Assembly (NCBI RefSeq): GCF_009914755.1 | Contig: NC_060947.1 | Length of the DNA stretch: 64,000 nt | Strand: one strand, 5' to 3' | Source of the DNA: the human T2T-CHM13v2.0 reference genome, Homo sapiens | In this document: positions 1 to 64,000 of the stretch, piece after piece | Numbering within the stretch: position 1 is the first letter of the stretch | How the letters are laid out: the number at the start of each line of letters is the position of its first letter | Translations under genes and position numbers: made by a program | The notes under the pieces: generated by a model | Told to the model about the DNA's origin: nothing | Database searches by the model: none | The model's input: the letters and a program-made list of their open reading frames with translations, nothing else

Positions 1-1289
1 TCAGAAGTTTATTATGACAATCTACAAGATAGGTGGTATCAAAGAAGTCACAAAGACCTCTACCTCTTGTCATAACTCACGTGGTAAATCCACAGTGCCC
101 CAGAAACCTAGGATCCATTATTTGAGAAACATAACTAACAAATTCCAACGGGTGAATCCTGCCAACAAAGCTAATTCTTTGCATGTACAAGTAAATCAGC
201 CATCTGAATTTTATCTGCAAGTTCACTTGATTTCATAGGTTTCTATTTACAAACGAACAAAGGAATGTCATCTATCATCCATCAGGGTCAACATACATTT
301 TGTACACACGTGACAAATATTTGGCCCTGCTCTAATGGGAAAGTGACGGGATAGATCATCTGTGCTTATTGGCAGGACTGGTAAAATTTACTGGCAGCAG
401 GAAGAATTCCTAACCAATATGCAAAGTATCTCCATTTATGGACAAGATGGCTTTATCAAGCAGTAGCAGGGAGGACTGGCTAAGAGGAAAGCCAAAGCCT
501 CCTTTTAAGCTGCCTAACTCCACGCTACAAATCTCAGTCAGTGTGAAAATTAAAATCATATTTGATTTAAATAACATTCGATTTCGGTGTAGGAAGAGTG
601 GGAACACCCTACATGTTGAAATAATGAGAGGACACATTAATTACTATCTTTTGAAGAATGACTGGGGGTACTGAAGGACTGAAGAAGAGTTTCTTTGACT
701 ACTTTAAACACTCTTCTAAAGCAATAAAACATGCATAATATTAAAATACAGCAAATTTACGTTTCTGTAATTCTTGTTTACCTGTCTTCTTCAAATGCTA
801 ATGAGCAAGGATTATTCAGTTTACAAATGCATCCAAGGCCATGTTCAAAGACCAGTGGAGTCAGATCACATATGCAGAGCTCTGCCATTTTGGAAGTCAC
901 TGGACGTTAATGCCCTGCCTGTTAATGGTTTTGCTCCTATGCAGAGGTGGTGCAGAATACCTTTGGTGACTTTATAAGCAGCACTTCTGTTAAGTTCCTT
1001 CCTGTCTAGGTGCTTTAGCTTTCTGGGAGACCATCACTGTCATTTGAAGTCTATGAATTTAGTAATCTATAGATTTAGGGTGAGTTACAGCTAATAGAAC
1101 TGTGATTCCCTGTGCTTGAAAAACATCCAGGTCGCTTCTTTACTTATTTATGTGACTTTTGAGGGAGGGTGACCGTCTTTATTTTGTTATCAGGTTCAGT
1201 TAGACAGAATCTCAAAGGCATTAAGGACCAGACACCTTTTTTATTATCTCAGAATTTCAGCAGAGGGAGGGGCGACAACTGTGGTATCC

Positions 1290-1590
1290 TGGAAGGCACA
1301 CTGGAGTGGGAGATGAGAGAGCTGCTTTACCTATACTACTAACATCTTTAACCAAGGTCAATCACTTTTCTCTCTAGTAGGCAATTCTCTTAATTGCAAA
1401 ATGAAAGGCTCAGGGATATGGGGAAGGAAGTAAGTTTACTTTTATTGAGAGTTTTCCATGTACTACTGGACACTACAAAAATTCTTTAACATATTATTGT
1501 ATTTGGTCTTTACAACTACCCTAAAAGCTAGATACTAGAGTTCTTTCAGTTTTACGGAGGAGAAAACTGAGGCTTACAGAAATTAGACAT
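1290..1590. mobile_element. Two degraded MIR fragments in opposite orientations
   Basis: MIR core-like words (caatcacttttctctct...tgcaaaatg; ttttacggaggagaaaactgaggctta). Confidence 0.5.
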
Positions 1591-2449
1591 TTTAAATAGT
1601 CCTCAGCAGAGCCCTAGGAGTCCATAAAGGTGCCTCTGTACCCCTCAATGTAGTGAGAGGGTAGATGCCTTGACGACCAATTTCAATCAAACCTACTGTG
1701 TTTTCATACATTATATATGTTGGATTTCCATGTATGTTTTTCTTTGTACTTTATATTCTGATGCTAGAAAGATATTTAAAAATTTTTAGTAATCTCAAAG
1801 ATCTTGTCTGCCATCAATATAACATTCAACATCCAGTCATCACAAGAAAATACTACAAGGTAGACATCTGCTGGGCTTTCTCATTAGAGATCATCAGTTT
1901 CTCACATGAATTTGAAATCATCCATGTTTTTCTTCCTCCTAGTATAGAAACCAACATTCTGAGCTTTCCATATCTTATGCTGTTTTGAATTCTACACAGA
2001 AAGCCAGGTTGACCTGGCCTGGGTAAAATGCTCATAGGAAATGGCTGGAAGAGTTTGTTTCTTAGACCTGGTTATCCTGGGCAAAGCAAAAGTTCAGGGT
2101 GAAGTCAGGACTGTCCTCAATTCTCTGTCACTTCAAGCAGAGATGAGCTATTAGGCTTGCCCCACTTAGATGAGGCCTGGACAATCTCCAATTTCCCAGC
2201 TAATTAGGCAGCCCCTACTGCCCTGTGGAAGTTTCCAATACTGCATACTGTCATAAATATGAGTAAAGCACCATATCTTGGCTGTGAAATCACTCAAAAT
2301 TACAGTTTGGTTTCATTTTAGCACTCTTTGCCATCCATCTCTGTCCAAGTTTATTCCTAAAGACAATGTAATAATAAAATCTCATAAAAGAATGAGATTT
2401 AAAGCTACCCAATCTGCACTAAAATGCTTTCCTGATCAATAAGGCTTTT

Positions 2450-2650
2450 TTTCATTCATTCATTCATTTCTTTATTCATTTATTTTCTATTATGTGCAGG
2501 CAGTGAATTAAATGCTGAAAATGAAAAGATGAACAGCAAACACATGGTTCCTGCCCTTAAGAGGCTCACAGTCTTGTAAGAGACATGCATGCACGAGTAA
2601 GAATAAGTCAGGGAGATGAAGGTAATTATCCAGGTATGTTCAAGGTACAC
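2450..2650 (-). mobile_element. L2 3' end fragment
   Basis: (ttca)n tail followed by atggttcctgcccttaagaggctcacagtct, typical of the L2 3' end in antisense. Confidence 0.65.
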
Positions 2651-2701
2651 TGGTAAGGACCAAAGGACCAAATGGCTCTGAGCAGCCCTCTAAGAAGATT
2701 C

Positions 2702-3670
2702 TTTTTTTAAAAAATTATACCCTAAGTTCTGGGATACATGTGCAGAACGTGCAGGTTTGTTACATAGGTATACACGTGCCATGGTGGTTTGCTGCACCCA
2801 TCATCCCGTCATCTACATTAGGTATTTCTCCTGATGCTGTCCCTCCCCTAGCCCCCCACCCCAAGACAGGCCCTGGTGTGTGATGTTCCCCTCCCTGTGT
2901 CCATGTGTTCTCATTGTTCAATTCCCACTTATGAGTGAGAACATGTGCTGTTTTTCTGTTCCTGTATTAGTTTGCTGAGAATGATAGTTTCCAGCTTCAT
3001 CCATATCCCTGCAAAGGACATGAACTCATCCTTTTTTATGGCTGCATAGTATTCCATGGTGTATATATGCCACATTTTCTTTATCCAGTCTATCATTGAT
3101 GGGCATTTGGGTTGGTTCCAAGTCTTTGATATTGTGAATAGTGCTGCAATAAACATACGTGTGCATGTGTCTTTATTGCAGAATGATTTATAATCCTTTG
3201 GGTATATACCCAGTAATGGGATTCCTGGGTCAAATGGTATTTCTGGTTCTTGATCCTTGAGGAATTGCCACACTGTTTTCTACAATGGTTGAACTAATTT
3301 ACACTTCTGCACAGCAAAAGAAACTATCATCAGAGTGAACGGGCAACCTACAGAATGGGAGAACATTTTTGAAATCTATCCGTCTGACAAAGGGCTAATA
3401 TCTGGAATCTACAAAGAACTCAAACAAATTTACAAGAAAAAAACAAACAACCCCATCAAAAACTGGGCAAAGGATACGAACAGACCCTTCACAAGAGAAG
3501 ACATTTATGTGGCCAACAAACGTGTGAACAAAAGCTCATTGTCACTAGTCATTAGAAAAGTGCAAATCAAAACCACAATGAGATATCATCTCATGCCAGT
3601 TAGAGTGGTGATCATTAAAAAGTCAGGAAACAACAGATGCTGCAGAGGATGTGGAGAAATAGGAACACTT
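2702..3670 (-). mobile_element. 5'-truncated, 5'-inverted L1PA (about L1PA7/8)
   Basis: poly-T and L1 3'UTR/ORF2 C-terminus on minus (2702-3305; ORF 2929-3273 [16 protein letters not shown]). The adjacent upstream ORF2 segment is on plus (3306-3670; QPTEWENIF...TTMRYHL). Confidence 0.93.
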
Positions 3671-4027
3671 ACAATAAGGCTTAAAAAATTTAGACAAACA
3701 AAACCACACAACATTACAAGTTGTAGTTTACAGCAAAGCTGGGAACGTGACCTGGAGCAGAATAGATGTATTAATTCTTCCAAGAAGTCAGAGCACTATG
3801 CCATCAGGGGCACCATTGTCTTTGTGACCCTCAAATTGTATCATGGCCCTAGATGCTTCTGTCTTCTCCATCATCTCTGGGCCCTGCACCCTGGGTAAAG
3901 GGGTGAGGAATAAGAGCCACCTGGTTGGGCTTTGGCCATAATCCCTTGCTGTTGGTGTTTTGTAGTCTCCAGGGCAGTATGGCACCCATGTCTTCCCCTC
4001 CTATTTCTCCAATAAATTTTTATTGAT

Positions 4028-4180
4028 GAGGAACTATTTTTGGGTGATAGATGTGTTCACTATATCTTGATTGTGATGATGATTTTACAGGTGTATAAAC
4101 ATGTAAAGACTCATCATATTGCATACTTGAAATATGAGCAGTTTGTTTTAAGTGAATTAGACCTCAATAAAGCTGTTAGA
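4028..4180 (+). mobile_element. Old L1M (L1MC/ME) 3' end
   Basis: gggtgatagatgtgttcactatatcttgattgtgatgatg...ctcaataaagctgtt. Confidence 0.7.
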
Positions 4181-4266
4181 ATGTTTATCGGGTGCTTCCC
4201 CTGTGTCAGTCACTGTGTTTGATGCTGGAAGTACAATGATGAATAATACCTCATGGTCTGCACCAA

Positions 4267-4341
4267 GTTTGATTGAACCATATCAAATTGCTTTTTGTAT
4301 AGGTTAAAAATGAGCAAATATTGGCAATGGTTCAACCTAAT
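4267..4341. mobile_element. MADE2-like mariner MITE
   Basis: About 75 bp with inverted termini ttgaaccat...atggttcaacctaa. Confidence 0.65.
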
Positions 4342-5739
4342 TTAACAATGATATATACTTGTACTGTCACTTTGAGATAGGCAGTGTGGGTATTAATACC
4401 ATTTTATAGGTAAGAAAATTGGGGCTCAAACAGGTAAGGTTAATTTTTGCCACCCGTTATTAGAGTAGTCTGGCCTGAGGACACGAAGAAGGCCAACTTA
4501 TACAAGGCTGGACATATAGAGCACTGATTGTTCCAATTTCTATATTCCTAGTAGCCCTTGGAGGTGCTGCTCCTGTGGCAACTATGAAGCCGGTGGGTCC
4601 TAAGGACCTGTTTGCTTTTCCTTGTTGACATATGGGTCCTTGCTGAGCTAGTCTTATGTGCTCTGGGTCTGTCTATGGGTCTCAGACACTTGCCTCCCTT
4701 TGCTACAACCTCACCTATCTTTTTGGTTTTTGGTTTCTACTCACAACTTGCTTTTTTACCTATTTCCAAGTAAACTTCCTTGACCTCTGACTTCCATATT
4801 CCAATGGTTTGGCTATGGTTTTCCTACCCAATAGTGAATCTTACCTTCTAACTAGAAATAGCACCTTCAAGGTCAGGGGCTAGAGGGCCCTGAGGAAGTC
4901 ACAGTATTTTTAAAAAATATTTTCTGAGTTCACACAGCAATTCTTTCCATCAGTGAATGTTTATATTTTACCTATTATTGTTGAGTTACTTTTCATGAAA
5001 TGGGTATAACAAGTGTACCTAATTCATGGAGTTATTACAAGGATAAAATGAGAAAAACCACGCAGACAACTTAGAAAAGGGCCTGGTCCATAATTAGTAG
5101 TCAATAATGTTAGCTATTATTCTTATCCACATAGCATTAGATTAAATTGTTGATTTATGTTCATAGCAGTTTAGATCTGATAGGATTAGAGACACAACAG
5201 ACGTGGATACAGTAAAACTACTACCTGCAAGGAGCTTGCAATTTATTATCTAATTTTAATATAAGACATATTATGATAATTAACATTTAAAAAGCAAAAT
5301 ATGCTACAACAAAGGTGGAATTCCAAGTTAGGGATGGGGGACTGGGAAAAACTTTATAGAGAATGTGGCATTTGAAGTGGTCTTTAAAGGAAAAATCAGA
5401 CTTTGACACGAGAGATGGGCAAGAATGGAGTGGCTATGAAGGGTCAAGGAAATGACATGGGCAAAGGCAGAGAGGTGAAAAAGTATTCCTGGGCATTTGG
5501 AGGGAAGGCAACTTGCTGTGGTGTTCCTACAGGTATCATAAAAAGGGAAACTATAAAGGTAGTCTAAGACCAGGCTTCCAGTAGATTTTGGTGTAGAGGT
5601 ATTATAAGTACCTGTCAAGATCACTTTGTATATCCCGAGCCCAGTGTTAGAAGCAACTGGATGTGGTGCTTTTTCACAACTGGTGATGAAACTGATTCAA
5701 AAGCTGATTGCAATAAGTGACACTAAAATTTGCTTGTCT

Positions 5740-6230
5740 GTGAACCAACTGATAGGATGCAATGAGAAGAACATGGCATTGTTTCTGTAGTATCTCTACC
5801 AAATATGTATAAACTGAATCTAACAATGAGAAAACATCAGAAAACCCCAGATCGAAGGGCATTCTACAAAGTAACTATCCTAGCCTGGAGTATTCAAAAG
5901 TATCAAGATCTTGAAAGTCAAAGACAGGCTAAGGAATGTATAGAGGGAGATTGGATACGCATAACAACTAAATATAACACATGATTCTGAACTAGGTCCT
6001 TTCACTATAAAGGACACTGTTGTGATGATTGGTGAAGTTTGAATGAGTTCTAAGAATTATACTGTATTTACATATAAATATTAATTTCCTGATTTTGATG
6101 GGCACGTTGTGATTATATCAGGCTGGCAACTTACTGTCACATGATTTGGAGAGGAGAAAAGCCCCTTGCATTGTACTTGAAGTGTTTCTGTAATTCTGGA
6201 TTGTTTCAAAAAATATATAAAATTATCCAA
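5740..6230 (+). mobile_element. L1MC/L1MD 3'UTR fragment
   Basis: gatgcaatgagaagaacatggcat...tgaatctaacaatgagaaaacatcaga...aaatattaatttcctgattttgat. Confidence 0.7.
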
Positions 6231-6414
6231 GTGGGTTTCTCAAGGGAAAGATAAAAGTACAATGAAGTTAAAAAGTTATCTTTTCAAAAAAAATTGCTGG
6301 TGACTGGCTGCCATGGTTTCCTGGAGGGTCCCCTTAGATTGCCAGCCAACTGTGTGCAGGATGTGTCTCTACGAATTTGGTCCAGGGAGGCCAGCATGGC
6401 AGAGGCTGCTGTGC

Positions 6415-6645
6415 TTTTTAAAAATTAAAATATTATTGATACACAATAATTGTACGTATGTATGGGCTACATGTGATATTTTGATACATGCATATAATAC
6501 GTAATGATCACATTGGGTAATTGGGGTATCTATCACCTCATTTCTTTGTTTTGGGAATATCCAAAATCTTCTCTTTAGCTATTTGAAACACAGCTATTTG
6601 GAAAAAAAGAGATTTTGAAATAGCTAGAAGAAAAGATTTGGAATG
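6415..6645 (-). mobile_element. Short L1MA 3' end with a terminal fold-back
   Basis: aataattgtacgtatgtatgggctacatgtgatattttgatacatgcatataat is the L1MA 3' end in antisense. Its last 33 bp are repeated inverted. Confidence 0.75.
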
Positions 6646-7315
6646 CTTTGCCCTTTGAGGGACTACACACAAAGAAGCAGTATCGGGAATTCTCTTCTGC
6701 TTTGGACACTTCAGTTACATATTGTAAACTTTCATCCCCTCATCTTGCTCTAAGACATAGAGGGCAGAAAGAAATAAGAATGTGACCCAATAACAATATT
6801 CTAATCGACACATGGGCTACTCTTCCTCTGCTTGTAAGAAACATTAGCAGGTGTATTTATACCCTACCTTATATGTTTTGATTGGCCCTATGGGAACCTA
6901 GACAATAGTTTATCTTGCCACTCCTTTTTACCCCAGCATAATCAGAAACAAGCTCTGAATCAATAGTTGAAATGCACAGGGATCATATACTTTAAGTAAG
7001 GTTTCAGTGAGCTAATTCCTCCTTCAGCATGGCTAGGGATTGCCAATATTTAAAAACCTGCCACAATGGATATAAAATTTAGAACATTGTCTATTCTCAC
7101 CCCACACCCCAATCACTGCCAATGCTGCTCCCACTGCCACTACCACCACTACGACCTGCCACCTAAACTGTGGCAGCATCTTTCTAAAAAGCCCAAAGCT
7201 CAAGAGGTGTGCTACCTTGCCCAGAAGGCTGAACCACCTCCTAGTATTTCAAGAGCCAATGATTAAATTCCTCAGTCAGTTGCCTGTTAAGCACTTTGAA
7301 TCATTTACGGTCACA

Positions 7316-7317
<2 letters not shown>

Positions 7318-7358
<41 letters not shown>
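7318..7358. repeat. (TG)n microsatellite, about 20 units
   Basis: Direct reading. Confidence 0.97.
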
Positions 7359-7362
<4 letters not shown>

Positions 7363-7860
7363 ACTGTGTGCCAGGCATCATGCCATGTGCTTTACATGTA
7401 TTAGTTCAATTGATTTTCATAAAATCCTATTAGGTGGGTGCTACTTTTGTTTTTAATTTTATAGGTAGGAATGCTGAAATTTGGAGAAGGAAAGTGCTCA
7501 AGGTCACACATCTCTTAAGTTGCAAAGCTAGGATTCAAACCCACACACCAAAGCCAAGTTCTCCACCACTTTGCTATACTGTCTTCCAGGCCATTTGATC
7601 TTATAAACTAAAAATTAGACACATATCCAAAAACCTCAGTCTGGCTTGGAGTGTCAAGTCAGACTGTCATCTGCTAGCGAGACCTTGGGCAAGTTACTTC
7701 AAGTCTCTAAGCTTCAATGAACTTACCTGCAAAAATAGTGATAATAGCATTGCCTCTCTCATAAGGGATATTGAGGTGAAATGAATTTATGTATGTTAAG
7801 CATTTAGAACAACACCAGGCACATAGTAAGTACTGAATACATGATGCTATTACTATTACA
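7359..7860. mobile_element. Two MIR elements (minus 7359-7580, plus 7640-7860)
   Basis: aaggtcacacatct...ggattcaaaccca; gaccttgggcaagttactt...aggcacatagtaagtact. Confidence 0.75.
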
Positions 7861-8479
7861 TAAATTTGAGTGTGCCATGGCAAATATTGTGTCCTCTGAA
7901 ATAGTACCCAGACAATGACAGTCCATCAGACTCTCATTATCCCATTATGCAGACATTACTTTTGCTCTCAATATTAGCATAATGAATTTAGAAATTCTGC
8001 TCTAGTCATAGGTGGTCTGCTATGAAACTAGAGGAATTTTGTTTTTCTTTTAAATTATTTAATTGACAAGTATTATGGAGAAACTCCTACCTGTCTCAGC
8101 ACTGTACTAAGAGTGAGAGTATTACATACGAAGTAAGGGATAGTTGCCCTGCCTTCATGAAGGCAACAGTCCAGCCAGAGAGACTAGCATGGAGGAAATA
8201 ACAATGAGGAATGCTGGACAACACATAATTAAGTGCCAAGTGGTATGATATTTATTTGAAGGGACATGAAAGTTCAATAGGCAGGGAAGAGGTGAATTGG
8301 AATCAATATTCACATTAGAGCCAATTGATGAGAATATTCACTCCTAAAACATGCAGCAGAATTGACTGCTTGAGTGCTAACCAAAGCTAGAGTCGGCCTG
8401 GCCTGGTAGTCATTGAGACAGATGTCATCTAGCTAGTCCCCCATGTTTCTTAGCAACCCCTCATTCCCTCTCATGACTG

Positions 8480-8990
8480 TTTTCTAGCCAGCCGCTCTCA
8501 CTATGTATCCCCTTACTCTGTGTTCTGTTTCTTTATAGTACTTATCACTACCTGACTTAATCATATATTTACTAGTTTTGTGTCTTGTCTATTTCTACCA
8601 TTGGATTGTCAGATTTTTTATAGCAGGAACTTTCTTGCCTTCATTCCTCAACCCCCAGCCCCCACAAGAGTGCCTAGAACCTATAGATGCTCAATAAATA
8701 TTCTTTTGGGCAAAGGATGAACTTCTCACCATAATGCTCTCTTCAGCTTTCTTTTTTGTTCTAAGGCCAAGGCTACCCCAATATTGAAGCCACAGTTAGC
8801 TGCCATAGAAAATAATGGTTATTGGTGATTGAGCCTTACTATATGCCAGGCTGTATAATGTGGTGCACGCAACCATCTCATGAAGTAGATAATGTTATTA
8901 TTCCCATCTTACCAATGCAGCAACTGAGGCCCAAAGGTGTTGTATAACTTGCTCAGGTTCACATACTTAAGAAATGAGTGAGCTGTAATA
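8480..8990. mobile_element. L2 3' end (plus, to about 8705) followed by MIR (minus)
   Basis: gtgcctagaacctatagatgctcaataaata; aactgaggcccaaagg...aacttgctcagg. Confidence 0.6.
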
Positions 8991-9775
8991 AAGATTGACT
9001 ACATACCTTATGCTCTCTGGCTTTATATCTTATGCCGAATTCTAGTGGTTTGGGGACATGCCCAGAATTTGAGGCACAGAAATAGACCCTTGAAAAGGTA
9101 GGGGTGGAGGAAGGTGAGAGAGTTGGTGGATAGGTGTTATAGTTTGAATTGTGTTCTTTCTCCCTCAAAGACCATTGTCCCTTACAAGGAAACCTGCGGA
9201 GACTTCACAGATTATGTGGTCTTGCCAAGGTCAATGTTGCCCTAAGCTATCCCAAATCTTTGTACGTGGATAAACTTCAGAAAATCCCACAAAGCTATAT
9301 CCCTCACACATCATATGTTGGTGGCACTGCTTGAGAGAAAAAGTTGGAAACAGTTGGACACTTAAGGAGAAGACACCTTCTTACTCTCTGCAGTGTCTGC
9401 TGCAGGGTATTCATTCCATCGTCCTTTAACCCTCTGGCACAGAGGCTGATATTAAAAGCTGGTAATGAAGACAGGAGCCTGCCAGGAATGGTAAATGTCA
9501 GGGAGTCACTATTATAGGTCTTTTCACAGTAAAGTAATGGGGGCTCAGGACCAATTTTATAAAAAATGACAAGAGAAAATGTTTATGCCACCTCCATACC
9601 AACAGACCTACTCAGGGTCTTTCACAGACCTACTGAAGGTCTTTTTGCCAACTCCATACTCACAGACCTACTAAGGGTCTTCCAGAACAGCAATTTGTGT
9701 TCTGGACATAACTCCCTTGTCATGACAACAGGAAGCTTTCCTCATGACTGGGGTTAGTGTTTGATTTCTCTAACA

Positions 9776-10281
<506 letters not shown>

Positions 10282-11734
10282 GTGTGTAACATAAAATGGC
10301 TGGTATTTTGCTGCCCGTGGAAATAATGTTATTGTTTCCAAAGCTTTGGTGTCCGATCTTTTCTGGGAAATGTCATGTCAGGGCTCACATTATCATTATT
10401 ATTATTGCTCTGTATATTCAAACAGACAAGAGAAATGAATTGATCTATATTGTTACTCTTTTTTAGGGCTCCAAATTACCAACACTAAACTAAAGCGATG
10501 CCAACCTATGACCCTTTAATTATTTTCCCTAGAATATATTGGCTCATAAATTTTGTGATAAAGAACAAAGAAGAAATTGCCTTACACAGTGTTTCCCTCA
10601 GTGATGAAATGGCATTGATAAAAGAGGACTAGACTCTGTGTCTGAAGCCCTGGCTTCTTGTCTCTGTCTCTGGCCCCGGCCCTGACAAGCCCAGTAACCC
10701 CTCACAGTCATTTCATTTCTCTGATGTGACAATTCCTTCCTTACCTACTTCGTGTGATTGTCATGAGAGTAAACTAAAAAGACCAAGATAAGAAATGTAA
10801 AGGCATTTCATACAAAGTTAAATTGAAGCTAAATTCCGCTTTATTAGAGAGATTATTGTCACAGATATATTTCTCCAAAGAAGCCAGAAAGATGAGAGGA
10901 ATGTTTTTCTGCATAGACAGAAATGTTACAACTGAACACAGCGCTGAATCCTCACAATCTAAGGGGACCAGGACAGGAGAGGGCAAAGGGCTGCAGATGA
11001 AGCAGGGGCAGTTTCAAGCCTTCCCGTTAGACTGGCTGGTTGTTGTGTCATTTATATCTAAATTTATTCCTTTCACTTTTAGTTGCTTCCCGGCAAGTTT
11101 ATTGGAAAGAACAGGTGCTCATTATTGAATTTCGTTGTTTATTTTCCCCCAGATCTATTAAATCAGTACCAAGCAGTCAGAATTCTCTAACACTAAAGCA
11201 AGTGATTTATTTATGTGTAGTTATCTATTGCTTCTTGCTTGATAGGCTTCATTTCTATGTTAAAAACATAGAGCCCTTTAAAAGTTTAATTTTGCTGCAA
11301 AAAGAAAAGTGACAAAATAAGCTATGTAGGAGGATGTGGATGGGAGTAAAGGGGAGCAACTCTCTGGCTGACAAGTCTAAATGTCAATGCTTTCTAAAAA
11401 ATACACAAAAATATATAGAGTCTGAACATGGACTAAGAGACCAGACTTCCAGAAATCCTCATAGGGAACTCTTGTTTAGGTTTAGGCCTAAGATGAATGT
11501 GGGAGATTTGGTGCAAGGGAAAGAGCAGTGGGGTCAGGAAGCCAGCTTTGAGTCCAGGATCTGCCACTAACTTGCTATGTGATAATAGCTAAGTTACTCA
11601 CTCTTGGCCTTTGTCTTCTGATTTGTATTATGAAGGGATGTAATTTGATGTGCTCCAAAGCTCTTTCTCCACTCATTTTCTACAAAATAAGAATTCAGTC
11701 ACATGACACATAAACCAATAGTTCCTACTACAGA

Positions 11735-12950
11735 TCTCATCATTCATTCGTTCAGGAAATATTTATTGAGATGCTACTATATGAGCTAGGCACTGAGAAT
11801 ACAGTGGTAGACAAAGACAGCCTCAGGTCCTTAACTTCTTGTGTCCCATAGCGTAGAGACAATCTCTTTCTTCCCTTGAATCAGAGAAGCAGGAGGGCTT
11901 CTATACCATCATTCTTCAATTGTTATTTCAGTCCATTTTTTTGAACAGTACAAATTTTACCTGAGTTATAAGACAATATTGACCTGATCAAAAATCAGAC
12001 TTTGTTGTGGTAATGAGCATAAAGTTTGAGTGTGCATGTGGAAGATGTTTTTGATTTAAAGAATATTACTAGAGGCTAGGGTTTCCAGTCTGAGGGCAAG
12101 AGTTGCCAAGCTTTTAGATCTTGATGACTCAGGCATTGTAAGTAACCTTGCAACCTCACCAGAAGCCTGACTCCAACTGGCTCTACCTATAGCCTGGGTC
12201 AGGAGGGGTGGGATTCCTAGCCAATTTGCCTGGAAAGAGGAGGGAGAGGTTTCAGCAGGCTCTCCAGAGAAAGGGCCACAGCCTAGAGCTTCACAAGGCA
12301 TAGGACATGAAATAAATGGCTACATTAGCATAGAAGTCTCCAAAAGTTTGCAATGGCTAGGAAAGTAGGTAGGGAATGGAAAGAAAAAAGATCAGGAACA
12401 GCTGTCTGGGTTCATAATAGACAAGAACAGCCATGCTGGGGCTACTACATAGTTGTGAAAGTTGAAAATTAATTCACTGACATTTGCTTGTTGAGTGCCT
12501 AATTTGCACGACATACTTTGCTACATTCTGGAGATACAGAGGTGAGTTGGACTTGACCTGTGCCCTCCACAAGCTTACAGTCCAGTGAAGACGACAGATG
12601 AATAAACAGCTAATTAGAATACATGCCTGAACTCTGTGAGGACAGTGTTATAGTGTGTTACATTAACTGCTGTTTCCCCAGTTCAATACATGACCTGGCA
12701 CAACAGATTGTTAGAGACCAGACAAAGGGTGATGATGGCTGAGCGAGAGAAAAATGGAAGAGGAAGGATCAGTGAGATATTAAGAAGGGAGACTAGACCA
12801 CACTTGGTAACGGATCGGAAGTAAAGTCAGGGGGGAAGTGTCAGGGATAACCTTCAGCCTTCAAACAGGCAACTAAGTGGATAGTGATGCCATTCACTGA
12901 GGGGAAAACTCAGGAGTTTGAACCAAGTACAGAAACTGAGGAATAAGGGG
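11735..12950 (-). mobile_element. L2 fragments (11735-11860, 12480-12950)
   Basis: cattcattcgttcaggaaatatttattgag; aactaagtggatagtgatgccattcactga. Confidence 0.55.
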
Positions 12951-14220
12951 TGGGAGCCTAGTAAGGCACAACTTGCTGTGAAACTCTGAAGTCACAAAGG
13001 AGCTGATTGTGGTACTGATCTTTCTGTTTCCAGCTTTGTTTCTACCCCAGGATATCTGTTTGTGTACCATATCCTGAGAAAAAGATAACTATTCTTTTTG
13101 AAGAGTAGGTAGAAACTGGGAATGGTCTGCAGTCTGACACTGCAGTGAGAGCTAACTGCAGTGAGAGTTAAATCAGGGAGGGTGCAGTAAGTGAAGTCCA
13201 GTTCCTCCTTCTTCAGGGATTCCAATGCTTAAGTAATGTCCTGAGACATTTAAAATGATAAGGAAGAAAATCTACGTGGGAATATTTCACCCGTCAATTC
13301 CATAGTTCAGCTCACAGATATGGGTATAGGGTTTGCCTTTCATCTATAAAGCCTTACCTTATTTGTGACTCCATGAAATTTTGAGATTCTCCCTCTCTTA
13401 AAGGCTCCTTTATAGAACCATTATGGCAACTAAGTTCAGGCAGAATGGAGCCACATACCCAAACATTATGCTAGGTAGAAGGATGAAAAATTAGCATATT
13501 ACTAGTGAAAAGTGCTTCTGTCTGGAATTTCTTCTTGATGGGTTCCTTAGGAACATATTTTTGTGATATTGTTAGTTGAAACTGATGGCTATAGCACAAT
13601 ACTCAGTATGTATTTGTATGTGGGGTGGAAGAGTTTTGTTGGCATATTTTGGCATAGAAGTTTAGTATAATTTAAATTGAAAATTTTGTACAAAGGCAAC
13701 CATCGGGAGGGAGTCAAGTGTAGAAGGAACACTGCACTGGGAGTCAGGAGCCCTTTATTTAGTTTTATCTTTGTTTCTATCTAGCTATGTGACCCTAAGC
13801 AAATCTCTTTCTTTCTGTGTATCTCAGTTTCCCCAGCTATAAAATATGGAAGTTGGACTAAATGGGCTTTGTTCTTTTCAGCTCTGAGGTTCTAGAAAAG
13901 TGAACTGAGAAGAAAACTACTATGACACAACTACTATGAACTACTGTGAGATAAATCAAGAGTAAATAACTACTCTGGTCAACGGCTTCATTGCATAACT
14001 CTTTGAAAAGGCAGTAACTGGTAGATGAAAAGATAATTAAAACAGCTTATAATTTTAATTAATTATGTTCCTATCCTAGAAATTAATCTGATGCATTTTC
14101 TACCTACAGAGCTGGATTAAGGAGCCAAATTGCAATTCTGAGAAGTAAAGAGCTCTACGTTTTGTGAGAGAACATCAATTGGCTTTAGGTTAACCCAAGT
14201 ACTCACTTGGGGGTTTCCGC

Positions 14221-14580
14221 TGATATGGTTTGGTTGTGTCCCCACCCAAATCTCATCTTGAGTTGTAGCTCCCACAATTTCCACCTGTCATGGGAGGAAA
14301 CTGGTGGGAGGTGATTGAATTATGGGGGTGGGTCTTTCCCATGTTGTTCTTGTGATAGTGAATAAGTCTCATGAGAGCTGACGGTTTTATAAAGGGGAGT
14401 TTCCCTGCACAAGTTCTTTTCTCTTGTCTGCTGCCATGTGAGATGTGCCTTTCACCTTTGCCATGATTGTGAGGCCTCCCGAGCCACGTGGAACTGTGTG
14501 GGTCCATCAAACTTCTTTGTTTTGTAAATTGTACAGTCTCTGGTATGACTTTATCAGCAGTGTGAAAACAGACTAATACT
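14221..14580 (+). mobile_element. THE1 (MaLR) solo LTR
   Basis: tgatatggtttgg...gaaaacagactaatac; 5-bp TSD tccgc/tctgc (one CpG decay). Confidence 0.92.
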
Positions 14581-15397
14581 TCTGCTAAATACAGAAGGTG
14601 GCTAGGATAAAGGTAATCAAAGGTTCCTATACTGACAGTTAAGTGAGGGCTATATTGAACCCCACCCCTACCATCCTAAAGTGATCTTTTTCTATGCCCA
14701 AATAAAAATGAGTGCCTCATAATGCACTGGGGATCTGGGCTGCTTCTCAAACAACAAACATAGCCTTTCCAATCTCAAAAAGAAAGAAGCTATGGTAGAT
14801 AACACCTCTGCAGTTTGGCTAGAGACTGTAGGAGCCAATCATCTCTACTAGAATTGTGATGAGGGTCCACATCACTTTGGGACACTGAGTCTTTCTGTCA
14901 CTGCCAACCCAGAACTGACAGACTGAACATAACAAAGTCATGTTTTCTTAGAGGCAAAGAGTAGAAAATATGAAGTCAACTGTGTGGGGTGGGAGAATTT
15001 AAGATACCTGAAGAGTGGCTCCCTATGTTGGGCTTAAGACCCTGAAGTGTCTACTTGTTGGCTTCCCTTTCAAAATGGACTATTTTTCATGACAGTATTA
15101 TTCATGGCTTGTACTGACTGCAGCAGTGTAAGAAAAAGAACATGAATAGTCACACCCTGTCTGTGTACTCTAGCAGTGCCCCAGGAACCACAAGACAACT
15201 CCTTTTCTCAGACTCAAGAAGTCTTCTGTGAGTATCCCAAGAGATTTTCTTACCCTCTCCCCAGAAACAGGAATGCAGAGCCTTGGGACTTGGGCCTGGG
15301 CCATGCCATGCCTCAGATCGCAGTAAGTTAATGGCAAAGTTAAAACTCAAAATCAGACTATTTTTGCTGAATAATCAACCATGGCCACTTTTCCTAC

Positions 15398-15602
15398 TAG
15401 TGGTTCTGAACTGGTGGCAGCACCATTTCCCACACCTCTTCACCTCCACACACACAATGGACATTTGGAAATGTGTGCAGCATTTGGGGTTGTTACAATG
15501 ACTAAAAGTAAAGATGTTACTGACATTAATACCGAGAGGTCTGCAATGCACTAGCCACTCCTGCATTACAAAATGCCAACAATGTCCCATTAAGAATCAC
15601 TA
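15398..15602 (+). mobile_element. MER20-like hAT MITE
   Basis: agtggttctgaac...ggacatttggaaatgt...ggttgttacaatgact...aagaatcact. Confidence 0.55.
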
Positions 15603-15919
15603 CAGGTCTATACCAGGTTGTGTCCATTCAGAAAAAAGAGAGAGTTATGGCTAGGTCTATACCAGGTTGTGTCCACTTAGAAAAAAATACAGGGTTATGG
15701 CTGTATCCTGTCTCCCTCTTTGCCTCAGAATAAAGCATGGAGAATTGAGGGGTAGGGTGATTAGAGACCTTGGCTCCAGTTCTAGCTCTGGAATTATATC
15801 GTTGTGTGACCTTAGACAAGACTTCCTGTCCAGACCTCAGTGACCTGGTCTGTAAAATAGTGGTTTAGTCAAGAGGGTCAGCAAGAGCTCTTCCAATTAG
15901 ACATTTTGCTCCTTTTTCT

Positions 15920-16095
15920 TTCAGAGTATGGTCCAGAGACCACCTGAGAAGCTGTTTGTTAACAATTCAGATTCCTGAACCCTATCACAGACTTGCTAAA
16001 TCAGAATTTATGAACGTAGGCCACTGGGATCTGTATTCACCACTCACTCCCATCCCTGGTAATTCTGAAATACAAAATGTTTGAGAACCAGGATT
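15920..16095. mobile_element. MER5-type hAT MITE
   Basis: cagattcctgaacccta...gctaaatcagaa...tttgagaacca. Confidence 0.65.
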
Positions 16096-16943
16096 CTAGT
16101 ATTCTAAATGTTAGAACTGTACCTGATCAGCTAGCAAATAGAGCATAAAGGGATGGTTTCCACCTCCCATTCAGAGGTGCAGCAGCATTTGTGTGATGGT
16201 AGGCCTGTCCCCACCAAAGCTTCACCACTGCATTCAATGCCCTTTGCAGGCTCCTTGCGATTGCTGAGGCATATGGGAGGGAAGACAGAGTCAGCTCAGG
16301 GATTGGAACTGGTAGAGGCAGAGGGTCTCCAAGGGAGCAGTCTGGCTTTTAAGACTGCAAGATTTACTGCTCTGACAACAGAGAGGAGACAGCCTACTCC
16401 TATTACAGCTGCCCACCCAGCACCTGCCTTCTCAAGCAACTGCCTCTGTCGAAGCTGTAAGTTCAAGCTATATGTTCCTATTGCTGCTAATTAAAGAACT
16501 TCTGCACTTAGTCTAAGCACTTCCTCTGTAGCCTGTCTCCTCACACAACTCCAGTGGCTTTCTCTCTATTCCGGTGCAGTGAATAGAGTCAGCAGCAAAC
16601 ATATTGTGTACAACACACCCAGAGTGCATTGATGAGTCATAGAGTGCTTTGCTCTTCCATTCAACAACCCAAAGTTGAAGACCTCCAACAATGTTCAAAA
16701 CCAAAAGGCAAATACATGGAATTCAGTCTGGCTAGTTTGGTGGAGGGTGTTTGAGCTTGGAAATGAATGGATAAATAAAGTGGCAGACAGATTGCTTTTA
16801 TTCACTGTGAGGAAGATGCAGGTGTTGTGTTCCAGGGAAGCTTTGAAGATTTATTATCTGGCATACTAGATGACCTTCAGGCCGACAGGCCATTGGTAAT
16901 CACCCTTCTAAATAATGCAAAATATGTTGGCACAAAGAAACAG

Positions 16944-16944
<1 letters not shown>

Positions 16945-16979
<35 letters not shown>

Positions 16980-16992
16980 TGCACACACACAT
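16945..16992. repeat. (CA)n microsatellite
   Basis: Direct reading. Confidence 0.95.
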
Positions 16993-18194
16993 TTATTTAT
17001 TAAAAACTCACTGTTTTCTCAGTGATTCTCAGGGATCATAAGTCACCAAAAGAGAATGGAGGAAGGTTAGAAGTTAATTGTCAAACTAGTGTCCCAATTT
17101 AGGGTGTACTCTCTCTTTCATGGAGAGCAATCTTTCTGAGTTTAATTTGCTAAAAGCGATGACATATAAGATGAGAGACAGTTGGTTCCAAGATGGCCAA
17201 ATAGGAACAGCTCCGGTCTGCAGCTCCTAGCGTGACCAATGCAGAAGACGGGTGATTTCTGCATTGCCAACTGAGGTACCTGGTTCATCTCACTGGGACT
17301 GTTTGGAAAGTGGGTGCAGCCAACAGAGGGTGAGCCGAAGCAGGACATGGCAACGCCTCACTCAGGAAGTACAAGGGGTCAGGGGATTTCCCTTTCCTAG
17401 CCAAGGGAAGCTGTGACAGGCTATACCAGAAAAATTGGGACACTGCCACCTAAACACTGTGCTTTTCCAATGGTCTTAGCAAACGGCACACCAGGAGATT
17501 ATATCCTGCGCCTGGCTCAGTGGGTCCCACGACCATAAAGCCTTGCTCACTGCTGGTCTGAGATCGAACTGCAAGGTGGCAAGCCTGGCTGGGGGAGGGG
17601 TGTCCACCATTGCTGAGGCTTGAGTAAGTAAACAAAGCAGCCAGGAAGCTCGAACTGGGTGGAACCCACCATAGCTCAACAAGGCCCACCTGCCTCTGTA
17701 GACCCCACCTCCGGGGGCAGGGCATAGCTGAACAAAAGGCAGCAGCAACTTCTGCAGACTTAAAAGTCCCTGTCTGACAGCTCTGAAGAGAGCAGTGGTT
17801 CTCCCAGCACAGTGTTTGAGCTCTGAGAATGGACGGACTGCTGCCTCAAGTGGGTCCCTGAACCCCATGTAGTGTAACTTGGAGACACCTCCCAGTAGGG
17901 GCCAACTGACATTTCATACAGCCTGGTTCACCTCTGAGATTGAAGCTTCCAGAGGAAGGATCAGGCAGCAATATTTGCTGTTCTGCAGCCTCTGCTGGTG
18001 AAACCCAGGCAAACAGGGTCTGGAGTGGACCTCCAGCAAACTCCAACAGACCTGCAGCTGAGGAACTTGACTGTTAGAAAGAAAACTAACAAACAGAAAA
18101 TAATAGCATCAACATCAACAAGAAGGACATCCACACCATAATCCCATCTGTAGGTCACCTATGTCAAAGACCAAAGCTAGATAAAACCACAAAG

Positions 18195-19218
18195 ATGGGG
18201 AGAAACCAGAGCAGAAAAGCTGAAAATTCTAAAAACCAGAGTGCCCCTTCTCCTCCAAAGGATCACACCTCCTCACCAGCAATGGAACAAAGCAGGACAG
18301 AGAATGACTTTGATGAGCTGACAGAAGTAGGCTTCAGAAAGTTGGTAATAACAAACTTCTCCGAGCTAAAGCAGGATGTTCAAACCCATCGCAAGGAAGC
18401 TAAAAACCTTGAAAAAATACTAGATGAATAGCTAACTAGAATGAACAGTGTAGAGAATACCTTAAATGACCTGATGGAGCTGAAAACCATGGCATGAGAA
18501 CTACGTGACACATGCACAAGCTTCTGTAGACGATTCGATCAAGTGGAAGAAAGGGCATCAGTGATTGAAGATCAAATGACTGAAATGAAGTGAGAAGAGA
18601 AGTTTAGAGAAAAAAGAGTAAAAAGAAATGAATAAAGTCTCCAAGAAATATGGGACTATGTCAAAAGACCAAATCTACATCTGAGTGGTGTACCTGAAAG
18701 TGACGGGGAGAATGGAACCAAGCTGGAAAACACTCTGCAGGATATTATCCAGGAGAACTTCCCCAACCTAGCAAGGCAGGCCAACATTCAAATTCAGGAA
18801 ATACAAAGAACACCACAAAGATACTCCTCGAGAAGAGCAACCCCGAGATACATAATTGTCAGATTCACCAAGGTTGAAATGAAGGAAAAAATGCTAAGGG
18901 CAACCAGAGAGAAAGGTCAGGTTACCCACAAAGGAAAGCACATCAGATTACAGCGGATCTCTCGGCAGAAACCCTACAAGCCAGAAGGGAGTGGGGGCCA
19001 ATATTCAACATCTTAAAGAAAAGAATTTTCATCCCAGAATTTCATATCCAGGCAAACTAAACTTCATAAGTGAAGGAGAAATAAAATCCTTTACAGACAA
19101 ACAAATGCTGAGAGATTTTGTCACCACCAGGCCTCCCTTACAAGAGCTCCTGAAGGAAGCATTAAACATGGGAAGGAAAAACTGGTACCAGCCACTGCAA
19201 AAACATGCCAAATTGTAA
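18195..19218 (+). pseudogene. L1 ORF1p, disrupted by stops and a frameshift
   Basis: MGRNQSRKAENSK... stops at 18431; C-terminal piece RISYPGKLNFISEGEIKSF...QKHAKL. Confidence 0.93.
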
Positions 19219-19281
19219 AGACCATAGACGCTAGGAAGAAACTGCATCAACTAACAGGCAATATAACCAGCTAACATCATA

Positions 19282-23124
<3,843 letters not shown>

Positions 23125-25142
23125 GGACACTTGGACACAGGGTGGGGAACATCACACACTAGGGTCTGTTCTGGGGTGGGGGGATGGGGGAGGGATAGCA
23201 TAGGAGAAATACCTAATGTAAATGACGAGTTAATGTGTGCAGCAAACCAACACGGCACATGTATACCTATGTAACAAACCTGCACGTTGTGCACATGAAC
23301 CCTAGAACTTAAAATATAATTTAAAAAATAAAAAAAAAATGAGAGACAGTTATAAATAAAATTAAATATATCAATATATCTCCCCTGTGGTATTTCTTAA
23401 AAATTAGCATTGCTTCCCCTTCCACTGCCCTCCTCCAAGGAGAAAAATAATTGGTAACGTAGGGTTTATCGTTTCTGGCCAATCGCAACAATTCCTGCTC
23501 AGGGCAAATGTCAAAGAATCATTGCTCATTATTCAATAGTTCGATGTGAATATTTAATTACAAATAAGTAATTCATTAAGAGTAAAAGATAAGTCAAAAC
23601 AAAGGCCAAAAGACAATGCATTGTCAGTAAGGAAAGGCCCATTTTACACCTGTTGGAATGTCATTAATCTTCCCTGACAGGAAGAAAGTAGTTTTGTACC
23701 TGACAGACTTGATAAATGTGCAAACATCAGTCCTACATTTTAAAATCAATATGGAATGTTTTTCATGGCAAATCCAGATCAAGCTGGCATACCAAACACA
23801 TCGCATTACAATCAACATGTAGACTAAATGTTTAAATGAGTTCCAGGGGGCAAATTAAAATTACGAGAGAGAAGGTAAGAGTGAGACAATGGTGATAAAA
23901 GGAAAATGGACTTGGCTTGGTTCAAATAAACTTTTCTCTAATAAAAACGATCTGGGATGTGAACGGGACCTGTTATGACAGACAGCAATAAAATGCAGGC
24001 AAGAACTGAGCAAGCATTTAGTGAGAGCTCTTTATGGATAGCATGCAATTTGGGGCTGAAAGTGTGAACTATGAATCAGAATCATACACAGTTATAGGCA
24101 CAAAAGCACTAACATAATGGAGGAATCCTCCAGGTTAGAGATACCCAGCTACAGCTTTTATTTTACCTGGATCAATTTATTAACTAAGCATGAACAATTA
24201 CCAAGAATCCTGGAGAGTCACTGGTGAACAGAACACTGTCCTTGCCCACAAGGAGCTCAGAGAAGAGTAAATAAGATAGAGATATATATGTGGAAAACTA
24301 CAGTACCGTGCAACAAGTGCTGTGACTGAAGGAGGTACAAGTATTGTTGGACCAAAGAGCAGAGGCACCAAGTCCAACCTTTCTGGAGGAGAATCCAGGA
24401 AGCTTTCCTAGAGAAAGGCAGAATTATGTCACAACTTTGAGCCAGGTTCTGAAGTCAGATAGCCCGGAGTTCACATCCAGGTTTTGCCAATTGCTAGTTA
24501 TGTATGACTTTGATCAACTCACTAATTTCTGTGAGCCTTGGTTAACTCATTTCCAAAATGAGAACAGTGATAGGACCTACCTCATAGGCACGTGCAGATT
24601 AAATGAACATCCCATGAAAAGCACTCAAAACCCTTTCTGTCCTCCAAAAATTGTTTAGAAAATAAAAGAGAATATATTTATTCATTCTCTTCTTTTTAAA
24701 GCAATGGGTACTATAGACAGTAAGGAGATGTTGTGCGAATGCACAAGTTTATTTCCATAAGGATATTAAAAGGGAATGATTTTTTCCACAGCGGGATAAA
24801 AAAGGAGTGATTTTTTTTTTGGAAGTCTTGCACTGAACTTGCTCAGTCAGCTCTGGAAAACCAATCCCACAACTGCTACTGACACCTGCTACTGTTTGTT
24901 TTACTAAAGCTGGCTCCTACACCTGAGCCTTAGAGGAAGCTGGTCATTAAACGCACATTCATGTGCACGCACACATATGCACATGGTACGCACACACACA
25001 TCTACCTTCTCCTGGGCCTTGTGTTAAGTTCTTTCATGTATTTTCTCTTATCAAATCTTCACACCAAACTTGAGAGAAAATTGTTGCTCTCCCCCATTTA
25101 CAGATGAAGAATAGGAAGCTCAGAGAGATTGACTAACTTGCC

Positions 25143-25551
25143 GTACTGGTTAATTTTGTGTGTCAACTTGACTGGGCCATGGGGTGGCCAGATATTTGGT
25201 CAAACATTATTCTGGGTGTTTCTGTGAAGCTGTTTTTGGATTAGATTGACATTTTAATCAGTAAAACAAATTGCCCTCCATAATGTGAGTGGGTCTTATC
25301 CAATCAGTTGAAGTTCTAAATAGAACAAATAGACCAACCTCACCTCCGTAAGAGAGAATTCTCCAGCAGACTATCTTCAGACTTCATCTATATCACTGAA
25401 TTTCCTGGGTATCAAATCTGCCAGTCTAAGCCAAGATTTGGGCTTGCCAGCCTCCATAATTTTATGAGCCAGTTCTTTTTAATAAATAAATGTGTGTTTG
25501 TGTGTGCGCGTGTGTGTGGTGTTCTGTTTCTTTGGAAAATGCTCAGTAATA
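25143..25551 (+). mobile_element. MLT2 (ERVL) solo LTR inserted in a MIR
   Basis: ggttaattttgtgtgtcaacttgactgggcca...ggttctgtttctttggaaaatgctcagtaataca. Confidence 0.82.
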
Positions 25552-26234
25552 CAGTCACATTTTCTATTTTATTAAATTATTTTAAAAGTTATGTAAGATT
25601 TAAATATTATTATTCACATTTAACAGACAAAACAGTGAGGTATAGAGAGACTAACTTACCAAAAACCACAGATAACCACACATTTTCCCATGGCCAGGCT
25701 GATTCAATATGCCGTTTAAAATGTTACCAGTGGCTAAAAAATGTTACCAGTGGTTTTAGGTTGTAGCAGCATCCAGCCAAAGCCCTAACGTCCTTTGAAG
25801 GACATGGCACAGCACACACAAACATGTAAATCAGGCTATCAAATGCAAATAGAGGCATCAAGTTGGGAGTACACTTCGGTGTTCACAAAAGGTACCTCCT
25901 TATCCAGTATGCATTTCTCCAATTGGAAAGCCTGCTCTGCATAGCAAAGATAGACTTTCAGCAAATTCAGTTTTTCTTCGGTGATGAAACTCTGGGTTTA
26001 GAAAACTCTTTTCCATTTCTTGTCAATGGCTGGCAGCCCTGGGTTAAATTTGGCTTTCTATGAAGCTACTAAATGAAAAGCATATCAGAGAACACTGGAC
26101 AGAAAAGTGGAGTCCCAGAGCACAGGCAGAAAGGTTCAGGTGATAGACATGGATGGATTTAGTTGAGGAGTGGAATGGCCTCAGATTTTCTGGCGGAATG
26201 TTTTTTCATCCAACATTTATCAAAAACCTATGCT

Positions 26235-26340
26235 GCTGATGGTTACCCTAAACACCCAGACTTCAGGACTGCAAAATAGATCCATGTAATAAAATTGCAC
26301 TTGTACCCTTTAAATTTATACAAATAATTTTCTTAAAAAA
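26235..26340 (+). mobile_element. Very short L1 3' end (L1PA15-16/L1PB-like) inside L2
   Basis: atccatgtaataaaattgcacttgtacccttt...A-tail; TSD-like aaaaacctatgct/aagaacctatgtt. Confidence 0.7.
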
Positions 26341-28463
26341 AGAACCTATGTTATGCTAGGCATGGGAAATCCAAAGACAAATAAGATGTATCACTGTTTT
26401 TGAGTAATTAATAATCTAGTATGTATCACAAGATGACCGGGAATTCCTTCATCTGTACAACAAACTTACTAATCGCCAATGATGTTTCAAGGCCATGTGC
26501 TAACTGCTGGACATGGAGTGGTGAGTAAATTCATGTACTATAGGCTCCCAGCACTAATGAGGCTCACAGTCTACCACTATATCTGCCCTCAAATCATCAG
26601 AGTGGGAAGGAAGCCCTAGAGCCCTGCCGCCACCCTCTTCCCAATCTCCTTGAGTTGAGCTCTTCTGAAACAACGTATTGTGTTTCTCTATTAGATTCTG
26701 AATTCACTCCCTTTGTCAGGAACATAACCCTGTGACTGTGGAGAGATTACTGTATTTTCAGTTATACAAAGTCTAACGCTTTTGGGAAAAAAATAAGATG
26801 GACAGACACTATACTCAGACATGTAATCTTCTCAGCCAGGATGCAAGGCAGCCAGAGTGCAGTAATGGCCATCCATCTTCCCTAGCCCAACCCAAGAACA
26901 AACAATCTTCTCTAAAGCTTAAAGGCCTGAGAACAATTTACAGGGAACGTCTGCACTTGCTTTCTCTCCCCTACCCTATTCAGTGAAAGGCAATTCTGAT
27001 GTGCAGAGAGGCTTCTACTAAGTAGATAATACAGCCACATTTTTCAAAAGGCCTGCCATGGCTTTTTATCCTCCACAGCATCTAATATCTGTAAAACACT
27101 TTAGATTAAAATGAATATAAAAAAAACAGCCTTACTCAGCACTTCCTTTGCTCTGCAGGTCAGGGAGTAGGATGAGAACAAGCCTCAGGGCTTTTAGGTT
27201 CACACTGGGATTCCCCTTCCAGATACCCCCCACCCTGCCCTTCACCGGCCAATAGCAAATAAGAAGTAGCACTGGCTTTGGAGTTGGGCATACCATTGAC
27301 CTGTTGTTGAGCTTGGGAAGTCACTTCACCTCTCTGAGCCTCAATTTCCTTATGTTGATACTGGGAATAATAATCCTTCTCCCTCTCCCCATAGGATTAT
27401 AATGATAATTAAATAAGATGACATATATAAAAGATTTGATACACAGTGGACACTCAACTGACAGATGTCCATCCTCTTCATGTCTCCCATCCCTGAAGAC
27501 AGCCTGAGAGCAGATCCCTTCTCAAGGCTTACACTCTTGTTTTGACCTGTACTTACTTACTACTTCTCAATTCTTCATGTAACTAGGGAATTCCTCCTGA
27601 CCTTCCTTTAGGTATTTCCTGCTTCATTCTGGTTTCCATTTTTGTTGTTAATTAGGAAGTAAGATATTCATGCAATATTAGTGCAACCCAATCAAAATGA
27701 GCACATTCTGTCATCATTGAGAATCTGCATAATTTAACTGATGCAAATCCTCCAATAATAGGAAAGTTTCATGTTGCATATGAAAAAAAATCTCTGATAA
27801 TTAGCATCTTCTTGTCATCACTGTGTTCCGGCAGGCTGTCTGAATGGCTTAGGTCAGGGATTGGCAGCACTCCAAAGCCTCAGTCTGTTAGGAGTTCAGG
27901 CCTTTCAGTAGGTTGAAAGGAGGTAATTTAGGAAGGAGGAGAACTTTCAGCACTTCTCATGTCATACCACGTTGAGTGGCCTAAAAATTGCCACCCTCTG
28001 TGCAGAAAGCTCAAAAACATTTTCCGGTCACCATCTCTCCCCCAGTCAAACTTGCTTGCTTCATCTATTAAACTGGCATGTCTGTTGCTACCTTACTGTG
28101 TGACTTGGGAAACTCTCCTCACTTCTCTTTGTGCCAAACTTCTCTTAATTGAATAATCTGGAGAAGGGCCAGAAGAAATCTGGAATGTACTGGATTTGGA
28201 TTATTTCATTGTCCTCATCTCCACTCACCACTAACATCAAAAAACTCTCTAGGTAACTTAAACGGCAGCAATACAGGTCTTTATTGGCAGGATATCAGGG
28301 TGATTGCAGATTCAATGGGAGGCTGTAGACCTAGGTTAGGAAAGAGACTGGAACCTGGTGAGAAGTTATTTGGGCTCAGGGTGCTGCTGCTTGCATGGAT
28401 CAATCCCAGTCATATATATTTTGTCTTTGGATCAGTCTTTGTAAGACTGAAAGTGCTGGGATG

Positions 28464-29670
28464 CAAAAGCAAATGCAATAAAAACAAAGATAAATAGCTG
28501 GGACCTAATTAAACTAAAGAGCTTTTGCATGCCAGAAGGAACAGTCAACAGAGTAAACAGACAACCCACAGAGTGAGAGAAAATCTTCACAATCTATATA
28601 TCTAACAAAGGACTAATGTCCAGAATCTACAATGAACTCAAACAAATCAGTAAGAAAAAACAAACAATTCCATCAAAAAGTGGGCTAAGGACATGAATAG
28701 ACAATTCTCAAAAGAAGATATACAAATGGCCAACAAACATGAAAAAATGCTCAACATCACTAATGATCAGGGAAATGCAAATCAAAACCACAATGTGATA
28801 CCACCTTACTCCTGCAAGAATAGCTATAATAATAAAAAAACAAGAACAACAACAACAGTAGATGTTGGCATGGATGCAGTGATCAGGGAACACTTCCACA
28901 CTGCAGGTGGGAATGTAAACTAGTACAGCCACTATGGAAAACAGTGTGGAGATTTTTTAAAGATCTAGAAGTAGAACTACCATTTGATCCAGAAATCCCA
29001 CTACTGGGTATCTACCCAGAGGAAAATAAGTCATTATTCGAAAAAGATCCTTGCATGTGCATGTTTATAGCAGCACAATTCACAATTGCAAAATCATGGA
29101 ACCAACCCAAATGTCCATCAATCAATGAGTGAATAAAGAAACTGAGATATATACATGATATATATGATATACACATATATCTACATATGTATATAGATGT
29201 ACATCTATATACGTATACAGATATACATATATATGAGATATATATATATATATATATATATGTATGATACACACACACACACACACACAATGGAATACTA
29301 CTCAGCCATAAAAAGTAATTAATTAACAGCATTTGCAGTGACCTGGATGAGACTGGAGACCATTACTCTAAGTAACTCAGGAATGGAAAACCAAATGTCA
29401 TATGTTCTCACTGATATATGGAAGCTAAGCTATGAGGATGCAAAGGCATAAGAATAATACAATGAACTGTGGGGACTTGGGGGGAAGAGTGGGAGGTGGA
29501 CGAGAGATAAAAGGCTACAAATATGGTGCAGTGTATACTGCTCGGGTGATGGGTGCACCAAAATCTCACAAATCACCATTAAAGAATTTACTCATGTAAC
29601 GAAATACCACCTGTACCCCGATAACTTATGGAAAAAAATTAAAAAATAAAAAATAAATAAACAAATTAAA
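28464..29670 (+). mobile_element. 5'-truncated L1PB (L1PB1-like) with internal (TA)n/(CA)n at 29148-29289
   Basis: ORF2 C-terminus ([15 protein letters not shown]); 3'UTR aagctaagctatgaggatgcaaaggcataaga; TSD gaaagtgctgggatg. Confidence 0.9.
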
Positions 29671-29679
29671 GGAAAGTGC

Positions 29680-30222
<543 letters not shown>

Positions 30223-31184
30223 CTAGCTGTCTGCATTTAAGCCACCTGGATAGACTGGGGCATTTGGAGCAAAGGCAGGACAGAAGGAAGCTTCAGGCAG
30301 CTTTTTGAGTTCCACAGTGAGAAGGAAGGCTTCCCTGATCATCTCTGCAACTTCAAATAGCTTGATTAAGCTATTCTATTTATTAATGTATTAACAAAAA
30401 CAAAATCTCTTGGCTTTCTACTTTGTTGGTTAAGATGAGGGGCCTGAACCTTCCCTTATCTCCTCACCCCCTTCCTCCAGCTGTGTCAGCTTGTTTCTTC
30501 ACTTTTGATATTGTCAAGGTAGTTAAGGTTTATGCTTTGTCTTGTAATCATGAGAAAAAGAAAAAAGAAGGAAAAAAGGAAAAAATTCTTTTTATTTATT
30601 AAAAGTTTCTTATTATCTTCTATTTTTAAAGGCACTGTTGTGTTTAGTCATTCCTCTATTCCTCCTAGTTAGTCTTTGCTTTTCAAATGATTATTTTCTT
30701 TTATTTGTAATTCTTTCATAAGTTCTGTCACTTTCTTTCTGAACATTTTAAATCATGATATATATTGTTCTTTCACATATTGTTTCATTTTTTAATATCT
30801 TGTAGCTTGTTTAAAATAATAAGTTATGATTTTGATCTGTTTTGTGGGCATGTCTTTCTGGCATGCTTTCATCGTCTCTGGGATGTTATGCTTCTTTTTT
30901 CATATAATAACTTTGTATGAGATTTGGCTCTGATAAACTTTGGTTTGCTCATTTCTATGTTAGATTAATTTTATGTTGTTTGGTGAAGTAGTCACAAATA
31001 TAGTGGCTGGCTTTCTGAGAATCCCTGGCTTTCTCCTCTCTCTTATTTTGATCTGAAACCTTTTACCTTTGTCTCTGTTGTCCTTCTTCTGGTCAATTTT
31101 GATTCCCCCACCATCGATTTTAAAGCCCTGGCCAATCATGTGGAGAGTTCCTAGGAGTTATACTGCCTCAGTCTCTTTAGTAGT

Positions 31185-31596
31185 TGATATGGTTTGGCTC
31201 TGTGTCCACACCCAAATCTCATGTCAAACTGTAATTCCCACATGTTAGGGGAGGGAACTGGTGGGAGGCTATTGGATCATGGGGTCAGTTTTCCCCATGC
31301 TGTTTTCATGATAGTGAGTGAGTTGTCACGAGATCTGATGATTTAAAAGTATGTGGCAATTCCCCCCTCACTCTTTCTTTCCTGCCACCATGTAAGACGT
31401 TTTTCTTCCCCTTCACCTTCCACCATGATTGTTATACGTATTGTGATACGAAGAAGTTATACGATCTTCACCTTCCACCATGATTGTAAGTTTCCTCCCC
31501 AGCCATGCAGACCTCTGAGTCAATTAAACCTCTTTTCTTTATAAATTACCCAGTCTTGGGTGGTTCTTTATAGCAGTGTGAAAACAGACTAATACA
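31185..31596 (+). mobile_element. MSTA-like (MaLR) solo LTR
   Basis: tgatatggtttggctctgtgtc...aaacagactaataca; perfect TSD gtagt. Confidence 0.9.
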
Positions 31597-32744
31597 GTAG
31601 TCCATTCAACTTTTCAGTTATACGATCTCACCTATGTAGGTCATTTGTTTTCCTCTGTTTCTAGGGAGACTTCTGCCCACTCACTCTAACTCAGACTTTA
31701 TAAATTGGTCTTGTTTCAGGCCTACAGTGCTATCCTAGGAATCTCCTTTACTATTCTTCTAGGGTAGATCTAATGTCTTCCTCTTTTATGATTTATTATC
31801 TTATTTTGATGAATTATATCTGCAAGGAATGTTCTAAAAATGGGTTTTAGAAAGCCATACTTTCTGAGTTCTTATGTATCTGAAAAAATCTTTCTTCTAC
31901 TGTGAGGTTTGACTAATAGTGTCAATAAGATAAAATTCAAGTTTTCCATAGACCTTTGTATATATATCTTCATTGTAGTTTAGTTTCCAATGTTGTTGAC
32001 GGGAGGTCTGATGGCACTCTGATTCTTGTTCCTTTATAGGTGACCAATTCTCTATCTCTGAAAGCCTTTAGGATTTTCTCTTTATCTTTGTGGTTCTGAA
32101 ATCTCTCAGTAATGTCTGTGCAAAGGGGAGTCATTTTTCCTTCGTTTTTGAACACTAAATGGGCCCTTTTCATCTGAAGACTTATGTCCTTCCCACTCTG
32201 GAAAATTATTATTTATTTTATTCAGGAACAATTTCCTTCCTTCCATTTTCTCTATTCTCTTATTTTGGAATTCCATTTAGTCAGCTGTTGGACCTCCTGG
32301 TTGGAGTTTCTAAAAATCAATTTTGTTGAAATATTATTCAGCTACAGAAATATACACTTATTTTGTGTGCATTTTAGTGAGTTTTGACAAAATGTATATG
32401 CCCAGGTAACCACCACCACCACAGTCAAACTATAATGTATTTTTATGATCATAATTTTTTTCATGCATCTTTGCAGTTATTCTCCCCACCTCCAGCTCCA
32501 GTCAACAACTGATCTGCTTTCTGTCACTATAGATCGCTTTGACTTGAGGTCATATAAATGGGATTACATAATGTGTATCTGGCTACTTTTGTTTAGCTAA
32601 TTTTTAAAACAGTTGATCCATGTTGTTGCACATATCAAAAATGCATTGTTATTGCTGAGTAATAGTCTATTTAATGGAAGTACCAGAATTTATTTATCTG
32701 GATTGACTTTTTAAAATCTCAGAGTTTAGTAGCTCAGAGTATGT

Positions 32745-33290
32745 GCTCTGGAGCTCCTGAACTTTACCCTCCGGTATCACACTTGTGATTGTGTTATGTT
32801 ACTTGGCAAATGGGACTTTGAAGATGTCATTCGGACTACTAATCAGCTGACCTTAAGATAAAAATAAGTATTCAGGATTATTTGGTGGGTGGGGCAAATA
32901 TAATCACATGCACTTTTAAAAGCAGAAAAAAAAAGTCAGAATAATGTGGCAGAAAGGAAAGTTAGAGAGAATTAAAGTGTGAAAAGGATTCAATGTGCCT
33001 TTTCTGGCTTTGGAGATGGAGGGGAGCATGTATCAAGAAATGTGATCAATCTCTAGAAGGTGAAAATAATCCCAGGCTGACAACTAAAAAGAAAATGGAG
33101 ACTTCAGTCCTACAGTCTCAAGGGACTAAATTCTGCCAATTATATAAATGAGATTGGAAGCAGATTATTCCTAGAGCTTCATAATTATAGCCCAACTGAC
33201 CAACAGCTTGATTTCAGCTTTGAGAGACCCTAAGCAGTGGACCTAGATGGGTCCTGAGAACTGCCTGCCTCAGAGCAAGCATAATATTAA
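32745..33290 (+). mobile_element. MLT1D/E-like MaLR LTR
   Basis: gggactttgaagatgt...aatcagctgaccttaagata...gacttcagtcctaca...ctaaattctgccaa. Confidence 0.7.
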
Positions 33291-33949
33291 ATGGTGGACA
33301 TTGCTATTATCATTTTTGTTCTTTTGTATTCAACTTTCTGGGAAACTGTATCAAGTTTATCTTCTAATCTTCTTATTAAATGCAATATTTTGACAATTAT
33401 TTTATTTTTAGAATGCTTTTTTTGCTGTCTGACCATTCCCTTTCCATAACACCCTGTAAATCTTCTGTTTCTTGAATTATCTGGTTGCTAGCCTTTTAAA
33501 AAATTTGCATATTTTGTCTTTCTTATTCATATTGCATGCTTTTCTCAACACCCATTGACCTTTGGTTTTGCATTAATATTAAAAAAGTAATAGAAAAACT
33601 GACTGGAAACTCAAGGCATATGGGATTTGGGGCTTATCACCCGGCTGGCTTTGCCTTTGGTAAGTGAGCAGAGAGCTGCCATTAGGCAGGAGTCCTTTGA
33701 CATCTCCCAGTCCAGACCCTTTCTATGGTATTGGCAAACAGATAAGTTCCTACCTAAGCTGCAGCTGCCTCTGCACAAATTCTAAGCTGTGTTTTCCTCT
33801 GTCCTACAACAGCTGCCAATTTTTTTAAACTGCTGTCTTCCAGAAACTTGTTCTTTCTTATCCACTGATGGTCCTTTTTCTCGTCTTGTTGGTGTTGAAT
33901 ATTCATACCTATTTAATATTTTAATGATTTTAATTATAGAGCTAATTTT

Positions 33950-35900
33950 CATGGGCTTTCCAGATGCCCAGCCTACCATGTTGAACCAGATGCCCCCTGT
34001 CTGCCCTCAATCCCTCTTAACATGTGACCTTGCCTTTTCTTTCCCTGAGAAAATAAAGGCTTTCTGACTTGCTACTCTCAACTTCCAGCTCTTATAAATT
34101 TGCTTCCACACCCATACTCACCTCTTTTTCTCAGAAGAACAGATGTCTCTTATTTGTCCAGAAATAATCCTCTACCTCCATGCCCTTATACTTTTGGTCA
34201 TAAGAAAATTAGTAATTGGTGACTCTTTCCTTTAACATATCTTCTCAGAAAACAGACAAAATAAGCTGTGTAAAACAATGGTAAATTCACTCTGCTCTTC
34301 TTGGAGAGACTGTTCATGTCTCTTGCCTGTGATTTCAAATCTTTCCACCTGCCAATTTGAGTGATAGGAGAAAAGGTAGGCAGCCACTTAGTATTTATCA
34401 GGGGTAAAATACAGAAAGGAGTCAATTGCATCCATGAATGATGTGTCTATATATTTCTAGGTGCAGTCAAGCACAAAGCTTACTCCCACACTTCCAAGCC
34501 TACAATTAAAAATATATTAAAAATAAGGATATTTCTTTTACTTTAGCTTTGGTCTTCTATCTTACAGCTGCAATTTCCTCACATGGTTACACTTGGCATA
34601 TATCCTCATTACCACCTCTCTTTCTCACTCAATGTTTGTAGATTATTTGAAGTAATCCTGAGTAGAATAGAAGAAATCAAAATGTAAGGCAAGAGCATGT
34701 TTCAAGAAAGAGTAGAGGATCAATAGCATCAAACTATTCAGAGGTTGAGGAGGATGGAACTGAGAAAAAATGCCATCAAATTTGGTAACATGAGATCATT
34801 GGGGATCTCAGTGAGAATTGTTTCTAGAAGTTTTTTTAGATCAGAAGACCATAATGCAGGAGGCTGAGAATTAAAAGGCATGTTGAAAGCCTGAGATATA
34901 TCTAGATGAAAGAGAAAGGAAATGGGAGAAAGCAAGAGTCAAGAAGGAGGTTACCTCTAAAATGTGGATGATTGGAACATGTTTGTGGGCAGAGAATAAA
35001 AAGCCAGTAAAGAGAGGGCCAGGGTGTATGTGGAAGACCAAAGAAGAGGAAACCAGTCTTTTTCTGTCCTTAAATTTGGTCGTTTACCCACATTTCTATC
35101 TTTAGTCTTCTTTTTTATACCTACACACTCTGTCAAGTGTTTCAGCTATCATCATAGTTTTAATCACTATCTATCCATTAGTAAACCCTCCATCTTCAGC
35201 TCTAGCTTATACCTCACTCACAACTCTCAGTTCAACATTCTGGATTACTTATTGGGTATGGATGTATTGCTAGCCCTCAAAGTTAGTGAGTCTCAAAATA
35301 TACTTCCCTGTGCCTTCAGGTCTGTTATTTCCCTTGACTTCTCTTTCTGTGAAATATTCATTTTCCAGGTGCCACTGAGATAAATTCTGCATTTTCTTTG
35401 CTTTATTTATTTTCCTCATTCTCCTTATCCAGTCATTCTTCAGATCTTGTTAAGTTTCCCTTCACAGTGACTCTAAAAAATACTCCATTCTTTTATCTTC
35501 ATCTTCACTGCCCCTGCCATATAACAGCCTCTCGTAATTGCTCATATTTACTGTTGGCACCTCTGCCTCTAGTCTTATCCACCTTTATTTTATCCTCCAC
35601 ACAAGTATCAGTGCCTTCTTTCCTAAATACCACTTTCATCATACCACTGCCCTACTTTAATCCAACCATCCAACCAACCAACCAACTAACACCTACTGTG
35701 GTTCTCAGTACCTTTAGTAAAGTAAAAGTCAATTACTTATTTTGGCAGTCAAGGTCCTTCACAATCTTGTCCCTGACTTCCTTTAAAACTTTGTATTGTG
35801 TTCATCTCCAAAGGACCTCCTTCACTCCACCAATTTGAAATGGCCAAAATGCTCCATTTGCCATCTCTGTACTCATGCTGTCATCTAAATTGAAATGTAG
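33950..35900. mobile_element. Cluster of degraded L2 fragments, both orientations
   Basis: gaggttgaggaggatggaactgagaa...tttggtaacatgagatcattgg; pyrimidine-rich L2 ORF-like tracts. Confidence 0.55.
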
Positions 35901-36055
35901 TTCTTTCACTCATTCTTACCATTTATTGATATTCTTTCCATCCATTGCAGCCTAATATAACCCCCACTTGCTCCATCTACCCTTATGCCCAGTAACAATG
36001 TTAGGAATACAAGGCTGAATTCAATAACTTTTTTCCATTCTTCACCAAAAACTAT

Positions 36056-36428
36056 TGCAATAAGCTGAATGTTTGTGTACCCCTAAAATTCATGTGTCTA
36101 ACCCTAATCCCAATTGGATCATATTTGAAGGTAAGGCCAAACGAGAGGTAATTAGTTCATGAGGGTGGGGTGGGGCCCTTATGAATGAGATTATTGCCCT
36201 TATAATAAGAGGCCAGAGAACTAGCTCGCTCTCTTTCTGCCATGTGAGGAGGACACAAGGAAAAGTTGCCTCTCTGCATCCTGGAAGAGAGCCCACCCCA
36301 GAATCTGACCATGTTGGCACCCAGATCTCAGACTTTCAATCTCCAGAGCTGTGAGAAATAAATTTATGTTATTTATAAGCTCCCCAGTTTATGGTACTTT
36401 GTTTTAGCAGCCTGAACTGACTAAGACA
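36056..36428 (+). mobile_element. MLT1A-like MaLR solo LTR
   Basis: ctgaatgtttgtgtacccctaaaattcatgtg...agcagcctgaactgactaagaca. Confidence 0.85.
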
Positions 36429-36530
36429 ATGATCTATCTCATCTTCTAGAATCCCATAATGGCAACACTGTAAATTCCTTCAAGTATTATCTAGCCCAAG
36501 TTTCTCACTGTTTAGAAAATCAGGCCCTTG

Positions 36531-36914
36531 GGCTGGGGGTGGTGGCTGACTCTTGTAATCCCAACAATTTTTGAGTTCAAGGGAAGAGAATCATTTGAGG
36601 CCAGGTGTTCAAGATCAGCCTGGACAACACAGTGAGACATCATCCTTACAAAAATACAAAAATTAGCTGGATGTGGTGGTGTGTGCCTGTAGTCCCAGCT
36701 ACTGGGGAGGTTGAGGTGGGAGAATCACTTGAACCCAGGAGTTTGAGGCTGTAGTTAGATATGATCCAGCTACTGCACTCTAGCCTCAGTGACAGAGAAA
36801 GGCCTTACCTCTTGGAAGGAAGCAAGGAAGGAGGGAGGGAGGGAGGGAGGGAAGGAAGGAAGGAAGGAAGGAAGAAAGAAAGAAAGAAAGAGAAAGAGAA
36901 AGAAAGAAAGAAAG
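36531..36914 (+). mobile_element. AluJ with (GGAA/GGAG/GAAA)n tail at 36815-36914
   Basis: Dimeric Alu with AluJ-type gaacccaggagtttgaggctgtag. Confidence 0.88.
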
Positions 36915-38379
36915 ATGAAGTCCAGTGAGAAGTGTCCTGCAACAATAACACAGTAAATTGATGACTTAAGGTGTGTCTAGAATCCAGATCTCAAGCATCT
37001 TAAGCCACCAAGGCATTGGCCACTGCCCCAGCTGATTTCCCTATTATTTATCCTATGTTTCTTATGTGTTGCTGCCTTAGAGTGTAGATATAAAGTTGAT
37101 TCTCATATCCTGTTTAGTACTGAGTTTTAGGAGAGCAGGTGATATTTCCTCTACTCCTCTGAATTCCCCACAGCACTAAATCTATTGTTTTGGACAGAAT
37201 AGTCACTAAGCAAATATGTATTGATTGAACAACAAATAATACATCACAACCTGAGATAAACCATCAATTTCCACTGTCTCATTAACATATTCTACAGAGT
37301 AAAATTAGTAATAACCTTGGGTCCTTGAGCAGTTACGATAACAAAGCACAATACTCCAATATAGGCAGGAAAACTTGAAGACTCAATGTATATTTGATAA
37401 AATATTTGAACAGCAGAGCTGGAATTTCCCCTTGAAGGTCATCTTACATAGCAGTCTCCTCCTTTCCCACATTTTTACTGATGGGAAAATTGAGATTCAC
37501 AGAGTGACAAAACTTCCCCAAAATGTGCATAAATGCACAGTAAATTAATGATGTCGTTACTAGCAGAATTAAATCTCCAAATTCCTGGGCCAAATTTTCC
37601 ATAACCCAAAAGAGCAGGTTGCACACTATAATGATTATATAGTTAAAGACATGGGGTTTAGAGTCTGACTCACCTGGCTCTGCCACTTGATTAAGTTAAT
37701 TAACCTAATTGAGTAAGCCTGAATTTCTTTATTTTCAGTAATAAGCCTGCTTGTGGAGCTCTGAGGCCAATTGAGAAGTCAGCACTCTCTATATAGTCTG
37801 TAGTGCTGCCTATATCATGCCTTTAGTCTGTGTCTTCTGAATCGGATGGAGAAGATCCAACCACTAGCTTCAGCCCAAGACCATACAGGCTCCTGAAAAC
37901 ACTAAGAGTAACATATGGCCCATACTGTGTCGTACTTACTTTGAGACACTAGAGAATAGGTATTGAAGTAATAGGACAGCACCCTTAGGAGTTGTCACTC
38001 CTCCATGACATACCTATTATGAAATTGTCAACAATGCCACTGAAAGTCGCTGAGTAGAGGATGACATCTTGTCTCCAAGGTACTTAATTAGAGCTGCTTA
38101 ATGCTAGGATAGCTAGAGGGACTCTAACGCCTTACTGTAGGGAAGGTAGAGAACAGTCTTCCAGAATAAAATATTTAGCATCAACCTTTGAGTAGCTGTG
38201 GCTACAGGGACAGAGCTGCTTGGAGAAAGCTATGACCTCCAAGTAGAACTCTGTAGGGTTCTACCTCTAAGTAGAGTTCAGACAGAGCAGGGCTGGGTCC
38301 TTAGACACCAGAGACACTTTTAAAAAGTCATGAAAGGTCAAGTCTGCTGGGAAGCATGGGAGGCAAGAGAGAAATTTCT

Positions 38380-38880
38380 TCTGTCTCTGATTTCTATACT
38401 TTCTTGTAAAAGACTCCTCCGATTAGATCAGACCCACCCAGAATAATTTCTCTTTTGAGTAACTCAAAGTCAAACTGATTGACGACTTTAGTACATCTAC
38501 AAAGTGTATTTTTTCATCTTTACCATATAACATAACCTAATCACGGTTGTGACACACATCATATTCACAGATTCTGCCCACACTCAAGGAGAGGGATTAT
38601 ATAGCAATTGGTAGAAATATTGGAGACCATCTTCGAGTTTTGCCAACCATAGTCTTCCCTCTGGCCACCAATGACTCACATCCCTTCTAAGTGCAAAATG
38701 CATTCACCATGTTCCTACGAGTTTCATCCCATCGTAGCATCAGCCTGGTGTCTCATCATCTAAATCTAAGTTTTATCCACTTGTCAGCTGAAAATCCAAA
38801 ATCTCATCTAAATCTCGTCAGCTAAGAGATCAAAATCTCATCATCTAAATTATGTATATTAGGTACAGATGGGGCTTCCT
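38380..38880 (-). mobile_element. MLT1E/F-like LTR part plus adjoining MaLR internal sequence
   Basis: gattagatcagacccacccaga...gcccacactcaaggagagggatta...gccaaccata, then gtcttccctctggcc. Confidence 0.6.
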
Positions 38881-40318
38881 TTCCATCTGTTGAGTTCTTT
38901 ACACACATTATTATATTTAATTCTCAAGACAATCCTCTGAATAAATTTTCATCATCTTCATCTTATAGATAAGGAAACTGGAGCATTGAGAAGTTAACTA
39001 ACTTACCTACAGTCATTTAGAGATTAAGTTTCAAAGCTAAATCTTGAACCCAGCTATTTGCAAGTTTGCTAACTATACTAATCTCCAAAGAATAATTTTC
39101 TGAAGCCCTCTTGGCAAATAGGGGCTCTTAAATGATCATTCACATCCACAGTAGCCAAGCTTTGGAGGCCATTAAGATTCTCACACTGGAGCGCTAAGTA
39201 TCAGATAGCATTACTAACATCTTAGAATTGATTATTTTGCCAGGATATATTCCAGTGGCATAGGTGAGCATTGGGTTAGGGAAAAGTATGAATTAACGAG
39301 AGGAATGAAAAAATGTTAGTAACCCCAATTACATGATACAAGAAGAAAAAAAGCGGATGAGAAATAGATATGTGCTGGCTTCGGTCCTGTCATGACTTCT
39401 TATGACTTTGGGCAAAAAGCTTTTTTCTTTTTGAGCCTCAGTTTCTTTTTATGTAAAATGAGGAAGATACGTTTGAATGCTAGATGATCTCTAGGTCACT
39501 TACAAAAGCCTGTAATTCTAACAAGAGGAGCAACCAACAATGCAGGTAAATGTCATGATTTGGCATTTGATAGAGAAAAGAGACATGGCTATTTGAATTC
39601 CATGACATTGTTCTTAAACAGAAAATGCTTAAGCATATGGACAACCATAGCTTTGACTTCAGAATATGTGATGGAATCCTACAAAATATTGCAAGGGTAA
39701 ATCCCAGTACCTTTGAGGAACAAAAGTGATACTTGAGCCATCGATGATCATTATTCAGGCCACTATATTTCTGAAAAACAGGGTCATGAGGAGTGGTGAA
39801 CAAAATGAATGAATCTCCATGAGAAGTGGATATATCCTGGAGTGATCAGGTTGAGGAATACCAGAGCCCCTGAATGCTTGGGCAGATGAGAGGGAGTTGT
39901 GTGCATTTGAATACTAGGTTAAATTGGAAGAAATGCCTCCCTGTCATCACTATACCTATCCAAAATAACCATTCACATCATGCAATTCCCTTCTCTCCAC
40001 TCACAAAACTCTAAAACCTGTTTTCATTCATTCCACAAATACTGATAATACAACTCCTTTGTGCTGGGCACTATGGGAGCATATAACAATTTATAAGATA
40101 TAGTCTAGAGCCAAATTATTTATTATGATATCAGTCCTTTGATGTTCCACAAATTATCTAAGACATTATTCATCCTTCAAGGTTGAGGTCTATTGTTGCC
40201 TCTTCCATGAATTTTTTCTCTGGTAAGTGGTGCTGGCTGCCTTTCCTCTTCCCTTACTGCCCCTTCCTTCCCCTCCTTTACCCTCTCTTTTCAGCTCTTT
40301 CTGTGACTTCTTCATATA

Positions 40319-41405
40319 GAGTAGTCCCCGCTTATCCACAAGGGATAAGTTCTAATATCTCCAGTGGTTGCCTGAAACCGTGGATAATACTGATGTCTAT
40401 ATATGCATTGCCATACAGTACCAGAGTTAATTTGCCCTTCCACGTTTTATGCCCTGGTGCCTCCTTTGCACTTTTATGAATGTTAAGTGCTGTTGGGCAT
40501 CTTCATCGCAATTGAAACCTTGCTTTGCGTGGTATCCTTTCTCCTTAATCAACTTCTTCAACTCAGCCAAATGTGGCAGCAGATTCTTTGTTGGCAGATG
40601 CAGCCTCTCCAGTAAATTATGTCTTTTTCAGGCCAAATCTATTCCTGAATCTGCGTAACCATCCTTTACTTGCCATAAATGGCTTGGTGTCACTAGTTTT
40701 GGGAAATCCCTTGCTGAAGTCTTCATATAAGCTCAATGCTTTCTGGTGCAACATGTTGCTGTCAATCAGAACATGCTTCTATTCATGGCTTCCACCTACA
40801 AATGTAATGTCTATTCCACCTGAACTAAGCACTTATCATGCACTATGGCAGTAACTTTTTAAGTTTAGGGTGACACAGCAAAACTAACACAAATTTATTT
40901 TTCCTTCTTCACAATTTCACGGACAGAATATTTGTTCTTACCATAAATCTTAGCAACCTCAGCGTATATCTTTTTTCTTTCTTTATTAAGTTGAGAAATT
41001 TCACCTTTTCACTTAAAGGGAGGAATTTATGGCTTCTCTTTGGCACACCCAAATGGCTAGCATCACTCCTTTTGCACTTCAGGGCCCTTATGAAGTAAAA
41101 TAAGGGTTACTTCAACACAAGTACTGCGATACCTGCACACTCAATGTGATAATCAAGAAAGATATTAAGTGACTGATGGGCAGGTAGCATCTACAGCAAG
41201 TATCCGCTGGATGATGGGATGATTCACATCCCAGGCAGGACAGAGTAGAACAGTGTGAGATTTCATAATGTTACTCAGAATGTTGTGCAACTTAAAACTC
41301 ATGAATTGTTTATTTCTAGAATTCTCCATTTAATATTTCCAGACTGCAGGCGACTGTGGGTAACTAACCCACTTAGAGTGAAACTACAGATGGAGGAGAC
41401 TACTG
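40319..41405. mobile_element. Tigger7/MER44-family DNA transposon, internally deleted, with a transposase remnant on minus
   Basis: TIR-like ends agtagtccccgcttatcc / gatggaggagactactg flanked by TA. Minus-strand translation near 40490-40680 gives FTASKGWLRRFRNR, TGEAASA and KGY...FNCDE. Confidence 0.8.
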
Positions 41406-41407
41406 TA

Positions 41408-42108
41408 TTTTGGGACCTAGAAAACCATACCCCAAAGTATGGCACTTTGGCATGCTGAGTATTTTGCATTAAAGGAGTATTTTGCATTAAAGGATGTTGG
41501 AAGGCCTCAATAGCAGTCTCAGAACAAAGATCTCTCGGACTGTCTCTTGGCCTCTTGTCTCCTGCCCCTCATTCTCCCCTGAAGCAAGTCATAGACACCT
41601 GAATTCCTTTTCCTGAAGGTGGGTCATAGAAACTAGAATCCCTTTTCCCCAAAGCCAGCCATAAAAACAAAATTATTATTCTAACATTCTCCTACCTTTC
41701 TAAGAGCTGGCCATAAAGAAATTCTCTGACCTACCCTAGTCTGATTATAGGTCATAAGACCCTCATTCCAGAAAGGTCTTGCCACATACACAGGAGAAAG
41801 AAATGTTTCAATCCAGAGACCGAGGAGAATCTGAACAAACTGACCTTGCTGTGTTTCACCTCTCGGTTTACTAGCATTCGATCATATCATTTTCTTCCCA
41901 ATTATATTTCTACACAGCTGTCCGTTCTTCATTGAACCTAAGCATAAAAATGGATAGTTTTCCCTGTATCTTTGGGTCTTCATTCTGAAGACTCCCATGT
42001 CACATAAAACTGGCTAAATAATTACGTCATGCTTTTATCTTTTTCACCTGTATTTTGTTATAGGAATGCCATCCATGAGCCTTATGATCATATCTTTCCA
42101 CCCCTACA
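41408..42108 (+). mobile_element. ERV1-class solo LTR (MER31-like)
   Basis: agaaaaccataccccaaagtatggcactttggcatgctgag...gggtcttcattctgaagactcccatgtcacataaaact...cccctaca. Confidence 0.7.
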
Positions 42109-44149
42109 GTGTAATACTTGGCACTACCTATCTTATGCTCTAGATCGTGTACATAAGTGTGATCTCCACTAGTAGTCTGTGACAAACTTGAGAAGGGAGT
42201 ATGTTATGTTTATCACACAGTAGGTGCTCAGTGCTGCAAGATATTTCTGAGGCTGACCTTTAAGGCATTATTCAGAATAATAATCACTATCATTACTGTT
42301 TAAGGTATGGTGCTGAAGGTGCTGAACATTTTACATTCATTATCTTATTTAATCTTCATCATAATTGTACAAGCTAAATTGGGCTATTAAAATAATGCAG
42401 TTCCTATAAGAATCCAGGTCTGCCTGATTCTCAAACCTGTTTAAATACCATGCTAATTTATCTCCCAGAGTATTGAGTATTGCCCTGTCATTCTTTACAG
42501 CTGCTATAAATACAGTGTCAGTTAAAATATAGGTCTTCCTAGCCTTGTTTAGTTCCGGCAAATACTGAAATAAATTTGCATTCATTAAGCCCACACTAAC
42601 TACTAGTTCGGGTATGGAAGAGGGGGAGTGGAGAAAAGTAGGATGAAAACAATCCTGAAAGGTAGTGGGACAATATACCATTGCAGGGAAAATGATCTTC
42701 CAGGGTCCCCAGAATCATCAAATCCTGAGGTAACAGAAGAAAAGAAAACAGCCAATGACAAAATGATTACATTTTGTCCAACCACATGCTTGGAGATTGT
42801 TTTTTATGAAAGAGCAGAAGAGGGAAAGCCCTTAACCAATATGCTCAGCTTCCTTGACTACTAAAGGGAAAGCCAGAGGGTCTCAGTTCCCTGAACCTTA
42901 CCCCACAAATCTCTATCACCTGCAGTAGGAACCAGCCAAGACCAGCATTGGCTCCCCCAAAGAAAGTGGCACCCCAGTGACAGACTTCATTTGACACTTA
43001 AAGATTTTTATCAGGTTTGTGACACATGCATGAATTTTTGACAAAAGATGTAAAAATATTTTCTAAAATCCAACCATTACTTGTTAACAAAAAGCACAGA
43101 GCAGCTTTTTGAACAAACACCACAGTGACCCTTCCATATGAGCACTCTTTCTTATGCAGGAAAAAATGGATTCTTTCTCCATATATTTACAGCAGGAGTA
43201 AACTTAGGACTTTACAAAATCCATCTATAAATCACATTTTAATGCCGCATATCAGATACAAATTAGATCCTCTCCCAGTTTTCTTAATAGTTTATATTAC
43301 AATCACTTTTCCTTGCTCATATTTTATATGAACAATTTTTAATTTGTCTGTAGGGCTGTTTTCAATAAATCATTTGATGGTGCTCAGCTTGCATTTCCCA
43401 GCATTCTATGTGCTCACATACTCAGCTAGTTCTGGAACTACCCAAGATTATTTTTCAATCCTAGGCACTTGGAGGACAGTAAGGAGCTCCCTCTTCAAAT
43501 GCATTTTATCAGCTGCAAAACAGATAAACCACCATATAATGCATTGTTAATATGTAAAGATGTATGTGCACAGACTTTGATTGTGTAATCAAACTGTGGG
43601 AGGTGAAGGGTAAACCTTGGGGAAAGTATTTTCCATTTGTCAGAGATGCTGAAAGATGGAAGGTGCTGATAGGGTTTTGGCTTTGTCAAGACCTTTAGAA
43701 ATTCACATTCTCCAGAGTGTAAAATTTAGCTCTACAAAGAGGAAGAGGCTTTGTCCTTTCTGAATGATTCTGCTGGCTTTTCAGAGGTACAAGCAAACTG
43801 AACACCGCAGGGGATCAGGAGAAAATGCCACTGAAAGGAATGAAAATGTTCAACTGAGACACTCAAACTTCACTGTTCTGGAAGAAGGCATACTGCCCTG
43901 AGAGTGGGGAGGGTCATAGTCATATTTATCCTCATTCCAAAATGCAGGTACCCAGAAACCAGATATAGTCCCTTCATTAAAGCTGGTATCCTGTGCTCAC
44001 TTAACAGGCTTGGAGTTGAGGACAGTTGAAGTAGAGGTACATTGCGCATGTGGAAAGGCAGACACGGGGCAGAGATTCAGAGAGGCAGTAAGGTCAATAT
44101 ATTTTTCAGCATTTTCCAGGTCCGGCCTAAGGTCAGTGTCTAGAACTGG

Positions 44150-44390
44150 ACACTGACTATGGTTAAAACCACGTCTTCATAGTCATACAGACCTAGATTT
44201 AAATCCTAGTCTAGAAACAAAGTATGACTTTGGGCAAGTTATTTAAACTCTCTCCTTCTCAATTACATCATCTTATAACAGGCATAATTATAGCCGTTAC
44301 CTCCTAGGGTTTTAGTGGTGAGTTAGTTAAGATAAGGTGATTAGAACAGTACATAGCCCAGGGTGAGTGCTCAATAAATAGTGGCCATTA
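44150..44390 (+). mobile_element. MIR
   Basis: tgactttgggcaagttatttaa...gagtgctcaataaatagt. Confidence 0.7.
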
Positions 44391-44759
44391 TATAAATTAG
44401 ACTTTAGGGAAGGACAGGCAAGGAGGGATCTAGAGCTGGAGAACATGGCTAACCAGACACCAGGCAGATCAATGTTCGATCTGAGAGCTTTAGTTCAGTT
44501 TCTAGAACTTTGTCATCAGATTAGAGTAAGATTTTATGCTGAAGTATCTGACATGTTTAACCAGGACTACCAGAATACTCCGTATTATTTGGTAATGATT
44601 TTCTGGCCTTGCTGAGTTGAGGGGTAGGGTGAGAACTCAGCTCGTCCAGCTATAGAGAGAAGGAATCCAGAGGGGCAGAGCACTAGACACCTCGCCATCT
44701 TTGCAGCAGCCAAAATATTGGCAGGGACACTTCGATCCCCTCATATTTCTCATTCTCAA

Positions 44760-45105
44760 ATCACCTCATCCAAGCCGTCATGAACTTTTGCCTGAATTAT
44801 AGCATTGGCTTCCTAACCGGTGTTCCTGTTTCCACCTTTGCTTCCTTTCCTCCAAATCTCTTCTCAAAATGCACACATAGTAATCTTGCTAAGCAATGAT
44901 TCTCAGCCGATAACACACAGATTAGAATAACTTGAGGAAGTTTTAAAAATACCTTATTCCAAAAACTTGAATCAGACCCTTTGGTGTAACATTTTACTTC
45001 ATTGCTCATACCCTTTGGTATCTTTCTTTCTCACTCAGAGTAAAAGACAACTCCTTAGAAGGGTCTGTATAATCAGGTGGTTGCCTGTTTTTCTGACTTA
45101 ATCCC
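44760..45105 (+). mobile_element. L2 (left part; target of the HERV-H composite)
   Basis: tcactcagagtaaaagacaactcctt...; continues after 56785 as ctcctactttcctccgttctcactgtg. Confidence 0.65.
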
Positions 45106-45506
45106 TGTCAGACCTCTGAGCCCAAGCTAAGCCATCATATCCCCTGTGACATGCACATACACATCCAGATGGCCGGTGCCTGCCTTAACTGATGACATTC
45201 CACCACAAAAGAAATGAAAATGGCCTGTTCCTGCCTTAACTGATGACATTGTCTTGTGAAATTCCTTCTCCTGGCTCAAAAGCTCCCCTACTGAGCACCT
45301 TGTGACCCCCACTCTGCCCGCCAGAGAAAAACCCCCCTTTGACTGTAATTTTCCTTTATCTACCCAAATCCTATAAAATGGCCCCACCCTTATCTCCCTT
45401 CGTTGACTCTCTTTTTGGACTCAGCCCACCTGCACCCAGGTGATTAAAAGCTTTATTGCTCACACAAAGCCTGTTTGGTGGTCTCTTCACACGGACACGC
45501 ATGAGA
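45106..45506 (+). promoter_or_regulatory. LTR7 5' LTR of provirus A
   Basis: tgtcagacctctgagcccaagctaagcc start; TATA (tataaaa 45372-45378); ACAAAAGA at 45205-45212. Confidence 0.93.
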
Positions 45507-45508
45507 TT

Positions 45509-45526
45509 TGGTGCCGTGACTCAGAT
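45509..45526 (+). other. Primer-binding site, tRNA-His
   Basis: tggtgccgtgactcagat is complementary to the tRNA-His 3' end (one mismatch). Confidence 0.93.
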
Positions 45527-46109
45527 CAGGGGACCTCCCTTGGGAGATCAATCCCCTGTCCTCCTGCTCTTTGCTCTGTGAGAAAGATCCACCTACGACC
45601 TCAGGTCCTCAGACCGACCAACCCAAGAAACATCTCACCAATTTCAAATCCGGTAAGCGGCTTCTTTTTACTCTCTTCTCCAACCTCCCTCACTATCCCT
45701 CAACCTCTTTCTCCTTTCAATCTTGGCACCACACTTCAATCTCTCCATTCTCTTAATTTCAATTCCTTTCATTTTCTGGTAGAGACAAAGGAGACATGTT
45801 TTATCTGTGGACCCAAAACTCCAGCGCTGGTCACAGACTGGGAAGGCAGCCTTCCCTTGGTGTTTAGTCACTGCAGGGACACCTCTCTGATTATTCACCC
45901 ACGTTTCAGAGGTGTCAGACCACGCAGGGATGCCTGCCATGGTCCTTCACCCTTAGCAGCAAGTCCTGCTTTTCTAGGGGAAGGGGCAAGTACCCCAACC
46001 CCTTCTCTCCGTGTCTCTACCCCTTCTCTGCTTTTCTGGGGGAGGGGTAAGAACCCCCAACCCCTTCTCCTTCACCCTTAGTGGTAAGTCCCGCTTTTCT
46101 AGGGGGCAA

Positions 46110-46400
46110 GAATCCCTAATCCCTTATTTCCATGCCCCGACCTCTTATCTCTGCACCCCAATCCCTTATTTCCACACCCCGACCTCTTATCTCTGCACCC
46201 CAATCACTTATTTCCGTGCCCTGACCTCTTATCTCTGTGCCCTATCCCTTATTTCTGCACCCCAACCTCTTATCTCTGTGCCCAAATCCCTTATTTCCAT
46301 GCCCGGACCTCTTATCTCTGTGCCCCCATCCCTTATTTCCGTGCGCCAATCTCTTATGTCTGCACCCCAACACCTTATTTCTGTGCCCCAACCCCTTTCC
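46110..46400. repeat. Tandem repeat in the HERV-H leader (alternating cccttatttcc / cctcttatctctg units)
   Basis: Direct reading; a shorter counterpart lies in provirus B at 55310-55470. Confidence 0.85.
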
Positions 46401-47344
46401 CGCTTTTCTGGAGGGTAAGAACCCCCGAATCCCTTTCCTCCATGTCTCTACTCTCTTTTCTCTGGGCTTGCCTCCTTCACTATGGGCAACCTTCCACCCT
46501 CCATTCTTCCTTCTTCTCCCTTAGCCTGTGTTCTTAAGAACTTAAAACCTCTTCAACTCTCACCTGACCTAAAATCTAAGCATCTTATTTTCTTCTGCAA
46601 TGCTACTTGACCACAATACAAACTCGACAGTAGTTCCAAATAGCCAGAAAATGGCACTTTCAATTTTTCCATCCTGCAAGACCTAAATAATTCTTGTCGT
46701 AAAATAGGCAAACGGTTTGAGGTGCCTGATGTCCAGGCATTCTTTTACACATCGGTCCCTCCCTAGTCTCTGTGCCCAGTGCAACTCGTCCCAAATCTTC
46801 CTTCTTTCCCTTCTGCCTGTCCCCTCATTCCCAACCCCAACCATCACTGAGTCTTTCTAATCTTCCTTTTCTACAGAACCATCTGACCTCTCCCCTCCTC
46901 CCCAGGCTGCTCCTCGCCAGGCCGAGCTAGGTCCCAATTCTTCCTCAGCCTCTGCTCCTCCACCCTATAATCTTTTTATCACCTTCCCTCCTCACACACA
47001 GTCTGGTTTACAGTTTCATTCTGTGACTAGCCCTCTCCCACCTGCCCAGCAATTTCCTCTTAAAAAGGTGGCTGAAGCTAAAGGCATAGTCAAGGTTAAA
47101 TGCTCCTTTTTCTTTATCTGACCTCTCCCAAATCAGTTAGCATTTAGGCTCTTTCATCAAATATGAAAAACCCAGCCCAGTTCATGGCTCGTTCGGCAGC
47201 AACCCTGAGACGCTTTACAGCCCTAGACCCTAAAAATTCAAAAGGCCGTCTTATTCTCAATATACATTTTATTACCCAATCTGCTCCTGACATTAAATAA
47301 AACTCCAAAAATTAAATTCCAGCCCTCAAACCCCACAGCAGGAC

Positions 47345-49950
47345 TTAATTAACCTCACCTTCGAGGTGTGCAATAATAGAGTAGAGGCAGCCAAGTAGCG
47401 ACGTATTTCTGAGTTGCAATTCCTTGCCTCCACTGTGAGACAAACCCCAGCCACAGCTCCAGCACACAAGAACTCCAAACGCCTGAATCACAGCTGTCAG
47501 GGGTTCCTCCAGAACCTCCTTTCCCAGGAACTTGCTATAAGTACCTGAAATCTGGCCACTAGGCCAAGGAATGCCCAAAGCCCAAGATTCCTCCTAAGCC
47601 GTATCCCATACGTGTAGGACCCCACTGAAAATCAGACTGTTCAACTCACCAGGCCACTGGAACTCTGGCCCAAGGCTCTCTGACTGACTCCTTCCCAGAT
47701 CTTCTTGGCTTACCGGCTGAAGACTGACACTGCCCGATCACCTCGGAAGCCCCCAGACCATCACGGATGCCGAGCTTTGAGTAAATCTCACAGTAGAAAG
47801 TAAGTCCGTCCCCTTCTTAATCCATACGGAGGCTACCCACCCCACATTACCTTCTTTTCAAGGGCCTGTTCCTCTTGCTTCCATAACTGTTGTGGGTATT
47901 GACAGCCAGGTTTCTAAACCTCTTAAAACTCCCCAACTCTGGTGCCAACTTAGATAATACTCTTTTAAGCACTCCTTTTTAGTTATCCCCACCTGCCCAG
48001 TTCCCTTATTAGGCTGAGACACTTTAATTAAATTATCTGCTTCCCTGACTATTCCTAGGCTACAGCCACACCTCATTGCCACCTTTTCCCCCAGTTCAAA
48101 GCCTCCTTCACATCCTCCCCTTGTATCTCCCCACCTTAACCCACAAATATAAGACACCTCTACTCCCTCCTTAGCGACTGATCATGCACCCCTTACCATC
48201 CCATTAAAACCAAATCACTCTTACCCAGCTCAATGCCAAGATCCCATCCCACAGCATGCTTTGAAAGGATTAAAGCCTGTTATCACTCGCCTGTTACAGC
48301 ATGGCCTTTTAAAGCCTATAAACTCTTCTTACCATTCCCCCATTTTACCTGTCCTAAAACCAGACAAGGCTTACAGGTTAGTTCACGATCAGCACCTTAT
48401 CAACCAAATTGTTTTGCCTATCCACCCCATGGTGCCAAATCCATATACTCTCCTATCCTCAATACCTCCCTCTACAACCCATTATTCTGTTCTGGGTCTC
48501 AAACATGCCTTCTTTACTATTTGGACCCTTCATCCCAGCCTCTCTTTGCTTTCACTTAGACTGACCCTGACACCCATTAGGCTCAGCAAATTACCTGGGC
48601 TGTACTGCTGCAAGCCTTCACAGACAGCCCCCATTACTTCAGTCAAGCCCAAATTTCATCCCCATCTGTTACCTATCTCGGCATAATTCTCATAAAAACA
48701 CACGTGCTCTCCCAGCTGATCATGTCCAATTAATCTCCCAAACCTCAATCCCTTACAAAACAACAACGCCTTTCCTTCCTAGGCATGGTTAGTGTGGTCA
48801 GAATTCTTACACAAGAGCCAGGACCACACCCTGTAGCCTTTCTGTCCAAACAACTTGACCTTACTGTTTTAGCCTAGCCCTCATGTCTCCATGCAGCGGC
48901 TGCCGCTGTTTTAATACTTTTAGAGGCCCTAAAAAATCACAAACTATGCTCAACTGACTCTCTACATTTCTCATAACTTCCAAAATCTATTTTCTTCCTC
49001 ATATCTGACGCATATACTTTCTGCTCCCCGGCTCCTTCAGCTGTACTCACTCTTTGTTAAGTCCCACAATTACCATTGTTCCTGGCCCAGACTTCAATCT
49101 GACCTCCCACATTATTCTGGGTGCCACACCTGACCCTCATGACGGTATCTCTCTGATCCACCTGACATTCACCCCATTTCCCCATATTTCCTTCTTTCCT
49201 GTTCCTCACCCTGATCACGCTTGATTTATTGATGGCGGTTCCACCAGGCCTAATCACCACACACCAGCAAAGGCTGGTTATGCTATACTACAAGCCACTA
49301 GCCCGCCTCTTAGAACCTCTCATTTCCTTTCCATTGTGGAAATCTATCCTCAAGGAAATAACTTCTCAGTGTTCCATCTGCTATTCTACTACTCCTCAGG
49401 AATTATTCAGGCCCCCTCCCTTCCCTACACATCAAGCTTGAGGATTTGCCCCCACCCAGGACTGGCAAATTAGCTTTACTCAACATGCCCTGAGTCAGAT
49501 AACTAAAATACCTCTTAGTCTAGGTAGACACTTTCACTGGATAGGTAGAGGCCTTTCCTACAGGGTCTGAGAAGGCCACCGCAGTCATTTCTTCCCTTCT
49601 GTCAGACATAATTCCTCAGTTTAGCCTTCCCACCTCTATACAGTCTGATAACAGACCAGCCTTTATTAGTCAAATCAGCCAAGCAGTTTTTCAGGCTCTT
49701 AGTATTCAGTGAAACCTTTATATCCCTTACGGTCCTCTGTCTTCAAGAAACGTACAACAGACTAATGGTCTTTTAAAAACACACCTCACCAAGCTCAGCC
49801 ACCAACGTAAAAAGGACTGGATAATACTTTTACCACTTTCCCTTCTCAGAAGTCAGACCTGTCCTCAGAATGCTACAAGGTACAGCCCATTTGAGCTCCT
49901 GTATAGACGCTCCTTTTTATTAGGCCCCAGTCTCATTCCAGACACCAGAC
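47345..49950 (+). pseudogene. Provirus A gag-NC/pro/pol remnants, multiply disrupted
   Basis: ORF 48261-48686 LLKPINSSYHSPILPVLKPDKAYRLVHD...YSVLGLKHAFF (RT N-terminus); integrase-like gtagacactttcactgga. Confidence 0.85.
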
Positions 49951-52900
49951 TAACTTAGACTGTGCCCCAAAAAAACTTGTCATCCCTACTATCTTCTGTC
50001 TAGTCATACTCCTATTCACCATTCTCAACTACTCATACATGCCCTGCTCTTGTTTACACTGCCAGTTTACACTGTTTCTCCAAGCCGTCACAGCTGATAT
50101 CTCCTGGTGCTATCCCCAAACTGCCACTCTTAACTCTTGAAGTAAATAAATAATCTTTGCTGGCAGGACTATGCTGAATCTCCTTAGGCACTCTCTAATC
50201 AGATGTCCTGGGTCCTCCCAATTCTTAGATCTTTTATACCTGTTTTTCTCCTTCTCTTATTCCATTTACTTTTTCAATTCATACAAAACTGTATCCAGGC
50301 CATTACCAATAATTCTAAATGACAAATGTTTCTTCTAACAACCCCACAATATCACCCCTTACCAGAAAATCTTCCTTCAGCTTAATCTCTCCCACTCTAG
50401 GTTCCCACGCCGCCCCTAATCCCACTCGAAGGAGCCCTGAGAAACATCGCCCATTATCTCTCCATACCACCCCCCAAAATTTTCACTGTCCCAACACTTT
50501 ACCACTATTTCATTTTATTTTTCTTATTAATATAAGAAGACAGGAATGTCAGGCCTCTGAGCCCAAGCTAAGCCATCATATCCCCTGTGACCTGCACATA
50601 CACATCCAGATGGCAGGTTCCTCCCTTAACTGATGACATTCCACCACAAAAGAAGTGAAAATGGCCTGTTCCTGCCTTAACTGATGACATTGTCTCGTGG
50701 AATTCCTTCTCCTGGCTCATTCTGGCTCAAAAGCTCCCCCACTGAGTACCTTGTGACCCCCACTCCTGCCCGCCAGAGAACAACCCCCCTTTTCACCAAA
50801 TTTCATGCACATCCCTGTGAAGAGACCACCAAACAGGCTTTGTGTGAGCAATAAAGCTGTTTATTTAACCTGGGTGCAGGTGGGCTGAGTCCGAAAAGAG
50901 AGTCAGCGAAGGGAGATGGGGTGGGGCCGTTTTATAGGATTTGGGTAGGTAAAGGAAGAAGGGGGGTTGTTCTCTGGCAGGAGTGGGGGTCACAAGGTAC
51001 TCAGTGAGGGAGCTTTTGAGCCAGGATGAGCCAGGAGAAGGAATTTCACAAGACAATGTCATCAGTTAAGGCAGGAACAGGCCATTTTCACTTCTTTTGT
51101 GGTGGAATGTCATCAGTTAAGGCAGGCACCGGCCATCTGGATGTGTATCTGCAGGTCACAGGGGATATGATGGCTTAGCTTGGGCTCAGAGGCCTGACAT
51201 TCCTGTCTTCTTATATTAATAAGAAAAATAAAACGAAATAGTGGTAAAGTGTTGAGACGGTGAAAATGTTTTGGGGGTGGTATGGAGAGATAATGGGCGA
51301 TGTTTCTCAGGGCTGCTTGGAGCAGGATTAGGGGCGTCGTGGGAACCTAGAGTGGGAGAGATTAAGCTGAAGGAAGATTTTCTGGTAAGGGGTGATATTG
51401 TGGGGTTGTTAGAAGAAACATTTGTCATTCAGAATTACTGGTGATGGCCTGGATACAGTTTTGTATGAATTGAGAAACTAAACGGAATAAGAGAAGGAGA
51501 AAAACAGGTATTAAAGGACTAAGAATTGGGAGGACCCAGGACATCTGATTAGAGAGTGCCTAAGGAGATTCAGCATAGTCCTGCCAGCAAAGATTATTTA
51601 TTTACTTCAAGAGTTAAGAGTGGCAGTTTGGGGATAGCACCAGGAGATATCAGCTGTGACGGCTTGGAGAAACAGTGTAAACCGGCAGAGTAAAAAAGAG
51701 CAGGGCATGTATGATTAGTTGAGAATGGTGAATAGAAGTATGACTAGACAGAAGATAGTAGGGATGACAAGTTTTTTTGGGGCACAGTCTAAGTTAGTCT
51801 GGTGTCTGGAATGAGACTGGGGCCTAATAAAAAGGAGCGTCTATACAGGAGCTCAAATGGGCTGTACCTTGTAGCATTCTGAGGACAGGTCTGACTTCTG
51901 AGAAGGGAAAGTGGTAAAAGTATTGTCCAGTCCTTTCTAAGTTGGTGGCTGAGATTGGTGAGGTGTGTTTTTAAAAGACCTTTAGTCCGTTGTACTTTTC
52001 TTGAAGACAGAGGACTGTAAGGGATATAAAGGTTTCACTGAATACTAAGAGCCTGAAAAACTGCTTGGCTGATTTGACTAATAAAGGCTGGTCTGTTATC
52101 AGACTGTATAGAGGTGGGAAGGCTGAACTGAGGAATTATGTCTGACAGACGAGAAGAAATGACTGGTGACCATCTCAGACCCTGTAGGAAAGGCCTCTAC
52201 CTATCCAGTGAAAGTGTCTACCTAGACTAAGAGGTATTTTAGTTATCTGACTCAGGGCATGTTGAGTAAAGCTAATTTGCCAGTCCTGGGTGGGGGCAAA
52301 TCCTCGAGCTTGATGTGTAGGGAAGGGAGGGGGCCTGAATAATTCCTGAGGAGTAGTAGAATAGCAGATGGAACACTGAGAAGTTATTTCCTTGAGGATA
52401 GATTTCCACGATGGAAAGAAAATGAGAGGTTCTAAGAGGCGGGCTAGTGGCTTGTAGTATAGCATAGCCTACCTTTGCTGGTGTGTGGCGATTAGGTCCG
52501 GTGGAACCGCCATCAATAAATCAAGCGTGATCAGGGTGAGGAACAGGAAAGAAGGAAATATGGGGGAATGGGGTGAATGTCAGGTGGATCAGAGAGATAC
52601 CGTCATGAGGGTCAGGTGTGGTATCAGAAATAATGTGGGAGGCCGGATTGAAGTCTGGGCCAGGAACAATGGTAATTGTGGGACTTAACAAAGAGTGAGT
52701 ACAGCTGAAGGAGCCGGGGAGCAGAAAGTATATGCATCAGGTATGAGGAAGAAAATAGATTTTGGAAGTTATGAGAAATGTAGAGAGTGAGTTGAGCATA
52801 GTTTGTGATTTTGAGGGCCTCTAAAAATATTAGGGTGGCAGCAGCCACTGCATGGAGACATGAGGGCTAGGCTAAAACAGTAAGGTCAAGTTGTTTGGAC

Positions 52901-53184
52901 AGAAAGGCTACAGGGTGCAGTCCTGGCTCTTGTGTAAGAATTCTGACCGCACTAACCATGCCTACGAAGCAAAGGCATTGTTGTTTTGTAAGGGATTGAG
53001 GTTTGGGAGATTAATTGGACATGATCAGCAGGGAAAGCACGTGTGTTTTTATGAGAATTATGCCAAGATAGGTAACAGATGAGGATGAAATTTGGGCTTG
53101 ACTGAAGTAACGGGGGCTGTCTGTGAAGCCTTGTGGCAGTACAGCCCAGGTAATTTGTTGAGCCTAATGGGTGTCAGGGTCAGT

Positions 53185-53982
53185 CTAAGTGAAAGCAAAG
53201 AGAGGCTGGGACAAGGGGTGCAGGGGAATAGTGGAAAAAGCATCTTTAAGATCAAGCACGGAATAGTGAGTTGTGGAGGAAGGTATTGAGGACAAAAGAG
53301 TGTACGGGTTTGGCACCACAGGATGGATAGGCAAAACAATTTGGTTGATAAGGCGCAGATCCTGAACTAATCTGTAAGACTTGTCTGGTTTTTGGACAGG
53401 TAAAATGGGGGAATTGTACGGAGAGTTTATAGGTTTTAGAAGCCCATGCTGTAGCATGCAAGTGATAACAGGCTTTAATCCTTTCAAAGCGTGCTGTGGG
53501 ATGGGATATTGGCGCTGAGCGGGGTAAGGGTGATTAAGTTTTAATGGGATGGTAATGGGCATGTGATTGGTTGCCAGGGAAGGAGTAGAGATGTCCCATA
53601 CTTGTGGGTTAAGGTGGGGGGATATGAGAGGAAGAGGCGAAGGGGGCTTTGGACTGGGAAGAAGGGCGGCAATGAGACGTGGCTGTAGTCCAGGAATAGT
53701 CAGGGAAGCAGATAATTTGGTTAAAATATCTCGGCCTAATAAGGGAACTGGGCAGGTGGGGATGACTAAAAAAAAGTGCATAAAAGAGTGTTGTCCAAGT
53801 TCGCACCAGAGTGGGGGAGTTTTCAGCGGTTTAGAAGCCTGGCCGTCAATAGCCACAACAGTTATGGAGGCAAGGGAAACAGGCCCTTGAAAAGAAGGTA
53901 ATGTGGAGTGGGTAGCCTCCATATTGACTAGGGGGACGGACTTACCTTCCACTGTGAGAGTTACCTGAAGCTCGGCATCCAT
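53185..53982 (-). pseudogene. Provirus B protease plus RT N-terminus (265-aa open frame, catalytically defective)
   Basis: LVNMEATHSTL (degenerate DTGA), LLGRDIL, YRLVQDLRLIN, LDLKDAF; frame ends before any YXDD. Confidence 0.88.
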
Positions 53983-54122
53983 GATGGTCTACAGGGCTTC
54001 CAAGGTGATCGGGCAGCATCAGTCTTCAGCCGTTAATCCGAGAAGGCGTCAGTCAGAGAGCCTTGGGCCAGAGTTCCAGGGGCTCTAGGAGTGGCTGCCA
54101 GGTGAGTTGAACAGTCTGATTT

Positions 54123-54359
54123 TCAGTGGGGTCCCGCACAGATGCTACACGGCTTAGGAGGAATCCTGGGCTGCAGGCATTCCTTGGCCTGGTGGTCAGA
54201 TTTCTGGCACTTGTAGCAAGCTCCTGGGGGAGGAGGTTCTGGAGGAATGTCTGGCCGCTGCGGTTCAGGCATTTGGAAGTTCTTGTGTGCTGGAGATGTG
54301 GCTGGGGTTTGTCTCACAGTGGAGGCAAGGAATTGCAACTTTTTTCTATTATTGTACAC
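54123..54359 (-). pseudogene. Provirus B gag nucleocapsid remnant
   Basis: CYKCQKSDHQAKEC CCHC zinc knuckle plus a partial second knuckle CSICAGPH. Confidence 0.85.
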
Positions 54360-56478
54360 CTTGAAGGCGAGGTTAATTACATCCTGTTGTGGGGTTTGAG
54401 GGCTGGAATTTAATTTTTGGAGTTTTATTTAATGTCAGTAGCAGATTGGGTAATAAAATGTATTTTGAGAATAAGATGGCCTTTTGACCTTTTAGGGTCC
54501 AGGGCTGTAAAGCATCTCAGGGTTGCTGCCAAACGAGTCATGAACTGGGCTGGATTTTTATATTTGATGAAAAAGAGCCTAAACGCTATCTGATTTGGGA
54601 TAAAGAAAAAGGAGCATTAACCTTGACTATGCCTTTAGCTCCAGTCACCTTTTTAAGAGGAAATTGCTGAGCAGGTGGGGGAGGGCTAGTCATGGAACGA
54701 AACTGTAAGCCGCACCGGGTGTGAGGAGGGGAGGTGATAAAAGGATTATAGGGTGGAGGAGCAGAGGCTGAGGAAGAATCGGGACCTAGCTCAGCCTGGC
54801 CAGGAGGGGAGAGGTCAGATAGGTCTGTAGAAAAGGAAGATTAGAAAGACTCAGTGATGCTTGGGGTTGGGACTGAGGGGACAGGCAGAAGGGAAAGAAG
54901 GAAGATTTGGGATGAGTTGCATTGGGCACAGAGACTAGGAAGGGACCGATGTGTAAAAGAATGCCTGGACGTCAGGCACCTCAGACTGTTTGCCTGTTTT
55001 ATGACAAGAATTATTTAGGTCTTGCAGGATGGAAAAATTGAAAGCGCCATTTTCTGGCTATTTGGAACTACTGTCAAATTTGTATTGGGGTCAAGCAGCA
55101 TTGCAGAAGAAAATAAGATGCTTAGATTTTAGGTCAGGTGAGAGTTGAAGAGGTTTTAAGTTCTTAAGAACAGAGGCTAAGGGAGACGAAGGAGGAATGG
55201 AAGGTGGAAGGTTGCCCATAGTGAAGGAGGCAAGCCCAGAGAAAAGAGAGAGTAGAGACATGCAGGGAAGGGGTTCGGGGGTTCTTACCCTCCAGAAAAG
55301 TGGGAAAGGGGTCAGGGCACAGAGATACGAAGTCAGGGCGCATAAACAAGGGATTGGGGTGCAGAGATATGAGGTTGGGATGCAGAAATAAGGGATCGGG
55401 GCACAGAGATATAAGAGGTTGGGGCATGGAAATAAGGGATCGGGGTGCAGAGATATAAGGGGTTGGGGTAATTTCCCCTCCCCCAGAAAAGCGGGACTTG
55501 CTGCTAAGGGTGAAGGAGAAGGGGTTGGGGGTTTCTTGCCCCCCAGAAAGGCAGAGAAGGGGTAGAGACACGGAGAGAAGGGGTTGGGGTACTTGCCTCT
55601 TCCCCAGAAAAGCGGGACTTGCCGCTAAGGGTAAAGGACCAAGGTAGGCATCCCTGCATGGTCTGACACCTCTGAAACGTGGGTGAATAATCAGAGAGGT
55701 GTCCTGCAATGATTAAACACCAAGGGAAGTCTGCCTTCCCTAGTCCGTGACCGGCGCCGGAGTTTTGGGTCCACAGATAAAATGTGTCTCCTTTGTCTCT
55801 ACCAGAAAATGAAAGGAATTGAAATTAAAAGAAGGGAGAAATTGAAGTGTGGCACCAAGATTGAAAGGAGAAAGAGGTTGAGGGATAGTGAGGGAGGTTG
55901 GAGAAGAGAGTAAAAAGAGGCCACTTACCGGATTTGAAATTGGTGAGATGTTTCTTGGGCTGGTCAGTCTGAGGACCTGAGGTCGTAGGTGGATCTTTCT
56001 CACAGAGCAAAGAGCAGGAGGACAGGGGATTGATGTTCCCAAGGGAGGTCCCCTGATCCGAGTTACGGCATCAAATTTCATGTGCGCCTGTGTGAAGAGA
56101 CCACCAAACAGGCTTTGTGTGAGCAATAAAACTGTTTATTTCACCTGGGTGCAGGTGGGCTGAGTCTGAAAAGAGAGTCAGCGAAGGGAGATGGGGTGGG
56201 GCCATTTTATAGGATTTGGGTAGGTAAAGGAAGAAGGGGGGTTGTTCTCTGGTAGGCAGGAGTGGGGGTCACAAGGTACTCAGTGAGGGAGCTTTTGAGC
56301 CAGGTTGAGCCAGGAGTAGGAATTTCACAAGACAATGTCATCAGTTAAGGCAGGAACAGGCCATTTTCACTTCTTTTGTGGTGGAATGTCATCAGTTAAG
56401 GCAGGCACTGGCCATCTGGATGTGTATGTGCAGGTCACAGGGGATATGATGACTTAGCTTGGGCTCAGAGGCCTGACA

Positions 56479-56780
56479 AAGGGAGATAAGGGTGGGGCCA
56501 TTTTATAGGATTTGGGTAGATAAAGGAAAATTACAGTCAAAGGGGGGTTCTCTGGTGGGCAGAGTGGGGGTCACAAGGTGCTCAGTAGGGGAGCTTTTGA
56601 GCCAGGATGAGCCAGGAGAAGGAATTTCACAAGACAATTTCATCAGTTAAGGCAGGAAGAGGCCATTTTCACTTCTCTTGTGGTGGAATGTCATCAGTTA
56701 AGGCAGGAACCGGCCATCTGGATGTGTACATGCAGGTCACAGGGGATATGATGGCTTAGCTTGGGCTCAGAGGCCTGACA
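56479..56780 (-). mobile_element. Extra partial LTR7 (first 302 bp, U3 through TATA) directly upstream of the B 5' LTR
   Basis: Reverse complement tgtcaggcct...cctataaaatggccccacccttatctccctt, followed by TSD atccc at 56781-56785. Confidence 0.93.
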
Positions 56781-56785
56781 ATCCC

Positions 56786-57260
56786 CTCCTACTTTCCTCC
56801 GTTCTCACTGTGCCCAAAACACAGTGTTCTCTTTGCTCTTTTTTGAATGTGCCAAGTAAGCTTCTAATTTGGATACTTACTTTGCATTTATGTTCCTTCT
56901 GCTCACAGCACACTCTTCCAGACACATTCAACATTCACTTCCTTGCTTCCTACAGGTCTCTGCTTAGATGCAATTTCATCAGAAAGGCCTTCCATGCCTA
57001 GTCTATCTGGATTAACACGCTAGTCACTCTCTATTTCTCTACCATGCTTAATTTTTTTATGCACTATCACTACCCGATGTTACATTTTACATCAATTTGC
57101 TACTATTTCCCTCCACTGGAATGTAAGATCTATGAAGTCAGGAACTTTGTCTTGTTCATAACTATATCCTTAACTCCTAGAGCTGTATCTGGCACATAAT
57201 AGACACTCAATAGATATTTGCTGCTGGTTGATTGAGTGAATGCATGAATGGGTGAATCTG
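56786..57260 (+). mobile_element. L2 (right part, 3' end)
   Basis: aggtctctgcttagatgc...ctggaatgtaagatctatgaagtcagg...tggcacataatagacactcaata...tgaatg. Confidence 0.78.
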
Positions 57261-58329
57261 TGTTTCCACCTCCTAGGCTCTGAGTATATGGGGAAAGCCA
57301 GAGGGAGTTCCCAGGCTATGACAACGCATATTGAGCAGATGGCTGAGCAGAATTGGTGTGCAAGGTCTAAGCTCAGATCTCCATTAATTAATTGAAAATC
57401 CATTAATAATCATTATGCCCACATGGATTTTTCTTCAATGGTCATAGAATGGATCCTCAGCCTTCTTAAAGCCTGTTGATAGTACATAATCTGATAGGTA
57501 TTTGAAGGCTTTATGTAGAGTTTTGGAGTGGAGAGATTTCTGAGCTCAGCTCTGACAACATAGCAGATGGCCATGCACATTTGGTATCTGATAGTAATAC
57601 CACATTTGCATAAGTGCTGCATTTTCAAAGAATTTTTTTTTTTCGCTTTACAAAAGACTAGACTAGAAATGGTATATTATGGATTTCCCACTAGCCACTG
57701 AATGTGAATCCAGTTGGGTAATAGGTTAGGTGGCTCTATATTCTTCAGGTTTCTCCAGTAAAGCTTTGGGAAGTTGCCATGTGGGTCCAGGTGAATCTAG
57801 AACTAGCAAAGAGCTTCCCCAAACTGGCTATGCCCACTTGTCATCACTAGAGAGTGACAGAATTAGCCCTCATTGCTACTTTTTCTGCCTTTTTTCCACT
57901 CTATTCAACCTGACCCCCCTGGACAACTCACTTCATAAAACAATTCTGTCTTGAGCATTGCTGTTTCTATATATGTGCTTCTGGAATAGTCCCTGAAAAG
58001 AAAACTCTGTACTGTCTTCCCTGCCTGTTTGAATTCCATCTGCCATTAAGGGCCAGATCAAGTACTCTCCTTCCAGAAAGGTCTTATCTAACCATCCTAG
58101 ATCAAACTGATAGCCTCTGTGAACTCCAGCAGGCCCTGCCCATGCCATCAACCAAGCCCTTCAGTAGCTTTATCCTTGGGCATCATATTGGTTAGGAACA
58201 CAGGCTCTTGTCAAGACATACCTGGACTTCAATCTTGGCTCTGCCATTTCCTAGCTGCATGACCTTGGACAACTGACTTCACCTCCCAAACGATCTCACC
58301 TTAGTTGTGAAACTAAAATAGTCCTAGTA

Positions 58330-61300
58330 TTAAAATGACTCCAGATCCAATTCAAAGGTTTTAAAAAGCTATGAAATTATCAAGCTAATTCACAAGTAAA
58401 ATAACTGACAAAACAAGTTCCCCATTGAAAGAGGACAATAAAATGTGGACACTAGACAACTTTCACAGTGTCCATCAGCCAATCAAAAATTAACCGGCCT
58501 ACAAAGAATCTGAAAAATGTAATGCCAACCGGGGGAAAATTAGTAAAAAAAAAAAATCAGATTCAGAAATAACATTGATGGAATTAACATATAAAGTGTG
58601 TTATGCCATTCTTGTATTGCTATATAGAAATAGCAGGCTGTGTAGTTTATTAAAAAAAAGAGGTTTAATTGACTTATGGTTCTTCAGGCTATACAAGCAT
58701 GGTATCGGCATCTGCTTTCTTCTGGGGAGGCCGCTGGGAGATTTTACTCATGATAGAAGGTAAAGCAAGAGCAGACACCTCACATGGCCAGAGCAGGAGC
58801 AAAAGAGAGGGTGTGGGGAGGTGCCACACACTTTTAAACAGCCATATCTTGCAAGAACTCACTCATTATCACAAGGACAGCACTAGGCCATAAGGTATGT
58901 TCCCCCATGGCCCAAACACCTCTTACCAGGCCCCATATCCAACACTGGGGATTACATGTCAACATAAGACTTCGGTCGGACAAACATCCAAACCATATCA
59001 CAAAGATGACAGCTATTACAAATACGTTAAATAATTTAAATAAAACATATATATAATGAGGAGAAATGGAATCTATAAAAAAGGACTACATTGAACTTCT
59101 AGAGCTGAAAAATGCAATAGCTATAATTAAACATTCACTGGATAGTCTTAAGAACATATTAAACCCTATAGAAGAAAAGATCATTGAACTTGAACACTTA
59201 GTAGTAGAAACTATACAAATTGAAGCACAGAAAGAAGATGAACAGAACTTTAATGATCTGCGGGACAATATCAAGAGATGAAGCAGATGTATAATCATAG
59301 TTCCAGAAATGGTGAGAGTCCAGGAAAATATTTGAAGTAATAATAGCCAAATACTTTCCAAATTTGTTGTAGAGAATAAACCTACAGATACGAGTTAAAC
59401 CTACACAGGCCAAAAAGTAAAAGACATGAAATAAACCACAACAAAGTACATAATAATCAAATTGCTGAAAAGCAGTAATAAAGAGAAATTATTAAAAGCA
59501 GTTAGAGGGAAAAAAGTCACATTACATATTGGAGAAGCAAAATGAAACACTGCATACAGGAAAAGAAAGATAAACACTGATTCTGCATCAAAAACAATGT
59601 TGAAGGAAAAAACACCTATCAATCTAGACAGTTTTTTCAGACAAACACAAGCTGAGAGAATTAATCACTGAAAGTCCTGCAATATAAGAAATTGTACTCA
59701 GGTTGAAGGAACTTCGTACCTATTAGAACTCTATCTATACAGGAAAATAAAGAGTGCTGGAAAATATTAAATGTTTTCTCATTATTAAAAAATGAATAAA
59801 AATAGTTGTTTAAAGAAGTAAAAACAGCAATATATTGTGAAATGGAAAATATGTATACAAGTAAAATGTATGAAAAGAATAACAAAATGTCTTAGGGGAA
59901 ACGTTGTAAGGTTCTTACTTTATACATTAAATTATGTAATATTATTTGAAGTAGACTAGGATAACTTAAAAGTACATATTGTAAAACCTAGAGAAACAAT
60001 TTAAAAAGTAACAACTAAAACTAATAAACCAATATGGAAGAAAAATATATCCTAAAACAGAACAAAAACAAAAACTATAAGCAACAACAAAAACAAAACT
60101 CTCAATCCAAAAGAAAACAGGAAAAGAAGAAAAAATGGAAAAAAAATAAACGGAGCATATATTAAAAAAACTGATATGGTAAATTTAAACCCACTCATAT
60201 GAATAGTTGGATCAAATGTAAATAGTCTAAACACACCAATTAAGAGGGCGAGTTTGTCAAATTAATTTAAAAAAAAGGCAGACTCAACCATATGCTCTGT
60301 ATAAGAGACACACTTTTAATACATCAACATAGATTAAAAGTAAAATGATTGAAAAAGTTATACCATGCAAGTAGTAATCATAAAAAGTTTGAGAGCTATA
60401 TTAATACCAAAGTGTACTTCAAAACAAGGAATACTTGCCAGTGATAAGGAGGGACATGATATAATGATAAAAGGGTTGATTTATCAGGAAGACAAAAACA
60501 ATCATAAATATTTATCTAATTATATAGAAAACTACACAGAACTGAAACAAGAATTTGACACAAGTACAATCTTACTTGGAGAAGTCCACATTTTTCTCTC
60601 AGTAACTGGTTAAACAAGTAGAAAGAAATCAGCGATGATGCAGAAAACTTAAACACCATCAAACAATTTAACTTTACTGACATTTAAATGCCACAACATC
60701 CATTAGCAGCAACTTGCACATTTCTTTCAAGTACACGTGGAAGCATCGATAGATCATATTCTGGGTCATGAATCAAGTCTAACTAACTTTAAAAATATTT
60801 AAACAGTACAGAGTATGTTTTCTGTCCACCAAAAAACAAACTACAAAGTAATTAAAATGTTATTTGAGAAATACTAAGTTATTTGTAAACAAACATCACA
60901 CTTCCATAAAACCACAGGTCAAAGAAGAAATCACAAGGGAAACTGAAAAATGTTTGAACTGAATGAAAACAAAAAGCACAGCATATTATTATTTGTGCGA
61001 TGTAGTTAAAGCAGTGCCTAGAAAGACATTTATAGCATTGAATGGATACATTAGAAAATAAAGTTTCAAAATCTGGGCTTCCATGGTAAGAAGCTAAAAA
61101 AGAATGTGTTAAATCCAAAGTAAGTAAAAAAAGGAAATAAGATAGACAAAGAGGAAGGCAAAGAACTTTCAAAAAACAGACAATTAATGGAGAAATACTA
61201 AAACCAAAAGTTGTTTCTAGTCAAAGTGATCAAGAAAAAAAAAGAGACCACAAATTCTCAGTTTCAGGAATAAGTGCAGACTCATTAGATATCCTATAGA

Positions 61301-61680
61301 TTTCAAAAGGAAAATAACAGTATATTATGAACAAATATACACCAATAATTTTAACAACTTAGGTGAAATGGAAAAACTCTCTAAGAGATGCAAATTATAA
61401 AATCTGACTAAAGAAATATAGAATCTAAGTATCACTATCTCCATTAAAAGAATTGAATTTGTAGGTTAACCCCTTCCAACAAAGAAATGATAGCCCTCTT
61501 TTCTTCACTGATGAATTATGCCAAACATGTAAGCAAGAAATAATATCAATCACACAACTTATTTCAGAAAATAAAGAACAAGGAAACACCTCCAAAATCA
61601 TTTTATGAGGCCAGCATTACCCTGATTTTTTTTAAAAAAGACGTTCTAAGACTAGGAAACTACAGACCACTATCTGTTCT
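58330..61680 (+). mobile_element. Ancient L1M: ORF1 and ORF2 5' half, degraded
   Basis: Coiled-coil ORF1-like 59066-59281 (ELLELKNAI...IEEKIIELE); endonuclease-like aaatgtaaatagtctaaacacaccaattaag and DKEGHDIMIKGLIYQED; tcattttatgaggccagcattaccctga. Confidence 0.82.
58597..59000 (-). mobile_element. MSTB-like MaLR solo LTR
   Basis: Ends caaacatccaaaccatatca; TSD taaag/caaag. Confidence 0.85.
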
Positions 61681-62035
61681 CTATAAGTAGCATCATCCCT
61701 CCTCTTAAGGAGCTCCAATATGTGGGTGGGTGGAGTGCTTAAAAATGCACCAAAGTGTGTATATCATAAAGTAGAGCATAACTGGCATTGTAGAAAGCTC
61801 CTTGAGCAAGGTTATGTTGTTTGATGGTGTTCAAGTTTTCTATAGCCTCACTGATTTCAAGTGGGCACACAGAGGAAGCAGCTAAGAAATCTTCTAACCA
61901 AGTATCTGGGGAATTGGGCAATTATTTGCATCCATATCTGAGCTTCCTTATTATACTCTAAGCTTCTCAAAAATTGGGAAATATCTCATTCATCTCTACC
62001 TATGTATGGTTCTCTAATAAATTAATACTTTAAAG

Positions 62036-62259
62036 GAGGGATTAGCAAAGGTTTTCTGTAAATGGCCAGAAATTAATTCTTTTAGGCTTTGCTGACCACA
62101 TTATCTATATTGCAGTTACTCAACTCTGCTATTGCAGAGCAAAATTAGTTATAAATGATAAGGAAATGAATACATCTAGGTATGCCCCAATAAAATTTTA
62201 TTTACAAAGACAACTGGAGGGCCAGATTTGGCCCACAGCCTATAGTTTACCAACTACTG
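62036..62259 (+). mobile_element. MER58A
   Basis: agcaaaggttttctgtaaatggccaga...caataaaattttatttacaaa...gggccagatttggcccacagcc. Confidence 0.8.
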
Positions 62260-62579
62260 ATTTAGGATATGCTACAGAATATGCCCAAAACTGATCCTGT
62301 GTGGTGAAGCTAGCAGTATAAGTCAGAATAGTATCTCCCAATTATTGATGTTATTAGTGTTCATTCTAGTACTGTAATAGTAAAATGTTGGAAATAGCCC
62401 ATATATTAAAAAATAGAGTAGTAATTGACTAAATTTTGTTGTAGAAATACAATGGGATGCTTTGCACTCATTCAAAATGGTAAAGATTTACAGCATTTGA
62501 CATGAAAAGATATTCTGTACACATAAGGTAGAAAAGCAGAATATAAAAGTCTTGCTTGCATTATTGTCCTAGGCTCCTA

Positions 62580-63130
62580 GACTCCTTACTCCAAAGGATT
62601 TACATCACTCAGCAGTTAGAGTAATATTTTAAAAATTCAAATAAAAATGTCTCATACTCCTTTTTCAAATCCTTCAGTGGCTTTCCAGCATATTTGCTTA
62701 CAAAGCTTTACGTGATCTGGTCTTTGTCTATCTCTGATCTCATCTCTTACTACTTTTCCTGCTTACCCCCTGTATTCTAGCTAGCACCAACTCTTTATGC
62801 TCTGGATGCCTTCTCCACCTCAAGAGTTTTGTGTTTGCCATTTTCTCTGCCTGGGATGTCCCAATTCTCATCCTTCAGATCTCAGTTGAAAAGGCATCTT
62901 CTTATGGGCACCTTCCCAACCCACTATTTGTTAAGTTGGCCTTTTGCAATTACTTATTTCCTTTGGATTTTTTTATTAAGTCTTTAATTATTCTGCTTAT
63001 TAGTTTTTTATTGTCTTTCTTTCCAACAGGTATGTAAGCTCCAAGAGAACAGGTGTTTTTTCTTAACAGTACAGGCACATTTTAGCCTCTGAGTACACAT
63101 TTCTTGAAATAATAAATGAATGAATGAAAC
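62580..63130 (+). mobile_element. L2 3' part
   Basis: ccttcagtggctttcc...tctctgcctgggatg...atgtaagctccaagagaacagg...aatgaatgaatg. Confidence 0.7.
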
Positions 63131-63604
63131 ACATTCATAGTAGAAAGCAGAGCACTAACAAAAGCATGGGGTTGCAAAGTGCTAGAACATGGAAATAACC
63201 CCTAGGCTTTTTGTCTTCTCCCTTTTTCTTTCTTTCTCTGACATATATGGACACACACACATACACACACACAAACACACATACATACACATGGTTTGTA
63301 GTCAAATAAAATGTTGGTTAAAGCCTCAGTAAACTTGTACTTAATTTTTCCGTACTTAAAATTTCTTTACATGTAGGCTTCATTTAACTGTACTGCCTGC
63401 TCTCAAAAGATATTCAGATTTCTTAATAGAGAGTGAGCCATCTTTTATTGTTTGGTTTGTTTTTCCTTTTCACGGTAGGTAGCAGTTATTTCCTGATGGG
63501 AAACAGTAAGAACACATGTTTTCATTAAATTTTCAAAGCTTTTTTTACCCTTAATGAGAAAGAATCTCTTAACTGGAAGTATAGCTTGTGATCTTTCAAA
63601 TGGC

Positions 63605-63855
63605 TATTGCATTCCTTTTGCATATATATGCAAATATATATGCATATATAATATATATACATATATATTATATATCCACCAGTAGTGTGATTGCCAAATC
63701 ATATAGTAGTTCTATTTTTAATTTTTTAAGGACTCTCCATACTGTTTTCCATAACAGCTGTACTAATTTAAATTTCCACTAACCATATACAAGGATTCAC
63801 TTTTCTCGACAGTCTCATCAATATTTGTTATCTTTTATATTTCTGATAATAGTTA
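63605..63855 (-). mobile_element. L1 (L1MA/L1PB) ORF2 3' fragment
   Basis: atcatatagtagttctatttttaattttttaaggactctccatactgttttccata. Confidence 0.75.
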
Positions 63856-64000
63856 TGATATGGTTTGGCTATGTCTTCACCCAAATCTCATCTTGAGTTA
63901 TAGCTCACATAATTCCCACATGTCATGGAAGGGACCCAGTAGGAGGTAATTGAATCATGGGTGTGAGTCTTCCCCATGCTGTTTTTGTGATCGTGAATAA
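63856..64000 (+). mobile_element. THE1 LTR, cut by the window edge
   Basis: tgatatggtttggctatgtc...caaatctcatcttgag; same family as 14221-14580. Confidence 0.85.

What the first reader, a model, noticed from the sequence alone, without database searches (positions are those of the whole stretch)
45101..56785. 11.7-kb tail-to-tail HERV-H dimer bounded by two U3 ends and one shared 5-bp TSD
Seen: the left edge is atccc|TGTCAG (LTR start, plus) and the right edge is CTGACA|atccc (LTR start, minus). ATCCC is a direct repeat, and removing the block restores a continuous L2-like sequence (ctgacttaatccc ctcctactttcc). Established: a normal provirus has one U3 end and one U5 end, and integrase leaves a short TSD. 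Homologous inversion between internal repeats cannot turn an outer U5 end into a U3 end. The arms differ by many substitutions and indels (A tcaccaggccactggaac vs B tcacctggcagccactcctagagcccctggaac), so this is not a recent fold-back copy. Inference: one concerted integration used the U3 ends of two different cDNAs, possibly the two genomes of a heterozygous virion, and host repair joined the inner ends. This would be a germline fossil of bimolecular U3-U3 integration.
Basis: partly seen in the sequence, partly recalled or inferred. Interest (0 to 1): 0.92.

Follow-up and report, generated by a model that had tools for sequence, protein, structure and literature searches.

The report
HERV-H inverted double provirus, U3 ends outward
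Two different HERV-H retrovirus copies lie tail to tail on the human X chromosome and appear to have been inserted in a single step through two "left-hand" viral ends, a rare fossil of reverse transcription and integration going wrong.

Summary
At 45106 and 56784 both outer edges are LTR starts (TGTCAG / CTGACA) flanked by a direct ATCCC repeat. This is the 5-bp duplication that ordinary HERV-H copies show (8 of 11 scorable reference loci perfect).

The block is more complex than "two proviruses". It has three parts:
- **Arm A (+):** its 3' LTR is cut at about position 245.
- **Arm B (-):** complete, but its 3' LTR is followed by TT plus TGGTG. That is the unprocessed end dinucleotide plus the first 5 nt of the primer-binding site, a mark of an unfinished cDNA end.
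- **An extra U3-only LTR piece (56479-56784):** it is joined exactly to the first base of arm B's 5' LTR.

The two arms belong to different HERV-H lineages in pro-pol (100/100 support) but are sisters in the 3' internal region. The two integrated U3 ends are the same LTR type, which differs from arm B's own LTR pair. Both inner joints are unique in the genome.

Best reading (about 0.72): a composite cDNA made from two co-packaged HERV-H genomes was inserted by integrase through two U3 ends. The orthologous empty site could not be checked. I rate it a new variant of known aberrant integration, of moderate to high interest.

The parts
45101..45105 (.). Left copy of the 5-bp target-site duplication ATCCC
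   Evidence: It has the same length as the duplications of the reference HERV-H loci.
45106..45506 (+). Arm A 5' LTR (A5), full length. Its U3 is 'type 1' (the 10-nt TTGACTGTAA is present, with TTTATCT and CCCTTATC). It also has a private 10-nt deletion.
45507..45526 (+). TT dinucleotide plus the 18-nt primer-binding site (TGGTGCCGTGACTCAGAT) of arm A
   Evidence: The same TT+TGGTGCC... follows the 5' LTR in 12 of 12 reference loci. Its assignment to tRNA-His is recalled.
45527..50533 (+). Arm A internal region, the deleted form of HERV-H. It is a mosaic. At 45492-46713 it is type 2 like arm B (5 of 5 sites). At 46973-48529 it is type 1 (76 of 84 sites). From 48750 onward it is the sister of arm B. 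It contains a 21-nt tandem repeat at 46077-46409.
50534..50546 (+). Polypurine tract of arm A (AAGAAGACAGGAA)
   Evidence: The same tract precedes the 3' LTRs of the reference loci.
50547..50793 (+). Arm A 3' LTR (A3), U3 positions 1 to about 245 only. The last 1-3 T residues (50791-50793) cannot be assigned.
   Evidence: It leans towards the arm B LTR type (83/71; 9 of 237 differences to B3 against 12-13 to the others).
50794..50800 (-). TT plus TGGTG on the minus strand. This is the unprocessed terminal dinucleotide and the first 5 nt of the primer-binding site, attached to the U5 end of arm B's 3' LTR.
   Evidence: None of the 11 scorable reference 3' LTRs is followed by this sequence; host DNA follows directly. 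The 30-mer across the joint is unique in the genome.
50801..51203 (-). Arm B 3' LTR (B3), full length, type 2
   Evidence: It pairs with B5i at 99/94, with 16 of 399 differences.
51204..51216 (-). Polypurine tract of arm B
51217..56055 (-). Arm B internal region, type 2 nearly throughout (75 of 84 sites in the middle block). The ORF at 53185-53982 (-) carries retroviral protease and the start of reverse transcriptase.
   Evidence: Pfam RVP scores 9.7e-06 and RVT_1 scores 2e-08, both above the curated cut-off.
56056..56075 (-). Primer-binding site plus TT of arm B (TGATGCCGTAACTCGGAT, decayed)
56076..56478 (-). Arm B 5' LTR (B5i), full length, type 2. Its first base (TGTCAGG) is joined directly to piece C.
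56479..56784 (-). Extra partial LTR 'C': LTR positions 1-306, type 1 like A5. It ends 29 nt after the first T of TATAAAA, about where U3 meets R. Its position 1 is the right-hand integrated end.
   Evidence: The joint 30-mer is unique in the genome. The U3/R position is inferred from the TATA box only.
56785..56789 (.). Right copy of the target-site duplication ATCCC

Best explanation
This is a composite HERV-H DNA made of at least three cDNA pieces: mosaic arm A, complete arm B, and a U3-only fragment C. The pieces derive from two different HERV-H lineages, most simply two RNAs packaged together. Integrase inserted the composite into the germline in one concerted event, using two U3 termini instead of one U3 and one U5 end. 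That event made the 5-bp ATCCC duplication.

The normal U5 ends were not available. Arm B's U5 end was buried under TT plus 5 nt copied from the tRNA primer. Arm A's 3' LTR was never finished.

Shown: the two precise U3 host junctions with a family-typical duplication, the three inner features, and the two lineages.

Inferred: that the inner joints arose from reverse-transcription intermediates before or during integration. The most economical scheme uses end-to-end template jumps by reverse transcriptase. Arm B's plus strand ran 5 nt into the tRNA and then copied a second plus-sense strand. A minus strand that had reached U3 position 1 then jumped onto a short PPT-primed U3 fragment. End joining of free cDNA ends would give the same product.
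For: 1. Both host junctions sit exactly at LTR position 1 with no extra dinucleotide, and are flanked by a direct 5-mer. Reference HERV-H loci have TGTCAGG...CATGAAA termini and 5-bp duplications: 8 perfect, 2 at 4 of 5, and 1 mismatched of 11 scorable.
2. The inner end of arm B reads GAAA+TT+TGGTG. TT+TGGTGCC follows the 5' LTR in 12 of 12 reference loci and follows none of the 11 scorable 3' LTRs. Chance of the 7-nt match is about 6e-5.
3. Experimental HIV-1 and MLV proviruses with exactly this defect are described. They keep the unprocessed dinucleotide plus 2-15 nt of primer-binding site at the 3' junction while the 5' junction is normal (PMC2797772, passages).
4. Piece C is joined exactly to the first base of B5i. 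Both joint 30-mers occur once in 3.1 Gb at up to 3 mismatches, with reversed-pattern controls at 0.
5. Two lineages are present. In 47450-48700 arm A sits with L028-L033 and arm B with L034-L039, at 100/100. The best non-self matches are 91% for arm A and 94% for arm B, at different loci, and neither arm is among the other's 40 scored hits.
6. The LTRs pair as at reverse transcription. B5i+B3 cluster at 99/94. A5-C differ at 10 of 292 (3.4%) and B5i-B3 at 16 of 399 (4.0%), against 5.5-6.9% for the cross pairs. Pooled, that is 26 of 691 against 83 of 1360, Fisher p=0.028; the cross pairs are not independent. Both LTR haplotypes exist at other loci.
7. Recombination between co-packaged HERVH RNAs is an accepted driver of the family's evolution (PMC8912925, passages).
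8. [quoted passage not shown]
Against: - No empty orthologous site could be examined, so the duplication rests on a 5 of 5 match (chance 1 in 1024) plus the precise termini.
- I found no in vivo case of integration through two U3 ends in print, so the prior is low.
- The scheme needs three joints.
- A3 does not behave as the partner of A5. It leans to the arm B type (83/71; it keeps the C in CACTCCTG that A5 and C lack). Arm A is therefore not a standard cDNA, unless the centre was later homogenised by arm-to-arm gene conversion.
- A5 and C are not resolved as sisters in the LTR tree; they sit in a polytomy.
- The reference loci were chosen as the nearest relatives of each arm in 47486-48665. 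The 'type' labels are therefore partly circular outside that region.
- In the 3' region all HERV-H copies are close (2-6%).
- The U3/R position of C's end is inferred only from the TATA box.
Confidence: 0.72

Rival explanations
1. Two separate complete cDNAs each gave their own U3 end to one intasome, and host repair then ligated the two free inner ends in the chromosome.
For: - The arms are of different lineage in pro-pol.
- Arm B's inner end has the TT+PBS tag typical of ends joined by host enzymes rather than by integrase (PMC2797772).
- Host polymerases can append viral DNA of either strand to a defective end (PMC5041404, Discussion read).
Against: - The right-hand integrated end is not arm B's LTR. 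It is an extra U3-only fragment of the A5 type, joined exactly to B5i position 1, so a third piece and a third joint are needed.
- Arm A's two LTRs are not alike.
- Sequence alone cannot tell joining after strand transfer from joining before it.
Confidence: 0.15
2. Rearrangement after integration. Two ordinary HERV-H insertions, close together or nested, were later reshaped by deletion or inversion, and the ATCCC match is a coincidence.
For: - HERV-H proviruses do recombine. Reference locus L031 has mismatched flanks and LTRs of two types.
- Five base pairs can match by chance (1 in 1024).
Against: - Inversion or deletion cannot place a precise U3 position 1 against host DNA on both sides.
- After a deletion, arm B's U5 end would abut host DNA, not TT+TGGTG.
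- The sequences flanking arm B are not a 5-bp duplication (CCAAA against AAGGG).
- No other HERV-H fragment lies in the 64-kb window.
Confidence: 0.06
3. Fold-back (palindromic) duplication of a single provirus, either as a hairpin cDNA or as chromosomal DNA. The differences between the arms would then come from later gene conversion by other HERV-H loci.
For: - The centre looks like a snap-back: about 245 nt of inverted U3 around a loop formed by the rest of the LTR.
- The arms are sisters in 48750-50546 (93/98) and weakly in 45510-46000 (67/48).
- A3 is closest to B3.
Against: - The flanks are direct, not inverted.
- A one-ended hairpin insertion would give no 5-bp duplication (inference).
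- A 1.6-kb block of arm A is of another deep clade (100/100; 76 of 84 sites).
- The left end has a single LTR where the right end has C plus B5i. Collapsing the left end would need a crossover in the last ~10 nt of U3.
Confidence: 0.05
4. Assembly artefact. A false inverted join of two HERV-H copies.
For: Palindromes are hard to assemble. No reads were available to me.
Against: - The arms differ by 7.46% with 32 indels.
- Both joints are specific sequences carrying retroviral signatures.
- The outer 5-mers match.
- RefSeq regulatory features supplied with the finding tile the centre symmetrically.
Confidence: 0.02

Closest known systems
Ordinary HERV-H (LTR7 / HERVH-int) provirus, deleted form of about 5.7 kb
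   Same: - LTR termini TGTCAGG...CATGAAA, followed by TT plus the primer-binding site, and a polypurine tract.
- Remnants of protease and reverse transcriptase.
- A 5-bp duplication.
- About 1170 related candidates in the genome. The LTR7 reporter sequence printed in PMC8912925 starts the same way.
   Different: - Two units lie tail to tail, with an extra U3 fragment.
- Both host junctions are U3 ends.
- One 3' LTR is truncated, and the other is followed by primer-binding-site nucleotides.
In vitro concerted ('two-donor') integration by retroviral integrases using two separate, often identical, LTR ends
   Same: Two like ends are joined to the two target strands with the virus-specific stagger. 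[quoted passage not shown] Symmetric intasome models are in PMC2615046 (passages). That assays use U3/U3 or U5/U5 donor pairs is recalled.
   Different: This case is in vivo and in the germline, with kilobase-long donors. The inner ends are joined into one continuous 11.7-kb insert.
Aberrant proviruses with one defective end (Sakurai et al. 2009, PMC2797772; Varadarajan et al. 2016, PMC5041404, and the ASLV work they cite)
   Same: A U5 end keeps its dinucleotide plus part of the primer-binding site and is not used by integrase. Viral DNA of either strand can be appended to such an end.
   Different: In those cases the defective end is joined to host DNA, with deletions, duplications or microhomology, and there is no proper duplication. 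Here the defective end is joined to other viral DNA and both host junctions are integrase-type.
Recombinant HERVH lineages formed by template switching between co-packaged RNAs (Carter et al. 2022, PMC8912925)
   Same: A mosaic of two lineages within one element, including a U3 of one type on a body of another.
   Different: Here both parental types sit side by side in a single insertion, joined by non-homologous as well as homologous joints.
Head-to-tail tandem proviruses sharing an LTR, and multimeric Ty1 cDNA arrays in yeast (recalled, not checked here)
   Same: More than one element copy lies in one insertion site.
   Different: Those are direct repeats, or arise by recombination or repair. 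None that I could find has two U3 ends bounded by one duplication.

Membership tests
HERV-H (LTR7/HERVH-int) | LTR begins TGTCAGG and ends CATGAAA | tested here: met
   A5, B3 and B5i are full length. A3 and C start correctly. The 12 reference loci agree. The LTR7 reporter sequences in PMC8912925 begin the same way.
HERV-H (LTR7/HERVH-int) | 5' LTR followed by TT and an 18-nt primer-binding site TGGTGCCGTGACTCGGAT (tRNA-His; the assignment is recalled) | tested here: met
   Arm A at 45507-45526 and arm B at 56075-56056. The same holds in 12 of 12 reference loci.
HERV-H (LTR7/HERVH-int) | Internal region homologous to the family, with retroviral pro-pol remnants | tested here: met
   1170 and 1178 first-look candidates; 40 scored each, with 39 non-self at 89-94% identity. 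RVP and RVT_1 score above the cut-off in arm B.
Canonical single provirus | One U3 end and one U5 end between the two copies of the duplication | tested here: not met
   Both outer ends are LTR position 1.
Canonical single provirus | The 5' and 3' LTRs of one unit are each other's closest relatives | tested here: inconclusive
   Met for arm B (99/94). For arm A, A3 leans to the arm B clade (83/71) and A5 is unresolved.
Integrase-catalysed concerted integration | Precise processed viral termini at both host junctions | tested here: met
   ATCCC|TGTCAG and CTGACA|ATCCC, with no extra dinucleotide.
Integrase-catalysed concerted integration | Target-site duplication of the family's length | tested here: met
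   5 of 5 here. Reference loci: 8 perfect, 2 at 4 of 5, and 1 mismatched of 11 scorable.
Integrase-catalysed concerted integration | Single copy of the target 5-mer in the empty allele | not testable with these tools
   Only the human assembly is held. No other primate genome was available.
Fold-back / palindromic duplication | Arms are each other's closest relatives along their whole length, and flanks are inverted | tested here: not met
   The arms fall in different clades at 100/100 in 47450-48700. The flanks are direct and unrelated.
One-ended integration with host-mediated joining of a defective end | A viral end retaining the dinucleotide and primer-binding-site nucleotides | tested here: met
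   GAAA+TT+TGGTG at 50794-50804. The analogue is in PMC2797772.
One-ended integration with host-mediated joining of a defective end | The defective end is joined to host DNA, with deletion or duplication and no regular duplication | tested here: not met
   The defective end is joined to viral U3 in inverted orientation. The host junctions are regular.

The most novel reading that the evidence does not exclude
The locus is the frozen product of one reverse-transcription complex that held two different HERVH RNAs. One plus strand ran 5 nt into the tRNA primer and then jumped end-to-end onto a second plus-sense strand. A finished minus strand jumped onto a short PPT-primed U3 fragment. The resulting 11.7-kb molecule had two identical U3 ends, and an intasome assembled on those two ends inserted it. 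If so, this is direct physical proof of three things: heterozygous co-packaging in HERVH, non-homologous template jumping in vivo, and in vivo competence of a U3/U3 intasome. The event may have been favoured because the HERV-H U5 terminus ends in AA rather than the canonical CA.
Probability: 0.35. Interest if true: 0.8.

Novelty: new variant of a known kind. Interest (0 to 1): 0.62.

Why it matters
Retroviral integrase is normally described as joining one U3 end and one U5 end of a single cDNA. Two like ends are used in test-tube assays, but I found no natural provirus showing it. This locus would be a germline example.

Its inner joints also preserve intermediates of reverse transcription that are otherwise seen only in cell-culture experiments: a tRNA-primer remnant, a U3-only plus-strand piece, and a mosaic arm. 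It holds both parental lineages of a HERVH recombination event side by side. That makes the long-assumed co-packaging of different HERVH RNAs directly visible.

It also gives a search image for other genomes: LTR elements with both outer ends U3 and a matched duplication.

In practical terms, it places four LTR7 promoter/enhancer copies in an 11.7-kb near-palindrome in a gene desert. RefSeq already marks enhancers and a silencer on those LTRs.

Tried and rejected
- **Continuity of the flanks through a paralogous ancient repeat:** the 200-nt left flank matched only itself in the genome. The flanks match nothing else in the window. The 'L2-like' label therefore stays unverified.
- **Nested normal integration of arm B into another LTR:** rejected. 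The 5-mers on its two sides differ (CCAAA against AAGGG), and the flanking LTR pieces face each other.
- **Simple tandem duplication as the origin of piece C:** rejected as the main reading. The repeat boundary falls exactly on LTR position 1, and C is of a different LTR type from the LTR it abuts.
- **A perfect palindrome at time zero, followed by collapse of a mirrored C+LTR on the left:** rejected as unlikely. A5 is type 1 up to about position 295, so the crossover would have to lie in the last ~10 nt of U3.
- **Using the low arm-to-arm divergence near the centre (1.7-4.7%) as proof of sisterhood:** weakened, because unrelated HERV-H copies are equally close there (2-6%). Only the tree (93/98) supports sisterhood.
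- **Literature searches for a prior description** found nothing relevant. Two papers opened on the way were irrelevant (PMC5826361; PMC12228294).
- **Pfam on 9 ORFs:** only one informative hit, in arm B.
- **A genome-wide scan for other blocks with two outward U3 ends:** not feasible with the pattern tool.

Full report
**1. What is there**

The window is chrX:136524001-136588000 of the T2T human assembly, which the genome tool holds as G000:C23. The left edge reads ttaATCCC|TGTCAGACC, with the LTR starting at 45106 on the + strand. The right edge reads GGCCTGACA|ATCCCctcc, with the LTR starting at 56784 on the - strand.

The repeat finder and a self-BLAST show one large inverted repeat. Arm A (45106-50794) pairs with arm B (56478-50955). 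LTR-like copies lie at both ends and, as a facing pair, in the middle. No other piece of this element family lies elsewhere in the 64-kb window, and the two flanks are unrelated to each other.

**2. Identity and normal anatomy of the family**

A 1.2-kb piece of either arm finds about 1170 candidate copies in the genome. Forty were scored per search; the 39 non-self hits are 89-94% identical.

I fetched 12 full-length relatives and read their ends:
- The LTRs run TGTCAGG...CATGAAA.
- The 5' LTR is followed by TT and TGGTGCCGTGACTCGGAT in 12 of 12 loci.
- The 3' LTR is preceded by AAGAAGACAGGAA and followed directly by host DNA in 11 of 11 scorable loci.
- The flanking 5-mers match perfectly in 8 loci, at 4 of 5 in 2, and not at all in 1 (L031). 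One locus (L038) is not scorable.

An LTR7 reporter sequence printed in Carter et al. 2022 starts with the same bases (PMC8912925, passages). An ORF in arm B carries retroviral protease and the start of reverse transcriptase. The block is therefore HERV-H in its common deleted form. The naming of the primer-binding site as tRNA-His is recalled.

**3.

Because the LTR termini are fixed by the reference loci, the two ATCCC copies cannot be slid. A chance match is 1 in 1024. The arms differ at 409 of 5479 aligned positions (7.46%) with 32 indel events. The 'L2-like' nature of the flank could not be tested.

**4.

(a) *Truncated 3' LTR in arm A.* It starts at 50547 and stops after about 245 nt, at 50790-50793.

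(b) *Primer-binding-site tag on arm B.* Arm B's 3' LTR (51203 down to 50801) is complete. On its own strand it continues GAAA-TT-TGGTG before meeting the inverted arm A. That is the dinucleotide integrase normally removes, plus the first five bases of the primer-binding site. A finished linear cDNA does not have primer-binding-site bases after its 3' LTR. A plus strand that has copied the start of the still-attached tRNA primer does (established model of reverse transcription, recalled). Sakurai et al. found just such HIV-1 and MLV proviruses: dinucleotide plus 2, 4, 11 or 15 nt of primer-binding site at the 3' junction, with a normal 5' junction (PMC2797772, passages).

(c) *Extra partial LTR at the right edge.* Piece C (56784 down to 56479) covers LTR positions 1-306 and is joined exactly to the first base of arm B's complete 5' LTR, B5i (56478 down to 56076). 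C ends 29 nt after the first T of TATAAAA, about where U3 should meet R. This is inferred from promoter geometry only.

The 30-mers across both joints occur once in the 3.1-Gb genome at up to 3 mismatches, with reversed controls at 0.

**5. Two lineages, and a mosaic**

Divergence along the arms is uneven:

| Arm A coordinates | Divergence from arm B |
|---|---|
| 45106-46000 | about 6% |
| 47486-48665 | 12-17% |
| 48966-50791 | 1.7-4.7% |

In the divergent stretch each arm has closer relatives elsewhere, and the other arm ranks 16th to 23rd of 23. Trees with 12 reference elements gave these results:

| Region | Relation of the arms | Support |
|---|---|---|
| 47450-48700 | A with L028-L033, B with L034-L039 | 100/100 |
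| 46600-47400 | not sisters | - |
| 48750-50546 | sisters | 93/98 |
| 45510-46000 | sisters, weakly | 67/48 |

I then used the 93 sites that separate the two reference groups:
- Arm A is type 2 at 5 of 5 sites in 45492-46713.
- Arm A is type 1 at 76 of 84 sites in 46973-48529.
- Arm B is type 2 at 75 of those 84 sites.

Two caveats apply. The reference loci were picked as the nearest relatives of each arm in that stretch, so the labels are partly circular outside it. In the 3' region all copies are close (2-6%).

**6. The LTRs**

Two haplotypes are present. Type 1 has the 10 nt TTGACTGTAA, TTTATCT, CCCTTATC and lacks a C in CACTCTG. It is seen in A5 and C, and elsewhere in L028, L029 and L031_3. 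Type 2 has the 10-nt gap, TTTACCT and CCCC-ATC. It is seen in B3 and B5i, and elsewhere in L036 and L031_5.

In the tree, B3+B5i cluster at 99/94. A3 joins them weakly (83/71). A5 and C lie outside, unresolved.

| LTR pair | Differences |
|---|---|
| A5-C | 10 of 292 (3.4%) |
| B5i-B3 | 16 of 399 (4.0%) |
| Cross-type pairs | 5.5-6.9% |
| Reference LTR pairs | 2.7-8.6% |
| A3 (trimmed) vs B3 | 9 of 237 |
| A3 (trimmed) vs the others | 12-13 |

Arm B therefore looks like a regular cDNA with twin LTRs. The two integrated ends, A5 and C, look like twins of each other. Arm A's two LTRs do not look like twins.

**7. Explanation**

Rearrangement of ordinary proviruses cannot put a precise U3 position 1 against host DNA on both sides, cannot leave primer-binding-site bases after a 3' LTR, and would not preserve a matched 5-mer.

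A fold-back copy of one provirus would have inverted flanks or no duplication, and arms that are sisters throughout.

The reading that fits all features is an integrase-made, two-end insertion that used two U3 termini of a composite HERV-H DNA. [quoted passage not shown]

The U5 ends were unusable. Arm B's was buried under 7 extra nucleotides, and arm A's 3' LTR was unfinished.

How the pieces were joined is inferred. One economical scheme uses only known properties of reverse transcriptase (recalled):
- Arm B's plus strand, having copied 5 nt of tRNA, added one base and jumped onto the 3' end of a second plus-sense strand that had reached U3 position ~245. It then copied that strand back to its U3 start.
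- The minus strand of arm B, having reached U3 position 1, jumped onto a short polypurine-tract-primed U3 fragment (C).

Joining of free cDNA ends by host enzymes, before or just after strand transfer, gives the same product. Varadarajan et al. describe host polymerases appending viral DNA of either strand to a defective end (PMC5041404, Discussion read).

The mosaic of arm A, and the two lineages side by side, fit two co-packaged RNAs with template switching. This mechanism is already proposed for HERVH evolution (PMC8912925).

Weak points:
- A3's lean towards the arm B type.
- The unresolved A5-C pairing.
- The possibility of later arm-to-arm gene conversion near the centre.
- The lack of an empty site.

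**8. Comparison with what is known, and novelty**

The block is a member of HERV-H. It fails the definition of a canonical provirus. It meets the sequence marks of concerted integration except for the identity of the ends. It shares the primer-binding-site-tagged end with experimentally produced aberrant proviruses, but not their irregular host junctions.

Five full-text searches found no description of this locus or of a natural provirus bounded by two U3 ends:
- HERV-H with tail-to-tail
- endogenous retrovirus, inverted, provirus, tail-to-tail, target site duplication
- U3-U3 with integration
- inverted dimer, provirus, retrotransposon, cDNA
- HERVH/HERV-H with palindrome or inverted terms

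The library holds only Creative-Commons PubMed Central papers and bioRxiv, so older subscription papers on aberrant proviruses were not searched.

I rate it a new variant of a known kind, namely aberrant retroviral integration. Interest is 0.62. The structure is striking and informative for retrovirologists, but it is a single locus and the decisive empty-site test is still to be done.

Noticed in passing
L028-L039; window 45500-45508 and 56074-56080: The HERV-H U5 terminus that abuts host DNA ends in ...CATGAAA, so the retained end is AA rather than the canonical CA. The U3 end has the canonical TG (CA on the other strand). A weaker U5 end might make integration through two U3 ends relatively easier in this family. 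This is speculation.
   Followed up: partly
L031 = G000:C11:94351700-94359500: This reference HERV-H has mismatched flanking 5-mers (aatac against gtgac). Its LTRs are of two different haplotypes (5' with the 10-nt gap, 3' without) and differ at 34 of 395 positions (8.6%). It is probably a product of recombination between two proviruses.
   Followed up: no
window 46077-46409 and 55306-55470: A 21-nt tandem repeat in the leader/gag region has different copy numbers in the two arms. Arm B lacks 39+19+39+21 nt relative to arm A.
   Followed up: no
window 44935-45483, 50387-51096, 51097-51804, 50635-50929: The RefSeq enhancer and silencer features supplied with the finding coincide with the arm A 5' LTR and with the facing pair of 3' LTRs at the centre. 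The regulatory marks are LTR7 copies.
   Followed up: no
window 50784-50793 and 56479-56486: Both truncated U3 pieces end, in their own sense, on a C-run followed by T's: A3 ends ...CCCCCCTTTT and C ends ...CTCCCTT. This may be a pause site for plus-strand synthesis or a coincidence (n=2).
   Followed up: no
window 45269 (A5) and 50988-50991 region (B3): Private indels have arisen since insertion. A5 has lost 10 nt between the CTGGCTCA direct repeats, and B3 has lost 4 nt in CACTCCTGCC.
   Followed up: no
L034 and L039 (3' internal region): These two reference elements carry about 500 and 300 extra nucleotides in the region that matches 48750-50546 (lengths 2302 and 2111 against about 1795).
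   Followed up: no

What the first reader, a model, noticed from the sequence alone, without database searches (positions are those of the whole stretch)
45372..56478. Predicted multi-kilobase hairpin dsRNA / convergent transcription unit
Seen: the A 3' LTR stops at nt 245, before TATA, R and the polyadenylation signal. Arm A (45106-50791) is reverse-complementary to 50959-56478 across a spacer of only about 167 bp (50792-50958). Both 5' LTRs keep a TATA box and point towards each other. Inference: RNA from LTR A cannot end normally and may read into antisense B, folding into an imperfect stem of about 5 kb. That would be a potential ADAR, Dicer or MDA5 substrate and a source of antisense RNA against the HERV-H family in pluripotent or germ cells. 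Caveat: an AATAAA on the plus strand in the spacer (50850-50855) could end the RNA before the stem forms.
Basis: partly seen in the sequence, partly recalled or inferred. Interest (0 to 1): 0.78.

Follow-up and report, generated by a model that had tools for sequence, protein, structure and literature searches.

The report
Two HERV-H proviruses joined tail-to-tail
Two different, dead HERV-H proviruses lie tail-to-tail on human Xq26.3 and probably entered the genome together; RNA crossing the junction would fold into a hairpin, but likely stop signals sit at the junction.

Summary
Window 45106-50793 (+) is reverse-complementary to 50955-56478: 5071 of 5481 aligned positions pair (92.5%), across a 161-nt loop. 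The central 1500 nt folds at -1269.8 kcal/mol, against -412 to -427 for shuffles.

The "spacer" is the rest of provirus B's complete 3' LTR.

The arms are not duplicates. Their internal identity (92.1%) is no higher than to unrelated HERV-H copies (88-94%).

The whole 11.7-kb pair has one 5-bp target-site duplication, ATCCC (45101-45105 and 56781-56785). The inner junction keeps TT plus 5 nt of primer-binding site after B's 3' LTR, the mark of an unprocessed retroviral cDNA end. The best reading is a single integration of joined cDNAs about 10-20 Mya.

Published H1 hESC tables list the two proviruses separately, as LTR7d1 and LTR7d2. Both carry NANOG, H3K4me3 and H3K27ac. A is in the top GRO-seq septile, and neither gives stable RNA.

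Poly(A) hexamers at 50850 and 51227 (+) and B's intact 3' LTR signal probably stop most RNA at the centre. A ~300-bp hairpin is more plausible than a 5-kb one. The dsRNA function is untested.

The parts
45101..45105 (.). Left copy of the 5-bp target-site duplication, ATCCC
   Evidence: It is identical to 56781-56785. All 7 comparator proviruses have 5-bp duplications.
45106..45506 (+). Provirus A 5' LTR (LTR7d1 in Carter 2022). TATAAAA at 45372, ATTAAA at 45443. It begins TGTCAGA and ends CATGAGA.
45507..50546 (+). Provirus A internal region. TT plus the primer-binding site lie at 45507-45526 and the leader splice-donor-like CCGGTAAG at about 45650. A 21-nt tandem repeat lies at 46077-46409. 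The polypurine tract ends at 50546. No open frame exceeds 224 aa.
50547..50793 (+). Provirus A 3' LTR, cut off at LTR nt 245-247. It has no TATA, R, poly(A) signal or U5.
50794..50800 (-). Seven nt that follow B's 3' LTR in B's sense: TT plus TGGTG. This is the unprocessed terminal dinucleotide plus the first 5 nt of the primer-binding site, a copy of the tRNA primer's 3' end.
   Evidence: The same 7 nt follow 7 of 7 comparator 5' LTRs and 0 of 7 comparator 3' LTRs.
50801..51199 (-). Provirus B 3' LTR, complete. TATAAAA at 50936-50930 and AATAAA starting at 50865 (- strand). Its promoter points into antisense A.
51200..56075 (-). Provirus B internal region. A 267-aa open frame at 53185-53988 carries protease and reverse-transcriptase remnants. 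The primer-binding site lies at 56073-56056.
56076..56478 (-). Provirus B 5' LTR (LTR7d2 in Carter 2022). TATAAAA at 56211-56205 and AATAAA at 56140.
56479..56780 (-). Extra U3-only LTR piece ('Bx'), 302 nt. It starts TGTCAGG and ends 29 nt after the first base of its TATA box (56507-56501). It abuts the first base of B's 5' LTR.
   Evidence: It is listed as a 307-bp 'solo' LTR7d2 in supplement 2 of Carter 2022.
56781..56785 (.). Right copy of the 5-bp target-site duplication, ATCCC
50794..50954 (+). Loop of the potential hairpin (161 nt). It is the antisense of LTR nt ~246 to the end of B's 3' LTR, plus the 7-nt footprint. It holds the + strand AATAAA at 50850-50855.
51227..51232 (+). Second + strand AATAAA after the junction, with the most G/U-rich downstream sequence of the 18 + strand hexamers listed. 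Use of this site would leave a stem of about 300 bp.

Best explanation
The feature is an 11.7-kb composite of two different, non-coding HERV-H proviruses lying tail-to-tail. A is on the + strand at 45106-50793, with its 3' LTR cut at nt 245-247. B is on the - strand at 50801-56478 and is complete. A U3-only LTR piece lies at 56479-56780.

Origin (inferred). The pair is not a duplication and is most likely not two separate insertions. It entered the germ line about 10-20 Mya as one integration. Two retroviral cDNAs, of the contemporaneous LTR7d1 and LTR7d2 lineages, were joined at their defective U5-side ends. One end was truncated. The other was unprocessed and still carried a copy of the tRNA primer's end. 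Integrase then inserted the composite through its two outward-facing U3 ends, which made a single 5-bp duplication.

Consequence. The sequence shows a DNA palindrome that could encode a hairpin with arms of up to about 5.5 kb (92.5% Watson-Crick). It has one promoter reading rightwards (A 5' LTR) and three reading leftwards (Bx, B 5' LTR, B 3' LTR).

Expected RNA (inferred). In pluripotent cells both outer LTRs are active at the chromatin and nascent-RNA level. Most RNA probably ends at the centre: + strand at the AATAAA at 50850 or 51227, - strand at B's own 3' LTR signal at 50865 or the next one at 50519. The main products would then be two convergent sense HERV-H RNAs. Minor read-through species would carry a terminal hairpin of about 300 bp, and progressively rarer ones would carry kilobase stems. 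A full 5-kb hairpin is a minor product at best.
For: Structure.

Two different proviruses:
- Internal identity of A to B is 92.1% (4835 columns). A to the 7 unrelated copies is 89.2-93.6%, and B to them is 88.2-93.9%.
- A to B is only 83-88% at 46.0-46.7 kb and 47.3-48.8 kb, where each arm matches other copies at 91-96%.
- Carter 2022 assigns A's 5' LTR to LTR7d1 and B's to LTR7d2.

Single integration:
- ATCCC flanks the composite exactly (45101-45105 and 56781-56785), a chance of 1 in 1024.
- 7 of 7 comparator proviruses have 5-bp duplications, 6 perfect and 1 with one mismatch.
- No other pairing of ends gives a duplication. B5..B3 gives CCCTT against TTTGG. Bx..B3 gives GGGAT against TTTGG. 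Both are 0 of 5.
- B's 3' LTR is followed by TTTGGTG, as are 7 of 7 comparator 5' LTRs and 0 of 7 comparator 3' LTRs.
- Many 5' LTR-PBS junctions elsewhere in the genome match 50794-50861, and their matches end exactly at 50794.
- Experimental precedent: abnormal HIV-1 and MLV 3' junctions keep the terminal dinucleotide plus 2-15 nt of primer-binding site, while the 5' junction is normal (Sakurai 2009, passages).
- Both inner junctions are unique among the scored genome candidates. Only the locus itself spans them: 1 of 70 matches and 1 of 40.
- LTR divergences are alike: B5-B3 K2P 0.041, A5-A3 0.053, A5-Bx 0.035, A3-B3 0.0385. They fit the 9-20 Mya wave given for 7d1/7d2.

RNA potential:
- MFE -1269.8 kcal/mol for 50126-51625, against -412 to -427 for 5 shuffles and -272.9 for a direct-repeat control.
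- The longest perfect helix is 188 bp, and 19 helices are 50 bp or longer.

Activity: H1 hESC calls of NANOG, H3K4me3 and H3K27ac at both proviruses, top GRO-seq septile for A and second for B, RNA.

Termination: hexamer scans.
Against: - The duplication is only 5 bp, and no empty or orthologous site could be examined. The flanks next to the insertion have no paralogue, and no other primate genome is held.
- The U3-only piece Bx is not explained by any standard reverse-transcription step.
- A's 5' and 3' LTRs differ at three linked diagnostic sites, where A3 carries the haplotype of B's LTRs and of L015. They are called 7d1 and 7d2 by Carter's remasking. This needs multi-template cDNA synthesis or later arm-to-arm gene conversion. 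Another chrX provirus in the same table shows such discordant calls too, so they may be noise.
- Whether an intasome used two U3 ends in vivo is inferred, not shown.
- Poly(A) site strength is judged only from hexamers and downstream G/U content.
- The GRO-seq calls use 8-kb windows that overlap both arms and are apparently unstranded. They cannot show direction or read-through.
- The RNA call is 0, so the locus may make no stable transcript at all.
Confidence: 0.6

Rival explanations
1. RNA from A's 5' LTR, lacking its own terminator, regularly reads through all of antisense B and folds into an imperfect stem of about 5 kb. That stem is a substrate for ADAR, Dicer or MDA5 and a source of antisense RNA against the HERV-H family.
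For: - A's 3' LTR lacks R and the poly(A) signal.
- The arms pair at 92.5% Watson-Crick, with perfect helices of up to 188 bp.
- The centre folds at -1269.8 kcal/mol.
- A is in the top GRO-seq septile yet has no stable RNA in H1. That is what a processed or hyper-edited RNA could look like.
- DICER catalytic mutants de-repress HERVH independently of miRNAs, and the dsRNA precursors are unknown (Nat Commun 2026, section 9).
- Inverted-repeat ERVs are validated MDA5 substrates.
Against: - Ten AATAAA/ATTAAA hexamers lie on the + strand path through antisense B. The first is 57 nt after the junction, and the second has strongly G/U-rich downstream sequence.
- Three LTR promoters fire against this RNA, so polymerase collision is expected.
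- LTR7d LTRs are weak promoters in iPSC reporter assays, and only 4% of non-7up loci show GRO-seq signal.
- The GRO-seq window is unstranded and overlaps B.
- Both leaders keep a splice-donor-like site, so mature RNA may lose most of an arm.
- No editing or small-RNA evidence was available.
Confidence: 0.1
2. Two independent insertions. B, or A, integrated into or next to the other provirus's 3' LTR. Later deletions and rearrangements produced the present junctions. The matching ATCCC and the 7-nt PBS-like stretch are coincidences.
For: - Nested ERV insertions are common (general knowledge).
- A and B are of different lineages.
- Bx and the discordant LTRs of A show that the locus has a history more complex than one clean event.
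Against: - It needs a 5/5 flank match (1 in 1024) and a 7/7 match to the post-LTR leader (1 in 16384) by chance.
- It also needs loss of the 154-156 remaining nt of A's 3' LTR and of B's own duplication, with no leftover.
- No alternative pairing of ends shows a duplication (0 of 5 matches).
- The right end of the composite is the precise first base of a U3 joined to the flank. That is what integrase makes, not what a random breakpoint gives.
Confidence: 0.25
3. A chromosomal inverted duplication (fold-back or template switch) of a single provirus. This would be a young palindrome like the ampliconic X/Y palindromes.
For: Mirror-image layout and a short central spacer. The 3' 1.5 kb of the arms is 96-97.6% alike and holds 6 of the 7 variants exclusive to A and B.
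Against: - The arms are no more alike (92.1%) than unrelated copies.
- They belong to different variants over about 2 kb, where identity is 83-88%.
- The flanks are not inverted copies of each other. Instead they carry a direct 5-bp repeat.
- B's 5' and 3' LTRs share a 10-nt deletion and an AAATAAAC-type R that A's 5' LTR lacks.
Confidence: 0.02

Closest known systems
Inverted-repeat ERVs (IR-ERVs) in the MRPL19 3'UTR, and IR-Alus: ADAR1-edited, MDA5-activating endogenous dsRNAs (Nat Genet 2025, PMC12695637; passages seen)
   Same: Two retroelement copies in opposite orientation that can pair within one transcript. The predicted stem is long and imperfect.
   Different: - Those repeats sit inside an expressed mRNA 3'UTR, and editing, MDA5 filaments and ISG induction were shown.
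- Here there is no host gene within 100 kb, co-transcription of both arms is unproven, and the arms are whole proviruses (5.5 kb, against about 0.3-1.5 kb).
- The promoters here are the elements' own, and they converge.
cis-natural antisense transcript pairs (convergent overlapping 3' ends, e.g. STUB1:JMJD8; same paper)
   Same: Convergent promoters whose RNAs could overlap at the centre.
   Different: The expected overlap, if both RNAs use the first signals (50850 + and 50865 -), is only a few tens of nt. The two RNAs are otherwise homologous rather than complementary.
Abnormal provirus-host junctions that keep the terminal dinucleotide and part of the primer-binding site (HIV-1 and MLV vectors in DSB-repair-deficient cells; Sakurai et al. 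2009, PMC2797772; passages seen)
   Same: The U5-side end carries TT plus 5 nt of primer-binding site, while the U3-side junction is normal.
   Different: Here the aberrant end is joined to another, truncated proviral genome rather than to host DNA. The event is an ancient germ-line one.
Ordinary HERV-H (LTR7d1/LTR7d2) proviruses, as catalogued by Carter et al. 2022 (PMC8912925)
   Same: LTR ends, primer-binding site, internally deleted non-coding structure of about 5.7 kb, age class, and NANOG/H3K27ac marks. Both arms are already listed there as separate entries.
   Different: - One duplication bounds both proviruses.
- A lacks the end of its 3' LTR.
- B has an extra U3.
- Both outer ends of the composite are U3 starts.
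- The catalogue lists three unrelated rows ('truncated', 'full', 'solo'). In the passages I saw, it does not note that they form one unit.
Large, highly homologous inverted repeats of the X chromosome (Warburton et al. 2004; seen only as a reference-list entry, content recalled)
   Same: An inverted repeat on the X chromosome with a short spacer.
   Different: Those arms are, as I recall, over 99% identical, maintained by gene conversion, and carry testis genes. Here the arms are 92.5% alike, of different origin, and non-coding.

Membership tests
HERV-H / LTR7 provirus | LTRs of about 400 nt that begin TGTCAGG and end CATGAAA, with a TATA box and a poly(A) hexamer | tested here: met
   All five LTR pieces align with the 13 LTRs of 7 comparator proviruses. 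40 of 40 scored genome hits to A's 5' LTR are 92-100% identical.
HERV-H / LTR7 provirus | A primer-binding site after the 5' LTR. That it matches tRNA-His is recalled, not tested. | tested here: met
   A and all 7 comparators have TTTGGTGCC/T... after the 5' LTR. B has the same with two changes. The tRNA identity itself was not tested.
HERV-H / LTR7 provirus | A 5-bp target-site duplication around each provirus | tested here: not met
   Neither A nor B has its own duplication. Only the composite does: ATCCC/ATCCC. 7 of 7 comparators have their own.
HERV-H / LTR7 provirus | Retroviral gag-pro-pol remnants | tested here: met
   Pfam RVP (E 9.7e-6) and RVT_1 (E 2.1e-8) in the open frame 53185-53988 (-). 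0 families in the 3 other frames tested.
LTR7 subfamilies of Carter et al. 2022 | Assignment by their phylogeny and remasking | tested here: met
   Supplements 1, 2, 4 and 5 give: A's 5' LTR 7d1, B's 5' LTR 7d2, Bx 7d2 'solo', and A's 3' half called 7d2. This is the paper's assignment. I did not recompute it.
Endogenous inverted-repeat dsRNA (ADAR1/MDA5 substrate class) | Extensive intramolecular base pairing of the two arms | tested here: met
   In silico only.
Endogenous inverted-repeat dsRNA (ADAR1/MDA5 substrate class) | Both arms present in one transcript | not testable with these tools
   Only unstranded septile calls of GRO-seq over 8-kb windows are available. Poly(A) hexamers argue against long read-through.
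Endogenous inverted-repeat dsRNA (ADAR1/MDA5 substrate class) | Clusters of A-to-I editing, or J2/MDA5 binding | not testable with these tools
   No RNA data are held.
Homogenised genomic palindromes (X/Y ampliconic type) | Arm-to-arm identity near 99% or above, from duplication and gene conversion (recalled criterion) | tested here: not met
   92.1-92.5% overall, and at most 97.6% in any 500-column window.
Aberrant retroviral cDNA end (unprocessed, PBS-retaining) | [quoted passage not shown] | tested here: met
   CATGAAA + TT + TGGTG at 50807->50794. The pattern is as described for HIV-1 and MLV.

The most novel reading that the evidence does not exclude
The composite is a natural, self-promoted proviral palindrome that is transcribed convergently in pluripotent and germ-line cells. 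Its read-through and overlapping RNAs form long dsRNA that is consumed by DICER or ADAR, which would explain nascent RNA without stable RNA in H1. It would then supply antisense 21-23-nt RNAs that restrain the HERV-H family in trans. That would make it one of the missing precursors for the miRNA-independent, DICER-dependent repression of HERVH reported in 2026. It would also be the first recognised fossil of a two-genome retroviral integration.
Probability: 0.06. Interest if true: 0.85.

Novelty: new variant of a known kind. Interest (0 to 1): 0.5.

Why it matters
There are two reasons.

1. **A molecular fossil.** One target-site duplication encloses two different proviral genomes, and the inner joint still bears the tRNA-primer footprint of an unprocessed cDNA end. 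If the ape orthologues confirm it, this is direct germ-line evidence for three things:
   - two HERV-H lineages (7d1 and 7d2) were co-packaged or co-resident in one pre-integration complex;
   - defective cDNA ends can be rescued by end-joining;
   - two U3 ends can then be used for integration.

   So far these are known only from cell-culture and in vitro systems. That in vitro integrase can use two like ends is my recollection. The five literature searches found no description of such a locus.

2. **A concrete, uniquely mappable test locus.** The arms differ by 261 mismatches and 32 indel blocks. The locus can therefore be used to ask whether full-length ERV palindromes make dsRNA in human pluripotent cells. 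That question is now pressing, because DICER catalytic mutants de-repress HERVH without a known dsRNA source.

If the RNA simply ends at the central poly(A) signals, the locus is an inert curiosity.

Tried and rejected
- **Inverted duplication of one provirus.** Rejected.
- **Paralogous 'empty site'.** I searched the genome with the 500 nt on each side. The DNA next to the insertion is unique. Only old-repeat matches were found, 180-260 nt and 320-470 nt away. No contiguity test was therefore possible.
- **A5 and Bx as mutual nearest relatives in the genome.** Not shown. Bx is 95-96% identical to 39 other scored LTR7 copies, and A5 does not rank among them, partly because of A5's 10-nt deletion. 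Among the five local LTR pieces, A5-Bx is the closest pair (K2P 0.035), but the differences are within noise.
- **A special A-B relationship in the 3' 1.6 kb.** Only weak evidence. A and B share 7 exclusive variants, 6 of them at 48768-50365. Other apparently unrelated pairs share 4-7, and two related comparator pairs share 24-26.
- **The 8-bp AAAAGAAG motif as a marker of active LTR7up.** It occurs once in these LTRs. The paper's alignments show that 7d LTRs have this single copy and lack the duplicated block 2b, so it is not diagnostic.
- **Rfam.** 0 families at gathering score in 44500-57500.
- **Literature searches.**
  - Locus names: 0 papers.
  - HERVH + inverted repeat/dsRNA/MDA5: 282 papers, 15 listed, 4 opened (and the failed). 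None mentions this locus.
  - Tail-to-tail proviruses and two-molecule/U3-end integration: I read only the listings, and no title or abstract start described a composite provirus within one duplication.
- **Rows left out.**
  - L012's 3' LTR was not picked up by my pattern, because its start is mutated. 5'-3' LTR distances therefore use 6 of 7 comparators.
  - L015's 3' flank was misprinted, because the pattern hit a later site. Its duplication GATAT is read.

Full report

- The repeat finder reports 44 inverted pairs between 44000 and 58000. The long ones tile 45106-50791 against 50959-56478 at 85-97% complementarity.
- blastn of the region on itself joins them into two alignments. One is 46259-50791 vs 55469-50959 (90.1% over 4584 columns, 124 gaps). 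The other is 45106-46250 vs 56478-55306 (88.1% over 1190 columns).
- GC skew flips sign at 50.5-51.0 kb.
- A global alignment of the arms (5688 and 5524 nt) gives 5481 aligned columns: 5071 Watson-Crick (92.5%), 149 G:U and 261 mismatches, plus 250 gap columns in 32 blocks. The longest perfect helix is 188 bp, 19 helices are 50 bp or longer, and 44 are 30 bp or longer.
The truncation of A's 3' LTR is at nt 245-247. TATA boxes lie at 45372 (+) and 56211-56205 (-). AATAAA lies at 50850 (+).

**2. Anatomy**. Read left to right:

| Window | Strand | Element |
|---|---|---|
| 45101-45105 | . | ATCCC |
| 45106-45506 | + | A 5' LTR |
| 45507-45526 | + | TT plus primer-binding site |
| to 50546 | + | A internal region |
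| 50547-50793 | + | A 3' LTR, ending CCCCCCTTTT |
| 50794-50800 | - | 7 nt, reading TT+TGGTG in B's sense |
| 51199->50801 | - | B 3' LTR, complete |
| 51200-56075 | - | B internal region |
| 56478->56076 | - | B 5' LTR |
| 56780->56479 | - | Bx, a 302-nt U3-only piece |
| 56781-56785 | . | ATCCC |

- Bx ends 29 nt after the first base of its TATA box and abuts base 1 of B's 5' LTR.
- Neither provirus is coding. Of the 9 open frames of 110 aa or more, the longest are 267 aa (B) and 224 aa (A).
- The 267-aa frame holds protease and reverse-transcriptase remnants. The 3 other frames tested match no Pfam family.
- Rfam finds nothing.

**3. Not a duplication.** I fetched 7 full HERV-H proviruses from the same genome.

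- Over the internal region, A and B are 92.1% identical in aligned columns. A is 89.2-93.6% identical to the seven, and B 88.2-93.9%.
- In 500-column windows, A to B drops to 83-88% at 46.0-46.7 kb and 47.3-48.8 kb, where each arm matches some other copy at 91-96%. It rises to 94.6-97.6% from 48.5 to 50.5 kb.
- B's two LTRs share a 10-nt deletion and an AAATAAAC-type R. A's 5' LTR has neither.
- Carter et al. 2022 list the arms separately. A is hg38 chrX:138258661-138264347 (LTR7d1). B is 138264358-138270033 (LTR7d2). Bx is 138270032-138270334 ('solo' LTR7d2) (supplement passages).
- The offset from window to hg38 is the same at both ends of the composite, so hg38 and this assembly agree on the structure.

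**4. How it arose.**

- All 7 comparators begin TGTCAGG (one reads TATCAGG) and end CATGAAA. All have a 5-bp target-site duplication, 6 perfect and 1 with one mismatch. All have TTTGGTG after the 5' LTR, and none has it after the 3' LTR.
- At this locus neither provirus has its own duplication (0 of 5 matches for either definition of B). The composite has a perfect one, ATCCC.
- Both outer ends of the composite are first bases of a U3.
- B's 3' LTR is followed by TTTGGTG and then, directly, by the reverse complement of A's 3' LTR at nt 247.
- On the + strand the joint reads A3...TTTT|CACCA|AA|TTTCATG.... This is the last five bases of the tRNA primer in DNA form, the two bases that integrase normally removes, and then B's minus-strand DNA.
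- A genome search with 50732-50861 shows many 5' LTR-PBS junctions whose match ends exactly at 50794. Only the locus itself spans the joint. The Bx|B5 joint is likewise unique.
- Sakurai et al. 2009 describe exactly this signature in HIV-1 and MLV vectors. The terminal dinucleotide plus 2-15 nt of primer-binding site is kept at the 3' junction, while the 5' junction is normal (passages).
- I infer that the A-B joint was made between unintegrated cDNA ends, one truncated and one unprocessed. Integrase then inserted the composite through two U3 ends.
- Chance would need both a 1-in-1024 and a 1-in-16384 match.
- LTR divergences are similar for all candidate 'sister' pairs: B5-B3 0.041, A5-Bx 0.035, A3-B3 0.0385, A5-A3 0.053. 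Comparators give 0.015-0.061. At a recalled neutral rate of about 1.1e-9 per site per year, this is roughly 15-20 My, within the 9-20 Mya wave given for 7d1/7d2.

Two points are unexplained. The first is the origin of Bx. The second is why A's 3' LTR carries the haplotype of B's LTRs at three linked sites while A's 5' LTR does not. Either multi-template reverse transcription or early arm-to-arm gene conversion would do. Six of the 7 variants exclusive to A and B lie at 48768-50365, which is weak support for either.

**5. Hairpin potential.**

- The central 1500 nt (50126-51625) fold into one almost uninterrupted stem at -1269.8 kcal/mol.
- Five shuffles give -412 to -427 kcal/mol. Turning the right arm round (direct repeat) gives -272.9.
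- Pairing is best next to the loop, 0.94-0.98 of columns from 48.6 kb inward. It is worst at the 21-nt tandem repeat, 0.70 at 46.1-46.6 kb.

**6. Would the RNA be made?**

- *Promoters.* One TATA box reads rightwards (45372). Three read leftwards (Bx, B5, B3). B's 3' LTR promoter at 50936-50930 points straight into antisense A.
- *Terminators on the + strand.* After the junction come 10 hexamers. AATAAA at 50850 has G/U-rich downstream sequence. AATAAA at 51227 has the richest of all. Ending there would leave stems of 0 and about 300 nt. Later sites would leave about 0.6, 0.9, 1.15, 1.6, 3.5 and 4.8-5.2 kb.
- *Terminators on the - strand.* B's own signal is at 50865, and the next is at 50519.
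- *Splicing.* Both leaders keep a splice-donor-like CCGGTAAG.
- *Published H1 hESC calls (Carter 2022, supplement 1).* A: RNA 0, top-septile GRO-seq 1, NANOG 1, ZNF534 1, H3K4me3 1, H3K27ac 1. B: RNA 0, GRO-seq second septile, NANOG 1, H3K4me3 1, H3K27ac 1.
- *Limits of those calls.* Only 4% of non-7up loci show GRO-seq signal. The windows run 8 kb downstream of each 5' LTR and so overlap the other arm, and strandedness is not stated.

The locus is therefore chromatin-active, with nascent RNA but no stable RNA. That is compatible with early termination and decay, with dsRNA processing, or with weak promoters. My estimates:

| Outcome in hESC | Estimate |
|---|---|
| Some hairpin or overlap dsRNA of 250 bp or more | about 40% |
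| A multi-kilobase hairpin as a regular product | about 10% |

**7. Comparison with what is known.**

- As dsRNA, it would belong with inverted-repeat ERVs and Alus and with cis-NATs, which are established ADAR1/MDA5 substrates. It differs in arm length, in having its own convergent promoters, and in lacking a host gene.
- As DNA, it fails the test for homogenised palindromes.
- As an insertion, it combines a known aberration (a PBS-retaining end) with an arrangement that my searches did not find described: two genomes within one duplication.
It gives no evidence for this locus.

**8. Verdict.**

- The more solid and newer result is the origin of the composite.
- Interest is moderate (0.5). 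It would rise sharply if stranded RNA data showed read-through, or if ape orthologues confirmed the one-event origin.

Noticed in passing
window 56479-56780 (-): A U3-only LTR copy with its own TATA box (56507-56501) ends where the cap site is expected and abuts base 1 of B's 5' LTR. A transcript from it would begin with a whole LTR and meet B5's AATAAA (56140) about 340 nt later. Carter 2022 lists it as a 307-bp 'solo' LTR7d2. No standard reverse-transcription step explains it.
   Followed up: partly
window 50801-51199 (-), TATA at 50936-50930: B's complete 3' LTR is a potential promoter that reads directly into antisense A. Its own AATAAA lies only about 40 nt from the expected start. The RefSeq enhancer and silencer features given by the hub (50387-51804) sit on this junction.
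   Followed up: partly
window 46077-46409 (+) and 55306-55469 (-): A 21-nt tandem repeat in the gag-leader region has different copy numbers in the two arms. It causes the worst-paired stretch of the potential stem (0.70 of columns paired).
   Followed up: partly
window 45256 region; L011 5' LTR: A's 5' LTR lacks 10 nt of a short tandem duplication (TCCTGGCTCA twice). The same loss is seen in the 5' LTR of comparator L011 but not in its 3' LTR, so this indel recurs and is not a lineage marker.
   Followed up: partly
Carter 2022 supplement 2 (hg38 chrX:16044720-16050413): Another chrX provirus is also called LTR7d1 for one LTR-plus-internal half and LTR7d2 for the other. Discordant 7d1/7d2 calls within one provirus are therefore not unique to arm A and may partly be classification noise.
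   Followed up: no
window 45437-45506 (+) vs 50801-50870 (+): Even an RNA ending at the first + strand poly(A) site would carry, at its 3' end, the antisense of U5. That stretch is complementary to the U5 at its own 5' end, giving a possible panhandle of about 70 nt.
   Followed up: no
window 57100-57260 and 44790-44870: Short stretches of the flanks match many places in the genome at 70-90% (old interspersed repeats). The DNA directly next to the insertion is single-copy.
   Followed up: partly
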